From NCBI RefSeq assembly GCF_964204645.1, contig NC_134030.1, positions 10,437,947-10,501,946 of the forward strand: a stretch of DNA of 64,000 nt, in the 5' to 3' direction. Positions within the stretch are counted from its first letter, which is position 1, and each line of letters opens with the position of its first letter. The position numbers and the translations under genes were made by a program. Below are positions 1 through 64,000 of the stretch, piece after piece. This DNA comes from Tubulanus polymorphus (Eukaryota > Animalia > Nemertea). The notes under the pieces were generated by a model, which saw only the letters and a list, made by a program, of their open reading frames with translations, searched no databases and had not been told where the DNA came from.

Positions 1-166
1 TTCCTTGACATCTGAAAATTTCATAAATCATTTGAGACCGAAAAATCATTAAAAAAATCATCTCTTGTAACTGAGTTAAACGGTATAAACACAGACTATC
101 ATCGAGCATTTGATGATTCGACATTTTTCGATTGGAAAATCGTCTATAATGTAATTTGCAGCCCAC

Positions 167-278
167 CTTCGATAGTCAACAATTCCGTGTCGACTTTAGA
201 CTCTTCTTTCGGTTTTTCGGCGTCTTTTTTAGTGTCTTTTTTCTCTTTTTTGGCCGTAGTAGACATCGCAACCGGCAT
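167..278 (-). CDS. PSMD3: First coding exon of a divergently transcribed gene, probably 26S proteasome regulatory subunit Rpn3/PSMD3 (rest of gene lies left of the window)
   Basis: The minus strand reads MPVAMSTTAKKEKKDTKKDAEKPKEESKVDTELLTIE plus G|GTGGGC, a phase-1 donor (alternative ATG at 266). A charged N-terminus ending DTELLTIE resembles the PSMD3 segment ELDTVTLE|DIKEH as recalled. Identity rests on a short match only. Confidence 0.55.
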
Positions 279-539
279 CGCGTAAATATGCTAAGTCACA
301 CTACAGATCAAATATGGCTGCCGTTGCGTAAATTCAATTCAAATTGATTTATTCGTTCAATAATCATCGATGGAGGCGGATAAAAAATAATTAGACAATT
401 AACTAGATTATCCCGACGATGAACTAGAGGACTAGACTAAAGCATTTCTGCCGCGGGGTTTCGCTTCTTTGACGCGCTGTCGCGCGTGGAATGTGCTCGG
501 AGCCATCCATCCAACGGCGTCATTCAATCGCCGAGCAAG
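279..539. promoter_or_regulatory. Compact bidirectional promoter region between two head-to-head start codons
   Basis: 261 bp separate the ATG at 278 (-) from the ATG at 540 (+). The region has CpG-rich patches and YY1-like motifs (AATATGGCTGCC near 311; CAAGATGGCGG overlapping the ATG at 540). Confidence 0.55.
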
Positions 540-608
540 ATGGCGGAGAGCAAGGGAGGTATCTTCGCGAAGACCTTACAAAAACAGTTCGTCCGAACGA
601 AACACAAG
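540..608 (+). CDS. AMPH: Amphiphysin exon 1 (amphipathic helix 0)
   Basis: MAESKGGIFAKTLQKQFVRTKHK, donor GTAATC at 609. Confidence 0.93.
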
Positions 609-1293
609 GTAATCGTCTTAAGGATTAACTTTAGATGCATCTTTACACCATGCACCTAGTGATCGGTGATATTTTATGTACGTGTCTTTCTTATAAATAC
701 TTCAAAATCTCGCTTAAACGTTCATTTCGGAGGGCTGGTCTTTATTTACTTCCGGGTTTGTGTCATTCAATGAAATTTTATTGACTAGAATTTCGACTTG
801 TATTCTTTGTCAGGCACGGATAATTTTAAAGTAGAAGAGTTAAGTTGTCAACTGTTAACTCTTTGCATGCAAATTATGTCTGAACTGTATCCTGTTGTTT
901 GTGTAATCATTGACCGTCCTAATTGGCATTTCAAGATATGCTTGAAAGGGGTCTGCACTGGATTACCCATTTGCCCTCTCAATTTCAGTAAGCGAGCGTG
1001 CTCTTGTGTTGAATTTCTAAACTTTCCATCCATTGTTGCCATCTCAATTTCTAGTTGTTTTGGTGTATTGTGTCTTTGCTGAAACTCATCCAGTTGTCTG
1101 TGGTAACTGTATTCATAGCTCTGGCTGTATATAAGGTTCGACAAATAAAGTTGTTGCTTGTTCAATGTTTTCCCTTGTGGAGGAATTTGATTTCTTCTCC
1201 GCTCGTTTATAATCAAAAAGACCTGAGTGATGGGTAACCTTTTCGTCAGAGTTGTTCGTGATATAAAGAAAATCGCCATTTTGATGCGAAGTA

Positions 1294-2598
1294 CAGTCAA
1301 ACCTGCTTAATCTGGATCAGTTTAATTCGGATTTTGATCTATGCTTCATTAGCCTTTCTTTTTCATCTACTCATAGTCTGATTTTATTTTGAAAAAAATT
1401 GAAGGGCAAAGGAAAAAATATGAAATTGAGAAATGTATTTTCGATTAATCCAGGAATTAATGCCAGTGCCAGTGGTAAAAATGCTAGAATAAAAAATCAT
1501 ACCATGGATAATGCCATAGGTAAAAATGCCAGCAGGAAATAGATGATTTTGCAAACATGGACTTTATGAACATTGGACATGATATTCTCATTTACACTAG
1601 ATTTTGAATATTGAATGTGAAGTATAACATATTTCTAGGTAATTGAAATTGAGAAGTGAATCTGTGATTTGTAAAAAAAAAGTAAAAACCTAGGCAATTA
1701 GAACATGAGAATATATAAACATAGTACATGGTCTTATTTATTCTAGATGACATCTAGATTATCTACATTATTGGAAATTAGAAAATGAATGCACAGTTTA
1801 GATATAACATATTTTTAGATCAATGAATTTCCTGTTGTAATTCATAAAGATTAAATGATTCAATGAATAGTTTATCAGAAGATTTTTATTAGCTAGTTCG
1901 TTGCAATCTATCATGTCCAATCAACGATGAAATGAATAGTTCATTATTATGGTTTGGAATACCAGTTTTTTTTAAATGATGAATCGAATCAAAAGTTTCG
2001 TCGAAAGCATTAGATTAAAATCGTGGATTTGCTGTTATTATTTTGAATACGAATAAACAGATACAGTGCATATTTCCCTCTGGCATTTTTACTGTAAACC
2101 CTTTTCTATTACTGGTGTTTTTAAAATGGAAAGGGATCCAGAGGAAAATAGAAATTAGTTTATTCAAATATTTCCCGCGTAGAATATCTGAAGGACTGCA
2201 AAAACATTAAAACGGGGACGAAATTTGTGTTGAATTGAATTCAACCGAGGAAGACGCAAGACTTCGTGCGAATCGTGAGATCAGAAATTAAGACAGAAAT
2301 TATTATCAACAGCAACAAAATCTGGGTTTTTTTTTTGTTATACTAAACTATCATAAAAACATGACGGGAGGGGTAAAGTTGAATTCATAGCCCTATGTCG
2401 ATGTTTATGGCAGAATCCCAGGCGGCGATCAAGTAATTAGAAAAAAATCCTAAATATGAAGTACCATGTTTAATCTAGATTTATCAAAAATTCAAATTCA
2501 AAATGACTTTATTGATCCTTAATGTGACAGAACATTATTGGTGAATGTCATGGATTTCATCATTCCTGGATGTGCTCTCAATTAAGCGGGTTTGACTG
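1294..2598. mobile_element. Non-autonomous Tc1/pogo-type DNA element (probably with nested insertions)
   Basis: TIRs CAGTCAAACCTGCTTAAT / ATTAAGCGGGTTTGACTG (17/18 match), each flanked by TA. Confidence 0.6.
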
Positions 2599-2689
2599 TA
2601 GTTGTGTTGTTAACTTTCCATTTTATATTTTTACCGTATTCTTAATCGTTAAGTTTATGTTGATATTCTCGACTGTCTCAATCAGGTTT

Positions 2690-2957
2690 CAGGGTTTGAC
2701 CTAAGGAATAAACGCCACTTGCCCGTATGACAAGCATATCGGAAATTTCGCTTGTCCCCTCAGTAATCGGTTTGCCCTTATACATCGGCAGTCAAAATTG
2801 GTGGCACAATCATCTGTTGTATTGGGTGGGAAAAGAGCTTTGAGAAATAGGCCTTTTGCACTAGCCCAGTGGACGAGTGATGATGATAACCTACTAATTG
2901 CCCTAATGAGAATATGCTTGTCGCGGGCAATCGGACAAGTGCTTAGATCGGACCCTG
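2690..2957. mobile_element. hAT-like MITE; second copy at about 21053-21313
   Basis: Ends CAGGGTTTGACCTAAG / CTTAGATCGGACCCTG; interior 2798-2957 is closely similar to 21160-21313. Confidence 0.6.
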
Positions 2958-3694
2958 TGTTATCAGTTGGACTTCACTTGAAAAAAGTATGAAATTCATG
3001 TAGTTTTGTTTCATTTACTCTAACTTTATTTGGGCATTTTTATGCTGCGGAACTCAACGGGACTGCAGGGTTCCGGATAAACAGTAATATTTAGAAATAT
3101 CCGATGAATTTCTGGATGTTACAACAACAAAAAACTATTTACTTGATGCATCACTCAGTGATTCATTCGGTTGTCGATTGTTATTTTGCCCTAAAAAATC
3201 AAGTTTCAAATTCGAAATTGTGTCTTGTATTACAATTACGTTGATGTTATAAGGTCTTGGTCACTGTGCCACTCGAAAAGCAAATGATGCACTTTATGGG
3301 GAACAGAGTTTTGTGGACAGGGGCCTATACAGAATATAATTTACAAAATTTATCTACAATATTTTCTTTGTCTTTAATAGCCTGTGCGTATTAATTATTA
3401 TATGTGCTAAGCCAAGCAGGTTTATAGGCTTACTGGTTTTAACATTACTCAAAACAGGTCTATATGAAATGGTCATTCATTCAGAATTCCAGATCTTGAC
3501 GTCGAAAAATATGTCTTGGAAAATTGTTTGCACATGATCTGTCATATCGTTGGCGGTTCCTGATGATTTCTCAAGTACCGGTACATTTCACTACATTAAA
3601 CCATTGATTAAACACTACATCCTTGTTGTATTGATGAAAATGTTGAGATGCCCACAATGATAACAAAAATTAAATGATATAAAGTTCTAGTAGG

Positions 3695-3902
3695 CTAGTT
3701 TATTTAACGTTTCGACTATACATATAGTCGTCTTCAATGGAATATTTCGAACTTTAGTATCTATTTTTTTCATTATCATTGTGGGATTAACCATTGGTGA
3801 AACACTATATTCCGTGTGGTAACGATGTGTTGCAGAGAATCCCACACTAATAAAACGAGAAAGATGAAGTCCGAAAAGTTTCCTTAAACCTAATAGTTTA
3901 AT
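3695..3902 (-). mobile_element. Degenerate hammerhead-bearing (Penelope/retrozyme-like) repeat copy
   Basis: Minus strand TTGAAGA-C-GACTATA-TG-TATAGTC-GAAACGTT (about 3706-3737), plus the family tail (GAATCCCACACTAATAAAACGAGAAAGATGAAGTCCGAAAAG on +). Confidence 0.6.
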
Positions 3903-4250
3903 ATGTAATAGATGAAATCTAAGTGACGGACGCTTCGTCACAGCTTGATTCAATTTTTCATAGTAAGAAATGATAGCGATTGGGGAAAACAACCTCTAGT
4001 ACGGGGTAACGAAGTCGAAAACACTCAAAATATTGTCAGTGACAAGGAGCACACTTAAATGCTGTTAATGAAACTGGAAAGAGAATCAACTCCAATATTC
4101 CATATTGAAATTGTACTGTAGTTGAACCCAAAGCAATGAATTAATGAAGAAATTAAATCAACTTAGTCAAAACTTGGAAAATTTAAAATTAATGCTCGAG
4201 TTAAGGGGTGGGAAGAAAGAAGATGAAACTGTAACTCTGTAACTGTAAGT

Positions 4251-4314
4251 TTTGATTCATTTCTGAAATTTGGGCTTGATATATTATAAGCCCAAATTTC
4301 AGAAATGAATCAAA
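4251..4314. repeat. Perfect 27-bp inverted repeat (hairpin, 10-nt loop)
   Basis: TTTGATTCATTTCTGAAATTTGGGCTT (4251-4277) is the exact reverse complement of 4288-4314. Confidence 0.9.
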
Positions 4315-5488
4315 CCTCATAATTCTTTAATCTTATATTATAAGATCAAATGAAATTTAATATTTTAATTTTTGCGAGAAAAAAATTTCTCATAAATCAG
4401 GTCTCGGTACCACTGTCTGCTAAAAAGATTATTCTTTCGATTTGGATAAAGTGTCATTTTTTAATGGTTTAAAACTCTTTGTGAAACCATAATGTAACCA
4501 ATGACATTTCGGTGGGAACTGAGAGGGGTTTTTGCAATATTGAAGAATTTTGACCTGGTAGTTAATTTAGAAATTAGCTCCATTTGGAAATAAAAGGAAG
4601 ATGAGAGAAGATTACAACGTATTTCTTAATTACCTTCAAAAAGAAAAAAAATCGAATACGCGTTGAAACGCACAAATCGGAAAATTATTTTCTGCTAGAA
4701 AAAACTCGAATTAGCAGGAAATGCGAATGTCAGTACAATAATTGATTTCTCTTGCGAAAAATATACATTTCTTTCTAATCCGCCTGGAATACGGTTCAAA
4801 ATAAGCAGTGCACGCAGCCAGCGGTTCCGAATTCCTTATTTGGTGAAGAAGGGGCGGAGACTAATGTTTTTGCCGACCGCGATGTTGCTGCTGCTCGAGA
4901 GCGAGACTACGCCGTGCCGATCCGCCGCCGCGCTGGCCGAGAAATTTTACGACTCTAACGCGACTCTCACCGCAGTTCTTAGGGTCGTTACTTTTGATTA
5001 AAAAAGTGTATTTCAGTGCTGCCGCTGAGAATGACAGCTGCGCGCGCGAGAGCGTAATTCTCCGGGATTCGAACCGCGTGGCACCGGGCCGCGGCCGCGT
5101 TTTGTTATTATGAATTCGCCCCTGTTGCTAAGGGAATTTCAGCTATTTTCAACTGGATCGATCAACGCGGTTCATTGTTAAACTATTCATCAACCCAATC
5201 TTGTTCGAAATTTCATGAAATAAATACATTCTGAAATAACCCGATCCATAAGTTACCGTATTTTAGTTAGTGGAATGCCGGATTTTAGCGTGACGTAATT
5301 CTACTTCCGATTTCCCCATGAACTTCAAACCGGACGTCAAGTGACGTCATTTTTTTCTGACTTTGTCAGCTAGTCAGAATCGGTTAAGAAGACACTTCGT
5401 AGTACCCACATATACGCGTTTACCAAAGGGACGTCCTCCGGGCGCCTTAGGCGCCCGGCGTCTGTCTATTAATTCGATGTTTTCACTA

Positions 5489-5647
5489 CAGTCAATCCCC
5501 AATATACTGCCCTCCCACATAATGCCAAGTTTTCTCGATGTACATCTCTATACAAATACATTGTAAAACACCCCCGATATAATGCCGTACTCTCTATACC
5601 GCCAAAATTGTTCTGTACCCATGTGGGTGGTATATCGGGGTTGGCTG
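5489..5647. mobile_element. Tc1/pogo-type MITE; related copy at 26334-26506
   Basis: TA|CAGTCAATCCCC...CGGGGTTGGCTG|TA; interior is an inverted match to 26334-26506. Confidence 0.65.
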
Positions 5648-5682
5648 TATATCCTAATTTCTGTACATGACTATTAAGACGA

Positions 5683-5793
5683 CTGAACTATGACTATTAG
5701 GTTATAGTCGAAACGTCGAATCGATAAGTTATTAGCTTTAAGGAAACTTATCGAACTTTATCCGTCTCGTTTTGTCAGTGTAGGATTCTCTTT
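5683..5793 (+). mobile_element. Hammerhead-family repeat copy with damaged core
   Basis: CTGAACTA-TGACTA-TTAGGTTA-TAGTC-GAAACGTC-GAATC followed by the family tail ATTAGCTTTAAGGAAAC...GGATTCTCT. Confidence 0.65.
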
Positions 5794-6073
5794 ACATTTC
5801 ACTACAGTATAATAGGGACTCGGCAAACAATCTGATGACTTCATCGCTGTACAATGACTACAAGGTTTTCATTTCATTGTCGGTTACCACGTTATTACTT
5901 GATCATGCTTTTATCTAATCGAGGCAGCATTTCCTACTCGGGTCATGAATTAGAATGTAGAATTTCCTATCGCGTTCAGTTTTGAAGCCTGCAGCTTTCT
6001 ATAATAGGTGTTGAGGTCGACCCTTTTTCGATTTCCAGTCGACGAGGATGATGATTTGGTTTTTGTTTTTCAG

Positions 6074-6154
6074 GTACTGCAAAATCTTGGAAAAGCTGAG
6101 AAAACGAAAGACGACCATTTTGACATATATACCAACAATTTTCACCATCAACAG
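6074..6154 (+). CDS. AMPH: Amphiphysin exon 2 (BAR)
   Basis: ttttcag|VLQNLGKAEKTKDDHFDIYTNNFHHQQ|gtaagc. Confidence 0.95.
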
Positions 6155-8798
6155 GTAAGCTGAAACTGTTACAGGGCGGTCACTTACCTGGATATCGGGG
6201 AAAGGTCGGGGAACTTTTTTTCTTTACAAAAGTGGGAGAATTTTGTAAAAGCCTGGCACGGACGTGTAACTTTTTCAAGCAATCAAGCGTGATGGTCAAA
6301 ATTGCTCGTTGTCGAACAAAAAATTGCTCGCCTGTAGAAACAGGAGACTGAAATAGCTTGTTGAATGGATTTGTTCCTGGCCGATATCAGCCCGATCGCC
6401 CAATACCAAATCTAGGTTTCTTTCATTGACTTGTCGGGGGATCTGAGGACTTCTCTCTAAGCTATGGCAACAATAAATCTATAAATGTGTTTATAAAAAT
6501 GTATCGAAATAGATTGGGGCCAGAAAAAAAGGCACTCAGAACATTTTAGGGGGGAGGGTGCAATAAGTGGTCAGAGCCGCTTGAATTTTCCAATTGCAGC
6601 ATGGCGCAACTGAAAATTGTCGGTCTGCTAGGGTTAGGGAGGGCATATAGATAGAGGTAACTGCAGGAAGGGTTGTTGACATTCGGCTGGCGGCGGGCAT
6701 TCAGCTGAATCCGGGGACGTGATTGAATTAAGCGATATTTATTGGCACGGACTAATCTTCGTATCTGTTAATACGAAATGTGTTACAATCGAATTTAACA
6801 ACCGTCCTTGTTCTATATCATCGCGTCATCTATATTTGTGTTAATGGCCAACTGTGCACATTCCATTGCCAGATACCGATTTCAGTTGCCTCTCTCCCTC
6901 CCCCCTCTCTCTCTGTCATTCTTGTTTGTGTGTCTGCGCTTCAAGTGGACGAATAAATCGATGAAACGAAACCAATAAAATCCACTCGGTTGACTTTTTA
7001 TCCGCCACGTGTGCCAATTATAATCGTTCAATTCCTATTGATAGCGGAACAATTTTTTTCCTTCGAGGGTCAAATACCGAAATTATATACGGACGTATGT
7101 GACTTATATGTACACGAGTGTGCGGATGTTTTCATTAACGAATGTTATTCGCATTTTTAGGATGCGCGCACTGTAAGAATCAGGGGCGCCGCACTTTGCG
7201 TTTTGTTTAACGATCAATTTTTTTCTATCGACTTTGAGTAAAAGTTGGCGGCTCATACTTAAGTCGAAGTTAAGGGTTTACGGAGACGTTCCATTAAAGG
7301 TATTAGAAATAGAAATTTTTGTCGGCCGCTCTTAACTTATGCAGTGGTCAATGACAATGCGGTATTCCTCCAGTCAGGAGCCAATCAGTGATCCGTGCCA
7401 ATTCGGCCCGGGCCTAATCATATTCTCTGTCTGATCGCGGCTTATGTTGTTAATCAATAAGCTGGGAATGAAAGCAGAGCTGCCAACTGTTCCTGATTTT
7501 CAGTATTTGTTACTATTTTGTAATGAGAAATGCTGATTTGATTTGTTTGATGCACATACAGAAATATGAAAGGTGTTACTGAGGGTATCACTGCTGATGA
7601 CCGATTAATTTGAACATTTCTTTCATATTTCGATGAAATATAACTGAAAAAATTCGATTTGTTACTGATAGCGCTTGATAGAGGATGGCGGCCCAGTGAA
7701 AGGGTTGATAGTGATAATAATTTATTCTCATTCAACTAATTTACAAAATAAGGGTATTTTCACGATTCGGAATAGGAGATGTTAAACGAGGTTTTGAACA
7801 CTGCTGCAACGTAGTAGGTGACTTAATAGGTCATAGAAAATAGTCTCAGTCGCTTACAAACACGCATACGGTTTTCCAGCGTAACAACAATGCCCAGTTG
7901 TAACGCCATTGATATTGCTGGTTGCATAAACATTTGATTTAGGTGAATGAAACCAATTTAGCGCGTGTATAAATTAGCTTTTGGAATGCGAGCGCGCGTT
8001 TAAGGCTGTATAATTCGTTAATCGGTGACTAGCAGCGGGAATCGACGAGCGGTCCGGTCTAATATATTATTAAGATAAAGTTTATCCGACGCGCTAGTTA
8101 TACTGATGAGGCATTCGATTGAATATTGTACGTCATTGAATACGTAACCTGTCTCAATTAACCAAGAATTTTGATTCAATTTCTTCGTTGTTTTAGATTT
8201 AGCCTACTGGGGCTTTTCTGTGAACGACGTCCATATTGTTGTCAACTTATGGCTTGTTTCAATTACTTGGAGTACGGATTTTTTCCAAGAAATAAATGGG
8301 AGGGCTATGGGAAAAATTGTTGTTAAAACTAAAAAGTTTTTTACAATCAGCGTTTCAATGAAAATCTGTTTATCATTGAGTATTTTTCACATAAAACCTC
8401 TGAAGGACTGCAGAAGAAAATAAAAAAAGAGTGAAAAGTGTCAATTTTACTACTTTTCGTCGACAAATGCAGAATAACTTTCTGGACTAGATCCAATCAC
8501 TACGCAAAGTAACCGATTTACTGCATTTGATATGTTTTCAGACATTAAACATCTTTAGGTTTGCCCTGCAATACATGTAATGCTGCTCATCATGGCAAAA
8601 GTAAATGCAATGTCTCTAATCTTCTATAGGCCTATATAATTTTGCCTCCCAGGAGAATTTTGGAAAAATGAACATAGACACAGACAGTTTTTCAATTGCC
8701 ATTCGAGGGGGTATCATATTGTTTGTAAATATATGAAATATTCAGAGTCCATCATATTGATTGTAAATATATGAAATGTTCAGAGTCTACTGTTCATG

Positions 8799-9008
8799 AG
8801 AGAAATCCCACAATAACGAAGCCTAGATTGAAAAATTGAAATTATATATGAGGAGCGACGTTTCGGCTAACAACTGTTAGCCATCATCAGGCATACTGAT
8901 CGCTCCTCAAATATAATCATTCTGATATAGAATTTTTCAATCTTGGCTTCGCTTTTGTGGGATTTCTCTCGTCATCATCATACACAGATATTGTGTATCT
9001 TCTCATCT
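8799..9008. mobile_element. Foldback retro-insertion containing a minimal hammerhead ribozyme, 15-bp TSD
   Basis: AGTCTACTGTTCATG is duplicated at 8784-8798 and 9009-9023. Inverted arms lie at about 8798-8858 and 8900-8970, with the hammerhead core in the loop. Confidence 0.8.
8853..8894 (-). ncRNA. Minimal type I hammerhead ribozyme motif (intact core)
   Basis: Minus strand GC-CUGAUGA-U-GGCUAACA-GU-UGUUAGCC-GAAA-CG-UC^GC: complete conserved core, up to 8 bp of stem II, palindromic ACGU in place of stem III. Stem I is only about 2 bp here. Confidence 0.75.
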
Positions 9009-9426
9009 AGTCTACTGTTCATGTTTTGCTACCTCCCGGTACAAGTTGACTGATGTACCTTTTTGTTTGTTTTATGTTTATTGCTAATGAAAATCTTGAA
9101 TTTCTACTGGACCCTAAGCTGATATGAATTGCACCCTCATAGAACATATAACAACGATAATCAGTTGCAAAATTCTAGCTCATGACAAGTTCTATGATTG
9201 CGGTGAGTTTCAAGCTAACTGATTGCACCGAGGGATGTTGAATATTGAAATGATCAGATTGACAGGCATTTCGCCAAGTTGGCATGGCGTCCCTGGACCC
9301 CTAGATTTTTGTGGTTTTGACCTTTTAATCATCAATCATCATCAATTTTAATCGACATACAGCGAATTCCAACTCTTCCGAGTTGCCGAGTCAACTTAGT
9401 CAACCGAGTCACCACCCTAAATGGCC

Positions 9427-9822
9427 CAGGTTCCTAACCACTCCTTAAAAACTTCTAAACGGAAAATGCGTTTTGCTTGAAACTCCATGAGCAAAACGTC
9501 AGATACTCCTTTAAAACTCCGTCATTTTGAAGAAAAAGGCAATTAACGATTTTCTAAGTTTTATGCCTAATTTGGTACGGGTGGAACCGTTTAGGCAGTT
9601 ACTGGATTAGAAACCGCGTGTAGTAATGTAAAAGATGAATATTTGCTTACAAAACCACCGAATTAATGGTTTACCGAGATCAAAAGTACTGATTAATGAG
9701 GAGCCTACGGAAATTGGCATGAAAATGATGCAGACGCTTCCTTGAAATATATGAAATTTTCTCCTTGGTAAACTCCTTTAAAACTCCTTATATCCAGGAA
9801 TGACTGACCTGTAGGGATTCTG
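9427..9822. mobile_element. hAT-like MITE
   Basis: Degenerate ends CAGGTTCCTA / TAGGGATTCTG, flanks TGGCC/TGGCA, repeated internal AAACTCC motifs. Confidence 0.45.
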
Positions 9823-9924
9823 TGGCAATAGCTGTTCTAGGGGATGAATGTACAGGGGAACATGAAATTGATTGATACCCTATAACTCGGTAGATTAACG
9901 ATTTATCATTGGTTGTATTTTCAG

Positions 9925-9979
9925 AGTCAGGCGACTAGATTAACGAAGGAATTAAAGAACTATATACAATGTGTAAAAG
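9925..9979 (+). CDS. AMPH: Amphiphysin exon 3 (BAR)
   Basis: ttttcag|SQATRLTKELKNYIQCVK+G|gtttgt. Confidence 0.93.
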
Positions 9980-10285
9980 GTTTGTGTGTTTTATTGATAA
10001 TTGATGTTGCAGATTGTATTATAAGGCAGTTGTTGAACGAAATTGCAGGAAAAAGAAGCAAATTTTTCACCCCAAATAGGCTAGAAGCTGGGAAATTGCT
10101 CGTCCTTGGTCTAATTTCCAAATTTTTCTGGCGAAAACTGAAGCTCCAAACATTTCCACCTTAACAAAAAATTACACTTGCATGAAAATCAAAGCCTAAA
10201 AGACACGGCTGGCTTCAGGCCTGTGTTACCACCTAGACTACTAGTAGGATCGATAATTCTGAATTTGGTTTTTGTTTTTCCATAG

Positions 10286-10380
10286 CTGTCTCCATCGCAA
10301 GTAAAAGTTTATCAGAAGTTATCGAGGAAGTCTACGAACCGGACTGGACGGAGCATGCCGAGGTGCGAGAACTCGTTGAA
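10286..10380 (+). CDS. AMPH: Amphiphysin exon 4 (BAR)
   Basis: catag|(A)VSIASKSLSEVIEEVYEPDWTEHAEVRELVE|gtaagt. Confidence 0.95.
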
Positions 10381-11020
10381 GTAAGTACTGCTGAGGGAAA
10401 TCCAGATATCCAGATATGGCATGCATACATACTCAGGGATTTACAGAACCCTTGCGCTGCATATAATGAGCTGGGCTTGTCACAAAATTAATACATTTTT
10501 GATTCGATGTGCCCAAAACATTTGTGTGATGCCGCTGAGGATTCGAATTTGAAAGAAATGATGCCGACATCTTTAAGTCTTTTACTTGAAGTTGGCGATG
10601 ACACTTGATTTCAAAAACAGGACCTGGTATAGATTCATATGCAGATTATTCCAAATGCCATTACTGGGTAATCAATTATTTGATGTATGATTTTGATGAA
10701 CATGTTCACTGCCAGGACAAGTTATCGTGTTGTACAGACAACATTACCATTAATTCCAGCTTCCTGAGATCGGGCAGTGGCCAAAGCGCAACTAAAAGTC
10801 ATCTTGCAGCTGGACCAGATAAGATATGATTATTGGAGCTGCCCAGTATATTTCAAAAATGAAAATTTTGCGTATTGTAACAATTGGGCATTGGCAAAGG
10901 AGAGCGCAGTAGAAGATTTGCGATTGGCAGCAAACGTGTCAATGGTTCAAATCTAATGAAAAATCCTTTTCGCTTTTCTGATGTGCTGTCTGATGTTTTT
11001 TCGTTCATTACGCATTTCAG

Positions 11021-11224
11021 TCTCAGGACTTACTGTGGGCAGATTACGTCAATAAGTTGACGGAGCAGGTACTCGGTCCGTTGTCAGTATACATGGCGCA
11101 GTTTCCCGATATGAAAACGAAGATCGCGAAACGCAGTCGCAAACTGGTCGACTACGACAATTCCAAACACCACCTCGAACACGTTAAAAGCGCCAAGAAG
11201 AAAGACGACGCTAAGATAAGTAAG
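11021..11224 (+). CDS. AMPH: Amphiphysin exon 5 (BAR)
   Basis: tttcag|SQDLLWADYVNKLTEQVLGPLSVYMAQFPDMKTKIAKRSRKLVDYDNSKHHLEHVKSAKKKDDAKISK|gttggt. Confidence 0.95.
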
Positions 11225-11407
11225 GTTGGTTGAGGAAGAGTTTAGCGAGTAACGAATTAGCTTAGAACCCGACCCTAGCTCCCTCAACGACGCGTACCCC
11301 TGACGCTGTACCGCCAGCTGAAAATCTATATGGTTCATACCCTGAAAAAAATCGTCTCAAAATAACACCGCCGACAATTTTGTTTCATACGGCCAACGCT
11401 ACCAGGC

Positions 11408-11652
11408 TGGGGGTGGATCCAGGGGGTGTGCGACTCCCTTTTTCCAGCTGAGGGACCTTGGTATTTTCTCCCCAAAAAAAGAAAATGTTGAAATCAAGAG
11501 CATATTTCATTCCTAATTTCAATCGGGAATCAAAATTTTCTGGGGTAGGACCCCTCTGACCGCCTGCTTACCTTATGGCGCTTTTGTGTAAGTAATGACC
11601 CGATATTCCATGTGCGCCCCCTTTTCTCAAAAGCTACGTAGATCCGCCCCTG
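11408..11652. mobile_element. MITE of the CAGGGGCGGATCC family (other copies about 23747-23964, 30405-30616, 47232-47537, 63000-63294)
   Basis: Ends GGGGGTGGATCCAG / GATCCGCCCCTG recur at five loci with related interiors. Confidence 0.6.
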
Positions 11653-11753
11653 TAAGCCGCCCACTGTTTTCCGATTCATTATCGTCGGAATTCTAACCAC
11701 CATTGAAAACGTGTTTCTGAATGTGCTGATTTGAATGTTTTATTCCCCTGTAG

Positions 11754-11915
11754 GCTGCTGATGAATTGAAAGATTCGAAAGACATATTCGAACAATTGAA
11801 TGACGAGTTACATCAAGAATTGCCATCTTTGTACGATAGCAGAGTGCAAGTGTATTCCTCGACGTTACTACAGCTTTACAGCAGCGGAGCTACTTTTAAC
11901 TCGGAAATCGGAAAG
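11754..11915 (+). CDS. AMPH: Amphiphysin exon 6 (BAR)
   Basis: ctgtag|AADELKDSKDIFEQLNDELHQELPSLYDSRVQVYSSTLLQLYSSGATFNSEIGK|gtgtgt. Confidence 0.95.
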
Positions 11916-12576
11916 GTGTGTATTCGCCCGTTTTAAAGCATTGTGATCGATGTCGATTTATTATCATGTCAATATATTTATGATGAATTGATACATTGTA
12001 TACAATAGACATTATGAAACAATAGACTCTGCTCATCGACTAAACTTGGATAACCGTTTAACTCATATGTTTCTTGATATATTTCCTTGAAATAATATAC
12101 AAAAACCAGTATAACATCTACATATCTCAAATATCACTCAAATTTTCAGTCTGACTTGAGTGGAGTGTACTATTGTACTATACCTAGCCTGTCTTAACCC
12201 CTCAACAGTTTTGAATGAGAATTAGTTCATCTTCAGTGAAATTTCAAGTCGGTTGTTAGGCTTCTGAATCTGAAAAATTATCAGAGTCATTGAATAGATA
12301 TATGATTCGCTTTCTCACTGAGTTTGTGGTATAGATTACATTAAGAATTGATTTACTAATGAGAAAAGTTGACACAAATTTGACTGAAATGTAGAAGAAA
12401 TTGAAGGGCGGTCACCCGCAGTGAGCAAGCGATCCTGGTGGATCATCGCGTAATCCTCGCTTGTCACTGTTAGCGTTGCCGGTATCCCATTGAATTCTGG
12501 CCACTTCGACCTTGTCAGTTAAACAGATTTAAACGGATTTTACCGTAAATCTATCATCTACTATATTTACCAACAG

Positions 12577-12808
12577 GTGGAGCTACAATTATCGGATACA
12601 ATGCAGGAACTGGAGCGCGAGTTCAACGCCGGTGAATTTCGAACGTCGCCGAGTCACAGTCAGTTGAACGATTCCGAAAAGCGTTCGTCGATTGCCTCGT
12701 CGGAAGGAGGTTCGTCGCACACGCACAGCCCCGTACTTATTAAAGCGTCGCCGAAACACAACTCGATTATCAACGAGGAGACGAAAAAATCGGAAAATAA
12801 ATCAGAAG
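12577..12808 (+). CDS. AMPH: Amphiphysin exon 7 (end of BAR, Ser-rich linker)
   Basis: caacag|VELQLSDTMQELEREF...KKSENKSE+G|gttagt; matches ORF 12577..12813. Confidence 0.9.
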
Positions 12809-14726
12809 GTTAGTTTGCAGAAGATCGGATGGATTCTAGGACGCCCCTCGCACAATTCCCCTTGTTTACTATTGGAGTTGATAAGTAATCATGAAATAAT
12901 TGTGCATTTAGCAAAGCGTTTGCATAAACAATCTGCGAAAGGATTTCCAAAGTACAGTGAACTATTAAGTAACAGTTTTTGTAATTTGCCTTCATGCTTA
13001 TCTGTACTGTATCTGTCTTGCGGCATGCCTGGGATCTCTGTTCATAAGCCTATGGAAAATTGGGTCTATGCCCAGTGCAGGAAATAGACCCACAAAAACG
13101 AGACCGATTTGTCGATTATGGGTTTGCGCAGGCGTTTTCCGCAGGTGCACACTGTGAAACAAGAAACACCAAAATGAACCTACAGCGCCACTTGTCTTGT
13201 GATTGGAAAAGTATTAGTTTCATCACATGATCCCCGCATGTTGTCCCTGATTGGTTATTGAATTATAGCATTTCTTGTGTAGCTATTCTGACCATAGCAC
13301 ACGGCAATCAAGCAAATGTCTCTTGATGAAATCATATTGGTTTTGCCGAAAAGTATTTCGGTAAACCATGTTTGATGTTTCTTTGGAACGTGCACTGTTG
13401 TGAAAGAAGCCAGAAAAGAATTTCACCGGTCACCCTTGTTTAATGTCTTGTGGCGTGCGCTAGGTTTTAAGCTAGCCCTCTTTTATCACTACCTATATGC
13501 GGGGCTTGACTGTATCTAGAATTATGTAATTCAGAAAGATATTTATCATTCTCTCTAGTATCATGTCAACAACTCGGCAGGGACTCGAAACTGATGGCAT
13601 CGAGACTGCCATACGGCAGAAAACCCTACGCATGCAGCTAAGATGATGTCATTGTTACCCAATCAAGAAATCCCGTTTCATTTTAGCCCGGGTTTTCCAT
13701 TTAGAGTTTATCTGTGAAATTTGATCCGGCGATTATACAACGAGCAATCTTTTGTTGCTGCACATTTACACGCGGTTAACCTGTGCCTGTACCTGCGCAA
13801 TTGGTCCAGTGTGGCAGGGTTTCATACCATGTCATCGTGTTCGAATACCTGCCGATGTTGGAATTATTGCTGCTTACATAACTGTTTCGAAGCCTTCCTT
13901 CATTACTTAACTAGCCTTTACTCAATCGAACTGCGTATGCTTCTTCTTGCGAACATGATTCAAAAGGTGTTTGACATTTTTCAAAACCATAGAGGCTGAC
14001 GTGACACATATGACGTCATTATTTGTTTGACCATCGTAAATATGATGACGCCAAATGTACAAAAAAAAAGCATGATAAAAATGGGGATTTAGAAACTTTG
14101 GGTATCTGTCATTCAAATGTCCACATGAGGCCGATGAATAAGATGACAACAGATATATCCCTGAAACAAATTAACCAGAACTCTCATTCCAGACCTCAAT
14201 GGTCACCCATTCCAGACCTCTATGGTCAATCATTGTTATTACACATAACGAATCGGGCAGCAGCACGAGCTAATGCTAAAAAAATCATGTATGAAACATT
14301 CTCTCCAGAACAAGCAATGAGATACAAGCAGATACCAGGGGCCATTTGCTCAAAAGTCAGTTAAAGATAGTATCAAGAGAATCTCACAATAATGAAGAAA
14401 AATAAAGTCCGAAAATGTTTTGTCAACTTTTCGACTATATCCTTAGACCTACCGGTAATAGGCCTAGTTATCTTCAGTATTCCTGTAGATATTGAAGGTA
14501 TTCCTGGAGTTGGCTACCATTTTCAGTACAGAATTACTTTCGCCACTTAAGAAGTCTCGTATTTCGCTACCATGCTGAATAAGCCCCGAATAAGCCTTTA
14601 ATAATTCAACCGTGTGACCATTTAATATTGTTCTAAAATCAATGCCACGTAAGCCCATGAAAGGAGGATTGGAGTAAGTTATTGAAAAAAGTGATAATCG
14701 ATAATGTTATTTTTTTGGAATTGTAG

Positions 14727-14824
14727 AAAAAGAAGATGTAGAAAATCATACGACGGAAGAAACGGCTGTCGAGGAGGAAAGCAGATACGAACCGATCGAG
14801 GTGACAAATTCTCCTGTGAAAAAA
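14727..14824 (+). CDS. AMPH: Amphiphysin exon 8 (acidic linker)
   Basis: ttgtag|(E)KEDVENHTTEETAVEEESRYEPIEVTNSPVKK|gtaagc; phase 1 in and phase 0 out bridges exons 7 and 9. Confidence 0.82.
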
Positions 14825-15100
14825 GTAAGCTAACGAACCTCAGCATGTTGCGGAGTGTGAACGCATCATCTCTACTTCAATATGTATAATTTATGGGTAT
14901 AAATCCAGCAGCCAATACACTCGCAGTCAGTTTCACAGTTCTTCGATAAACAATTTAGTTGTTTTTCAATTAGATTTGAGCTTGGTTTTGATTGTGATCC
15001 AAAACTGAAAATTCATTGGAGAGATATAAGATTCACTTTCTCCCTCGCTGAAAATTCATTTGCTAATGACAAAAATTGATTCAAATTCGATTGAAATACA

Positions 15101-15273
15101 CAGTTGAACCTCGTTTACACGATTCTGTTCAAGACAAGACCTGTTTATTACGATGATTTCTAGCACGTCCTGGCTAAGATATTTATATCGATCAAGATTT
15201 GGATAATACGAAACCCGTTCTATACCATGATTTCACTTTTGCCAACAAATTTCGTATTAACGAGATTCCGCTG
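15101..15273. mobile_element. Tc1/pogo-type MITE
   Basis: CAGTTGAACCTCGTTTA ... TTAACGAGATTCCGCTG|TA imperfect TIRs. Confidence 0.5.
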
Positions 15274-15297
15274 TAGAAGAATTTGTAGCCCAGTTAC

Positions 15298-15467
15298 CGG
15301 GGGCATAACTGCATAACTGCATAACTTAGTGCTAACTGTGGTTAGGCAGAAATCGCTGTTAGCTAACCGTTGTCTTCGTGCGGCCTCTTATTTTAAGTTG
15401 GTTAGCCTAACCATGGATAAGCCACTAACGACGGTTAGGCTAACTTGGTTTTCCTGCGCCCACCCCT
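15298..15467. mobile_element. Palindromic MITE; second copy at 41529-41712
   Basis: Shared GCTAAC(T/C)GTGGT...TCGTGCGGCCTCTTATTT...AAGCCACTAAC...GGTTAGGC...GGTTTTCC sequence in both copies. Confidence 0.65.
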
Positions 15468-16747
15468 AGTGAATCATATCGCTCGCCACGGTAGTGTTGC
15501 CGGTGCCCCCATTTGACACTCGAGTTTGATTACTGATAGTTCATTTTCAATCGGTTTGACTTCGTAGTCAAATCTCAAGTTGGTTTGACTTCGTAGTCAA
15601 ATCACAAGTCGCAACTGTGGACCTGGCTCCTGATTGATGAGAATGTAAAATCATACATTTTCTTTAAATTTTGTGATCATATAAGCGCGAACATTGCGAA
15701 ATTTCTTCGTCTGTTTCGTGCTACATACGTCAGGGACCGCTCATATCGGATCTGACCAACCAAGGAGGATGCGTTGAAATAATTTGTATGATTTTAGAGG
15801 CTCAAAAATACCGCTCGCTGACGAGTATTTACCCTTTCACTGTGTATACCCCGCTATGCTATGTATAATCCATCCACACTATATTGCATCTACCCTGCAG
15901 TCCGTGTAATTGTTGAAATTAGTTGGAATCTCTATTGAAAGACGGCAGCACCTGTAAAACATTGCAAAATCATATCAACTAATGATGCGCGACACTACCA
16001 GGTAGACACGATACAATGGTATGCCTCGTTTCCCGAATTTGTTTGGCAGTATCGGTTGGTTAACTGCCAACGGTTAAGGGTTTTCGACTTGAGCGGAGTC
16101 TACTGTATTGGGGGGTGATTTTATCCTATCGATTTGTAAAGATCGTCGTTTTTCACCATTCCATATTCCTCTTGTATCTATTCCTGCATTGTTATCCTCT
16201 CCGAATTTGTAACAGCACCTGTTTTTCTGGCCTTGTTTTATCGACGGGTTGATGATGTTTTCATTGGAGAAACGAAAGAAATATCTGAGATATGTCAATT
16301 TATTGACCTTAAACAATTAAATGTCATTTTAATACGTTATTGGAAAATTGATATTATAAGGGATTCGGTTAGTTATCAACATAGTAGTTCCCGTCGATAA
16401 AACTGGGCCCAGGTGTAAGCAAGTACAGTAAACCATGTTTGAGTCTGACGTTTTGGATCCGGGAGATCTTTTCAACTTCGAAAAATTCAGATTTTGATAT
16501 CATCTAAGCTGCGCACACGCAGGCTAGTGCGGAATGGTTTGTCTCGATGCCATCAGGTTTCGAATCCCTGCCAGGCATTGATGCTACTCTGTGAGAGTTC
16601 ATTTCGATCAGACGAACGCACGGTTTACCGTATTACCGCATGTTTCCCGTTTCTGCGGTGTCGGTGGCTCTCTTCCTCGTGTCGTGAAAAAAACTTATGC
16701 ATGCTTTCGGCGATAATCGTTTGTTTCAGTCGACGTTTTATTTCCAG

Positions 16748-17104
16748 GTGGAGCCACCGAAAGTCGACGGCTACGACAACGTGTCGATGCCCGGTCCGCC
16801 GCGACCGGACGACGCTCCACCAAAGCCGCCTCCGCCGTCGACGCCGACGTCGGCAAAAGCGCCGGCGAAGGTTGAAGATGATAATGAGGAGGACGAAAAA
16901 GAGAAATCCGTTTACGTCGTCGACGAGGATTCGAGCGCCGTCTATCAAGTCCCGACGAGCAACGAGCCGACGGAAGACCTACCGGAAGGTGCTTTGTACA
17001 AGGTGATAGCCACTCACCCGTACGCGGCCGTTGACCCCGATGAGCTGAATCTAGAGAAAGGCGACATTGTCATTGTAATCAAATTCGAAAATGAAGAAGA
17101 ACAG
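16748..17104 (+). CDS. AMPH: Amphiphysin exon 9 (Pro-rich segment, SH3 N-half)
   Basis: ttccag|VEPPKVDGYDNV...LYKVIATHPYAAVDPDELNLEKGDIVIVIKFENEEEQ|gtaggg. Confidence 0.93.
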
Positions 17105-17294
17105 GTAGGGCATGATATTACGTACTCATTTACGCATATTCATTTATTCTTTAAATCTACGGTGAACAGGGTGGCCACTGACCTGGAAAACTTGAAGAAT
17201 AGGAACATCTAGAAATAATCGGGAACAAAACGATTCTGGGAATTCAAGAAATTTTAGCAAAAACCTGGAAAACTCAGGGAATTTGGATAGAATT

Positions 17295-20285
17295 ACAACA
17301 AGTTATAATATATTGATACATAAATGAGTAATGATGTATTAACATTAATGTTGTAATAATACACCGGGAAAAAGCTTAAAGCTCGAATTCCTTCATTACT
17401 CTCACACAAAATCACCCACTTACGCAGAGAATAGCAAGTATAACAAAGAAGTAAAGAGTGATAAGATTTTCCAAGCAAAAAACAAGATTCTGAAGGAGAT
17501 ATATATGATAATTGACACATTACTGTATCACTAAATTTTTTATCAGTATCGAGACAAAAATTTTTTTTGTTAGATGATTTGAATGCTATATTCCATTATC
17601 AAGTCGAGAGTAAGGGGTGTGTAGGTCGTATTGTTGCCGGGTGTTATACTGGTGAATAGCCGTATTATTAGTAAATAAGTTGTCAAAGGATTTGGAAGGG
17701 TATTTTTGTCATAGGCCTATAGATACATGAGTTTGGCCTTTTGGTGATGTCTTCTAACTTAAGTATATTACTTGACTCTTGGTAACAGCCCTAATGGCCT
17801 TTTTCTGAAGTTGAAATGGACTATTAATATTTGTAGGATAATTACTTCCCCATACAATGTTACAATATTGTAAATAAGGAAAAACCATTGGGTAATACAG
17901 TTTAATCAATACATGATTTGGCAAGAAGAATAATAATTTGCGGATGATGACAACACTTTTAGAAATTATTTTTGGCAATTGATTGTATATGGGTTTTCCA
18001 GTTTAGATCCTCATCTACCTGTACCCCAAGAAATTTAGACGATTTTACTTGGAAGATTCTGCTATTGTCCATAAATAATCTAAAATTAGGTTTTTTTCTA
18101 GCTCTACTAATGACTATATAACTAGTCTTCGAAATGTTTAATGGTAATCTATTACATACAAAGTAATCTGAGAGACTTTTAGTTTCATTATTAACAATAT
18201 CCTGCAATAGAATTGGATTATGGCTGGAAAAAGTATTGGTATCATCAGCAAACAATAGATACTGAAAAATTTCAGATGCATTTACACATTCATTGATATG
18301 CAGAATAAAAAGCAGAGGACCCAAAATTTATCCTTGAGATATTCCACAAGTAATATATTTGAAGTTAGAAGTTAGATTATTAAACTTGACTGATTGTGAC
18401 CTCTGATACAGGTAACTTTTGAGCCAGCTCCCTGGCAGTCCTCTGATACCGTAATATTCCAGTTTTTTAGCAGGACTTGATGATCGATGGTATCAAACAC
18501 TTTGGATAAGTCTAGGAAAATGCCAATGGCAGTTTCTTTTTTTCTAGTTTTGTAATTAGATTAGCATTCAATAAAGCCAGAGCCATGGCTGTTGAACGGC
18601 CCTAATGGAAGCCAAATGATAATTAGAAATTACATGGCAATGGTCCATAAAGCTAACAGTACGATAACAAACTAATTTTTCTAAAATCTTTGCAAATGAA
18701 GGTAATACGGAAATAGGACGGTAATTGGAAAATATTTTATTGTGACCACTTTTGAATATTGGTGACATCAACGCTCGTTTAAGAGAAGCTGGTACATTAC
18801 CCAAAGAAAATCTAACTAAGGCTTATAGATAATATCAATTATTAATTTATCCAGTTTAAAGCTTATTCCATCAACACCACAACTGCCCTAAGGCATGAAA
18901 ATTTTCACGATATTTTCCATTTTTCTGCAATGACGGGTGCTAGAAATAGGTCATACTCTGTGTACAGTTCTTTAGGTAGTAGATAAAGTGATTTTGGGAT
19001 TGTGGAATATCTGCAGCTAATTTGGGTCCGATTTCTGTAAAAAAAAGTATTAAAACCATTCGCTATATCTAGTGGATTATTCAAAACCATGTAATCGACA
19101 ACAAACTTTTCAGGAAAATTTCTTTTTCTTAGCTTATATTGAATTTACTAATGATCACATCTTTTAGAATCGTTATGGACCAAAGAGAAATCTCGTGAGT
19201 AGTACATTTTTTTGTAGCTCTCGCGCATTCAGAAATTATGGTTCCGTATCTTTTAAAAGCCAGCTTTGCTGATTGGGTTTTTTCTTTTAAGTAGCTCTTA
19301 TGAAGAGCTTCTTTTCGCTTTGCGGAAGTTAAAAGTCCTTTTGTTATCCAGGGGTTTTTTATGTCTTTGTACTTGGAAAATTTCCTTGTTACATATGGGA
19401 AACTATCAACTAAACGTTTCTCAAACAATGCTAGAAATTTAACATAGTGCAGATCGACAACTACAGAATCGATTAATGTCAGCTTCAATAAATGATTTGC
19501 ATGAAACTAGTTTGAACATTATTTAACTAATATGAAAATTGGTAAGTGGCCGGAAACATCAGAGATCATTACACCTGATCTGGTTTTATCGGCTTGGGTT
19601 CAATTACAAAAAATATTGCCGATAAGTGCAGAAGTTGTTTCTGTTAAACCGGTTGGTCTATCTATAAGTGGATAAAATGAGTAACTGTATAAGTCAAGTA
19701 AATAGGTTTCGGTCGGAACATGATTATTTGACTGAAGGAGATTGATATTGAAATCGGCCACCAAAAAGACTAGTATGGCTCCTAATTCGAGCCTGAATTG
19801 CCTTAAAGTCATTCTTAAAAAGTATTTAAACAATGAGCAAGACCCTCGGGTATGGAAGAATGTGCCAATTAAAAATTTGTCTGAGCCATATGAGATTTCT
19901 ATAAACGTATATTCAACTGATTTCATGTTTGGGATAGTAAGATCATCTCGAGTTTCATATTTCAAAATATCTTTAACGTAGCAGCCAATACCACCCCCTC
20001 TCTGACCCTCTATACTTGTAAGTATTGAGTTGTATCCACTTAAATTGTACAGAGTTGAATTGTCACTACTAGAAACTGTCCATGTTTCAGTTATTCCTAT
20101 AATATCGGGGGGGGGGGGGCATAGCATAGTGATTTAAGGTAAACTGTTAGGTGCACGTAATTCTTATTTATGCTTCTTATATTGACATGACATAGACATA
20201 AACTGTCTTTAGAAAGAGTGTTAAACTAATCACTGGTACAATATGAGCATCTCTGCTCATTAGGTTCAGTTAATGCGTCTGCCAT
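17295..20285 (-). mobile_element. Decayed non-LTR retrotransposon ORF2 (APE endonuclease plus RT; CR1/L2/Crack-like), antisense in amphiphysin intron 9
   Basis: Minus-strand fragments with frameshifts and stops: HVNIRS, IIGITETW, RGGGIG, ADFNINLL (APE); NPWITKGL, NYRPISVLPSFAKILEK, IFLDLSKVFDTIDH, LGPLLF, LFADDT, KFLGV, YCNIVWG (RT). Confidence 0.92.
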
Positions 20286-20530
20286 AATAGACTCTAGTTA
20301 CGATATATATATCCTTATTTGTTATAATAGTTACCATTGAACATGGTGCTTTTTCAGTAGTAGTTATACCGGGTGGAAAACATAATTACTTTTCAATATG
20401 AGTATTTATAAATGATAAAATAAAGAACTTGTTTATCTGTATGTTACAGGAAAATATAGAAATAAAGTGAAACGTCAATGAGGGCAATGAGGGTATCAGT
20501 ACGTGATTCGATGAGAAGTGAATTGTAACA

Positions 20531-20631
20531 TTTCCACATTTGTGTGTTAGAGTTAACTCTGAGTTTATGTTATTTCATTTTCAATGAGTTAACTCAGAGT
20601 CAAATCTGAACTCACAACTGAGGAACTGGAC
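20531..20631. mobile_element. Short palindromic MITE (copies about 25425-25530, about 15515-15630; relative at about 27371-27503)
   Basis: TTCCACA..TGTG..TTAGAGTTAACTCTGAG...TTCATTTTCAATGAGTTAACTCA...CAACTG.GGAACTGGAC, a foldback repeated at several loci. Confidence 0.65.
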
Positions 20632-20724
20632 ACAGGAGATTGTAAATGGGGCAGAAAGTGGCCACCCTGGTGAATAGAATCGTTCGCTTCGGACTTTATA
20701 CGGTAACGTTTCTTTTCGTTACAG

Positions 20725-20805
20725 GACGACGGTTGGCAAATGGGCATCATCGAATCGACAGGGAGAAAAGGCGTTTTTCCGGAAAATTTCACGAAGAAAA
20801 TATAG
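20725..20805 (+). CDS. AMPH: Amphiphysin exon 10 (SH3 C-half, stop)
   Basis: ttacag|DDGWQMGIIESTGRKGVFPENFTKKI-TAG. Confidence 0.95.
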   Translation, partial: DDGWQMGIIESTGRKGVFPENFTKKI

Positions 20806-21402
20806 TTGAAGAAGACGACGGCGTACACACGTTGCGGCTGTCTCTTCGGAGATGAAGCCAGTCCCTTGCCTCGACTGCTGAACATATGGTGCATGCAGCT
20901 TATACGTATACACGAACTGAGCGTGGTGGTGCAATCTGCTGCCTCTACATTATTCATCGGATATTACTGTTAATTCTTTTCAAGTCGTTCGTTGTTCATC
21001 TGAAATATTTAGCGATACGAAATGATGTCTCTCGTCTTTTAAGATCTGCACGCGGGGTCCGATCTAAGAAATGAAAGCCATTTGTCCAGGGGGCAAGCAT
21101 ATCTGATATTTCACTAGTGTCCCCTCATTAATCTACTCGTCCTACACAGGCAGTCCAACTGGTGGTGAAATCATCCATTGTATTGATTGGGAAAAATGCT
21201 AGGAGGCGTAAAAATGCACTGGCACGGTGGACCAGCGATAATGATAACCTACTTGCCCAAATGAGAATATACTTGTCCCGGGCAATCAGACAAGTGTTTA
21301 GATCGGACCCTTGTATGATGAATGAAAGCGTACCAGGGTATGCCTCATACTGTAGCCTAATGGACAACGATTTAACCTTTATTTTGGGCACAAGCATTTT
21401 TC

Positions 21403-21765
21403 CAGTGTACCTCGCTTAATCCGGATTAGTTTAATCCAGATATAAACGGGATTGTTTTGCAAAAGCCACAGTCGACCTGACAATCTATTCTAATCTGACA
21501 GTTTCGGAGTTTATCTAATAACGATGTAAAGTAATTTCAGAATATAGACGTTACTAAGGAAGGTTTTTTTTTAGAAGTTTATATGTTTGAATTACTGTAT
21601 ATCATTAACTCTGAAACTGTCATATTAGAATAAATTGTTAAAAATTACAAAGTTCTCAACTGTGGGTTTCGCTAATTAACTTCAAATACTAAGATTTAGT
21701 CTACCAGTCATAAACCGGATTGAATTCATGGACCATAAATTATCTGGATTTAGCCGGGTTTACTG
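21403..21765. mobile_element. Tc1/pogo-type MITE downstream of the amphiphysin stop
   Basis: CAGTGTACCTCGCTTAATCCGGAT ... ATCTGGATTTAGCCGGGTTTACTG; related ends at 1294, 24059 and 26191. Confidence 0.5.
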
Positions 21766-24700
21766 TTATACATGTACTTAAAATTTAAATGTACGACTTG
21801 ATAAACTGAAAGTCATTGATAGCCATGTTTTCCATACAGAGACCTACTCGAAATACTTAAGTTCCTACTTTTTGGAGCCTTCGCGACGAGACACCAATCA
21901 ACAATTTCAATAGCATCAGATTCTGAATTCTTACTTCATCTTTGAGGACAGAGTTTTTCTTTCAATACTCAAAGACGATGGGTTATTTTTTCATAGGTGC
22001 ACTCATACTGCACTCACGTAGTAGTATGTATGGTATGGGCATTGCCACGGACGAATTTGATGGAACTATAAGGCCAAACAGGCGTTTGTAGCCATCTCGC
22101 AAGAAAATTTTGAAGAATTCAGGCATAAAAAAGAAAAGAAAAAACATTTTCCGAGCTCATTTTCCGAGCATTATTTCCATTATTCCAATTATGGGATGAA
22201 ATGAATGCATCATCGATAGCAAAAGCCTGGAACTTTGGCATTTCTAAATCAGAGAAGGTCCTGCTGGTGTCGCTACTATGAACAGCTACGTGATATAGTG
22301 AAATTCTTAGTATTAAGTAAAACCAATCCTTTTCAGATTAACGGCAGAGCTCGGCGAATATTCCGTAATTATATTTGCGATTATCGGCTGCCCGATTAAG
22401 ATCGTAGTCGGTTCTTTGCCGCTTAACTATACGCTATTACTAAGGCGTAAATCATGCCCTTAATTCTCCCATTTTAGAGAGACTTGTACGCTCTGCCGTT
22501 TAGAGGGAACCGAATTGCCGATGATGATGATGATGATCGCTGAAATTAAGCGCCGTTAATGGCTGTTATCGCATTATAATCTGCGCGTAGTAAAGGTTAT
22601 TGACATCATCTCCTTGGTTAAGTTAAGGTTAATTTGCCAAATAGAACGAACGGTAGACAACTGATGTGGTTTGACCACGCGAATGATGCTTGAAAAGATG
22701 ATTGTTTGATTCTGTTAACTAGTGGATAGTTGATGAAGTGACAATTAAAAGTTCGTTGTTACTATGGTATTTATCCGTTTATGCAATAGACTCTTCCAAA
22801 GTAAAAAAAAAACTGATGAATAAGTGATATCAGTGAAAAAGCTTGCCCGAGAAGTTTTACGCATTGTTTTTGTAGAAAAGAAAATATTTCGGCTAGAAAA
22901 TTGATACCTTGTTTCTCCTTTTCCGTTGAGCTTGGAGGTTGACCCAGCCGGCTGGCCGGCCACCCTGTACATGACCATTTTCTTGAAAATCATAATCAGG
23001 CTAGCCATAACAGACCCGGCAGTTAGATAGACATCTGATATCCGATATACCCGATAGGTATGAATTGGATTATAAAATTCATTGCTGTTTACGAAATGAA
23101 CCGTCCGATTAGGAGAAACGAGGTATCATTTCATTCTAGCCGTAGTGTTGGATTTCGTCGCTTGACTTGCCAACAGTTGGAAACTATGTAATGTTCAATT
23201 TCATGATACTGAAAGTTCATCATTAATGTATCGATTTCTGATTTTCTCGTTGATTATTTGAGTCTCAACACTCGAAATCGATTTCTTGCCATATCGTTAG
23301 CGTTGCTGCACATGTTGACAGGTTTTTCGAGCTGGTCGGTTAAGATAATTACGAACAGGTTGCAGCCTTCTTTATATTGTAACATTTACTTAACTAGTCA
23401 TATGTAACATTTCATTGATTATACAATACGTACAGGAGCGTTCAAATAGAACATATGGTCGATTTTACCATTTCTAGACCACCCTCCCCCTTTTACAATC
23501 TTGGTACTTAATTCATTGACAAACCCCCCCCCCCCACCCGTATATATATTTTGAAAGACCACCCTCAACCAATGAATGGGCCATAATATGCTGCTTAAAT
23601 TGTTGAGCTTTAAATGAAAAACGCTGAGTTAGTCGCTAGAATTTGATAGTGACGATGTGTCTATTATATAAAATCATGTAAATCTTAGAAATAGGATATT
23701 TAGAGTGGGATGATATTAGAATACTGTAATTAGATATTCTGTATCACAGGGGCAGATCTAGCTTTTTGGAAAAGAGGGCGCGCACTTCTTAATTGGGCCG
23801 GGTCTGAAAATTTTGAAAAATTAGATGCATTCTGAGCACTTTCCTGGTTGAAATTCGTAATGAAATATGTTCGCAATTTCACCATTCGCTAAATAAAAAG
23901 TCTTGGGTAGAAAATTCCAAGGTCACTCTGTCGAAAGAAGGGGGTACGTCTGGATCCACCGCTGTATCAGACAGTGTTTGTCTTAAACTGCCCTCCCACC
24001 ATATGAAGTTGTACGTACTATATGAACGCTCCCTAACTAACATGTACCGGTATATATACAGTTGACCTCGCTTCATTCGGATCATGAAATCCGGTTTAAG
24101 AATCATATTGCATTTTGAGTATTTTCCCGGTTGAAATCAGGAACGAAATGTGCTCACGATTTCGCCATTTAATTTTTTTGGGGGGAGAAAATTTCAAAGT
24201 CACTCGAACGAAAAACCGTGAACTGCCGGCATCCGCTCCCCTGTGGGCCAAGGGTGGTGGTAAAGTCACCCGATTGATACCAACATAAACTGATCCGCAA
24301 CCGTAGTGGGTCTACTGTATATGTATATAATATATATGTATGTTTTCATATCATGCTCATATACTAGTTTATCATTTCTTAGATTAAAAACTGAATCAAA
24401 TGAAAGATGAAAGTAGTTATTAGCGCGCACACAATATTATACTAGTATTTCAGTATTTCGACAGCTATGTACTGTAAATGTGTAGAATATGCTCTATATT
24501 ATTGGCAGTCGTTGCGCTTTCAGAAACGAGTTCACACGCAACATTTCGCGCATCGGCGATAGAATTGTTCGAATATATATATATATTGTTTTTGCGATGT
24601 ATGAGGGTTTTCTGCGTGTATTCCATTCATCAGAACTGATGTTAATAATGGGACCAATATTATTATTATTATTTTTATCATTATTATTATTATGAAGTGA

Positions 24701-25014
24701 TATATGAAATCCAAGCGTTATATTAATTCTATATACGATCGTATGTGTCTGATAATCGTATTGTGTATGTTTTTATTCTGTTTTCGGTAAGGAACCCGCG
24801 CGCAATTTTCCATTCGAGGTTATGCGTTTAAAGAAACTCGATAATTCTGATTTTGTTCGTATTTTCGAATAATCAGAACTAGAAGTAGTTCATTCTGGTT
24901 GTATCATAAAGACACACACGGAATGTTTAGGCTGTTATTTACAAGATTTTTACTTTAGGCTGTTATTAACAAGATTTTTACTTTAGCAAGGACGGTTGGG
25001 ATGATGGTCACATA

Positions 25015-25323
25015 AGCCGCGATCGCACAAACTTTTTTGGCCACTGTTCTCACGAGTGCCAAATGGGCCAGTGCCTGTTTGCCCCGGTCAAATTTGGCTC
25101 GACCAAAAACGAACCAAATTTAGCACGGGACAAATGATTGCGTTTGAATTGCATTTGGTTCCGGAAATTACTCGCTTTGCTTTGTTTGAGCATTGTTCGG
25201 TATCGAGTCAGTGGTTTGTGTGTGAACGCACTCTCTAATTAGGAACGGGCCAAATTTCAAATGAATCGGGCTTGATCCATGCCAATTTGGCCCGGGCCAA
25301 ATCGTCTCCGTGTGATCACGGCT
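25015..25323. mobile_element. MITE with AGCCGCGATC ends; inverted copy at about 63583-63869
   Basis: AGCCGCGATCGCAC ... GTGTGATCACGGCT; 63583 onward is the reverse complement of the 25290-25323 end. Confidence 0.65.
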
Positions 25324-26190
25324 ATTAAGAAGAGTTAATTGGGTTTGAGTCCTTTTCCTTGTTTCAGATAGATAACATGGGCCAGACCTAACTTAAGTAT
25401 AAGTATACAATGTCAAAGATATTGGACACGTGTTCCACAGTTGTGAGTTTGAGTTAACTCTTGAGTTAAGGTTAGTTCATTTTCAATGAGTTAACTCAAA
25501 ACTCTTGACTCAAAACTGTGGAACTGGACCATGTACAGTAAGAAATAACCATTTTCCTATATTTGGTATCTAGCATACTGGTCGTCGGAACTAACATTTG
25601 TGTCAGGCCCCTGTGAGGTACGATGCGGTTCGAGCGTTAAGCCATGAACCTGGCTTCATTTTGTGAAAGGCTTCCTCCCGATACAGATGAAGATAGTGAT
25701 TAGTTAGTTTTTTTCGGTGCTAAATACGAGCGCGGATTTTTAGATTCCGTTAGTCGTAAAAATGCTTATTGTGATATTTACTTCGAGGGTGTGTCGCTCA
25801 GATTATCGTGTGCCCCGGACAAAATATTGAGGACTTTCTAACAGCGCCGTTGCTCCAGCTACGGCAAAATACGTTTGCCTCTGATGGGAAAAGACTTCGG
25901 TCGAGTCGGATCTTTCGGGCCCGTAAAAATGTGTCCGACTTGAGAGACATATCCGAGTTGGATGTTTAGTATATCCTATATCGTGTCACAAAAACAGTTT
26001 TAAAAAACATCCGATTATCAGAGCTGATCGAATCCGACTCGGGCGGAGTCTACTCTGTTTGTGCTACGAGATCCTAGGCGAGTGGAGTCGACTGTTTTTG
26101 AAAATGAACTTATCTTGATCGGGAACCTGGAACTTCGGGCCCTAACGATAGATATTAGATATGTGGCCAGGTTTCACTAGATCGTGATTA

Positions 26191-26569
26191 TAGTAGAACT
26201 TGCTTAATTCGGATTTTTCAATCCGGATTTTCATTTCGTTCTGATGAAATATTCAGTCCGTTTTACCTGGAAACTGGTTCCGAATTTTGAATACACTGTA
26301 ATAGTTTACATGGTTCAACCATGTAGACTCTTAGAGTCAGCCCCCGATATACCGCCCACATCGGTGCAGAACGATTTTGGCGGTATAGAGAGTATGGCGG
26401 TATATTGGGGTGCTTTACTTTGTATTTGTATTGATATGCACATTGAGAAAACCTGGCGGTAGGCGGGATGGCCGTAAATGGGAGGGCGATATATCGGGGT
26501 TGACTGTATTCATAATTCAGAAGAAATCTGGACAGTCCCTAGTCATCCGAATAACGGTGAGTTCTACTG
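26191..26569. mobile_element. Tc1/pogo-type MITE with nested MITE 26334-26506
   Basis: TAGTAGAACTTGCTTAATTCGGAT ... ATCCGAATAACGGTGAGTTCTACTG|TA. Confidence 0.55.
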
Positions 26570-26705
26570 TATTCCATATTTATCGCGTGTACGTTTCAAG
26601 TAGAGCCTCCGGGTTCTTACACAGGCCTTTTAATATGGTTTGGGATAATTTTGTTAATATACACGGCAATTCTTCATTCGCTCATAAGCGATATGAATGT
26701 GTGTG

Positions 26706-26832
<127 letters not shown>

Positions 26833-27114
26833 ACACGCGAACCTTTCTAACTCCAGCTGGCACGGGTATCGTTTATTATCAAGAAATTTGTGATGTTTCA
26901 ATGATTTTGTTTTAGCGTGTTATTCATTAAACTTTGCCGAATTTTATCCGAATGTAAAAAAAAGGAAAATGTCTTATATGCTCCGATATTAATGTGTACT
27001 TACTCATTCAGATGATTGAAAGTCCAATGTATATTTTGCGACGGTCATCGTACATTTCATCTAGAAAACATTTTGTAAATATGTAACCTACATGTATATT
27101 CTTTCTACATATTG

Positions 27115-27128
27115 TATTATTATTATTA

Positions 27129-27171
<43 letters not shown>

Positions 27172-27184
27172 CGATATTATTATT
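27115..27184. repeat. (TAT)n microsatellite
   Basis: Trinucleotide run; source of spurious poly-N and poly-I ORFs. Confidence 0.9.
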
Positions 27185-28445
27185 GATATACAAGCAATAA
27201 ATGAATATAAGCCACCCTTAAAATAATCAATTTGTGTTGGTCGGTCTTTTCGTGCGTTTGACGGTAAGCGTATTAATTTTATCATCGGACGCGATCTCGG
27301 GAATTCTTTAAGTGGCGTTTTACCCATCAAGACAGTTAGAGTCGGATTCCACGTGTTCCAGAAAAAGTCCAGGTGTGCCAGTTGCACAGTCGTGACTTAA
27401 GTCCAAAAGTGGTCTTAAATCTTAAGACCGGTCTTAAGTTGTTAGATTGGCTTTAGAACTAAGTTGGTCTTAAGTCTAAGCCATGACTGTGCAACCAGTC
27501 CCCAGCTAGTACTGGTGAGAGCGGATTACCCATCGGCATACCAGAGATCATTTCGTCAGCAAAAATGGTAAAATAAAAAAAAAATTCTTTTTAGTCTGTG
27601 TTTTCATCACAATTTTTCCGAAAATAAAAAATTGTGATAAGTCTATCTTGTTTTCAATCTTACGACTTGCAAATAATTAGGTTCATCTGAATGGTTAGGT
27701 TCTTGCGGAGTCCTTACGAAGTTTTGCATGGAAAATGCTCAAATAATAATAAAAAAGTGTTTCCTGTTCCCTTCCTTTTTAAAACGCTTATCACAGAAAA
27801 AGAATTATGTTTATTTTGCTTTTTCCCTTCGCTCTCCTTTCATTTCTTGAAAAAAAATCCATACTCCAAGAAATCTAAAGGGGCCTTATCAATGAGAAAA
27901 TATCAAATCTGCTGCGGACAAACCCGAAGGCCCGTTTATAATTCCACAGTGAAAGGATCAAATAAGCTTAATCCCACTCTCAAATTCAAGTTGTTAAAAA
28001 GACCGGTTTCCGGATGCTGTGGTTTTATAATGCCACGCAGTTAACGCGACGATGCGTATGCACCGCCCCTTTATAACACCTTGATGAAAATCTGCACGGT
28101 AGAGAATATGTTTGGCCTTGATGCCGGGATGTGAATTGCCGTTCCTATCATTAAACTGCCATTAAAGCGCGTATAATTTGATTAGATTGAGATCGCATGC
28201 TTTCCGAATCGAGAATGTTTCATTACACATAGCGACCGGATATACATCATACTGTACAGTACATTGGCTGTCGTTTCCATTTCAATGAATCAAAATCCTA
28301 CTATTAAAAAGAAAATGACCTAATAATGTAATAATGATCTTAACCCCTTAGTTTTTCCGAATGTCGAAGGCAGCCGACAAAATAAACCCCCCTCCCATGA
28401 TTGTTCAGGCTTCATGGAAGAACGACCTTGAACCTATATACAAGC

Positions 28446-28822
28446 ATCTCTGATTCTACATGTTCTAAGAACAAATTAGCAAGAAAATTCTCAACATTTT
28501 GTTAATTTAATGTTCATGAAGATGACTTTTAGGTTATAGTCGAAACGTCGAATCAATAATAACATCGGACTTCACCTTTCGTTTTATCAGTGTGGGATAC
28601 TCTACTTTATATACATTTATCTCTGATTCTACATGTTTTGAGAACAAATTAGCAAGAAATATCTCAACATTTTGTTAATTTAATATTCCTGAAGATGACT
28701 TTTAGGTTATAGTCGAAACGTCGAATGAATAAAAACATCAGCTATATAGGATATTTTTCGGACTTCCTTTCCGGACCTTTCGTTTTATCAGTGTGGGATA
28801 CTCTACTTAATATACTTTTTAT
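28446..28822 (+). mobile_element. Tandem dimer (173-bp period) of hammerhead-containing repeat, retrozyme-like
   Basis: The unit ATCTCTGATTCTACATG...GAAGATGACTTTTAGGTTATAGTCGAAACGTCGAAT...GTGTGGGATACTCTACTT starts at 28446 and again at 28619. Confidence 0.75.
28684..28727 (+). ncRNA. Minimal type I hammerhead ribozyme motif (intact core with stem I)
   Basis: UAUUC-CUGAAGA-U-GACU-(10 nt)-AGUC-GAAA-CG-UC^GAAUG. Stem I is UAUUC/GAAUG and cleavage is predicted after 28722. The upstream copy (28511-28554) has C3->A. Confidence 0.72.
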
Positions 28823-31013
28823 TTATATCTCTACTTCGATTTCCGTTTTCAAAATCAAACCCTCCTGTTTCGCTCTCGGCAGGTACACGACGATTAAACA
28901 TAAAACGAAATCAATCAATCAAATCAAAAAGGGAGAAACGAAGAAATTTTATTCAGTTGCTCGCCTCATTATTCATTTGATCTATATCAGATTTCCACAG
29001 GAAACCCTAGCACCCACCGACTTCTAATAAATCAGTAATTGTACCATATATGAATAGATTTCTAGAATACTTTTATGATGATATGAAATGGTTTATATTC
29101 ACGTGAAATTTTTATATAATTAATGAATGAATAAAAATACATTGGAAATGTGATAATATTAAATGTTCAAATTAATTTATCCGCCAATAAAGTATAATGA
29201 AAAATAGGGTCTCTTTAGAATGTACGTACTTAGTGGACGAGAGATATCCAACATTACGCCAAACAGTGATAATATTAGATTCCAGTTACCCAATATCATC
29301 CCACTCCAAGATTCACACGATTTTATATAATCGAATCTTCGTCGCTAAAATCTAGCGACTATCTCAGCATTTTGCAATTGAAGGCAGATCAACAATTGAT
29401 GCGGGAGGGGTCTTTCAAAATGTACGCACGGGGGTCAATAAAATATGTACAAGGTGGTACAAGTGGAGGGAGGGTCTAAAAAACGGCAAAATTGACCGTT
29501 ACAACCAAAACGTCGAAAGGTTTTAACGTGCATTAATACAACAAATTTACGATGACAAATGGATTTACACATCTTAGAAATAAGAGGTACATTTTTCGGA
29601 CTACGTATTGACTACGTATTGAAAATTGTTATTTCCTCGTCCATTAGTTTTTTTGGTGTTTGCAGTCAAACTCAGTTGTCATCTTAGCCGTTATCAATAC
29701 ATTGCTGACTATCCAAATGATGACTTAATTCATACGTTTAGTATGTAACCCTGAAAATTCTTCGATTGGAAAAATAGATTGATTGTGATGATTTCTGTGC
29801 ATTGCATCGACCTATCCAATAACGACAATAACCGACTTCGACTGTTAATTCAAAACAAAACACGGTGCCCGTTTGGAAATTCCGGATGTTGTTTATGCTG
29901 CACATTTGAAACAATATCCCCGCCGAACTTCCACGAATGAAGACTTTCCGATGGTAGAAATGAAAATCGGTAGAAATGAAAATGGATATGACGTATATCA
30001 TGCGATTTTTATACGCTATTTGGATTCTAATGATAGGTGTTAATGTGCAATATGCCTTTTAACTCGCACAGATCTATAGCGTCGACTCTTGAACGACGCG
30101 CTGCTACACGCGTAGAGCTATTTTATTAAAAATTTGACACTTTAACGACGACCTGAATTGTTTCCTGACATCTTAGCGACGATTCATCGATCAAAAGCCA
30201 ATAAGAGCCGCCACATTGGTATCGATACACAGCGGCAAGTCGACCAGAAGTCATCAATTCATAGTTTCACTGCAAAATTCTAACCACGCGAATTTTTCTA
30301 CCAGTTTTAATCAGTTTAATCAGAACTTTTCAGATCCTTTTACTGATCATTTTGGCTATTATAATAAATATAAATATATCATAATGATGCATTTCCGAGG
30401 GCATAAGTGGCGCACCCCCTTTTTCAATTTTCTACCGAAGACGTTTTTAGAGAAAATGTTGAAATTGTGAACATTACTTATTTCAACCAGGAAAGTGCTC
30501 AGAATGCATCCAATTTTTCAAAACATTCTGGAGGAGCAGACCCCGCCTCATTATGTAAGTAGTGACCTAAGTAGGTAGTGCGCGGCCCCTTTTCCGAAAA
30601 GCTAGATCCGCCCCTGTTAAAACGAAATCTCCCTTGCTTAAGTGTATAATGACATTTTACTTAGAAGAGATATTAAGCAAAATATGTCAGTCGTAGTAAT
30701 TCAAACAACAAAATAGAAATCCGGTCGATTTTGAACACAGTTTGTGCCTTTTACAACAGCTGTGCAGAGGGAGGTTTGTACTAAAGCATTTCTGCATGAA
30801 AAGGTTTCAATGTTTACATAAGGGTTTCCCCAAATCCAACTGACGAAAACGAAAGTGGCTTTATACGATAAAAAACGAAGAATTAATTTCGTATGCACTA
30901 TGGACGCGAAAGGTGAATGAAATATTGCTCAATGAATTGATACGCGCGTGTCTATCTAATTCTTTCCATTCTTTCGTTAGTCTCTCGGACAAGAGACGTA
31001 CAGAGGCAGAGGT

Positions 31014-31021
31014 TATATAAA
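31014..31021 (+). promoter_or_regulatory. TATA box of the PAN-domain gene
   Basis: TATATAAA about 50 bp upstream of the ATG at 31065. Confidence 0.6.
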
Positions 31022-31064
31022 GGCAGCAGGAACATATCGAACATCATAAAATAACAAATAAAAG

Positions 31065-31095
31065 ATGGTACTAATAGTCGGCTTCATTATAACAG
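31065..31095 (+). CDS. PAN-domain protein exon 1 (signal peptide)
   Basis: aaagATG MVLIVGFIIT+G|gtacgt. Confidence 0.75.
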
Positions 31096-32034
31096 GTACG
31101 TGGGACGCTAGAAATTATCTTGGTAGAATTCGCTCGAGAATGAGGTAATCTAATGATGATCTCGGTCAACGTATGGCCACCGCTGGTTCGTTAGGATATC
31201 TCTGCACATAATTTACAAATGACCCGCGCGTTCATACATCGGACATCGTTTACGGTCGTTTCTATTGGTTAGTAGTGACCTGTACAGATATTGCAGTGGC
31301 GTCACTTAATTCGATGGTTTGATACCACAGGTAGCGTTCAAAACGTACGTGCCTCTGCAAGGGGGTGGGGAGGGTAGATTTTGGTAAAAACGCAGTGCAG
31401 GGGGTAGTTACGTGCCTATGGGGTATAGATCGATCTGTATGTTTATGATTGATGAACTAAACTCAAAAGAAATGCGTATTTGTGTTATTCAAAAAATCAA
31501 AAAGTCAATAAAGATAAAATATTTTGCTTTATTCTATATTGGGATCATTGTTTCATAACACATACCGGTATGCATTAAGTAAATATGAAGGGCGCTCCTG
31601 TACAGCCTTATGGCTCTAGGTGTGTCCTTCACATCCAATGTATATTAGATCTAAATGTAAATCTGATGTTATCTGAAGTGAAATAAATTCTTCCATCTAT
31701 TGTATTTTGTACCAACAGTTCATAACTTACTTGACGGGGTGGGATATTCGCATACCTATAAGAGGGGGTCAGGATTTCGATACAAAGGTGGTACATGGTT
31801 GACAGGTGGTTCAGAAAATCGGGAAATTTTGAAGTACGTACGTGCTTTTTTGAACGCTCTTACATTGGACTTCATTGACGACCAATATGAACACTGTGAC
31901 GTCACAAGTTCAAATTGGATATATAGCCCATCGTCGCAGAAATCCCCCAATTAAGCTGGAGCCTGTTTTCCATGTATAGATACCAATTCATTCCGAATAA
32001 GTTTTTCACCATTTTCTTACCATTTTCTTTTTAG

Positions 32035-32182
32035 TGGCATGTATTGAAGCGTCACATTGCCAGAAATGTCAATGGGAAGTCGTATCGAAGGGATATTTGA
32101 CAGGTTTGAATGATGCATATTATGGCACCTCTTTGAATATGCCGCGGGAGCAATGCGAGCGGGTCTGCGTGCTGCAGACGAA
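32035..32182 (+). CDS. PAN-domain protein exon 2
   Basis: tttttag|(V)ACIEASHCQKCQWEVVSKGYLTGLNDAYYGTSLNMPREQCERVCVLQT|gtaaga. Confidence 0.85.
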
Positions 32183-32893
32183 GTAAGAATATCAATGAGA
32201 TTTTGATTTCAGTCCAACAGTATCAATCTTATCGTTAATGGTTTCGAAAAAATTATATATGGCGTGCCTTCCGGGGTAGCCACTGAACCGTGCGAAAGAA
32301 TTTCAAACAGCTTACAGTCGATCACATCAAGTATTTTTGATCACATGTATATAGGCCTACCTTTGATTAAGTTTGGAGTCGAATCAGCTGTGGATCACAA
32401 TATCCGTGATAAAACAATTAGTAAAATCCAACAATATGAACTAAAATATTGATCTAAAAAGCTATTTGATATATATGAAATATTTCGGGTGGTTGCTATC
32501 ACCCTTCTTCACGCTAATATGACTTGGAGTCATCTAGCCAATCCAAGCAAGGGGTATCGGCTTTGGCACATTTTTAGTGGCGATCAGTTTAGCAATGAAG
32601 AAGAAAATAAGGATTATAGTTTGTTTTTGTTTACAATGGGTACAGCCACGTTTTTAGGAGTTGCGCTTTGCACTAGTTACTTAGACTTAGGAATAGTTAA
32701 GACATATTTGAGTGTCTAATACCGAATTCACGTAAGGGCCTATACTGCTGACTAACAATTCTCGATGAAAAACCTCGGCCAGACATTACAATCCTTTCTA
32801 GTCCTGGCTTGTGTGATAGAATTTGTATTTCTTTACTGGTAGCTTTGAATGCAATTTCTTAACTGGTAAATCGTATATATCATTTTCAATCAG

Positions 32894-33033
32894 ATTTGCC
32901 TGTCGATCGATGGATTTTCTGACGACGGTGCCGCACGCTTGTTACCTGAGCTCCCATAACCGTCACACAGCACCGACTAAGTATATCACTGACAAGCCCA
33001 CGGATTGGGTATACGTCGAGAGACAGTGTCCAG
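32894..33033 (+). CDS. PAN-domain protein exon 3
   Basis: aatcag|(K)FACRSMDFLTTVPHACYLSSHNRHTAPTKYITDKPTDWVYVERQCP|gtcagt. Confidence 0.88.
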
Positions 33034-33394
33034 GTCAGTATAATCTAAATCTGAAATTAAGCCCTTCGCTTATATTCACGTATCAGACTTTTACAGGAAT
33101 GTAGGACATCCGGTCCTTTTCCTATACGTAAAATTTATATTTATACGTATTTTGTACTGCGTTAAATAATTTCAATAAACTAAACTATGATATAGGTTAG
33201 GAGTACCGTTAAGCAATACCTGTCTCGAGGTGGTACGTAGATAGATCAAAGCATTCCCAGTGGGCGTAGAATCTGTTCATGATATTTGTGGGATCTTGCT
33301 TTGGAAATTAACGAAAGCGCATGTAAAATAACTCAAAATTAATAATAATATTATCATTCATATAACGTATATTTATCATTCTCATATAACGCAG

Positions 33395-33672
33395 GTGACT
33401 TGCGATCGTCATTTTACGATTTGGAACAGGGCAAAAATTTCGAGCAGTCCACTCGCCTTCTGAACACTGCAACGGTAGCGACCCCTAGCGAATGCGCAGT
33501 GCTATGCCTGGGTGAGCAGTACTGCCGTTCGTTCGACGTCAAACCAGCGGAAGTGGAACAGTTGTGTCACTTGTACGGGGATTACGCGACGAGTTTGTCG
33601 AATCTGCGCTCGACTATCGGCGGTTTTTACGGAAGCATGGACAAACGGTTGGAGGATTTCAATCGACCTTGA
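33395..33672 (+). CDS. PAN-domain protein exon 4 (second PAN domain, stop)
   Basis: cgcag|(G)DLRSSFYDLEQG...ECAVLCLGEQYCRSFDV...CHLYG...FNRP-TGA. Confidence 0.88.
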
Positions 33673-34988
33673 CATGTTTACATCATGGATATACTTCGAA
33701 AAAATGCTAGCTATCGCCCGAGAACACGCACTATACGATATAACCCTAAAAATGAGTCCCACAACGCTTATATTGAGTTAACACCATTTATCTGTCCGGT
33801 TTAAATGGATATTTACTTTGAAGATCCTCAACTACACGTTTTTTCAAGTACTTTTGGTTTGGCGTTAAAACATGCAATCGAGAAAAATAATCATACTCTC
33901 GTCGAGAATAATTTCGACGTCGCATAAAGGCTTCATAAAACTTCAACGGACTAAATAGCAGCAATTCCAGCTGGCTCTCCTCGATCGGATCGAGGAGGGG
34001 GATGTAAATGAATGATTACACCTTTCGGCGATTTAGCGAGTTACAAAGACTAACAAATGGAAAAAACTACCGTCGTAAAGAGCTTTTAACTGTGAAGGAC
34101 TGATGTTAACATAAATCTTAACAAAAACTGCTATTGTGCCCGATTGTGTCCAACATGGGACGCGCGGATAATGGAAATGACTTGAACGGGCCGGCACCCT
34201 GCCATCTAGCAAATTATTTCCGTGTGTGAAATCCGATAGCTTTTGTCGGCCGACGTTTTGTGTTTAACAATGTCAAAACATCGCCGAGTGAGCTGATCAT
34301 TAGGGGGTAGGAAACCCCGCGGTTAGCGAGAATGGTAAAAAAGGGTGCACAGCCATCGAAGGGAAAACGTTCTTTAATGTAAGGCCAATCATCGTGGAAA
34401 TGGTTGGTTGGGTTTGACAGCACGCAATCTGCCGACGGATCCCACTCGATTTTTTTCGACTTTGTCGTATCTTTAAATCTGATGAAACCTCTGGTATACT
34501 TTCGTCGAACGATTTCACTTTCATCGACAAATCTATCGGTGGTTTTTAATCTTCAATTCGTATCTGACAAAAGTCACAAACGGACGGAGCTTTCGATTCG
34601 AATTATCGTCGACCCAATTATGGACTCCAGACGCCAGGAATAAAAAGCACAAGAAAAACCCTCAATTATGAATATATGTTTGGTTTTATTTTATGTAGCA
34701 AAGCCGATGGTATAATAGAGAACACTTAAAAATCATTCAAATAAAAATTATGATATGTCGATGACACATAACGCTTAAATCATTGAAGTAAAAATCATGA
34801 TATATAATGGGACAATATTATCTTCTTTTGGAATATTTAAAAACTCGTTTGCATACGTGTTTCTATTGCAAAATATTTCTCGCATTTTCAAGATGGAATT
34901 TTTGCGACCTTCGCTGTCTGGAATCTTTGACGTGTAGTCTTAGTCTTCAATAGTCTTCTTGTACATATGAAATACCGGAAAGCGATAC

Positions 34989-35288
34989 ACACTAACAAAA
35001 CGAAATGAAGATGAAGTCCGAAAAATTTCCTTCAAGCTAATGATTTATTGATTCAGCGTTTCGACTATAACCTAATAGTCATCTTCAGGAAAACTGACAC
35101 GTGTATATATATATATCTCATATTTTATATCACTCACTATTTCCGAAGGTCACTATTAGGATAGAGTCGGAACATTGAATCAATAAATCATTAGCTTGAA
35201 GGAAATTTTCGGACTTCATCTTCATTTCGTTTTGTTAGTTCGGGATTCTCTATTATCGTTACATCACGGAATAGTGTTTCACCAATGG
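34989..35288. mobile_element. Foldback hammerhead-family insertion with degenerate 17-bp TSD
   Basis: Inverted arms surround 35090-35140. The minus core is CTGAAGA-T-GACTA-TTAGGTTA-TAGTC-GAAACGCT (35055-35088). Flanks are ATACCGGAAAGCGATAC / ATACCGAAATGCAATAC. Confidence 0.72.
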
Positions 35289-36161
35289 ATACCGAAATGC
35301 AATACTATAATCGTTTAAAAAAATGTCTGCAGGTAATATCGACACGATATTCGGGTCGGGCGCGGATATCGACGCAACTCGCCGAGATGGCGTCGCCGCA
35401 ACATCCCCTCTGATATATTATTCAGTCTGTCCTTTATACCTGTCGGGATCCTGAAAAAGCTCGGATGGCGCGTATGTTATTACACGCTGCGACATTGAAA
35501 TGAAACGCGACGAAACCCCGCAACGTTTCACCGAATATTGCCAGCTAATTCTATTGATGAAACGGCGTCTCAGCGAGCTTTACTTCACCGACTGCCATGT
35601 TTGCTGGCTAATCTCCTGTGCCTTTGCGTGGACTCCAGTCGGCAAATTAGCAACATTTGCGGCTAATAGTCCAACATTATCCAAATACGCCCGCGGTTTT
35701 TAGGCGCGTTTAGCCGGTGCATGGCTAAGATGCAAAATAGTCAAAGAGACGAATAAACGACGGAAAGACGCTTCCTGTCTGCTAGCCCGATTTCGAGAAA
35801 ATACACGAATGACTCGGCGAATTCATTATCGCGCAACACGCTTCATTTATTCACACAAATATATAATATAATATCAACATAATATACACTAATAAATTCA
35901 CATACGTAAAGTAATCTTAAATGTACAAGTATGTGCAAGTCGAAAGTTAGAATCAGTCTATGATTTTTACAAGATTCATCCTTATACGCACGGGTAAAAT
36001 AGTCATTTTTGTTGATTTTGAAAAAAATGTAACCAAACGAAACAAACAACATTTTAGAAACAGTATCAGGTTCATCGTCACTCGAATTCGTCGCGCTTTT
36101 CTGCTTAGATATCGTTCATTCGATCAGAAAAAGTTCTTAAAAGGCTGATAATGGCGATTCA

Positions 36162-36797
36162 CTACAAACACGACTGCGCCGCGCAAACTGCGCACGGATA
36201 CAGCGGACACGTATGTTGCAGCGGCGGCGATCGCGCGTCGATCTGGCCGTGCTGGATGATGGGCGAGAGTTGCGACGGTTGCTGATGATGGCTGGCCGTC
36301 GTCAAAGCGGGCATCGACGGAACTGCCAGCGACGGGGGCACGTCGAGCACGATTTCGCCGTGGTGCCGCGAGACCCGACTAGTCGACATAGTACCGGTTC
36401 CGATAACGCCGACGTTGGCGGCGAAATACGCCGGACAAACGTCTCGCACTACCTTTTTCATCTCGTCCAACGAGTGCGCTAGCATGAGAATGTAATTTTT
36501 CGCCAGTAGAAGAGTGGCGATTTTCGACAGTTTTCGCACCGAAGGCCCGTGAGCGTACGGCATGACTTCGCGTAGCTCGTCTAAAGCCGAGTTCAGATCG
36601 TGCATCCGTCTGCGCTCTCGACTGTTTATTTTCAATCGCAGCCGCTGCAATTCGTCCTCGCTCAAGCACTTCCCGGAGATGTCGGTCGATTTTCTAAAAG
36701 TTCGATCGGAACTGTCCTTACCGTCGTCCGATGTCGTCTGCTGACCAGTCGGCGACGAATCCTCGCCGCTATCGAAATCATCTTTGATGTTAGACAT
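36162..36797 (-). CDS. OLIG: Olig-family bHLH transcription factor (Olig2/3-like), uninterrupted CDS, 211 aa
   Basis: [66 protein letters not shown] matches the Olig bHLH, with a C-terminal Cys motif (CPLYPCAVC). The first ATG is at 36797 (aaaATGt); the ORF-track start at 36836 is TTG. Confidence 0.93.
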
Positions 36798-39795
36798 TTT
36801 TCGGAAGAATGCGCCGCAGTAAAAATAACTATCCAAATCAGGTTTTTGTTATATTCCGGTGGCTTACGAAATAGTTAATATCCTAAGATATCCAGTTGCA
36901 ATTAAGCGCACAGTTGAAAAACTATTACGCGATGTTTTTTTGTGAAACCAGTTTCGTACGCTCAGAATACGTATCTTTCGAATATGAATCGAATATCTCT
37001 CCTTCGTAAGAAGATTCTTAAAGATCACGAAATCAGTTAGTCATCGCGTTTTTACCTGTTTATCTAGTACACGGTTGGAGACGGATCCCGCTCAGCTTGA
37101 AGGCGTGTCGTCCCAACAGCGTCCGTTTGGATAATGTCGACAACAACTCGGTTGTACGTCGTTGGAAGGGGCGTTACGGAGTCGTCGTATGGCCTCTTTT
37201 TACCCTTGCGAAACACTACGAAGTCATCGATTTTATCAAGAGATCGCCGCCGGCTATGACCCGTTCGTATAGTGAACTCGACGCGAATGCCTTTCTGTTC
37301 TCTGTTCACGGTCGGGCCTTTTTTCTCATCTGCTCAAAATCTGTGCCTTTTGTCGTCGCGCGATAATGTCATCATCGAACATCGTGGAGCTCTTTTGTCC
37401 GTCAGGGCATCGTATTTATTTAGGCAATAAATCACAGTATTTTAACGGTCATAGATTGTATCTTAATATGAACACTCGATTTAATGGTCTAATCATTTTT
37501 TGTCTGTTGCATTTGGTGGACTGCTCATAATACGGTCCAAAATCATTATACTTTTCACTCAAGCAAATGATACAGTCAAAGTTCTTCATAAAACCATCCT
37601 TTTTTATCCCACAAATTTGCTCAATCTCACCCGAAATCAATTGAAATGCCATCATTCATAACGCTAAATTCGATGTTACGCCATATTTCGCATCGGTATC
37701 AACGATGGCGTTATAAAGGACTTTATATGATCCCAAAATAAGTGCTGTTCTGGATTCAATCAATTTGGCTGGTCAGAATCGTCCGACCAGATTTAGTTCA
37801 ATACGCTGAGTATACAATGACTCTGTAGCGTGTCCGATTTAAGAAACAGGGATTTTTGCAAATATATTTTAGTGAAATAGACCGGCTGGAGTGGTTTATC
37901 GAGCAAGAAAGAGTTTATACCATCGTTCCTTACGCTGGGCAAAAAGCGCTAACAATCTTGCTAGCTTCACCACAAGATATGCTGCATTGATTTGATATTC
38001 TAATCATTTCTAATCATCATCGCATTTCAGGATTATATCTTGGCAGCTGAATTCTAGGGTTGGAGGTCTGGGGTCTCGAAAGCTCACCCCCGCTCATCGA
38101 CGAAGGTCTGCCCTCAAGAAGATAATAGCATCGATTTTTTCATTCATTGTTAGTACATTTTCATTCCATTTCGTTCAAAATATGCACATGCTTTCAAATT
38201 TACTTGATCCAAGGCCAAATTGCAGGAAAAGGAAGCAAGATCTTCACCCAAATATGCTAGAAATTGTGAAATCGCTCCGGATATTTTCTGCGGGAGCGCT
38301 CCGAGGATCTCCGACTTTGGCGTGAGTTTCACTTATAGCCTATCTTCGCGAAAAGACATTGAAAAAGAAAAAATACACAGTAATAATGTACATTCATTTC
38401 AATTTATTTCAACTTGTTGTTCATGATATAGTATAACAGCTGATAACAGTATATATACTATACCATATACGTCTTCAGAAGTGCTGATCCATGGGAGAAA
38501 TAATCATTCAAATCTAATTAATTCATTATGAATGAAGGATAACGAACAAAATAATCGATTCGAGTAAATAACATATTAACGTTTAATAATCATATTCTGA
38601 TTAATATTATATAAGTTTGAAGCTAAAACTTTAAATAACAATTAACATCATCTTCATCTTCATCTAACAAACTTCTTACCAGACGTGCGAATTAACAACT
38701 GTTTTGTTTAAAGTGTAAAGTTTAGAGGCTTACGTAGAAGTCTATAAGATTGAAACATCGTACAAACAAGCCTTCGGGTATACCGAATCGTACAATTCGT
38801 TAAAAATACCTGCAAGTCCTGAAAACGAGGACCGCAAATCGGCGAATTTGGTCGTCATAACATCGACTTGAAAGAAGAACATAGTATCCGTGTTTCGATA
38901 CGTTTATATATACAAAACCCGCAATTGTTAGTCAAATGCTAGTTAAATTCAGAAGATGTATATACATATACACAGTGTAGATTTCGAAATGAGATATTCC
39001 AAATTTTGATTTTCTTTTTCTAATTTGATCAAGAATTTTCTAACTGTGGGTTTTTGTGGAGATGACTAATAACGTGTTAGCCTTGGCAAACCTCGGTTTT
39101 CGCCGTTAGTCGACTAGCGATCGCGGAACTAATATCCGAACGCGCTATAGTTCGGTCGTAACGCATTTCCCCTGTAAATTTTTCTATTATATAATGTAAT
39201 TTTGAAATGCAAAATAAATTCATTCATTCATTTCAGTTTCGGCCATCTTGGAACTAGGTCCGAACTATATACAGCGGCCGTGCTCAATCCGGACTATAGT
39301 TCCGACTAACTGACATTCGGATTCACCTACGGTCAGGCGACATCTTGAGATGATTACTCGTATGTTTCACTTACAGTTCGACTATTGTCGACTAACTCGG
39401 GCAACCGAAGTTCGCCCTTGATGAAAGGTACACGATATCCTCGATACCGTATATCCATCGTTCGCGTAGGTTGAGCCCTATTGGCCGCGGGGTCGATTCG
39501 TCGCTTTTCAGTGTTTTATCGAGCATACGTAAAAATGCAAATGACCGACATCGCTGCTAATCGATATAAGCGACCGGGTTTGCTGCGCAAGTATTACCGA
39601 TCGCTATAGGCGTATAGTTCTCATTATCATAAATATCGATGTACATTTGCACGAGACTGGCGGTCGCGATTTTCGACTCGGCATCTATACGATTTTCCGA
39701 CCGAATAGGTTTTACTACAGGAGGGACAAGTTCATTGGTTGCTACTCTTAATTCAACTCTATACCGACGACGGTTGACGGGATGCATTGTTTTTT

Positions 39796-39921
39796 TCACA
39801 CGCCCGTTTCTTTAACGCGGTTTCCTTGAAGACGGATTTGTTCCAATTGTTCCCAGTTTCGTCTGTTCTGTAGCACGCCTTCCAACATCGGCTGGAAGTT
39901 TGCATCGAATTTTACGAGATT
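39796..39921 (-). CDS. PDE11A: PDE11 last coding exon
   Basis: tttttag|NLVKFDANFQPMLEGVLQNRRNWEQLEQIRLQGNRVKETGV-TGA. Confidence 0.9.
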   Translation of the reverse strand, partial: NLVKFDANFQPMLEGVLQNRRNWEQLEQIRLQGNRVKETGV

Positions 39922-40129
39922 CTAAAAAGAGAATCATACCAAATCTGTTACTCAATATACGGTGGAATAACGCAAATCAGCAATACTCCTATACTTAAGA
40001 ATTTACATGTGTATCGTATAACCAAATCGTATTCGATTCCGATTCGAATGCATATCCGTTATAAAGATAACACAGAGCTAGATCCCCAATTGAATTGAAA
40101 AGTTTGAAATTGGAAAAACTCTTATCATG

Positions 40130-40500
40130 ATTTTATGCGCTAGTCGATGTGAAATTCATGTCATCAATATTGGCGTTTCAAAATAACAATAACAATTGTG
40201 AATTTTGGCGTTCTTTTTTAATCGAATGAATCGATTTGATAACTCATTATAATCTTGATAGTTATTTTTGAGAGGATGTGCACTACGTCATCAATATTGG
40301 CGTTCTAAATTAACAATTAGGGATTGTGAACATATTTCATAACTCTAAGTTTATTTTCGATAGATTCAATCATTTCTGAGAGGATGTACGCTTCGTCATC
40401 AATATATCGGGGCTAGACTGTGGTTGCCGGTCAATTCGATTCAATTATCAATATTCAAATCCAAAATACCTAAAGAAAACTCAGGTTAGTGTTCTTGTTC
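40130..40500 (+). mobile_element. Helentron-type non-autonomous element (HINE-like), family A
   Basis: Three internal repeats starting GATGTG..C..CGTCATCAATAT; ends ...GTTCTTGTT; homologous to copies at 45135, 54145, 56005 and 59025. Confidence 0.55.
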
Positions 40501-40559
40501 ATCTACACCAACGACTGTTAGACAACTTGCAACTCGCACCGGAGATACCGTAAGCATAC

Positions 40560-40718
40560 CTTGTATAAGGGCAAACATATGCCATCTATCCAACCGAGCT
40601 GTAACTTCGGCAGTTCGTGTTGTTTTTCGCGATCCATCTGAGCCGTCGGCTGGATCTTCAATTCCAGGCGTTCCTTATCGCCTTGGTCAAAAAATTCTGT
40701 CATTACCAATTCGGCCGC
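40560..40718 (-). CDS. PDE11A: PDE11 exon (catalytic, invariant Gln)
   Basis: [53 protein letters not shown]|gtatgc. Confidence 0.95.
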
Positions 40719-41270
40719 CTGGGAAAAAAAACGTGGATTATTCATTAAAAGCACATTCGAAGAGGATACATAGACAAAATAAGGTTAACAATTTGACACA
40801 TTGTTGGGACAGTAATTTTCTTAAATCTTTTAGAGGCACATTCCGATGGTATATTGCATATTTTCTGCATTCAATGCATCGATCTATTCAAATGATTCTA
40901 AACGTATTTTTTCGACATGATACCGAGGAACCTAAATTTGTGATTTCGGAGGACTTAAACGCCGCGGGTGTTGTGATGGTTTCATAAATCGGGTGTCAAA
41001 GTTACTCCCACTGGAGTAACATCTATTATTGGGGTAATTGATAACTACTATAGCCTAATAACAATGCGAAAACATACAGAATAGCTGGAAAATCGAGGTA
41101 TATCCCATGGGATAAAAGTAATACCACGCCTATGAGACCTTGGAGTAATCATTCGTCAAATAGTTACTCAAAAATGAGACCAACCTAATTACCATTAAAT
41201 AATATAATAATGATTCGCTCGGAAATGTTAATTTGGTCCATGAACTAAAGACCTCAGCGTTAATTGCTAC

Positions 41271-41412
41271 CTTGCTTTGGACGTCCCATGGTTTTGAGAT
41301 GGTAGCGATATCACAAGCGGTCATCAGAATGCCACGTAGAATTTCTTTATTCGACTTTTCCTGCCAGCATACGTCACTTTCGTCTGCCAATTTCGCGAAC
41401 TTGTCTCTGTTT
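41271..41412 (-). CDS. PDE11A: PDE11 exon (catalytic)
   Basis: NRDKFAKLADESDVCWQEKSNKEILRGILMTACDIATISKPWDVQSK|gtagca. Confidence 0.93.
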
Positions 41413-42425
41413 CTGGAGTATAGCGAAATATAGGTAAGAAATCCGACGATTATTTCAGCAAAAGACGGAATTCTCGAGTAGATAAGAATAGTGTATATTT
41501 GGAGCAACGTTTCGGCTATAAACTAATAGGGGCCGGTGCAGGAAACCCTGCTGGTGCTAACCGTGGTAAGTAAACTGTGGTTAGGCATAAATGGGTGCAG
41601 GAAATCGCTGATAGCTAACCAATGTTTTCGTGCGGCCTCTTATTTGAAGCTGCTTAGCCTAACCACGGAAAAGCCACTAACCACGGTTAGGCAAACAAGG
41701 TTTTCCAGCGCCATGTTATACTACTTCTAAATTATTGCGGTACTTTTAAGTATTCATATAAAACGGATATTGTCTATCTTATCGACCTTAAAAGTGAAAT
41801 CTACAATAAGTATTTTATGAAAACTATATAATATATTCCAAGTCAAACAGTCCTCAAATGAAAAGCGGCTTCACACGAGACACTGGGCTTACATAGTACC
41901 GTACGATTGTGTGGTGCCGACTATGCCCGAATACCGCGCATTGCGAGCAAGTTGCGTTCGCACGTATTTCAGCGCTTAGTAAGCCAGCTTTATTAGTTAC
42001 TAGCCAGAAACCCGTCTTCGATGGGTTGGTTGATATGGGGGAGACATAAACACATCAGTGTTACATGTCTATACCATTAACGTTAGTTCATGTTCCTTAA
42101 CAGAGGCACAATCTCCCAACTGCCAATTGTATGTAGTTCACTAATTTCCTCACAGAGATCGTCCACATGGCTGATGCGCGATGTTTTGATATCATTCAGT
42201 TATGATTTTCTTTTACTAAATTGATTGCGTCCTTGTGATCATTCACATTTAAACTATGCTACAAACCTTCCTAACGTTATTTAGGACAAAAAATCGCCAC
42301 ATCAACATTAAACAACCCGCTCAAAAACCGTGATGTGTCCTCCGAAAAACCTCCAACCAATTCATATCGTCATCAGATGCCGATATTGGAAGTGATTCCA
42401 AGATGGCCTTTCCACACTATCATCG

Positions 42426-42581
<156 letters not shown>

Positions 42582-42787
42582 TAACATAATAATATAATCC
42601 TAACAACTATACGTATGTTGCTAAATACGTTCGTCTCCATGTATGTGAGCGTCTTGTAATGCTTGTTTACATACATTCAACGAGCGTCGATAACGAAGAC
42701 ACTTCAAAATAGCCGATGAATGATAGAGAAAACAACTACTTGAAGATCCATTCACGGTCTTTCCACCATACAAGACGTTATACTTAC

Positions 42788-42979
42788 TGAAAGTGTAACG
42801 AGAGATCGGTAGCGAGAATCGAATGTTTGAGTAGCTTCATAACTTGCTCGTATTCATTGGGCGTTAGATTCTCGAATATGTTGCTGCCGTCGCTGTTCAG
42901 TATGATGACGGCGTGGTTGAAGTGGTGATGTTCGAGCGTCGCTTTCGTGCCGTACAACTGCGCCAAAGCGGAACTGGAT
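42788..42979 (-). CDS. PDE11A: PDE11 exon (catalytic)
   Basis: SSSALAQLYGTKATLEHHHFNHAVIILNSDGSNIFENLTPNEYEQVMKLLKHSILATDLSLHF+CA|gtaagt. Confidence 0.95.
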
Positions 42980-43189
42980 CTATACGAATTATATATCAAT
43001 CAAACTTGGTGAAGACCATTTTTTACGTAGTGCTTTATTACTAATTTTGCGTAAACTTTTTTTTTATGGAAAATGATTGCAGAGGTATTAAATGCTCTTC
43101 GACCGAAGAGGTTGAGGGTGAAATACTCCAAGTTCTGTTTTTCCTCTATAACCGCGAGTTTGCGCAAAATGTACGTACATACGAAGATG

Positions 43190-43425
43190 TAGAAGGAATC
43201 CCACATTAGTAAAGAAAAACATTCCGAAAATGTTACTGGAGCTAGAAGTTTATTCGGCCTTCCGACTTTATTCTAATAGTCATCTTCAGGAATACCGAAT
43301 ATTAGAATATAGTCGAAACGTTAAATAAACTACTAGCTCCAGTTACATTTTCGGACTGTTTTTCGTTATTATTGTTGGATACACTCTATATTATCGTCAC
43401 AACGCGGATAAAGTGTATTATCGAC
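43190..43425. mobile_element. Foldback hammerhead-family insertion (degenerate)
   Basis: Minus strand TATTC-CTGAAGA-T-GACTA...AAGTC-GGAAGGCC-GAATA (43251-43294), then an inverted + arm from TATTAGAATATAGTCGAAACGTT. Flanks GTACATACGAAGAT / GTACAAAGAAGAT. Confidence 0.65.
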
Positions 43426-43854
43426 CGTGTACAAAGAAGATATTTTTCGTTGCATTGGATTAGATCATTTTTTACACCGTTTTATTGAATAAAAGACTGT
43501 GCATGCCCTAATATGGTCACGAGTCTATTATCTTTTTTAACCAAAAGGATAAACAACGTTTTGCCCTTCACGCAAATCTGAATTAGTTTTGTTCGTAAGG
43601 ACCCTATCCTACCCTATCCTCCAGGTATATTATACATTTTCTACATTTTTACACAATCTCCAAGCTAATTATTCAAATCTATTTTTTCATACATAAAATT
43701 CAGTAACATTCAAATCCATTAAAACGACATAAAAATGAAACATTACTCGAGTAATTCCCAATGCAATTAGACTGACTAATAGATCTTATGAATTCTGAAT
43801 GATAAGTCCAATATGTTATGTTGATACTCTACTATTCTTCTATACTGTGCTTAC

Positions 43855-43964
43855 TTTTGTTGGAAAGCGTTGTTTGTTCCACGATGGTCAAGGTCATGAC
43901 ATAAGCAGCCGACAATCAGAGCTAATGCCTCCTTGTCGTCTAAATACTTATCGACGCGCATTGT
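43855..43964 (-). CDS. PDE11A: PDE11 exon (catalytic, HD motif)
   Basis: [36 protein letters not shown]+AA|gtaagc. Confidence 0.95.
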
Positions 43965-44558
43965 CTGAAAATTGTAGCATTCGATAATAGAATTCATCAA
44001 GATCGTTGCGGGAGGGAGGGAACTTACAGTTGGAGATTAGTAAATCGCAGCAGCAACGGCGTCTCAGACAAAAAACTCATTTTCTTTCTCGTTGCACTTA
44101 TTAGAAAATCATTTTGCATGGCTGTGCTTAGCGTGGGGATGCCGGGACAGCAGTTGCCTTCCAGAACCATTGGCAAAAGTGCCCCTTTGGTGTCTGCTTG
44201 TTTGCCGATTGAAATTTAGTTTAGAATCGCTTCGCTTGGGACTGACACGCATTTCGTTATAGGCCTAACAGTTTGTGTTAAGGTCTATAAGAATAATCGT
44301 TATATCAGTGTTTGACTCTAAATGCCGTTTTAAGGTTTCTCTGCCCCCATCATTCGAATGCCTAATACGGCCCTATCCGAACATAAATTTTGGTTTCCGC
44401 GAAATGAATTCTCGAACCCCGAATTAAAGAAAAACAAACTTCAGTCTTTCCGGCCGGTCCTGGCACCGTCGAGTGAAATATCATTGTCCAATTTCGCTAA
44501 TCTCAAAGAGCTTTCAAAATATCATATTCACGTCTGCGCTGCGTTGTACTCTACCTAC

Positions 44559-44666
44559 CTGAAATAAGGCGTACATAACTTGGCAAACGTTGAACGCGTG
44601 ACGCCAATTATGATAGGCAACGTTTCGGTAGTTCTTCTTCACCGTTAACAGAAACCGACAGAGAGT
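44559..44666 (-). CDS. PDE11A: PDE11 exon (catalytic, YHN motif)
   Basis: [36 protein letters not shown]|gtaggt. Confidence 0.95.
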
Positions 44667-45134
44667 CTGCAATCACATCGAAGATACATTAAATGGATTC
44701 AATTAAGCGAAATAACACGCGATCGAGCCCTGAAAACTAAACGCGAATTTATCTAGTGACATATTTCGCCTAATAACTCGTTTGGTGAGAGGGAGCCGAT
44801 TCATATAGATGTTGGAAAATTAACTATAGATTTTGATCGAGCTGTACTTTTGTTATGTGCGCCATCTGGTGGTGCAGAAAGCGGACATTGCCCATCGATC
44901 AATTAGACAAGGAGGATTCATGTGATATACCTCGATTCAAAAGAATTAGTTCCAAAAATGCCAAAGGACACGTCATAATCGGTATATGAAGGAATTTTGC
45001 ACGAGAAAATGAAATGCGTTCTTTCATCCAATGGTATGCTCGTTGAGTTATATAATGTGATCAAGATTTGTTTTATTTTGTCGAATACAACCATAAAACT
45101 TCATCTGTTTGTCATAAGCAATATGGTATTTTGC

Positions 45135-45550
45135 TTTAACGCCGTAAAAACCGTTACGGTAATGTTTATATACATTCATACCTAGTATGCGTTATATAAT
45201 AGGGGTTCTGTTTGAATCGAGGTGCACTACGTCATCAATATTTCAAAATAACAATTACAATTGTGAATTCTGGCGTTTATATTATAATTAAACATATTTC
45301 ATAACTCTTATTTCATTTTTGATAAATATTGATATTTTTGAGGGCATGTGCACTGCGTTATCAATACATTGGGGCTAGACTGGTTCCCGGTCAATTCAAT
45401 TCAATTATCGATATTTTCAAATCCACAATAACTTCATTGATCCTTATCATTACTTAATTCATATTATAATATTCATTGTCGACAATATGACGCAACATAT
45501 GAGTTATTTTTTCAAGGCGTCAATAAACTTTCAAGTAAGTTTTCTTGTTT
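45135..45550 (+). mobile_element. HINE-like element, family A
   Basis: TTTAACGCCGT ... AAGGCGTCAA sub-terminal inverted repeats, AAACT..AGTTT hairpin, terminal CTTGTTT. Confidence 0.65.
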
Positions 45551-45668
45551 ACGACATTATCGGGACATATCGCTATGAATACTCAACTAACTGACCCGTT
45601 CTTTTTGGTAATGTCACTCGCATGGGATATTTTCATTTCGAAAGTTAACCAATATAGTTATTACGAAC

Positions 45669-45815
45669 CTCGTAGTCAATTTTGAATTTATTGATTAGTC
45701 CAGTATCCATAAAAATACGGATGCCAGCCAATACCATGTCGTCCATACGTAAACTGAAGTCGTTGAAAGTCAATTTATCCAACGATAGCGCGTCGGCTTC
45801 AGGCACTACTTGATC
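45669..45815 (-). CDS. PDE11A: PDE11 exon (catalytic domain start)
   Basis: DQVVPEADALSLDKLTFNDFSLRMDDMVLAGIRIFMDTGLINKFKIDYE|gttcgt. Confidence 0.92.
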
Positions 45816-46242
45816 CTACAACATTTGAAAAACATTTCCTACATATGAAAAATTATTAATTTATTTTCAATCATTTTCCATATTTGGTGCTTTCCAATAG
45901 ATACACTCTTAATGATAACGAGTATGATATATATGTCTTATTCACCGCGCTCCAAATATAAATTTCAGCGCGGTTAACAAATATGCAGGGCTATGAAATT
46001 TACAAATTGAAAAACGCAATTTTAAGATATTGTCTAAAGAGAAATTCTTTAACCCAGTTTGTTAACTGTGCACTGGTACTGCAACTGTAATAACAGATAA
46101 ATAAATATAATCAAATACAAGGGTGATGAAATTAAACTTGAAATTTTTTGAAAGCTATTTCTTAATTGAGATTTGAATTACATATCATTTGAATTACGTA
46201 TGAATATTTCTCAAACTATATTCGGTCAAAGGAGCCCAATAT

Positions 46243-46452
46243 ATAGAGTATCTCACACTAATAAGCCTAGAAAGATGAAGTCCGAGAGGTTTCTGTTAAG
46301 CTAATGAATTATCAATTCGACGTTTCGACTATCACCTAACAGTCATCTTCAGGGAAGATATCATTAGCTTTAAGGAAACCTTTTTTTGGACTCTATCTTT
46401 CTCGTCTCGTCTATATCAGTATGGGATTCTATAAATATATACATCGTTACAT
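46243..46452. mobile_element. Foldback hammerhead-family insertion; intact core on the minus strand (46319-46352)
   Basis: Minus strand CTGAAGA-T-GACTG-TTAGGTGA-TAGTC-GAAACGTC-GAAT; inverted tail on + from 46361 (TCATTAGCTTTAAGGAAAC). Confidence 0.7.
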
Positions 46453-46782
46453 AACCAACACCAGCATAGTGCTTCATCAATGATTAAACATCTCAATGTT
46501 TTGGACCAGCAACTCGAAAGAATTAGATCGCCATAATTGTGACTTAAGACTTGAATACGACTTATAGAAGAAGGTTAGTGATCTGATAATGAAGCGGGAA
46601 TATTTCAATGTCAGTTGGCAACAAGCTCGTGCTATCAGAATTCGATGGTTTCTATAACGATGTTGACAAAGCAGCACAATTAAGGAAGTTGCGTGATGTA
46701 GGTATTGAATATTGATGATACAATTTGATTAGTAAAAACGTTTCACGAGACTGAACATTAGTTATCGTGGTCAGCGGCTCAC

Positions 46783-46833
46783 CTTCAGCTTTTCGCCTTC
46801 TTCGAAACTGACACCAGCGTGGTAAGCCAGGCA
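46783..46833 (-). CDS. PDE11A: PDE11 exon
   Basis: CLAYHAGVSFEEGEKLK|gtgagc. Confidence 0.9.
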
Positions 46834-47075
46834 CTGAAAATGTACGGGTACGGAGGTGAAGTGAAATGAATGATAGAATAGAAATTCTGTGCCGATCTTT
46901 TGTTATTAACGCTAGAAAGTGATCTTACTTGGAATTAGATTAAATATCTTGGCCCAGTTTTCGAATAAAAGGTTTAAATTCCTCCTCGATCGATTTGACT
47001 TACACCGAATTTAAATCGAATTCGGAGTTAAACTTTTCTGTAAAACTTGGTTTTGGATGTGAATATAAATATTAC

Positions 47076-47168
47076 CTCCAGTGCTACAGCCTGTCTGGCT
47101 AATGATCCTCGAACACGGTCGTATAGCATACAGTTATTGATGCCCAATCCGCAAAATATAGTAAATGC
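47076..47168 (-). CDS. PDE11A: PDE11 exon
   Basis: AFTIFCGLGINNCMLYDRVRGSLARQAVALE|gtaata. Confidence 0.93.
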
Positions 47169-48850
47169 CTAAAAAGTCAAGTAATCGAAAATATATGAAA
47201 ATCATTTTCAACGCTCAAAACATGATACACGCAGGGTCGAATCCAGTCATTTTGAATTGGGGGCCCAAACATCCGAGGTCTAGTTGTATACACGTACTTG
47301 GTACGTGAGAGCCGTAGACGCACAGTCCTTTAGGGGGTTTTGGGACCCCTAAGGAAATTTTGAAAAAAATAGATCATTCTCTGAGCATCTAATGGTTCTC
47401 GAACAAAATGATTTGCAATAATTTGCCACAGTATGTTTTTTTATGTAGTAACTTTCTTAAAAAAGGTTGTGAAAATGTAATCTTGGTAAAAAAATAGGGG
47501 GAGGGCGTGCTGCTAACTCCCCTACGATCCGCCAGCGGCAAGTATGTTACTACGATCTCGCCTTATACCACAGCTGTGACGGGGGCGCACAATGAGGAAA
47601 AAGAAACAAACTATATATAACTGTCATTTATATTCATGTTCTTCCTACATTTATGTATTCATGGTTAATTGTTTCTGTGCTAAACAAACGTACTTTTCTT
47701 GAGCAAAATGAAATGAAGTAATTCTAAATTATGATCAGAACCGCCACAATACATATGATAGTGTTCCCTCAGACCTGGAAGAGATTGTTCCCGCAGTGGT
47801 CTCTTTTGCTCTTCGATCCTATAGTGTGACTATTACGGTTCCCGATGAAACAAAATAGAAATTAGATTTTCAAGAGAACTACTTCAAACGGATTATCGAT
47901 TCATACATTATCGACTAAACGAACCACGGACATCGACTATAAAGAGTTATATCATCACTCCTGGTTTATCTTTTCCCGTGTATTCATATCATCGTCTCCA
48001 ACTCGGAGGTCTGATATGTTTTTATTTGATCTGACTTTGCATTGCACGAAATGTCAATAAACGGCGACTGATCGCAGACATCAGCAGACGGAGACGATGG
48101 ATAGAATAACCCCTCGTGGGGATGGGATATACGTAAACCCGCGACAGCGTCGGTGCCTAATGCCGGCAGATGTGTCGCTTCAAATTATATTTTTATCGGT
48201 TTACATTGGCCGCGAGCGGGGCGTGCGGATATCACAACGGAACATTGTGACAGAAAATCTCATAAACCGAGTTATCGTATGATGGAAACTGCGGCGTGAT
48301 CGGTAACGTAACTATAAGAGAAAAAATATCCGAATGTTTATGCTCATGTAGAGACCCGAGCAAACATTGTACGGATATCACTCCGGCCGTCTGAAGGCCG
48401 CCTAATCCAGGATCTAACCCCGAGACCTGGCAAATTTATCTTCTTTAAGGGCAAAGTTCATTTGGATTCCATAACTTACTACATTCTATATATCGGGGTG
48501 GCCACTATTATTTGACTTGCTTTCCCCTTGACTATTCCCTGACATGCACGTCGTTTTACCTACTCACTCGATCTGCTAAGAATCCAATCGATTAACACAG
48601 TCAAATACGTAAGACATACTAGACGTAAAATGTTTGATTTTACGTGCGATCTAGCAATCTCGACCAATTTCACTGACTCTTCCCCGAGTTTATACGAAAT
48701 CCCCCGAATATTCCCTGACTTTTTAAAAGAAAAATTTCCCTTGACTTCCCCCTGATTTCCAAATGGCCACCCTGGTATTCTAAATGATTTATGTAACCAA
48801 TTTTCTTAGACCGATTCTATGTGACCGGTGAAGTCCTTCTCTTTGAAAAA

Positions 48851-49000
48851 CAGTGGCGTCGGAACTGTAGCGACTGCAGCGGCGAAAGCTGCGGCATATA
48901 CTATACTATGAAACGAAATTGATGTAAATTCGCCGCGGCTATCTATAAGAACCTGTCAAAAAAGGCGATTCGCTGCGGCAATCAAAAATTAACGCCACTG
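48851..49000. mobile_element. hAT-like MITE
   Basis: CAGTGGCGT / ACGCCACTG TIR with AAAAA on both flanks. Confidence 0.55.
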
Positions 49001-49029
49001 AAAAAGAATTAACAATTCATAATTCTTAC

Positions 49030-49097
49030 CTCAAACAGTTGATCGTCCAATTCGTCAAACGGTAGGCCATCTTGCTTATTGACAATCTGCGCAACCC
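49030..49097 (-). CDS. PDE11A: PDE11 exon (GAF-B)
   Basis: (G)VAQIVNKQDGLPFDELDDQLFE|gtaaga. Confidence 0.93.
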
Positions 49098-49194
49098 CTA
49101 CAATGTTGTTCGGTCGAAGCAGCATTTTATTCATTGACTTGTTTGAAATGGTTTTCTATACGAAATTCAGTTTGCATAACAATATATAGGTTAC

Positions 49195-49403
49195 CTATAA
49201 TTTGAAGATCCGGATTTCTGATAGGTTTGCACATTAGGCTTTTATTTTGGCTCGTGTGAAGCGCATCTAATTCGCCGAGTACGTCTTCTTTAGATTCTGT
49301 AATGTTCACGGTTTCGCCAGTTGAAGCGACCAGTTCGGCTATTTTGTTGTTGATCGTGCCACCACCTCGGTCTTCGCTCCCTTGTTGTCCGAAGTCGGCC
49401 GAA
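49195..49403 (-). CDS. PDE11A: PDE11 exon (GAF-B)
   Basis: SADFGQQGSEDRGGTINNKIAELVASTGETVNITESKEDVLGELDALHTSQNKSLMCKPIRNPDLQII+G|gtaacc. Confidence 0.9.
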
Positions 49404-51521
49404 CTAAGCGCGAAAAATATGAATCACAATTGAAATGTCATATTTGAATATTTGCATCATTTTTTTCCCATTGAATTATATATTTTAGATTTCGCTGTGG
49501 AATACTCATTGACATAAAGGTTTTATGAATTAGTTAGTTATTCCACGTGTCTTTGTATAAGTAACGCACCTCAACCGAACATTTACAACAAGTTTTATAT
49601 CTAAGATTTCCCTGGAACGCTCATTCGCGGTAAGATTTTATAAATTATTCAGATATTTTTTTCTGCGAGATACCAAAATCTCTGAAAATGGTATAAGTAA
49701 AAGATGAAGATATTTCCCAAGGTCGTTTCCGTGAGTTACTGGAACAGGCTATATATACAGAGTTGCCTAAATCGATAAGTTGATCTTCCGGTCGCTTTCA
49801 TCGAAATAATTGACCGGCCGAAAAACGGAATTCCCGACGGATCCAAGTAATTGGGGAACGTCTTGGATGCTGAGAGTGGATTCTCGAAGGAATCAGTATT
49901 CATTGTCTGAATAGCGGCTTTGGATATCGTGAGGTTTACGCAGTTCTGGCTCCAATTGATTTCACTTCGCTCGCCTTCTCGGCGTCGATATCCCTATGTA
50001 TTTCCATAACTGCGAGTATGATGAGATATGCGACGAAATGAAAGGTTTTCATTTCCGAAATTAGCGATTTATCACATTCTATTGCGTATTTCACTAGCAA
50101 ACAGTCCGATCCTCCGTATCGGAGGACATACGAATTATTGGAATTAGCTTTATGATGAGTCGATCGATTTCATCTCGTGTGCTCGCTCAATGACGTGCAA
50201 AATTAGTACGTGTCGCGACTACTAGGTGACGCTATAAACAATTGGGAACCCGAACCCATATACATCACCCACCAAATATACAATAAATCAATTCTTCTTC
50301 TCAGATATCGGTACAGTTTTCATTAATCATTGATTCAGCTACGAGAAAAGCTCATTTAGATTTAATTGAAATGTAGAAGAAATCGAACCCGGAAGTTTGA
50401 CTTTCTACTTGCGATACCGGGTGGATCCTTCCATAAGTGGAATCATATCAGGTATATTGAGGAAAAACTGTATTTACAATTAATAAAAAAAACAGAAGAT
50501 AAATGCATCTCAAAATGTAACTAACGTTAGTTAAAACATATTATTTACATACATACTATTAGAGGTATTCATACACCTATTTTCATAGATTTAGCCACTT
50601 TAAAAGTTGGATTTTCGTACCAATGATGTTCTTAGACATCTGGTGGAAATAAACTAAACTAAACAGTGCCTCGTTTCGACGAAGACCGATTTAAAGCATG
50701 CATGAAAATGACCTTTACCCGTTATCGCTGCGTTCAAAAACCCATAAACTCGATCTCAATCATTTTTTCCTGGTTTGTGCGCTATATTAAGTCGTATTAT
50801 CGAATTTATTAAAAGGTCAAACGAACTTTTCGTGACGTCTATGATTTAGTTTATTGCCGGATACGCTGGGGTCAATTTGCTTCGAATATACGGCATTTTT
50901 CCCCGCGTATTTTGTCGGTCCATTAACTGGAAATATATGAGACCATTAACAACAGCGACTGTAAGTCTTACTAATCCTAAGCAATAAAATATACGGCATC
51001 TTAGTCCGTCCTTATATACCCTGACATGACGGCGTATAGTTGATGCGACGGTTTTCGTCTGAACACCAGCGCGCGCTTAGGGTATTGTAGATGACGCGAG
51101 TTTCTCTTATCGTGCCGATCAGACCGAGTTACGTAGAGATAGATACCAAACATATACCAGATGACGTCGCGTGAAAGGGACACCGGCCAGTGAAATACAA
51201 TGAAGCTTGCGAGAACTATCTTATCCTCGAACACGCTAGTTCTCATTCCTCGGAGAACCGTGGGTTCATTATCCAAGATGTTCCAAATTACTCTGATCAA
51301 TCAGGAATTCAAAGACCTGCCATCTAATATGACTGTGCGTATTTCTAGCCGGTCCATTGTTCTGATGAAAACAGACGGCAAATTGCCCGTCGTATTTCGC
51401 ATTTTTAGGGATTCGAACCTGATGGCATCGAGACTCGTGGGATGAAAAGTGGACGAGTTTAGCGAGGGAGAATGATCCATCGAGGCGAGGTTAGAAGGTC
51501 ATTGATTAAAAGAGTGATCAT

Positions 51522-51814
51522 CAGGCCCGTGCAAAGGGAGGGTTCTAGGGTAGCGAACGAACCCCCCCAAAATCATCAAAGTGCCCATCAAAAGGTCACT
51601 AGTGTAAAAATATTCGGGGCAAGACTTCGGGACAAAATTTGAACAAAATTTGGATACAAATTTCCAGTTTTTTCAAGTAATCCATTTCTGATGATTTATT
51701 CAAGGTTTTCAAGTACTCAATTTTTTTCAAAAGGAAAGTGTCCCTTTTTACGGTGAAAAAGTTTCATTTTTCTTGAAATAGAACTGCCCCTCAAAAAAGC
51801 TCGGCACGGGCCCG
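51522..51814. mobile_element. hAT-like MITE with 5-bp TSD
   Basis: ATCAT|CAGGCCCGTGC ... GCACGGGCCCG|ATCAT. Confidence 0.65.
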
Positions 51815-52864
51815 ATCATATCATCTTCAAGACCCCCATCTTCCTGCTTGGAAGACAGTCGAACACGACATAGTCTGCCATAAAAAGGAATTCGTCCGCT
51901 TTTTATTTTCGTCTGCCCTACGTAATATTCACCGGAAAGTACGCGCGTGCGTGCTTATGCAAAACTAGAGAAGGTGTATACAATGCTTTAGCAATAAACA
52001 GCAATTGTAAAACACGTAATATATAAAGCAGATAATAATAGCGACCGGTCATAAAAAAGACATTAGCACAGACGAGAAAGCCGACATGTTGGATTAGCGC
52101 CGGCTATCGTGTGTCTATATTTACGCACGCTTGTACTGATGAATATTAATGAGATACTTGGTCCTACAGCCGTCGTCGCCGCTGCTAATACGGTGGACAT
52201 TCACGGGGATGAATAAACAACGTCGAAAAAAACATCGGTCACCGAGAAGCGCCGCGAAGAAGCAAAGCAAACGGTGGAACGATACGGCGGCGTCGTGCTT
52301 AAGATGTCTAAGACTATAGGAGCAGGCCCCGTAGCTTCATGTGGGGGATTTGTACGGGTTACGCTGTTGCCCAAGACCTACCTATACGGCTAGCATATGA
52401 TCAGTTTGATTAGATGTGGGACCAACATAAGATTTAACGGGACCAAGATAAGATTGCTTCAGCCGGGCCTGTACTCTGACACGGCCGACTCGAATTTTTT
52501 ATTAACTGGGTGAAAACTCATTTTTGGCTTCTTTTTTTTTCCGATACTTAAACTGGCACTTCGCTTGCAAGCGACTAATTTTACAGCTTCCACTTTCCCT
52601 GAGTTCGGCGGGGTTAAGCGCGCGTTTAAGTTAGGAAAGGAGAACGTATTTCGAACAAATCTAACGCGTTAATGTGTCATACACAAGGCTTCCAGGACGC
52701 CTGATAACGCTTCCAGGGGGTCCACCAGAATCCCTTGGGTGCATCGTCACTACTTCCCATATCTAGTTCTGCTCATTGGAAATTTGAACACGGCCCGACC
52801 AAATCAGACCACGCTATGCCCTCAAAAAGCGAGCATCGTTGTGAAATAAGTTCTTTTTACTTAC

Positions 52865-52929
52865 CTTGAGTAGCTGTGTCCATTTGACAACGGGTTGTTC
52901 AAGTCAAATACTTTGTCGAATACAATACT
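52865..52929 (-). CDS. PDE11A: PDE11 exon (GAF-B)
   Basis: SIVFDKVFDLNNPLSNGHSYS+AG|gtaagt. Confidence 0.87.
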
Positions 52930-53076
52930 CTGAAACATGGTCAAATAGTTAGAACAATGACGACGTTGATGGTACTAATTGGCTTTCTAAATACAATCTT
53001 TTTTCTATGGAATACTGTTACATATGTCTATCAATGATATACATCTATAACAACTTCATAGATGATTCTTTGTTGA

Positions 53077-53205
<129 letters not shown>

Positions 53206-53209
53206 TACT

Positions 53210-54574
53210 TACTGCCAAGTAAAAAAGGCTTTCTTACGGAGAAAAATTTTTCTTTCTGTAAACATGACGCGCATCGGAGAAGTTTACGATGAAAAATGTT
53301 TCACTGTAGTGTGAATTGAAGATTAGAATATTCAACATTCGGATGATTATTATCTTGTCAGTGGGATGATTACTTTGAAATTTGCTCGCTTAATAGAAAA
53401 GTCAGAATATTACTCGCTTTCTTGCGCACAAACATAAGCAGACAAATTGAAATGACCTTGCGAAAAAAAAGTTCACAGCTTGTTATATGAAAGTATATGG
53501 AGGTTACAGTTGGGCAATTTGGTATCGAATCTATATACGTACGTAAAAGAAACAAACTGCGGAAGAAAGGGCGCGGTTGACTGGGTACCTAGCGCTTCGA
53601 CCACGGTTCATTGTGGTCCTTGAAATCCGTGAATATCATTGAAACTGAAAAATTATTTGCAAGGCCTTAAAAAGCATTTAATTTAGGTGTGAGGCATTGG
53701 ATAAAGGGGAGAAGCATTAAATTATATTTAGATTTTTCCAAAAAAACAAGGTCCTGACTTAAACCCCCGAAATCAAAACGTTCGTAGTTCCTGGGATAAA
53801 AATACACGTGGTTTCCGTTAGTATTCGTTAGTTGTCTCGTCGAATGTCGTGTCATCGCTACCGTTATGTGGAAATTTTGCGCACAAAAAAAAGATCGATC
53901 AAAACATATAACATAATTAGAAAAACCCATTAGTAAATTGAAATGATATATCTAGAATATGTACGCGTTATGTTTTGCACCACATTCGAAGTGGACATGA
54001 TTAGGTGAGTGGTTTTAACTTAGTTTACACGTGTGTGTGTGCATATAGGATTCATATAAACAGGTGATGCAGCTAGACGTAAGCTAATATAAGAAACGGA
54101 AAAATGGCTTTTATCTATCACGGAAAATTTGTTAGATTATCTTCTTTTTGACGCTGTAAAATCCGTTACAATACCGTTTATATACATTGATCCCTAGAAT
54201 GCGTTATATGAGGGGTTCTCTGTGAGTCGATGTGCACTACGTCATCGATATCGGCATTACAAAATAATGATTACAATTGTGAATTTTGGCGTTTATTTTG
54301 TAACTGAATATATTTCATAACACTCATTTTATTTTTGATAAATTTTGACATATATATTTCTGAGAGGATGTGTGCTACGTCATCGATATATCGGAGTTAG
54401 ACTGGTTGCCGGTGAATTGAATTCAATTATTGATATATTCAAATCCAAAATAATTTTATTGATACTTGATATTACATGTGAATATCATTAATATCATCTC
54501 TTTATTGTCGTTAGTATTAAGCAATATGTGTGTTGTTTTTCAAGGCATCAATAAACTTTCAAGTTAGTTTTCTT
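53210..54574 (+). repeat. Left arm of 1.36-kb inverted duplication (includes HINE-like copy at about 54145-54574)
   Basis: Reverse complement of 56008-57369 with only scattered differences; the ORF track shows mirrored near-identical ORFs (53370-53555/57024-57209 and 53667-53930/56648-56851). Confidence 0.95.
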
Positions 54575-54576
54575 TC

Positions 54577-54850
<274 letters not shown>

Positions 54851-56007
54851 CGAAAGCGTTCTGGGGATGTATTTGTAAGTAGGATTTCGAGGTTTATCCC
54901 CAGTTATCTTGGAAAAAACCTGTTTTCTCAATCAAAAGTGATTTCGGAGGCTCATTCCGAGTTGGCATAAGTCGGAATTAACTAGTGCTGTACAACCACT
55001 TTTAACTGGAAAAACCTAGTTCATTCCGAGTTTAGTAACTCGCAATAAACCTCAATTTCTTTTTTACAAATGTATCTTCAAGACGTTTCTGTGCGTATAT
55101 TTCTAATATCTGATAACGAGGCTGTCCGAACGAGCCGGTGAGAGAGAACGGACGAGGGACTGCATTTCCTAACCGTGATATTCTGCAGTACACACTTTAA
55201 TAAAGAAGACTAAACTATGAGCTATACCATGTACCATACCACATATCGTTTAACAATCTTTTACACAATTAGAATCTAATAACTTCAAAACCAAATGAAA
55301 TATTTGGTACATGTTTGAGGCGTATTGTTTGTTTAACGGTGGCATTGGTAGATACTACCGACAGCGCGGGAAGCTATTCGGCATCGTGTAATATGATCAG
55401 CATTTACTCTGGACGCGTCAATCTTAGCGCGTTTCATGGCAGATTCTGCGTAATTGTACCTAATGTAATATCGGCTTTTAGCGTCCGTATATGACGACGT
55501 CGACCTATTAGTATAAGGTTACGTATAGGGTATGAACGAGCCGCCGCCATTACGTTACCGATACGTCGGGGGCCAGATTTGATGTCATTTTCCCATCAAC
55601 ATCTATCAACACGTGTGTAATAACAAAACAAAACTACATTTCAGCTCGCAAATAGAAACCTGACATTTCCGAGTTAATAATGCATACAAAAACATCGTCC
55701 AGGAAAGCAATTTCTCTTTGCGCACAGGTCGGAATGCGTTTTGACGAATGTCTCGCATATCTTTACGAGGAGGCTGAGCTCACGTCTTGACTTGCTGCGA
55801 TGGACGTGGATGAATCATCTGTTTGTTGCAATTCGTTTTCAACGCGGGTTGAAAAAAGCACATCGTTGATATACCGAAATGTCCAATTATGTGCTTCGAT
55901 TCAAAACAGAAGGTAGCGGGTTTGTTAGGGACACCGAATCAAAACAAATCAAACGAAATCTACCAATCGAATACGTAATAGGATCGATTCCTATTTTAAG
56001 ATAAAAC

Positions 56008-57369
56008 AAGAAAACTAACTTGAAAGTTTATTGATGCCTTGAAAAACAACACACATATTGCTTAATACTAACGACAATAAAGAGATGATATTAATGATAT
56101 TCACATGTAATATCAAGTATCAATAAAATTATTTTAGATTTGAATATATCAATAATTGAATTCAATTGACCGGCAACCAGTCTAACTCCGATATATCGAT
56201 GACGTAGCACACATCCTCTCAGAAATATATGTCAAAATTTATCAAAAATAAAATGAGTGTTATGAAATATATTCAGTTACAAAATAAACGCCAAAATTCA
56301 CAATTGTAATTATTATTTTGTAATGCCGATATCGATGACGTAGTGCACATCGACTCACAGAGAACCCCTCATATAACGCATTCTAGGGATCAATGTATAT
56401 AAACGGTATTGTAACGGATTTTACAGCGTCAAAAAGAAGATAATCTAACAGCCTTTCCGTGATAGATAAAAGCCATTTTTCCGTTTCTTATATTAGCTTA
56501 CGTCTAGCTGCATCACCTGTTTATATGAATCCTATATGCACACACACGTGTAAACTAAGTTAAAACCACTCACCTAATCATGTCCACTTCGAATGTGGTG
56601 CAAAACATAACGCGTACATATTCTAGATATATCATTTCAATTTACTAATGGGTTTTTCTAATTATGTTATATGTTTTGATCGATCTTTTTTTTGTGCGCA
56701 AACTTGCCACATAACGGTAGCGATGACACGACATTCGACAAGACAACTAACGAATACTAACGGAAACCACGTGTATTTTTATCCCAGGAACTACGAACGT
56801 TTTGATTTCGGGGGTTTAAGTCAGGACCTTGTTTTTTTTGGAAAAATCTAAATATAATTTAAAGCTTCTCCCCTTTATCCAATGCCTCACACCTAAATTA
56901 AATGCTTTTTAAGGCCTTGCAAATAATTTTTCAGTTTCAATGATATTCACGGATTTCAAGGACCACAATGAACCGTGGTCGAAGCGCTAGGTACCCAGTC
57001 AACCGCGCCCTTTCTTCCGCAGTTTGTTTCTTTTACGTACGTATATAGATTCGATACCAAATTGCCCAACTGTAACCTCCATATGCTTTCATATAACAAG
57101 CGGTGAACTTTTTTTTCGCAAGGTCATTTCAATTTGTCTGCTTATGTTTGTGCGCAAGAAAGCGAGTAATATTCTGACTTTTCCATTAAGCGAGCAAATT
57201 TCAAAGTAATCATCCCACTGACAAGATAATAATCATCCGAATGTTGAATATTCTAATCTTCAATTCACACTACAGTGAAACATTTTTCATCGTAAACTTC
57301 TCCGATGCGCGTCACGTTTACAGAAAGAAAAATTTTTCTCCGTAAGAAAGCCTTTTTTACTTGGCAGTA
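56008..57369 (-). repeat. Right arm of 1.36-kb inverted duplication (includes HINE-like copy at about 56005-56435)
   Basis: Reverse complement of 53210-54574. Confidence 0.95.
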
Positions 57370-58527
57370 CGGGAGCATGGGAGCTATCGAAAAAACCAAT
57401 TTACGGTCTGTCTGGTCGGCTAGTGAAGATTCTGTCAGGGCAGAGACGGGGAAATCGTCGTCGTCGGTTTTAATTAGGTTTGTACATGTATTATCAAATT
57501 TCCAGTCACGTATTCAACGCCCGATCCTAATTGCTCGCTTAATCATCCTAGATATCATTAAAATGACACTCTAGGAAAAGACGTATGCTTGTTTCTTTCA
57601 AAAGCAACGCTTCCCAGCCCGCAGACGAAGAAAAAAACGAATTTCGCTTTTCGCGGCTATCGGGACGTCGTAGCATTACGCCGCGCGCGTTTCGAAAGCG
57701 ATCTTAATTTGCAGACAACCTTCTGTACAGTCTTACTTAAACTCTCACCGAATTATCTTGTGCACGTCTTATTTGATGTAGAACACATCCAAACATACAC
57801 AGTCGTCGATGATGGCTTGAGTGTCTACTTTTCTGATTAAGATTGTCGTTGATTAATCCCGCAGACGAAGACGACGACGACCGCTCCTTCTAACGATGCA
57901 GCTTCTGTATTTGACCCATGCCGTATATTTGGTTTGAAGTGCAAGTATGTAATGAAAACACAGTCGCCAAAACACAATCCACGATGGTTGTGGAGAATAT
58001 TACGACTATATCGGTACTTCGATTTTCGATTTCAAAATCAAACCCTCTGTTTCGTTCCCGGTAGGTGTGGTCAGTTTGCGAAGGATACAATATTCTAACA
58101 AAATTGAAGTTAACAAACCAATCAAAATTGATAGGAGGGAAAATTAGAAACTAGAAGATGGTCCATTATGCAACAAAATGATTTGTGATCCTTGAAGAAT
58201 AAGATTTCAATGTTGACGGTATTACTGAAAACATTGAAATCTTTATAGGAATATATAGTGCAACTTAACGCCATAACAGACTCCACTTCATCTCACTCTC
58301 AACTGATAATGTATTTCGCCTAATTGAAAAGGGATCGTGAATAAATCGGATTCATAGAATCAGTCTTAACATCGAGATCAAATGCATGTGCTCGTGATAT
58401 AGGCCGTTAAGTAGGTTGTCTGCCCAGGGAACCTACTGATTCGTTTTCCGATATTAAGTGGTTTTTCAAATACCTACACCGCAGCCGCAGGATTGCATGT
58501 CTATATATCTGATTACAGGCGGCCTAC

Positions 58528-58665
58528 CTCTTCGTTCAGATCACGCAGCAATACCGAACATTTCTCGCACTTAAGCAGCGTCTGCGAGCGTTGCATAATC
58601 TTCGTGACGACCGTGTCGACTGATGTCTGCTCCTCAAACAGATCGTGAACAACCTCCAGAAGTGC
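58528..58665 (-). CDS. PDE11A: PDE11 exon (GAF-B start)
   Basis: ALLEVVHDLFEEQTSVDTVVTKIMQRSQTLLKCEKCSVLLRDLNEE|gtaggc. Confidence 0.93.
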
Positions 58666-59024
58666 CTTTAAAAGAACGTAATAAGCTTATTATATCGAAG
58701 GCCTTCGGGCGGATGGACGGCGTTTTAGTTCTGATATCATCAGGTGACGTTCATACGCAAGATGCGTTTCACGTTTTGATTAGATATGGCATTTATTCGT
58801 AAAAAGACATTACGGGGTCTCTATGTTTTAGCTATGTAGTCAGTAACCGGATTGTGGTTTTGATTCGCGATCAAATATTTTGCGAACTACAATTTCGCAT
58901 ATGTCTTTCCGATTAATAAAGCTTACCGCTGATAACAACCCTGTACTAAATGACTGCTAAATAAATCAATGTTTCATTAAATAATCACACGAAATACATA
59001 ACATTCTATTGGAAATACATCTAG

Positions 59025-59476
59025 CAAGAAAACTGACTTAAAAGTTTATTGACGCCTTGAAAATAACCACGTTTATTGCGTCATCTTGTCCCCAATGAAT
59101 ATGATATAATATAGATTATATAATGATGAGGATTGATAAAGTTATTTGAATTTGAATATATTGATAATTGAATTTAATTGCCCGGCAACCAGTCTAGCCC
59201 CAATGTATTGACGACGAAGTGCGCATCCTCACAAATCAGTGCACATCACATCCAAAAAAAATTATCAAAATTAATCAAATACGAAATTAGCGAAATGCAA
59301 TATATCTATAATATATCTAATCATAGAATTGGACTAAACGCAAATTTAACACTTTTAATCGTTATTTTGAAACGCCTATATTGACTAGCACAACGACTTA
59401 CGCAAAACCCCTTATATAACGCATAGAGAGTCATTAATGTATATAAACATAATTATAACGGTTTTTACGGCGTAAA
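59025..59476 (-). mobile_element. HINE-like element, family A
   Basis: CAAGAAAACTGACTTAAAAGTTTATTGACGCCTTG ... TTTTACGGCGTAAA; inverted homolog of 45135-45550. Confidence 0.65.
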
Positions 59477-59677
59477 CAGATTGCAAACTGCAACAGATTG
59501 TGAACTGTGACAAACCAGTATTATCGAAATTGTTATGAAATGATATTTTTAAACTTTCAGTCGAGTAACTTTCTGTTTACTGATTCGGAAAATCGACGAC
59601 AGCATAATCGAAAATCCAGAAGTATTGGCTCGTGTGGCGAAACCGATGTCGATACTAGCATTGATTGCGCCACTTAC

Positions 59678-59767
59678 CTTGTTCCTTTCGTATTCCTTTG
59701 AATGGCCGTCGAATAATTGAGCATTTTTGATGGCAATCCCGCAGAACGTGAGGTACGTCTCGAAGAG
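59678..59767 (-). CDS. PDE11A: PDE11 exon
   Basis: LFETYLTFCGIAIKNAQLFDGHSKEYERNK|gtaagt. Confidence 0.93.
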
Positions 59768-61613
59768 CTGAAACGACGAACAAAAAGTCAGACTAATGAG
59801 CGAAACGACGAGATCGCTTTCAGAAGAAACTCGTTGGACGACTATGCCATGTCGTTCTAATCACCCACTTGTCTAAGAACACGACTTCCGTTTCCAAGGT
59901 CTCTTGTTCGTTCTACGAACGTGTGTTGGCACTTTCAAGGAAATGCCCTTATTATAGGGGAGATCTTAGAAAAAGTGTGAGGAGATGACTCAAAATTCGA
60001 TAACTCTGTTACTACTGCTATGTTATTGGCTTAGGTTTGCCAAACCGATTTGAAGCAAACGAAACGTTGTCTTTAAATAAGTTTGTTTTCATCAGCTCAA
60101 TGAGAACCCCTAACGCTCCTGTGGCAAGCAAGGGTCCACCAGGATCGCTAGTAGTGAGTACTTTTTTTTTATATTTCTAGGAAAACTGAATGAACATGTC
60201 TCTAAATACATCATAAATAGGTTATCACGAAAACTATACCTATATCTGACTAGAAAAATGAATTTAAAGTATATTTGGTGGGTCATAATGTATGGATTCG
60301 GGAGCCATTCTGTTAATTGACAACAAATCAATTTCTGCAACGAAAGACTGAGCGTTCGTCACGCCATCTAGCGGGTTTAACTCGTGTTGCGGCTCCTCTT
60401 CAGCTTAGTAAACATAGTTTCTAACGATTCAACCAAATCCCTGAAACTCGTTCATTCGGTATTGCATGTATTACACAGGCGAAATAGATATAGGGTCCGT
60501 TACTACATTGCACGTGAACTTTGGAATAAACCGTGTCTAATGATGATCTATGGAGCAAGGTGTGAGTGCACCAAGTGATAAAAAGTGGCCGACAAGACAG
60601 TGATAAAAACTGACTCGACCGACCAACCCAATGTATCTTTACTTCGATTTCTGACTTCACATAATCCGACCCCCTTTTTCGTTACCGGCAGGTGTAGTAC
60701 GTAGGTTCGTAAGATAGACCGCCGGATAAATACCAACGATATTCAACTCGATCTAACGAATACGAGATAGGGATAATCCCTTTTTCAAAAACCGAACGCA
60801 CACCTTACAAATAAAGCTCAATCCCGATCGCCGACGACTGGGAATCGCTTAAACATCTGAATATCTTCGACGGCGTATAGAGAGTATAATCGAATCTATT
60901 GGTTTTCCAATCGCCGAGTGATAGGAGATCCGCGTCATTCATTCGGATCGACTAAAAGACGACGACGACGGTGCATAAGAGGCATTAAAACAGAGTCTCG
61001 ATTCGAGAGACTCATGATTTTCCATCGCATGACTCTTGATAGATTTATTTACGGCGTAGCGAAACGTACACAGCTGCTCCTAAAAGAATTACGGTGCGGG
61101 CTTAAAATGCCGTCTATTCATCGACAAGCCATTAGGGGCAGTCGCTGAGACTGGTTACGCGCGGAAGACGCTTTTTAAAAATAGATAAGTTACTGAAGAC
61201 GAGGTTGTCAAAAATAGATTAAGCAACGGGACGAAAGCCGCGGCATTTAGTTTGACGAATCAACTTTCGAGTTCAGTGACTTACCGATTGCTCGACAGTT
61301 CTTGCTTTATCAAGCATATTCTGTCGGCTAATGTCATTTATTATGGACCGCATATGATCGGAAAATATGGACTACGGGGTGATTTCCCACTCGTGGTTCT
61401 GGTCAAATCAGGTTAGCCGATTGATGATGGTTACTTCTGACGCATCGGTAATGTGTTCGGAACTTGCTCAATCGCATTATCTCGGCGTGTTCGTTCCCAG
61501 CAATGACGCTTCGTATGCGTCAACCGTAGCAAATTCCGTTCATAATTCACGATCATGTTATCATATTATCTTTTACAAATAATTTCATTAAATTATTTAG
61601 ATGAAATCATTAT

Positions 61614-61924
61614 AAACAAGTCACCATGGTGACGACGGTTCTCGGGCTAAGGCTCGACTAAATTTTGTCGATACGACTTTTTGAATTTCGACCCCGTTCC
61701 TCAGTTATGAGGTCATCTCCAAGGTCATGTTGCTGAAAAACAGTTTTTAGAGTCTAGTTCTGTCGCTCTGTAGCGCACCGGACCTAATCTTTGCACACCA
61801 TAACTAGACCCCCATACCGTTGTACCCAAGATTTATCAAGATCTTAGCTAAGTAACCTGAAAGACAGGCATACGGACGGACGGATAGTACGAGAATAAGG
61901 GTCCCACGGAAGCCCGAGAACCAA
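61614..61924 (-). mobile_element. HINE-like element, family B
   Basis: AAACAAG end, palindrome GTCACCATGGTGAC (61620-61633), perfect 12-bp sub-terminal IR GGTTCTCGGGCT (61637-61648) / AGCCCGAGAACC (61911-61922), short (GACG)n tract. Confidence 0.7.
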
Positions 61925-62174
61925 TACCGAACACTACAAAGGCTTTGAGACGTAGTGCGGGCCTTTATGTATTACGGGTAAATCAGAGAATGGATCATGA
62001 CTGCAAAACAGCGCCATCGTTTATTTAACAACCGACAACAGTGACTGTCACTAACATTTCCAAGTGTGTTCTTCGATTTAAACCAATAATCCTGCATAAT
62101 TTCGACAGACCATCCAACTATATTCGTACTTCGATTTCAGATTTCAAAATCAAACTTTGAAGCAGGTGTGGGGC

Positions 62175-62315
62175 AAAATCAAATCAAATACAGAAAAATC
62201 AAATCAATCAAATCGATTCAAATCATTCCCCAAATCGATTCAAATCATTCCTATCAATAAAAAAAAATCAAAAATCAAGTTAAATCAAATCAAATCAAAT
62301 CAATCAAAAATCAAA
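62175..62315. repeat. Imperfect (AAATC)n simple repeat
   Basis: Repeated AAATC units next to a PDE11 donor site. Confidence 0.7.
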
Positions 62316-62335
62316 GAAATCCATTTAAGACTTAC

Positions 62336-62494
62336 CTTTTCATCGTCACCGGTGAAATGACAGCCATTTTGTCGTTTATTCACTACTTGCGCGACACCTA
62401 TGATCTCGCCGTCGGCGTTGTGTATAGGCATACACAACATGGATCCGATCCGACATCCAGCTATCCGATCTACGTCGGGGTTGTATCGGGGGTC
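62336..62494 (-). CDS. PDE11A: PDE11 exon (GAF-A C-half)
   Basis: DPRYNPDVDRIAGCRIGSMLCMPIHNADGEIIGVAQVVNKRQNGCHFTGDDEK|gtaagt. Confidence 0.93.
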
Positions 62495-64000
62495 CTGAAA
62501 ATACACAATATTCGATTGATCAATACCATTCAGGGGCGATCGAGAATATTCGGAATAGAACCAGCTCAAACAAGGGGAGGATATGCAACCTTTCTATCTT
62601 AACGTCCACAGAAGATGCGATTTCAGTGATTCCAGGTGGGGAGTACGAATGCGATCATCATCGACCACCGAAAGTGGGAAATTGTATCCAATGATTTCTT
62701 AAGATGATAATCTGTAAATTCGTATAGCACCTGCTTCTTTTATGTACAAAATGTTCACCAGCGCGTTTTATAGATTTCATTGAAACTAAATGCGTTCCAT
62801 ACGCTTTACAGAAAATCTCTAAATCCAGAATTGCAAAAGATTATGCAATATATCGGTAGCATTGTTGGCCAAAATGTTTTCAGACGGTTTGCGAAGGGAT
62901 AAAAATGGGCCAGATACAACAATAAAATGACCACTATGATTATCATCAAGAATGTGAACATTTATTGTCTAAATCGTCTCATTGAGTGATTGAAGAAATC
63001 AGGGGCGGATCCAGAGCTTAGATTGAGGGGTAGCACCCAATGAAAGGAGCAATTATCATTAAAAAGAGACATTATCCACCAGTAGCGATATGGTCTGGTG
63101 GCCTTGCCCCAGGGCAATTTTAGAAAATTAACCCCTGCAGAAGCAATTTCCAATTTCGAACTGATTTCAAGCAAAGAAAGATATCTTAGGAGCCTTGCGG
63201 ACGTCCTCAGGTGGTACCGGATTTTTAACCGGAAAGATTTTCGGGGGCCATCTGAAAATTTTGAGGGTAGCATGTGCCCCTTAATCCGCACCTGACAATG
63301 AGGAATCAATCGTGATTAGTGTGAAAATATACAAGTTTCGAGTTGTCGTCTGAAGATTGTCAAGCTGACTGACGCACAGTGTCCAGTGCTAGTATAATGA
63401 TTAACTCCTAAATCGATTTAAGATAAACTGAATTAATGAAGTCATAATAGATATTGACGCTGCGGGCAGGCGATCATTCCACAAACACGTTGCAACACGT
63501 GGAAAGCTCTATTTCCGATGATAAATCTGCTGATGGGTTGGGGTGATAGTAAGTTGCGCGATGAGCGACTGGAGATACTATGAGCCGCGATCACACGGAG
63601 ACGATTTGGCCCGGGAAAAATTGGTCCGGAATCAGGCCCGATTCAATTCTAGTCCGTGCCTAATATTAGAGAGCGCGTTCACACGTAAACCATTCACCCG
63701 ATACTTAACAACGCTTAAACAAAGCATAGAAGTCACTTCCGGTATTGAAACGTGCTAGTATATGGCTCGGACCGAACTGGCACGGGCCCATGCATTTTGC
63801 ACCCGTTTAAACGGTTGTTTCGGGTCGAATTCGACAGGCCCGGGACAAAAAGCTCTTGTGAACGCAGCTGAAGTTTTGGCGCAACGCTTTGAACTTAATA
63901 TACGATTTTCAAAAGCCCTTTGATCCGTGCCTTCACTAGGTACAGAATCACTCGAGTCAAATCCACTCGTTTCTTTTCGTCCTTCAATCGAATTGGAAAA

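Follow-up and report, generated by a model that had tools for sequence, protein, structure and literature searches.

Penelope-like elements (PLEs) of the EN+ kind, which combine a reverse transcriptase (RT) with a GIY-YIG domain, are the closest described systems to the locus analyzed here. Inverted pseudo-LTR pairs and 5′-truncated insertions are said to have been described for EN+ PLEs of the Penelope/Poseidon type by Evgen'ev and Arkhipova in 2005 and by Arkhipova in 2006. Also relevant are the metazoan non-LTR retrozymes, which are tandem hammerhead repeats that give rise to circular RNAs. To our knowledge, a PLE has been studied in vitro only once, in work on Poseidon of Anolis carolinensis (PAc).

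Published PLE insertions often comprise an inverted, 5′-truncated copy together with a tail of 30–40 bp at one end (PMC8557442). In Adineta vaga, PLEs show an inverted pseudo-LTR (pLTR), a 31-bp tail and a target-site duplication (TSD), and their pLTRs carry a TATA box and an initiator (Inr) (PMC3846280). The pLTRs of PLEs are also known to carry minimal hammerhead ribozymes, and dual hammerheads located on opposite strands have been interpreted as belonging to truncated elements of this type (PMC4209133, Cervera & de la Pena 2014). When such minimal hammerheads were assayed, single motifs gave no detectable cleavage and dimers had low activity (PMC4209133). In the anole PLE, the protein cuts each of the two target strands and extends it, with a preference for ATT and no requirement for hammerhead cleavage, and reverse transcription begins at two internal sites whose spacing equals the tail (PMC11167929). 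For nemerteans, our literature search returned no report of PLE hammerheads.

The locus lies in a stretch of 64 kb from the nemertean Tubulanus polymorphus, hereafter the window. A repeat search of the window places a 210-bp insert (8799–9008) between exact 15-bp direct repeats, and shows the insert to be an imperfect inverted repeat with one pair of segments of 58 nt matching at 81% (I1) and another of 18 nt at 94% (I2). Both the duplication bracketing 210 bp and the inverted arms had been part of the original prediction, and both are present in the form proposed. Each arm corresponds to a copy of a single unit, here called U and numbered on a reference locus (L021), and the parts of the insert are as follows.

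8784–8798, no strand assigned: left copy of the TSD, 15 bp, identical to 9009–9023.
8799–8899, minus strand: arm A, a copy of U running from U1 (8899) to U112 (8799), about 85–87% identical to the U reference by BLAST.
8857–8890, minus strand: minimal type I hammerhead core, with 0 matches in 100 shuffles.
8900–8971, plus strand: body of arm B, a 5′-truncated U extending from U42–44 to U113, 97% identical to the L032 reference.
8972–9008, plus strand: tail of about 37 nt (U114–151), present on arm B only, with a small stem-loop (ATACAC...GTGTAT) whose stem appears in the predicted fold.
9009–9023, no strand assigned: right copy of the TSD, beginning with an A that might just as well be assigned to the end of the tail.
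In U itself: hammerhead core at U10–43, predicted cut between U43 and U44, end of the body at U113, tail at U114–151.

In alignment with U, arm A has no tail, carries an internal deletion of about 10 nt and bears the hammerhead. The two arms meet with 0–2 nt of microhomology (TC), and arm B resumes at 8900–8902 (TC/GCUCCUC), with a 2-nt ambiguity, at the equivalent of the cut predicted in the other arm, where C17 is nucleotide 8857. The earlier observation that the second arm starts at the predicted cleavage site was therefore accurate to within 2 nt. The hammerhead sits in the loop of the foldback because arm A is full length and arm B happens to stop near U44; the loop is the excess of the longer arm, here U1–43 with the hammerhead core. 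The 210-nt insert is predicted to fold into a hairpin of −95 kcal/mol (z = −12). No Pfam match was obtained for the ORFs located up to 5 kb from the insert, and no PLE ORF lies within the window. The locus itself, a solo fragment that lacks a promoter and lies in non-coding DNA, matters little.

The insert has many relatives in the window's own 268-Mb assembly. A genome search gave 773 first-look candidates, 40 of which were scored to yield 91 matches with 73–89% identity to the window copy. A 39-nt pattern spanning the junction of tail and arm has at least 288 matches genome-wide and a 33-nt pattern for the arm end has at least 414, with no match for the reversed control of either, although the two patterns differ in stringency and 288/414 is for this reason not taken as a measurement of tail frequency. 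We read 86 distinct copies of about 290, selected with a pattern that requires a tail. When these copies are aligned, their outer ends are constant and their centers vary, and the hammerhead occurs on one strand, on the other, or, in the longest copies, on both. Constant ends around a variable center lead us to read each arm as a copy of one unit of about 150 nt, namely U, whose 3′ end faces outward and whose 5′ end is truncated in the middle of the insert at a varying point. Judged by these alignments, the insert is a member of a dispersed PLE-derived family in which each arm is a 5′-truncated copy of U.

Head-to-head pairs make up 61 of the 86 copies read. A tail of about 35–38 nt is present on exactly one arm in 61/61 pairs, a count made within a sample that demanded at least one tail, such that pairs with zero tails lie outside it and pairs with two tails were detectable; none of the latter was seen. 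The TSDs range from 6 to 17 bp with a median of 13 bp, and are 10 bp or longer in 51/61 pairs. Control boundaries shifted from the true ones have a flanking repeat of at least 10 bp in just 2/61, and this difference indicates that the duplications, including that of the window copy, are not due to chance. The untailed arms mostly end in ...CUCUC-GUCA, at about U116–117. At target positions −3, −2 and −1 beside the tail, the bases are A in 46/75, T in 63/75 and T in 58/75 copies, respectively, and a further A-rich target position is present 13–16 nt farther out, as expected from a second ATT-type nick on the opposite strand. As far as it can be read from the copies, this pair architecture of inverted, 5′-truncated copies with a one-sided tail and a TSD is the published insertion signature of PLEs.

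Several copies with a single arm continue upstream of U, and their upstream sequence matches another locus, L032, in which the C-terminus of a GIY-YIG domain is followed by a 3′ UTR and then by U. The GIY-YIG segment of L032 shares 79% amino acid identity with residues 661–796 of a 796-amino-acid ORF at locus L044, which contains matches to RVT_1 (E = 9e-12) and GIY-YIG (E = 1e-5). Units of 2857 bp are arranged in tandem at L044, L048 and L051. The non-coding end of the L044 unit matches U at about 75% identity across the end they share and carries a near-identical hammerhead, and its tail ends 4 nt before the ATG of the ORF. The genome contains many GIY-YIG matches, which often form inverted or tandem pairs. 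L032 is decayed and 5′-truncated, and L044, where an intact PLE is present, belongs to a related family; among the copies read, none was a full-length, intact master of the U family proper. On the basis of this domain architecture, a canonical EN+ PLE with RT and GIY-YIG has U as its 3′ end, and in tandem copies it is, by its position, also the leader (pseudo-LTR) of the predicted mRNA of the next unit. A partner element encoding RT and GIY-YIG is thus present in the genome, and the assignment of the insert to Penelope-type retro-insertion is borne out by the end it shares with such an element.

We propose that the insert is a dead-on-arrival, extremely 5′-truncated EN+ PLE insertion made from leader RNA, in which twin cDNAs were joined, and we assign this reading a probability of roughly 0.85. 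As a pseudo-LTR, U would provide a TATA box, a TCAGTA initiator, a hammerhead 8 nt downstream, two start sites for reverse transcription and the start codon of the ORF. The two internal start sites are placed at about U116 and U151. The PLE protein would nick both target strands about 13–15 bp apart at AT-rich, ATT-like sites, with the stagger between nicks giving rise to the TSD, and each nick would prime reverse transcription of the leader RNA from an internal start site. Priming on two strands is taken from the in vitro work on the lizard PLE and would apply here by analogy.

According to this scheme, the tailed cDNA would begin at U151 and the untailed cDNA near U112–117. One of them would run off the 5′ end of an uncleaved leader RNA at the transcription start while the other would halt early, and the growing cDNA ends would then be joined in the middle of the insert with little or no microhomology to create a head-to-head pair. 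The unpaired center would be whatever the longer arm has in excess. The data fit a pair of target-primed cDNAs of the leader RNA, each begun at a different start site, that were joined where they were growing.

The centers of the pairs also bear on another route, wherein a single cDNA folds back and copies itself by self-priming to generate the inverted pair. Such snap-back synthesis has been discussed for palindromic PLE junctions in Adineta vaga (PMC3846280), and some pairs in our sample have the near-perfect central palindromes that it would produce, for example L060 (U53/U53) and several with U1–3/U1–3. However, most pairs are strongly asymmetric at the center, including the window copy, where U1 abuts U42–44, and simple snap-back gives no asymmetry. 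The strict rule that one outer end has a tail and the other has none is likewise not readily explained by the simple form of this process, and we consider it unlikely to have produced the insert.

The twin-cDNA reading has each pair forming anew at its own target, and shared inner junctions are not predicted by independent formation at each insertion. Nevertheless, inner junctions and filler bases are common to unrelated loci in at least three groups of copies (L009/L011, L002/L005/L006 and L007/L023), wherein each copy has its own TSD and flank identity is at random level. These shared junctions and fillers suggest that a foldback, once formed, can be copied again as a unit. It is a doubtful but conceivable proposition that some leader-only foldbacks are not simply dead by-products but are re-transcribed and re-inserted in this manner, which would make them a non-autonomous, foldback-shaped retroelement with its origin in a Penelope pseudo-LTR. 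If a foldback were transcribed, its stable hairpin RNA could feed small-RNA silencing of the parent's leader.

The same process could be invoked for the window copy, which would then be a pre-formed foldback contained in a read-through transcript and reverse-transcribed as one unit. The groups with identical junctions and different TSDs are the evidence in its favor. However, none of the other pairs among the 61 read has the junction of the window copy (U42–44 abutting U1), most junctions are likewise unique, and the foldback has no TATA box. Some of the shared junctions, moreover, fall on microhomology (TGATGA) and could recur independently. For this copy we regard secondary mobilization as quite unlikely, and joining of two cDNAs made at the target remains the preferred reading.

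The hammerhead motif on the minus strand of arm A runs from CUGAUGA and an unpaired U through a helix II of 7 bp, closed by a loop of 4 nt, to GAAA, a helix III of A-(CG)-U and C17; the stretch after helix II reads GAAAC-GUC. The cut is predicted between 8857 and 8856, and the 5′ strand of helix I (GC) is at 8892–8891. All nucleotides of the conserved core are present (C3 U4 G5 A6 N7 G8 A9, G12 A13 A14, A15.1-U16.1 and H17), and the core is invariant in a motif alignment of four PLE families of this genome and two window copies. Among the six sequences, compensatory changes occur in three of the seven pairs of helix II, and 93% of cells are paired compared to 15–49% when the partners are slid. 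Helix I formed in cis has only 2 bp, G1.1-C2.1 and C1.2-G2.2, rather than the 4–6 bp sought, although the 2.2-1.2 pair covaries and 6 bp are present in helix I of L043, a sister family. The fold predicted for the 210-nt insert places the cut site, with U16.1 and C17, inside the long foldback helix, where it is buried.

The Rfam hammerhead models gave no match at the gathering score at the locus and none at E ≤ 10 on positions 8700–9100, which fits a helix III cut down to a single A-U pair. Weak matches to Rfam miRNA and snoRNA models, including a plant miRNA hairpin, were dismissed as shape-driven. From its core and predicted pairing, the motif is a minimal hammerhead of the PLE type, as originally proposed, with covariation in helix II and the architecture reported in PMC4209133. 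This hammerhead can be called intact with regard to its core, helix II and minimal helix III, but not with regard to the 2-bp helix I or to recognition by Rfam. Any ribozyme activity of the motif is putative. The window copy carries a single hammerhead, so a dimer cannot form in cis.

Whether cleavage shapes the insertions can be judged from the points at which arms begin, and for this purpose 151 arms were mapped against the U reference extended upstream. Starts at U−1 to +6 account for 61 of the 151, another 15 arms start farther upstream, and the other 75 are scattered over U7–U91. The peak at U1–4 is within TCAGTA, 31 nt downstream of TATAAATA (a TATA box at −31), and 41 nt upstream of the predicted cut. 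Both the TATA and TCAGTA motifs are conserved in the sister family. Given this layout of TATA box and initiator, we interpret the U1–4 peak as cDNAs that ran off the 5′ end of the mRNA, with a transcription start at U1–4 predicted from the motifs and the cDNA ends. A CAG just upstream of the hammerhead was also considered as a 3′ splice site that might cause the peak, by comparison with Penelope of D. virilis, and was rejected because the arms stop there without a shared upstream exon and because of the TATA box at −31.

The original prediction had taken the insert to be a separate, non-autonomous RNA that is processed by its own hammerhead and mobilized in trans by a Penelope RT, with the start of the arm perhaps marking the cleaved 5′ end. 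The short arm of the window copy indeed begins at U42–44, adjoining the GUC that precedes the cut, and arms at two other loci (L008 and L012) also begin no more than 2 nt from the site; the complete set of core nucleotides and the covariation of helix II are also consistent with a role for the ribozyme. However, starts at U41–47, which are within 3 nt of the cut, number 8, where a uniform distribution would give 5.7 (binomial p = 0.21). At U44 itself 3 arms start, and several other positions have 3–5. Starts at the cut are thus not enriched across the family, and the match in the window copy is best regarded as a coincidence.

Moreover, forty per cent of arms keep 41–43 nt that cleavage would remove. 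Since most full-length arms retain this segment, the uncleaved RNA appears to be the template, and the arms argue in general for templates that look uncleaved. The proposal of a distinct RNA also fails to fit the origin of the arms, which are 5′-truncated copies of the PLE's own leader/3′ end, leaving no separate element to be processed. A helix I of 2 bp in cis counts further against processing, as do the published findings that single minimal hammerheads of PLEs lack detectable cleavage in vitro (PMC4209133) and that the substrate of the anole PLE is unprocessed RNA, with no reads ending at the cut (PMC11167929). We therefore judge it very unlikely that ribozyme processing set the start of arm B, and the inference of a ribozyme-processed RNA is not supported. 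A foldback DNA transposon or MITE with a chance hammerhead-like string might have accounted for the long inverted arms and the very stable hairpin, but is effectively refuted by TSDs of 6–17 bp rather than fixed length, asymmetric ends with a one-sided tail, inner truncation points that vary, and arms homologous to the 3′ end of an element encoding RT and GIY-YIG.

The family can thus be viewed as a natural, in-genome record of PLE insertion, and this record agrees with the in vitro study (PMC11167929). Its features are element 3′ ends at both ends of the insert, a one-sided tail, an ATT-like target and cDNAs that extend to the predicted transcription start rather than to the hammerhead cut. 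The last of these argues that hammerhead cleavage does not set the template that is reverse-transcribed, and bears on the role of hammerheads in PLEs.

Comparison with metazoan non-LTR retrozymes reveals a type I hammerhead, TSDs and presumed mobilization by PLEs in common. Unlike retrozymes, the insert has inverted arms and one hammerhead and lacks a direct tandem repeat, and nothing suggests a circular RNA. The resemblance to the hammerheads of PLEs, in particular the Drosophila virilis variant, is closer and includes the type I architecture, a long helix II (here 7 bp) preceded on its 5′ side by an unpaired base, and location in a pLTR. In addition, both have a 2-bp helix I and a helix III with an A-U pair and a palindromic CG, which could extend to ACGU in a dimer. 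The sequence of the present motif differs in being specific to this genome, and the window copy has a single motif.

PAc shares with the present family the spacing of start sites for reverse transcription by the length of the tail, an ATT-like target and an apparent independence from hammerhead cleavage (PMC11167929). Extension of both target strands by the PAc protein would also fit inverted pairs whose 3′ ends face out. However, the PAc hammerhead overlaps the start of the ORF, whereas the present one belongs to the leader and precedes the ATG by about 105 nt. Start-site use by PAc in vitro showed no difference between the strands, whereas every pair read here joins one tailed and one untailed arm, which suggests a stricter rule than the in vitro work on PLEs implies.

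Insertions of EN+ PLEs are alike in having head-to-head, 5′-truncated copies, a tail of 30–40 bp at one end and short TSDs of variable length. They are alike also in a pLTR with TATA box and Inr, a parent ORF with RT and C-terminal GIY-YIG, and tandem full-length units. TSDs in A. vaga are 8–10 bp and those found here are longer, with a median of 13 bp. The family also differs in consisting of the pLTR or leader alone, in about 150–320 bp with no ORF and in at least 288 copies. The element is of the Penelope type, and insertions of this kind are already known.

Several foldback copies, each consisting of two inverted arms of the ∼150-nt unit U (the 3′ end and leader of a Penelope-like element, PLE), share the point at which their arms meet. 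Inner junctions and the filler bases within them are identical among the members of three groups of loci (L009 and L011; L002, L005 and L006; L007 and L023), and within each group the loci are unrelated, with differing target-site duplications (TSDs) and flanking sequences whose identity is at the level expected at random. The recurrence of identical junctions and fillers at unrelated loci suggests that whole foldbacks may have been re-mobilised.

Apparently intact PLEs are present at L044 (G000:C5:7310000-7319999), L043 and L051, where ORFs of 796-833 aa carry both reverse transcriptase (RT) and GIY-YIG domains. These elements form arrays of ∼2857-bp units, in both tandem and inverted orientation, in which the ATG of one unit lies ∼150 nt after the predicted promoter (TATA plus Inr) and hammerhead of the unit preceding it.

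No PLE ORF is present in the window, which holds these additional features:

28446-28822, tandem ∼173-bp repeat carrying a hammerhead motif that has a CUGAAGA core and a 6-bp helix II and belongs to the sister PLE family
41479-41524, weak 48-nt U-like fragment
46352, minus strand, CUGAAGA-type hammerhead core

The second unit of the ∼173-bp repeat has an intact core at 28689, and the first reads AUGAAGA, with C3 altered. The window therefore contains at least three PLE-derived hammerhead remnants.

Directly upstream of the 210-bp foldback insertion, a 38-bp unit occurs as two tandem copies of 94% identity (8713-8787), and the last four nucleotides of the second copy are also the first four of the TSD.

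A tandem array follows a U copy at L063 (G000:C4:26582833-26583872, about 795-1034). Its 26-bp unit runs from around U5 as far as the loop of helix II, corresponding to the 5′ portion of the hammerhead, and the array looks as though RT, on reaching the RNA 5′ end, had jumped back repeatedly.
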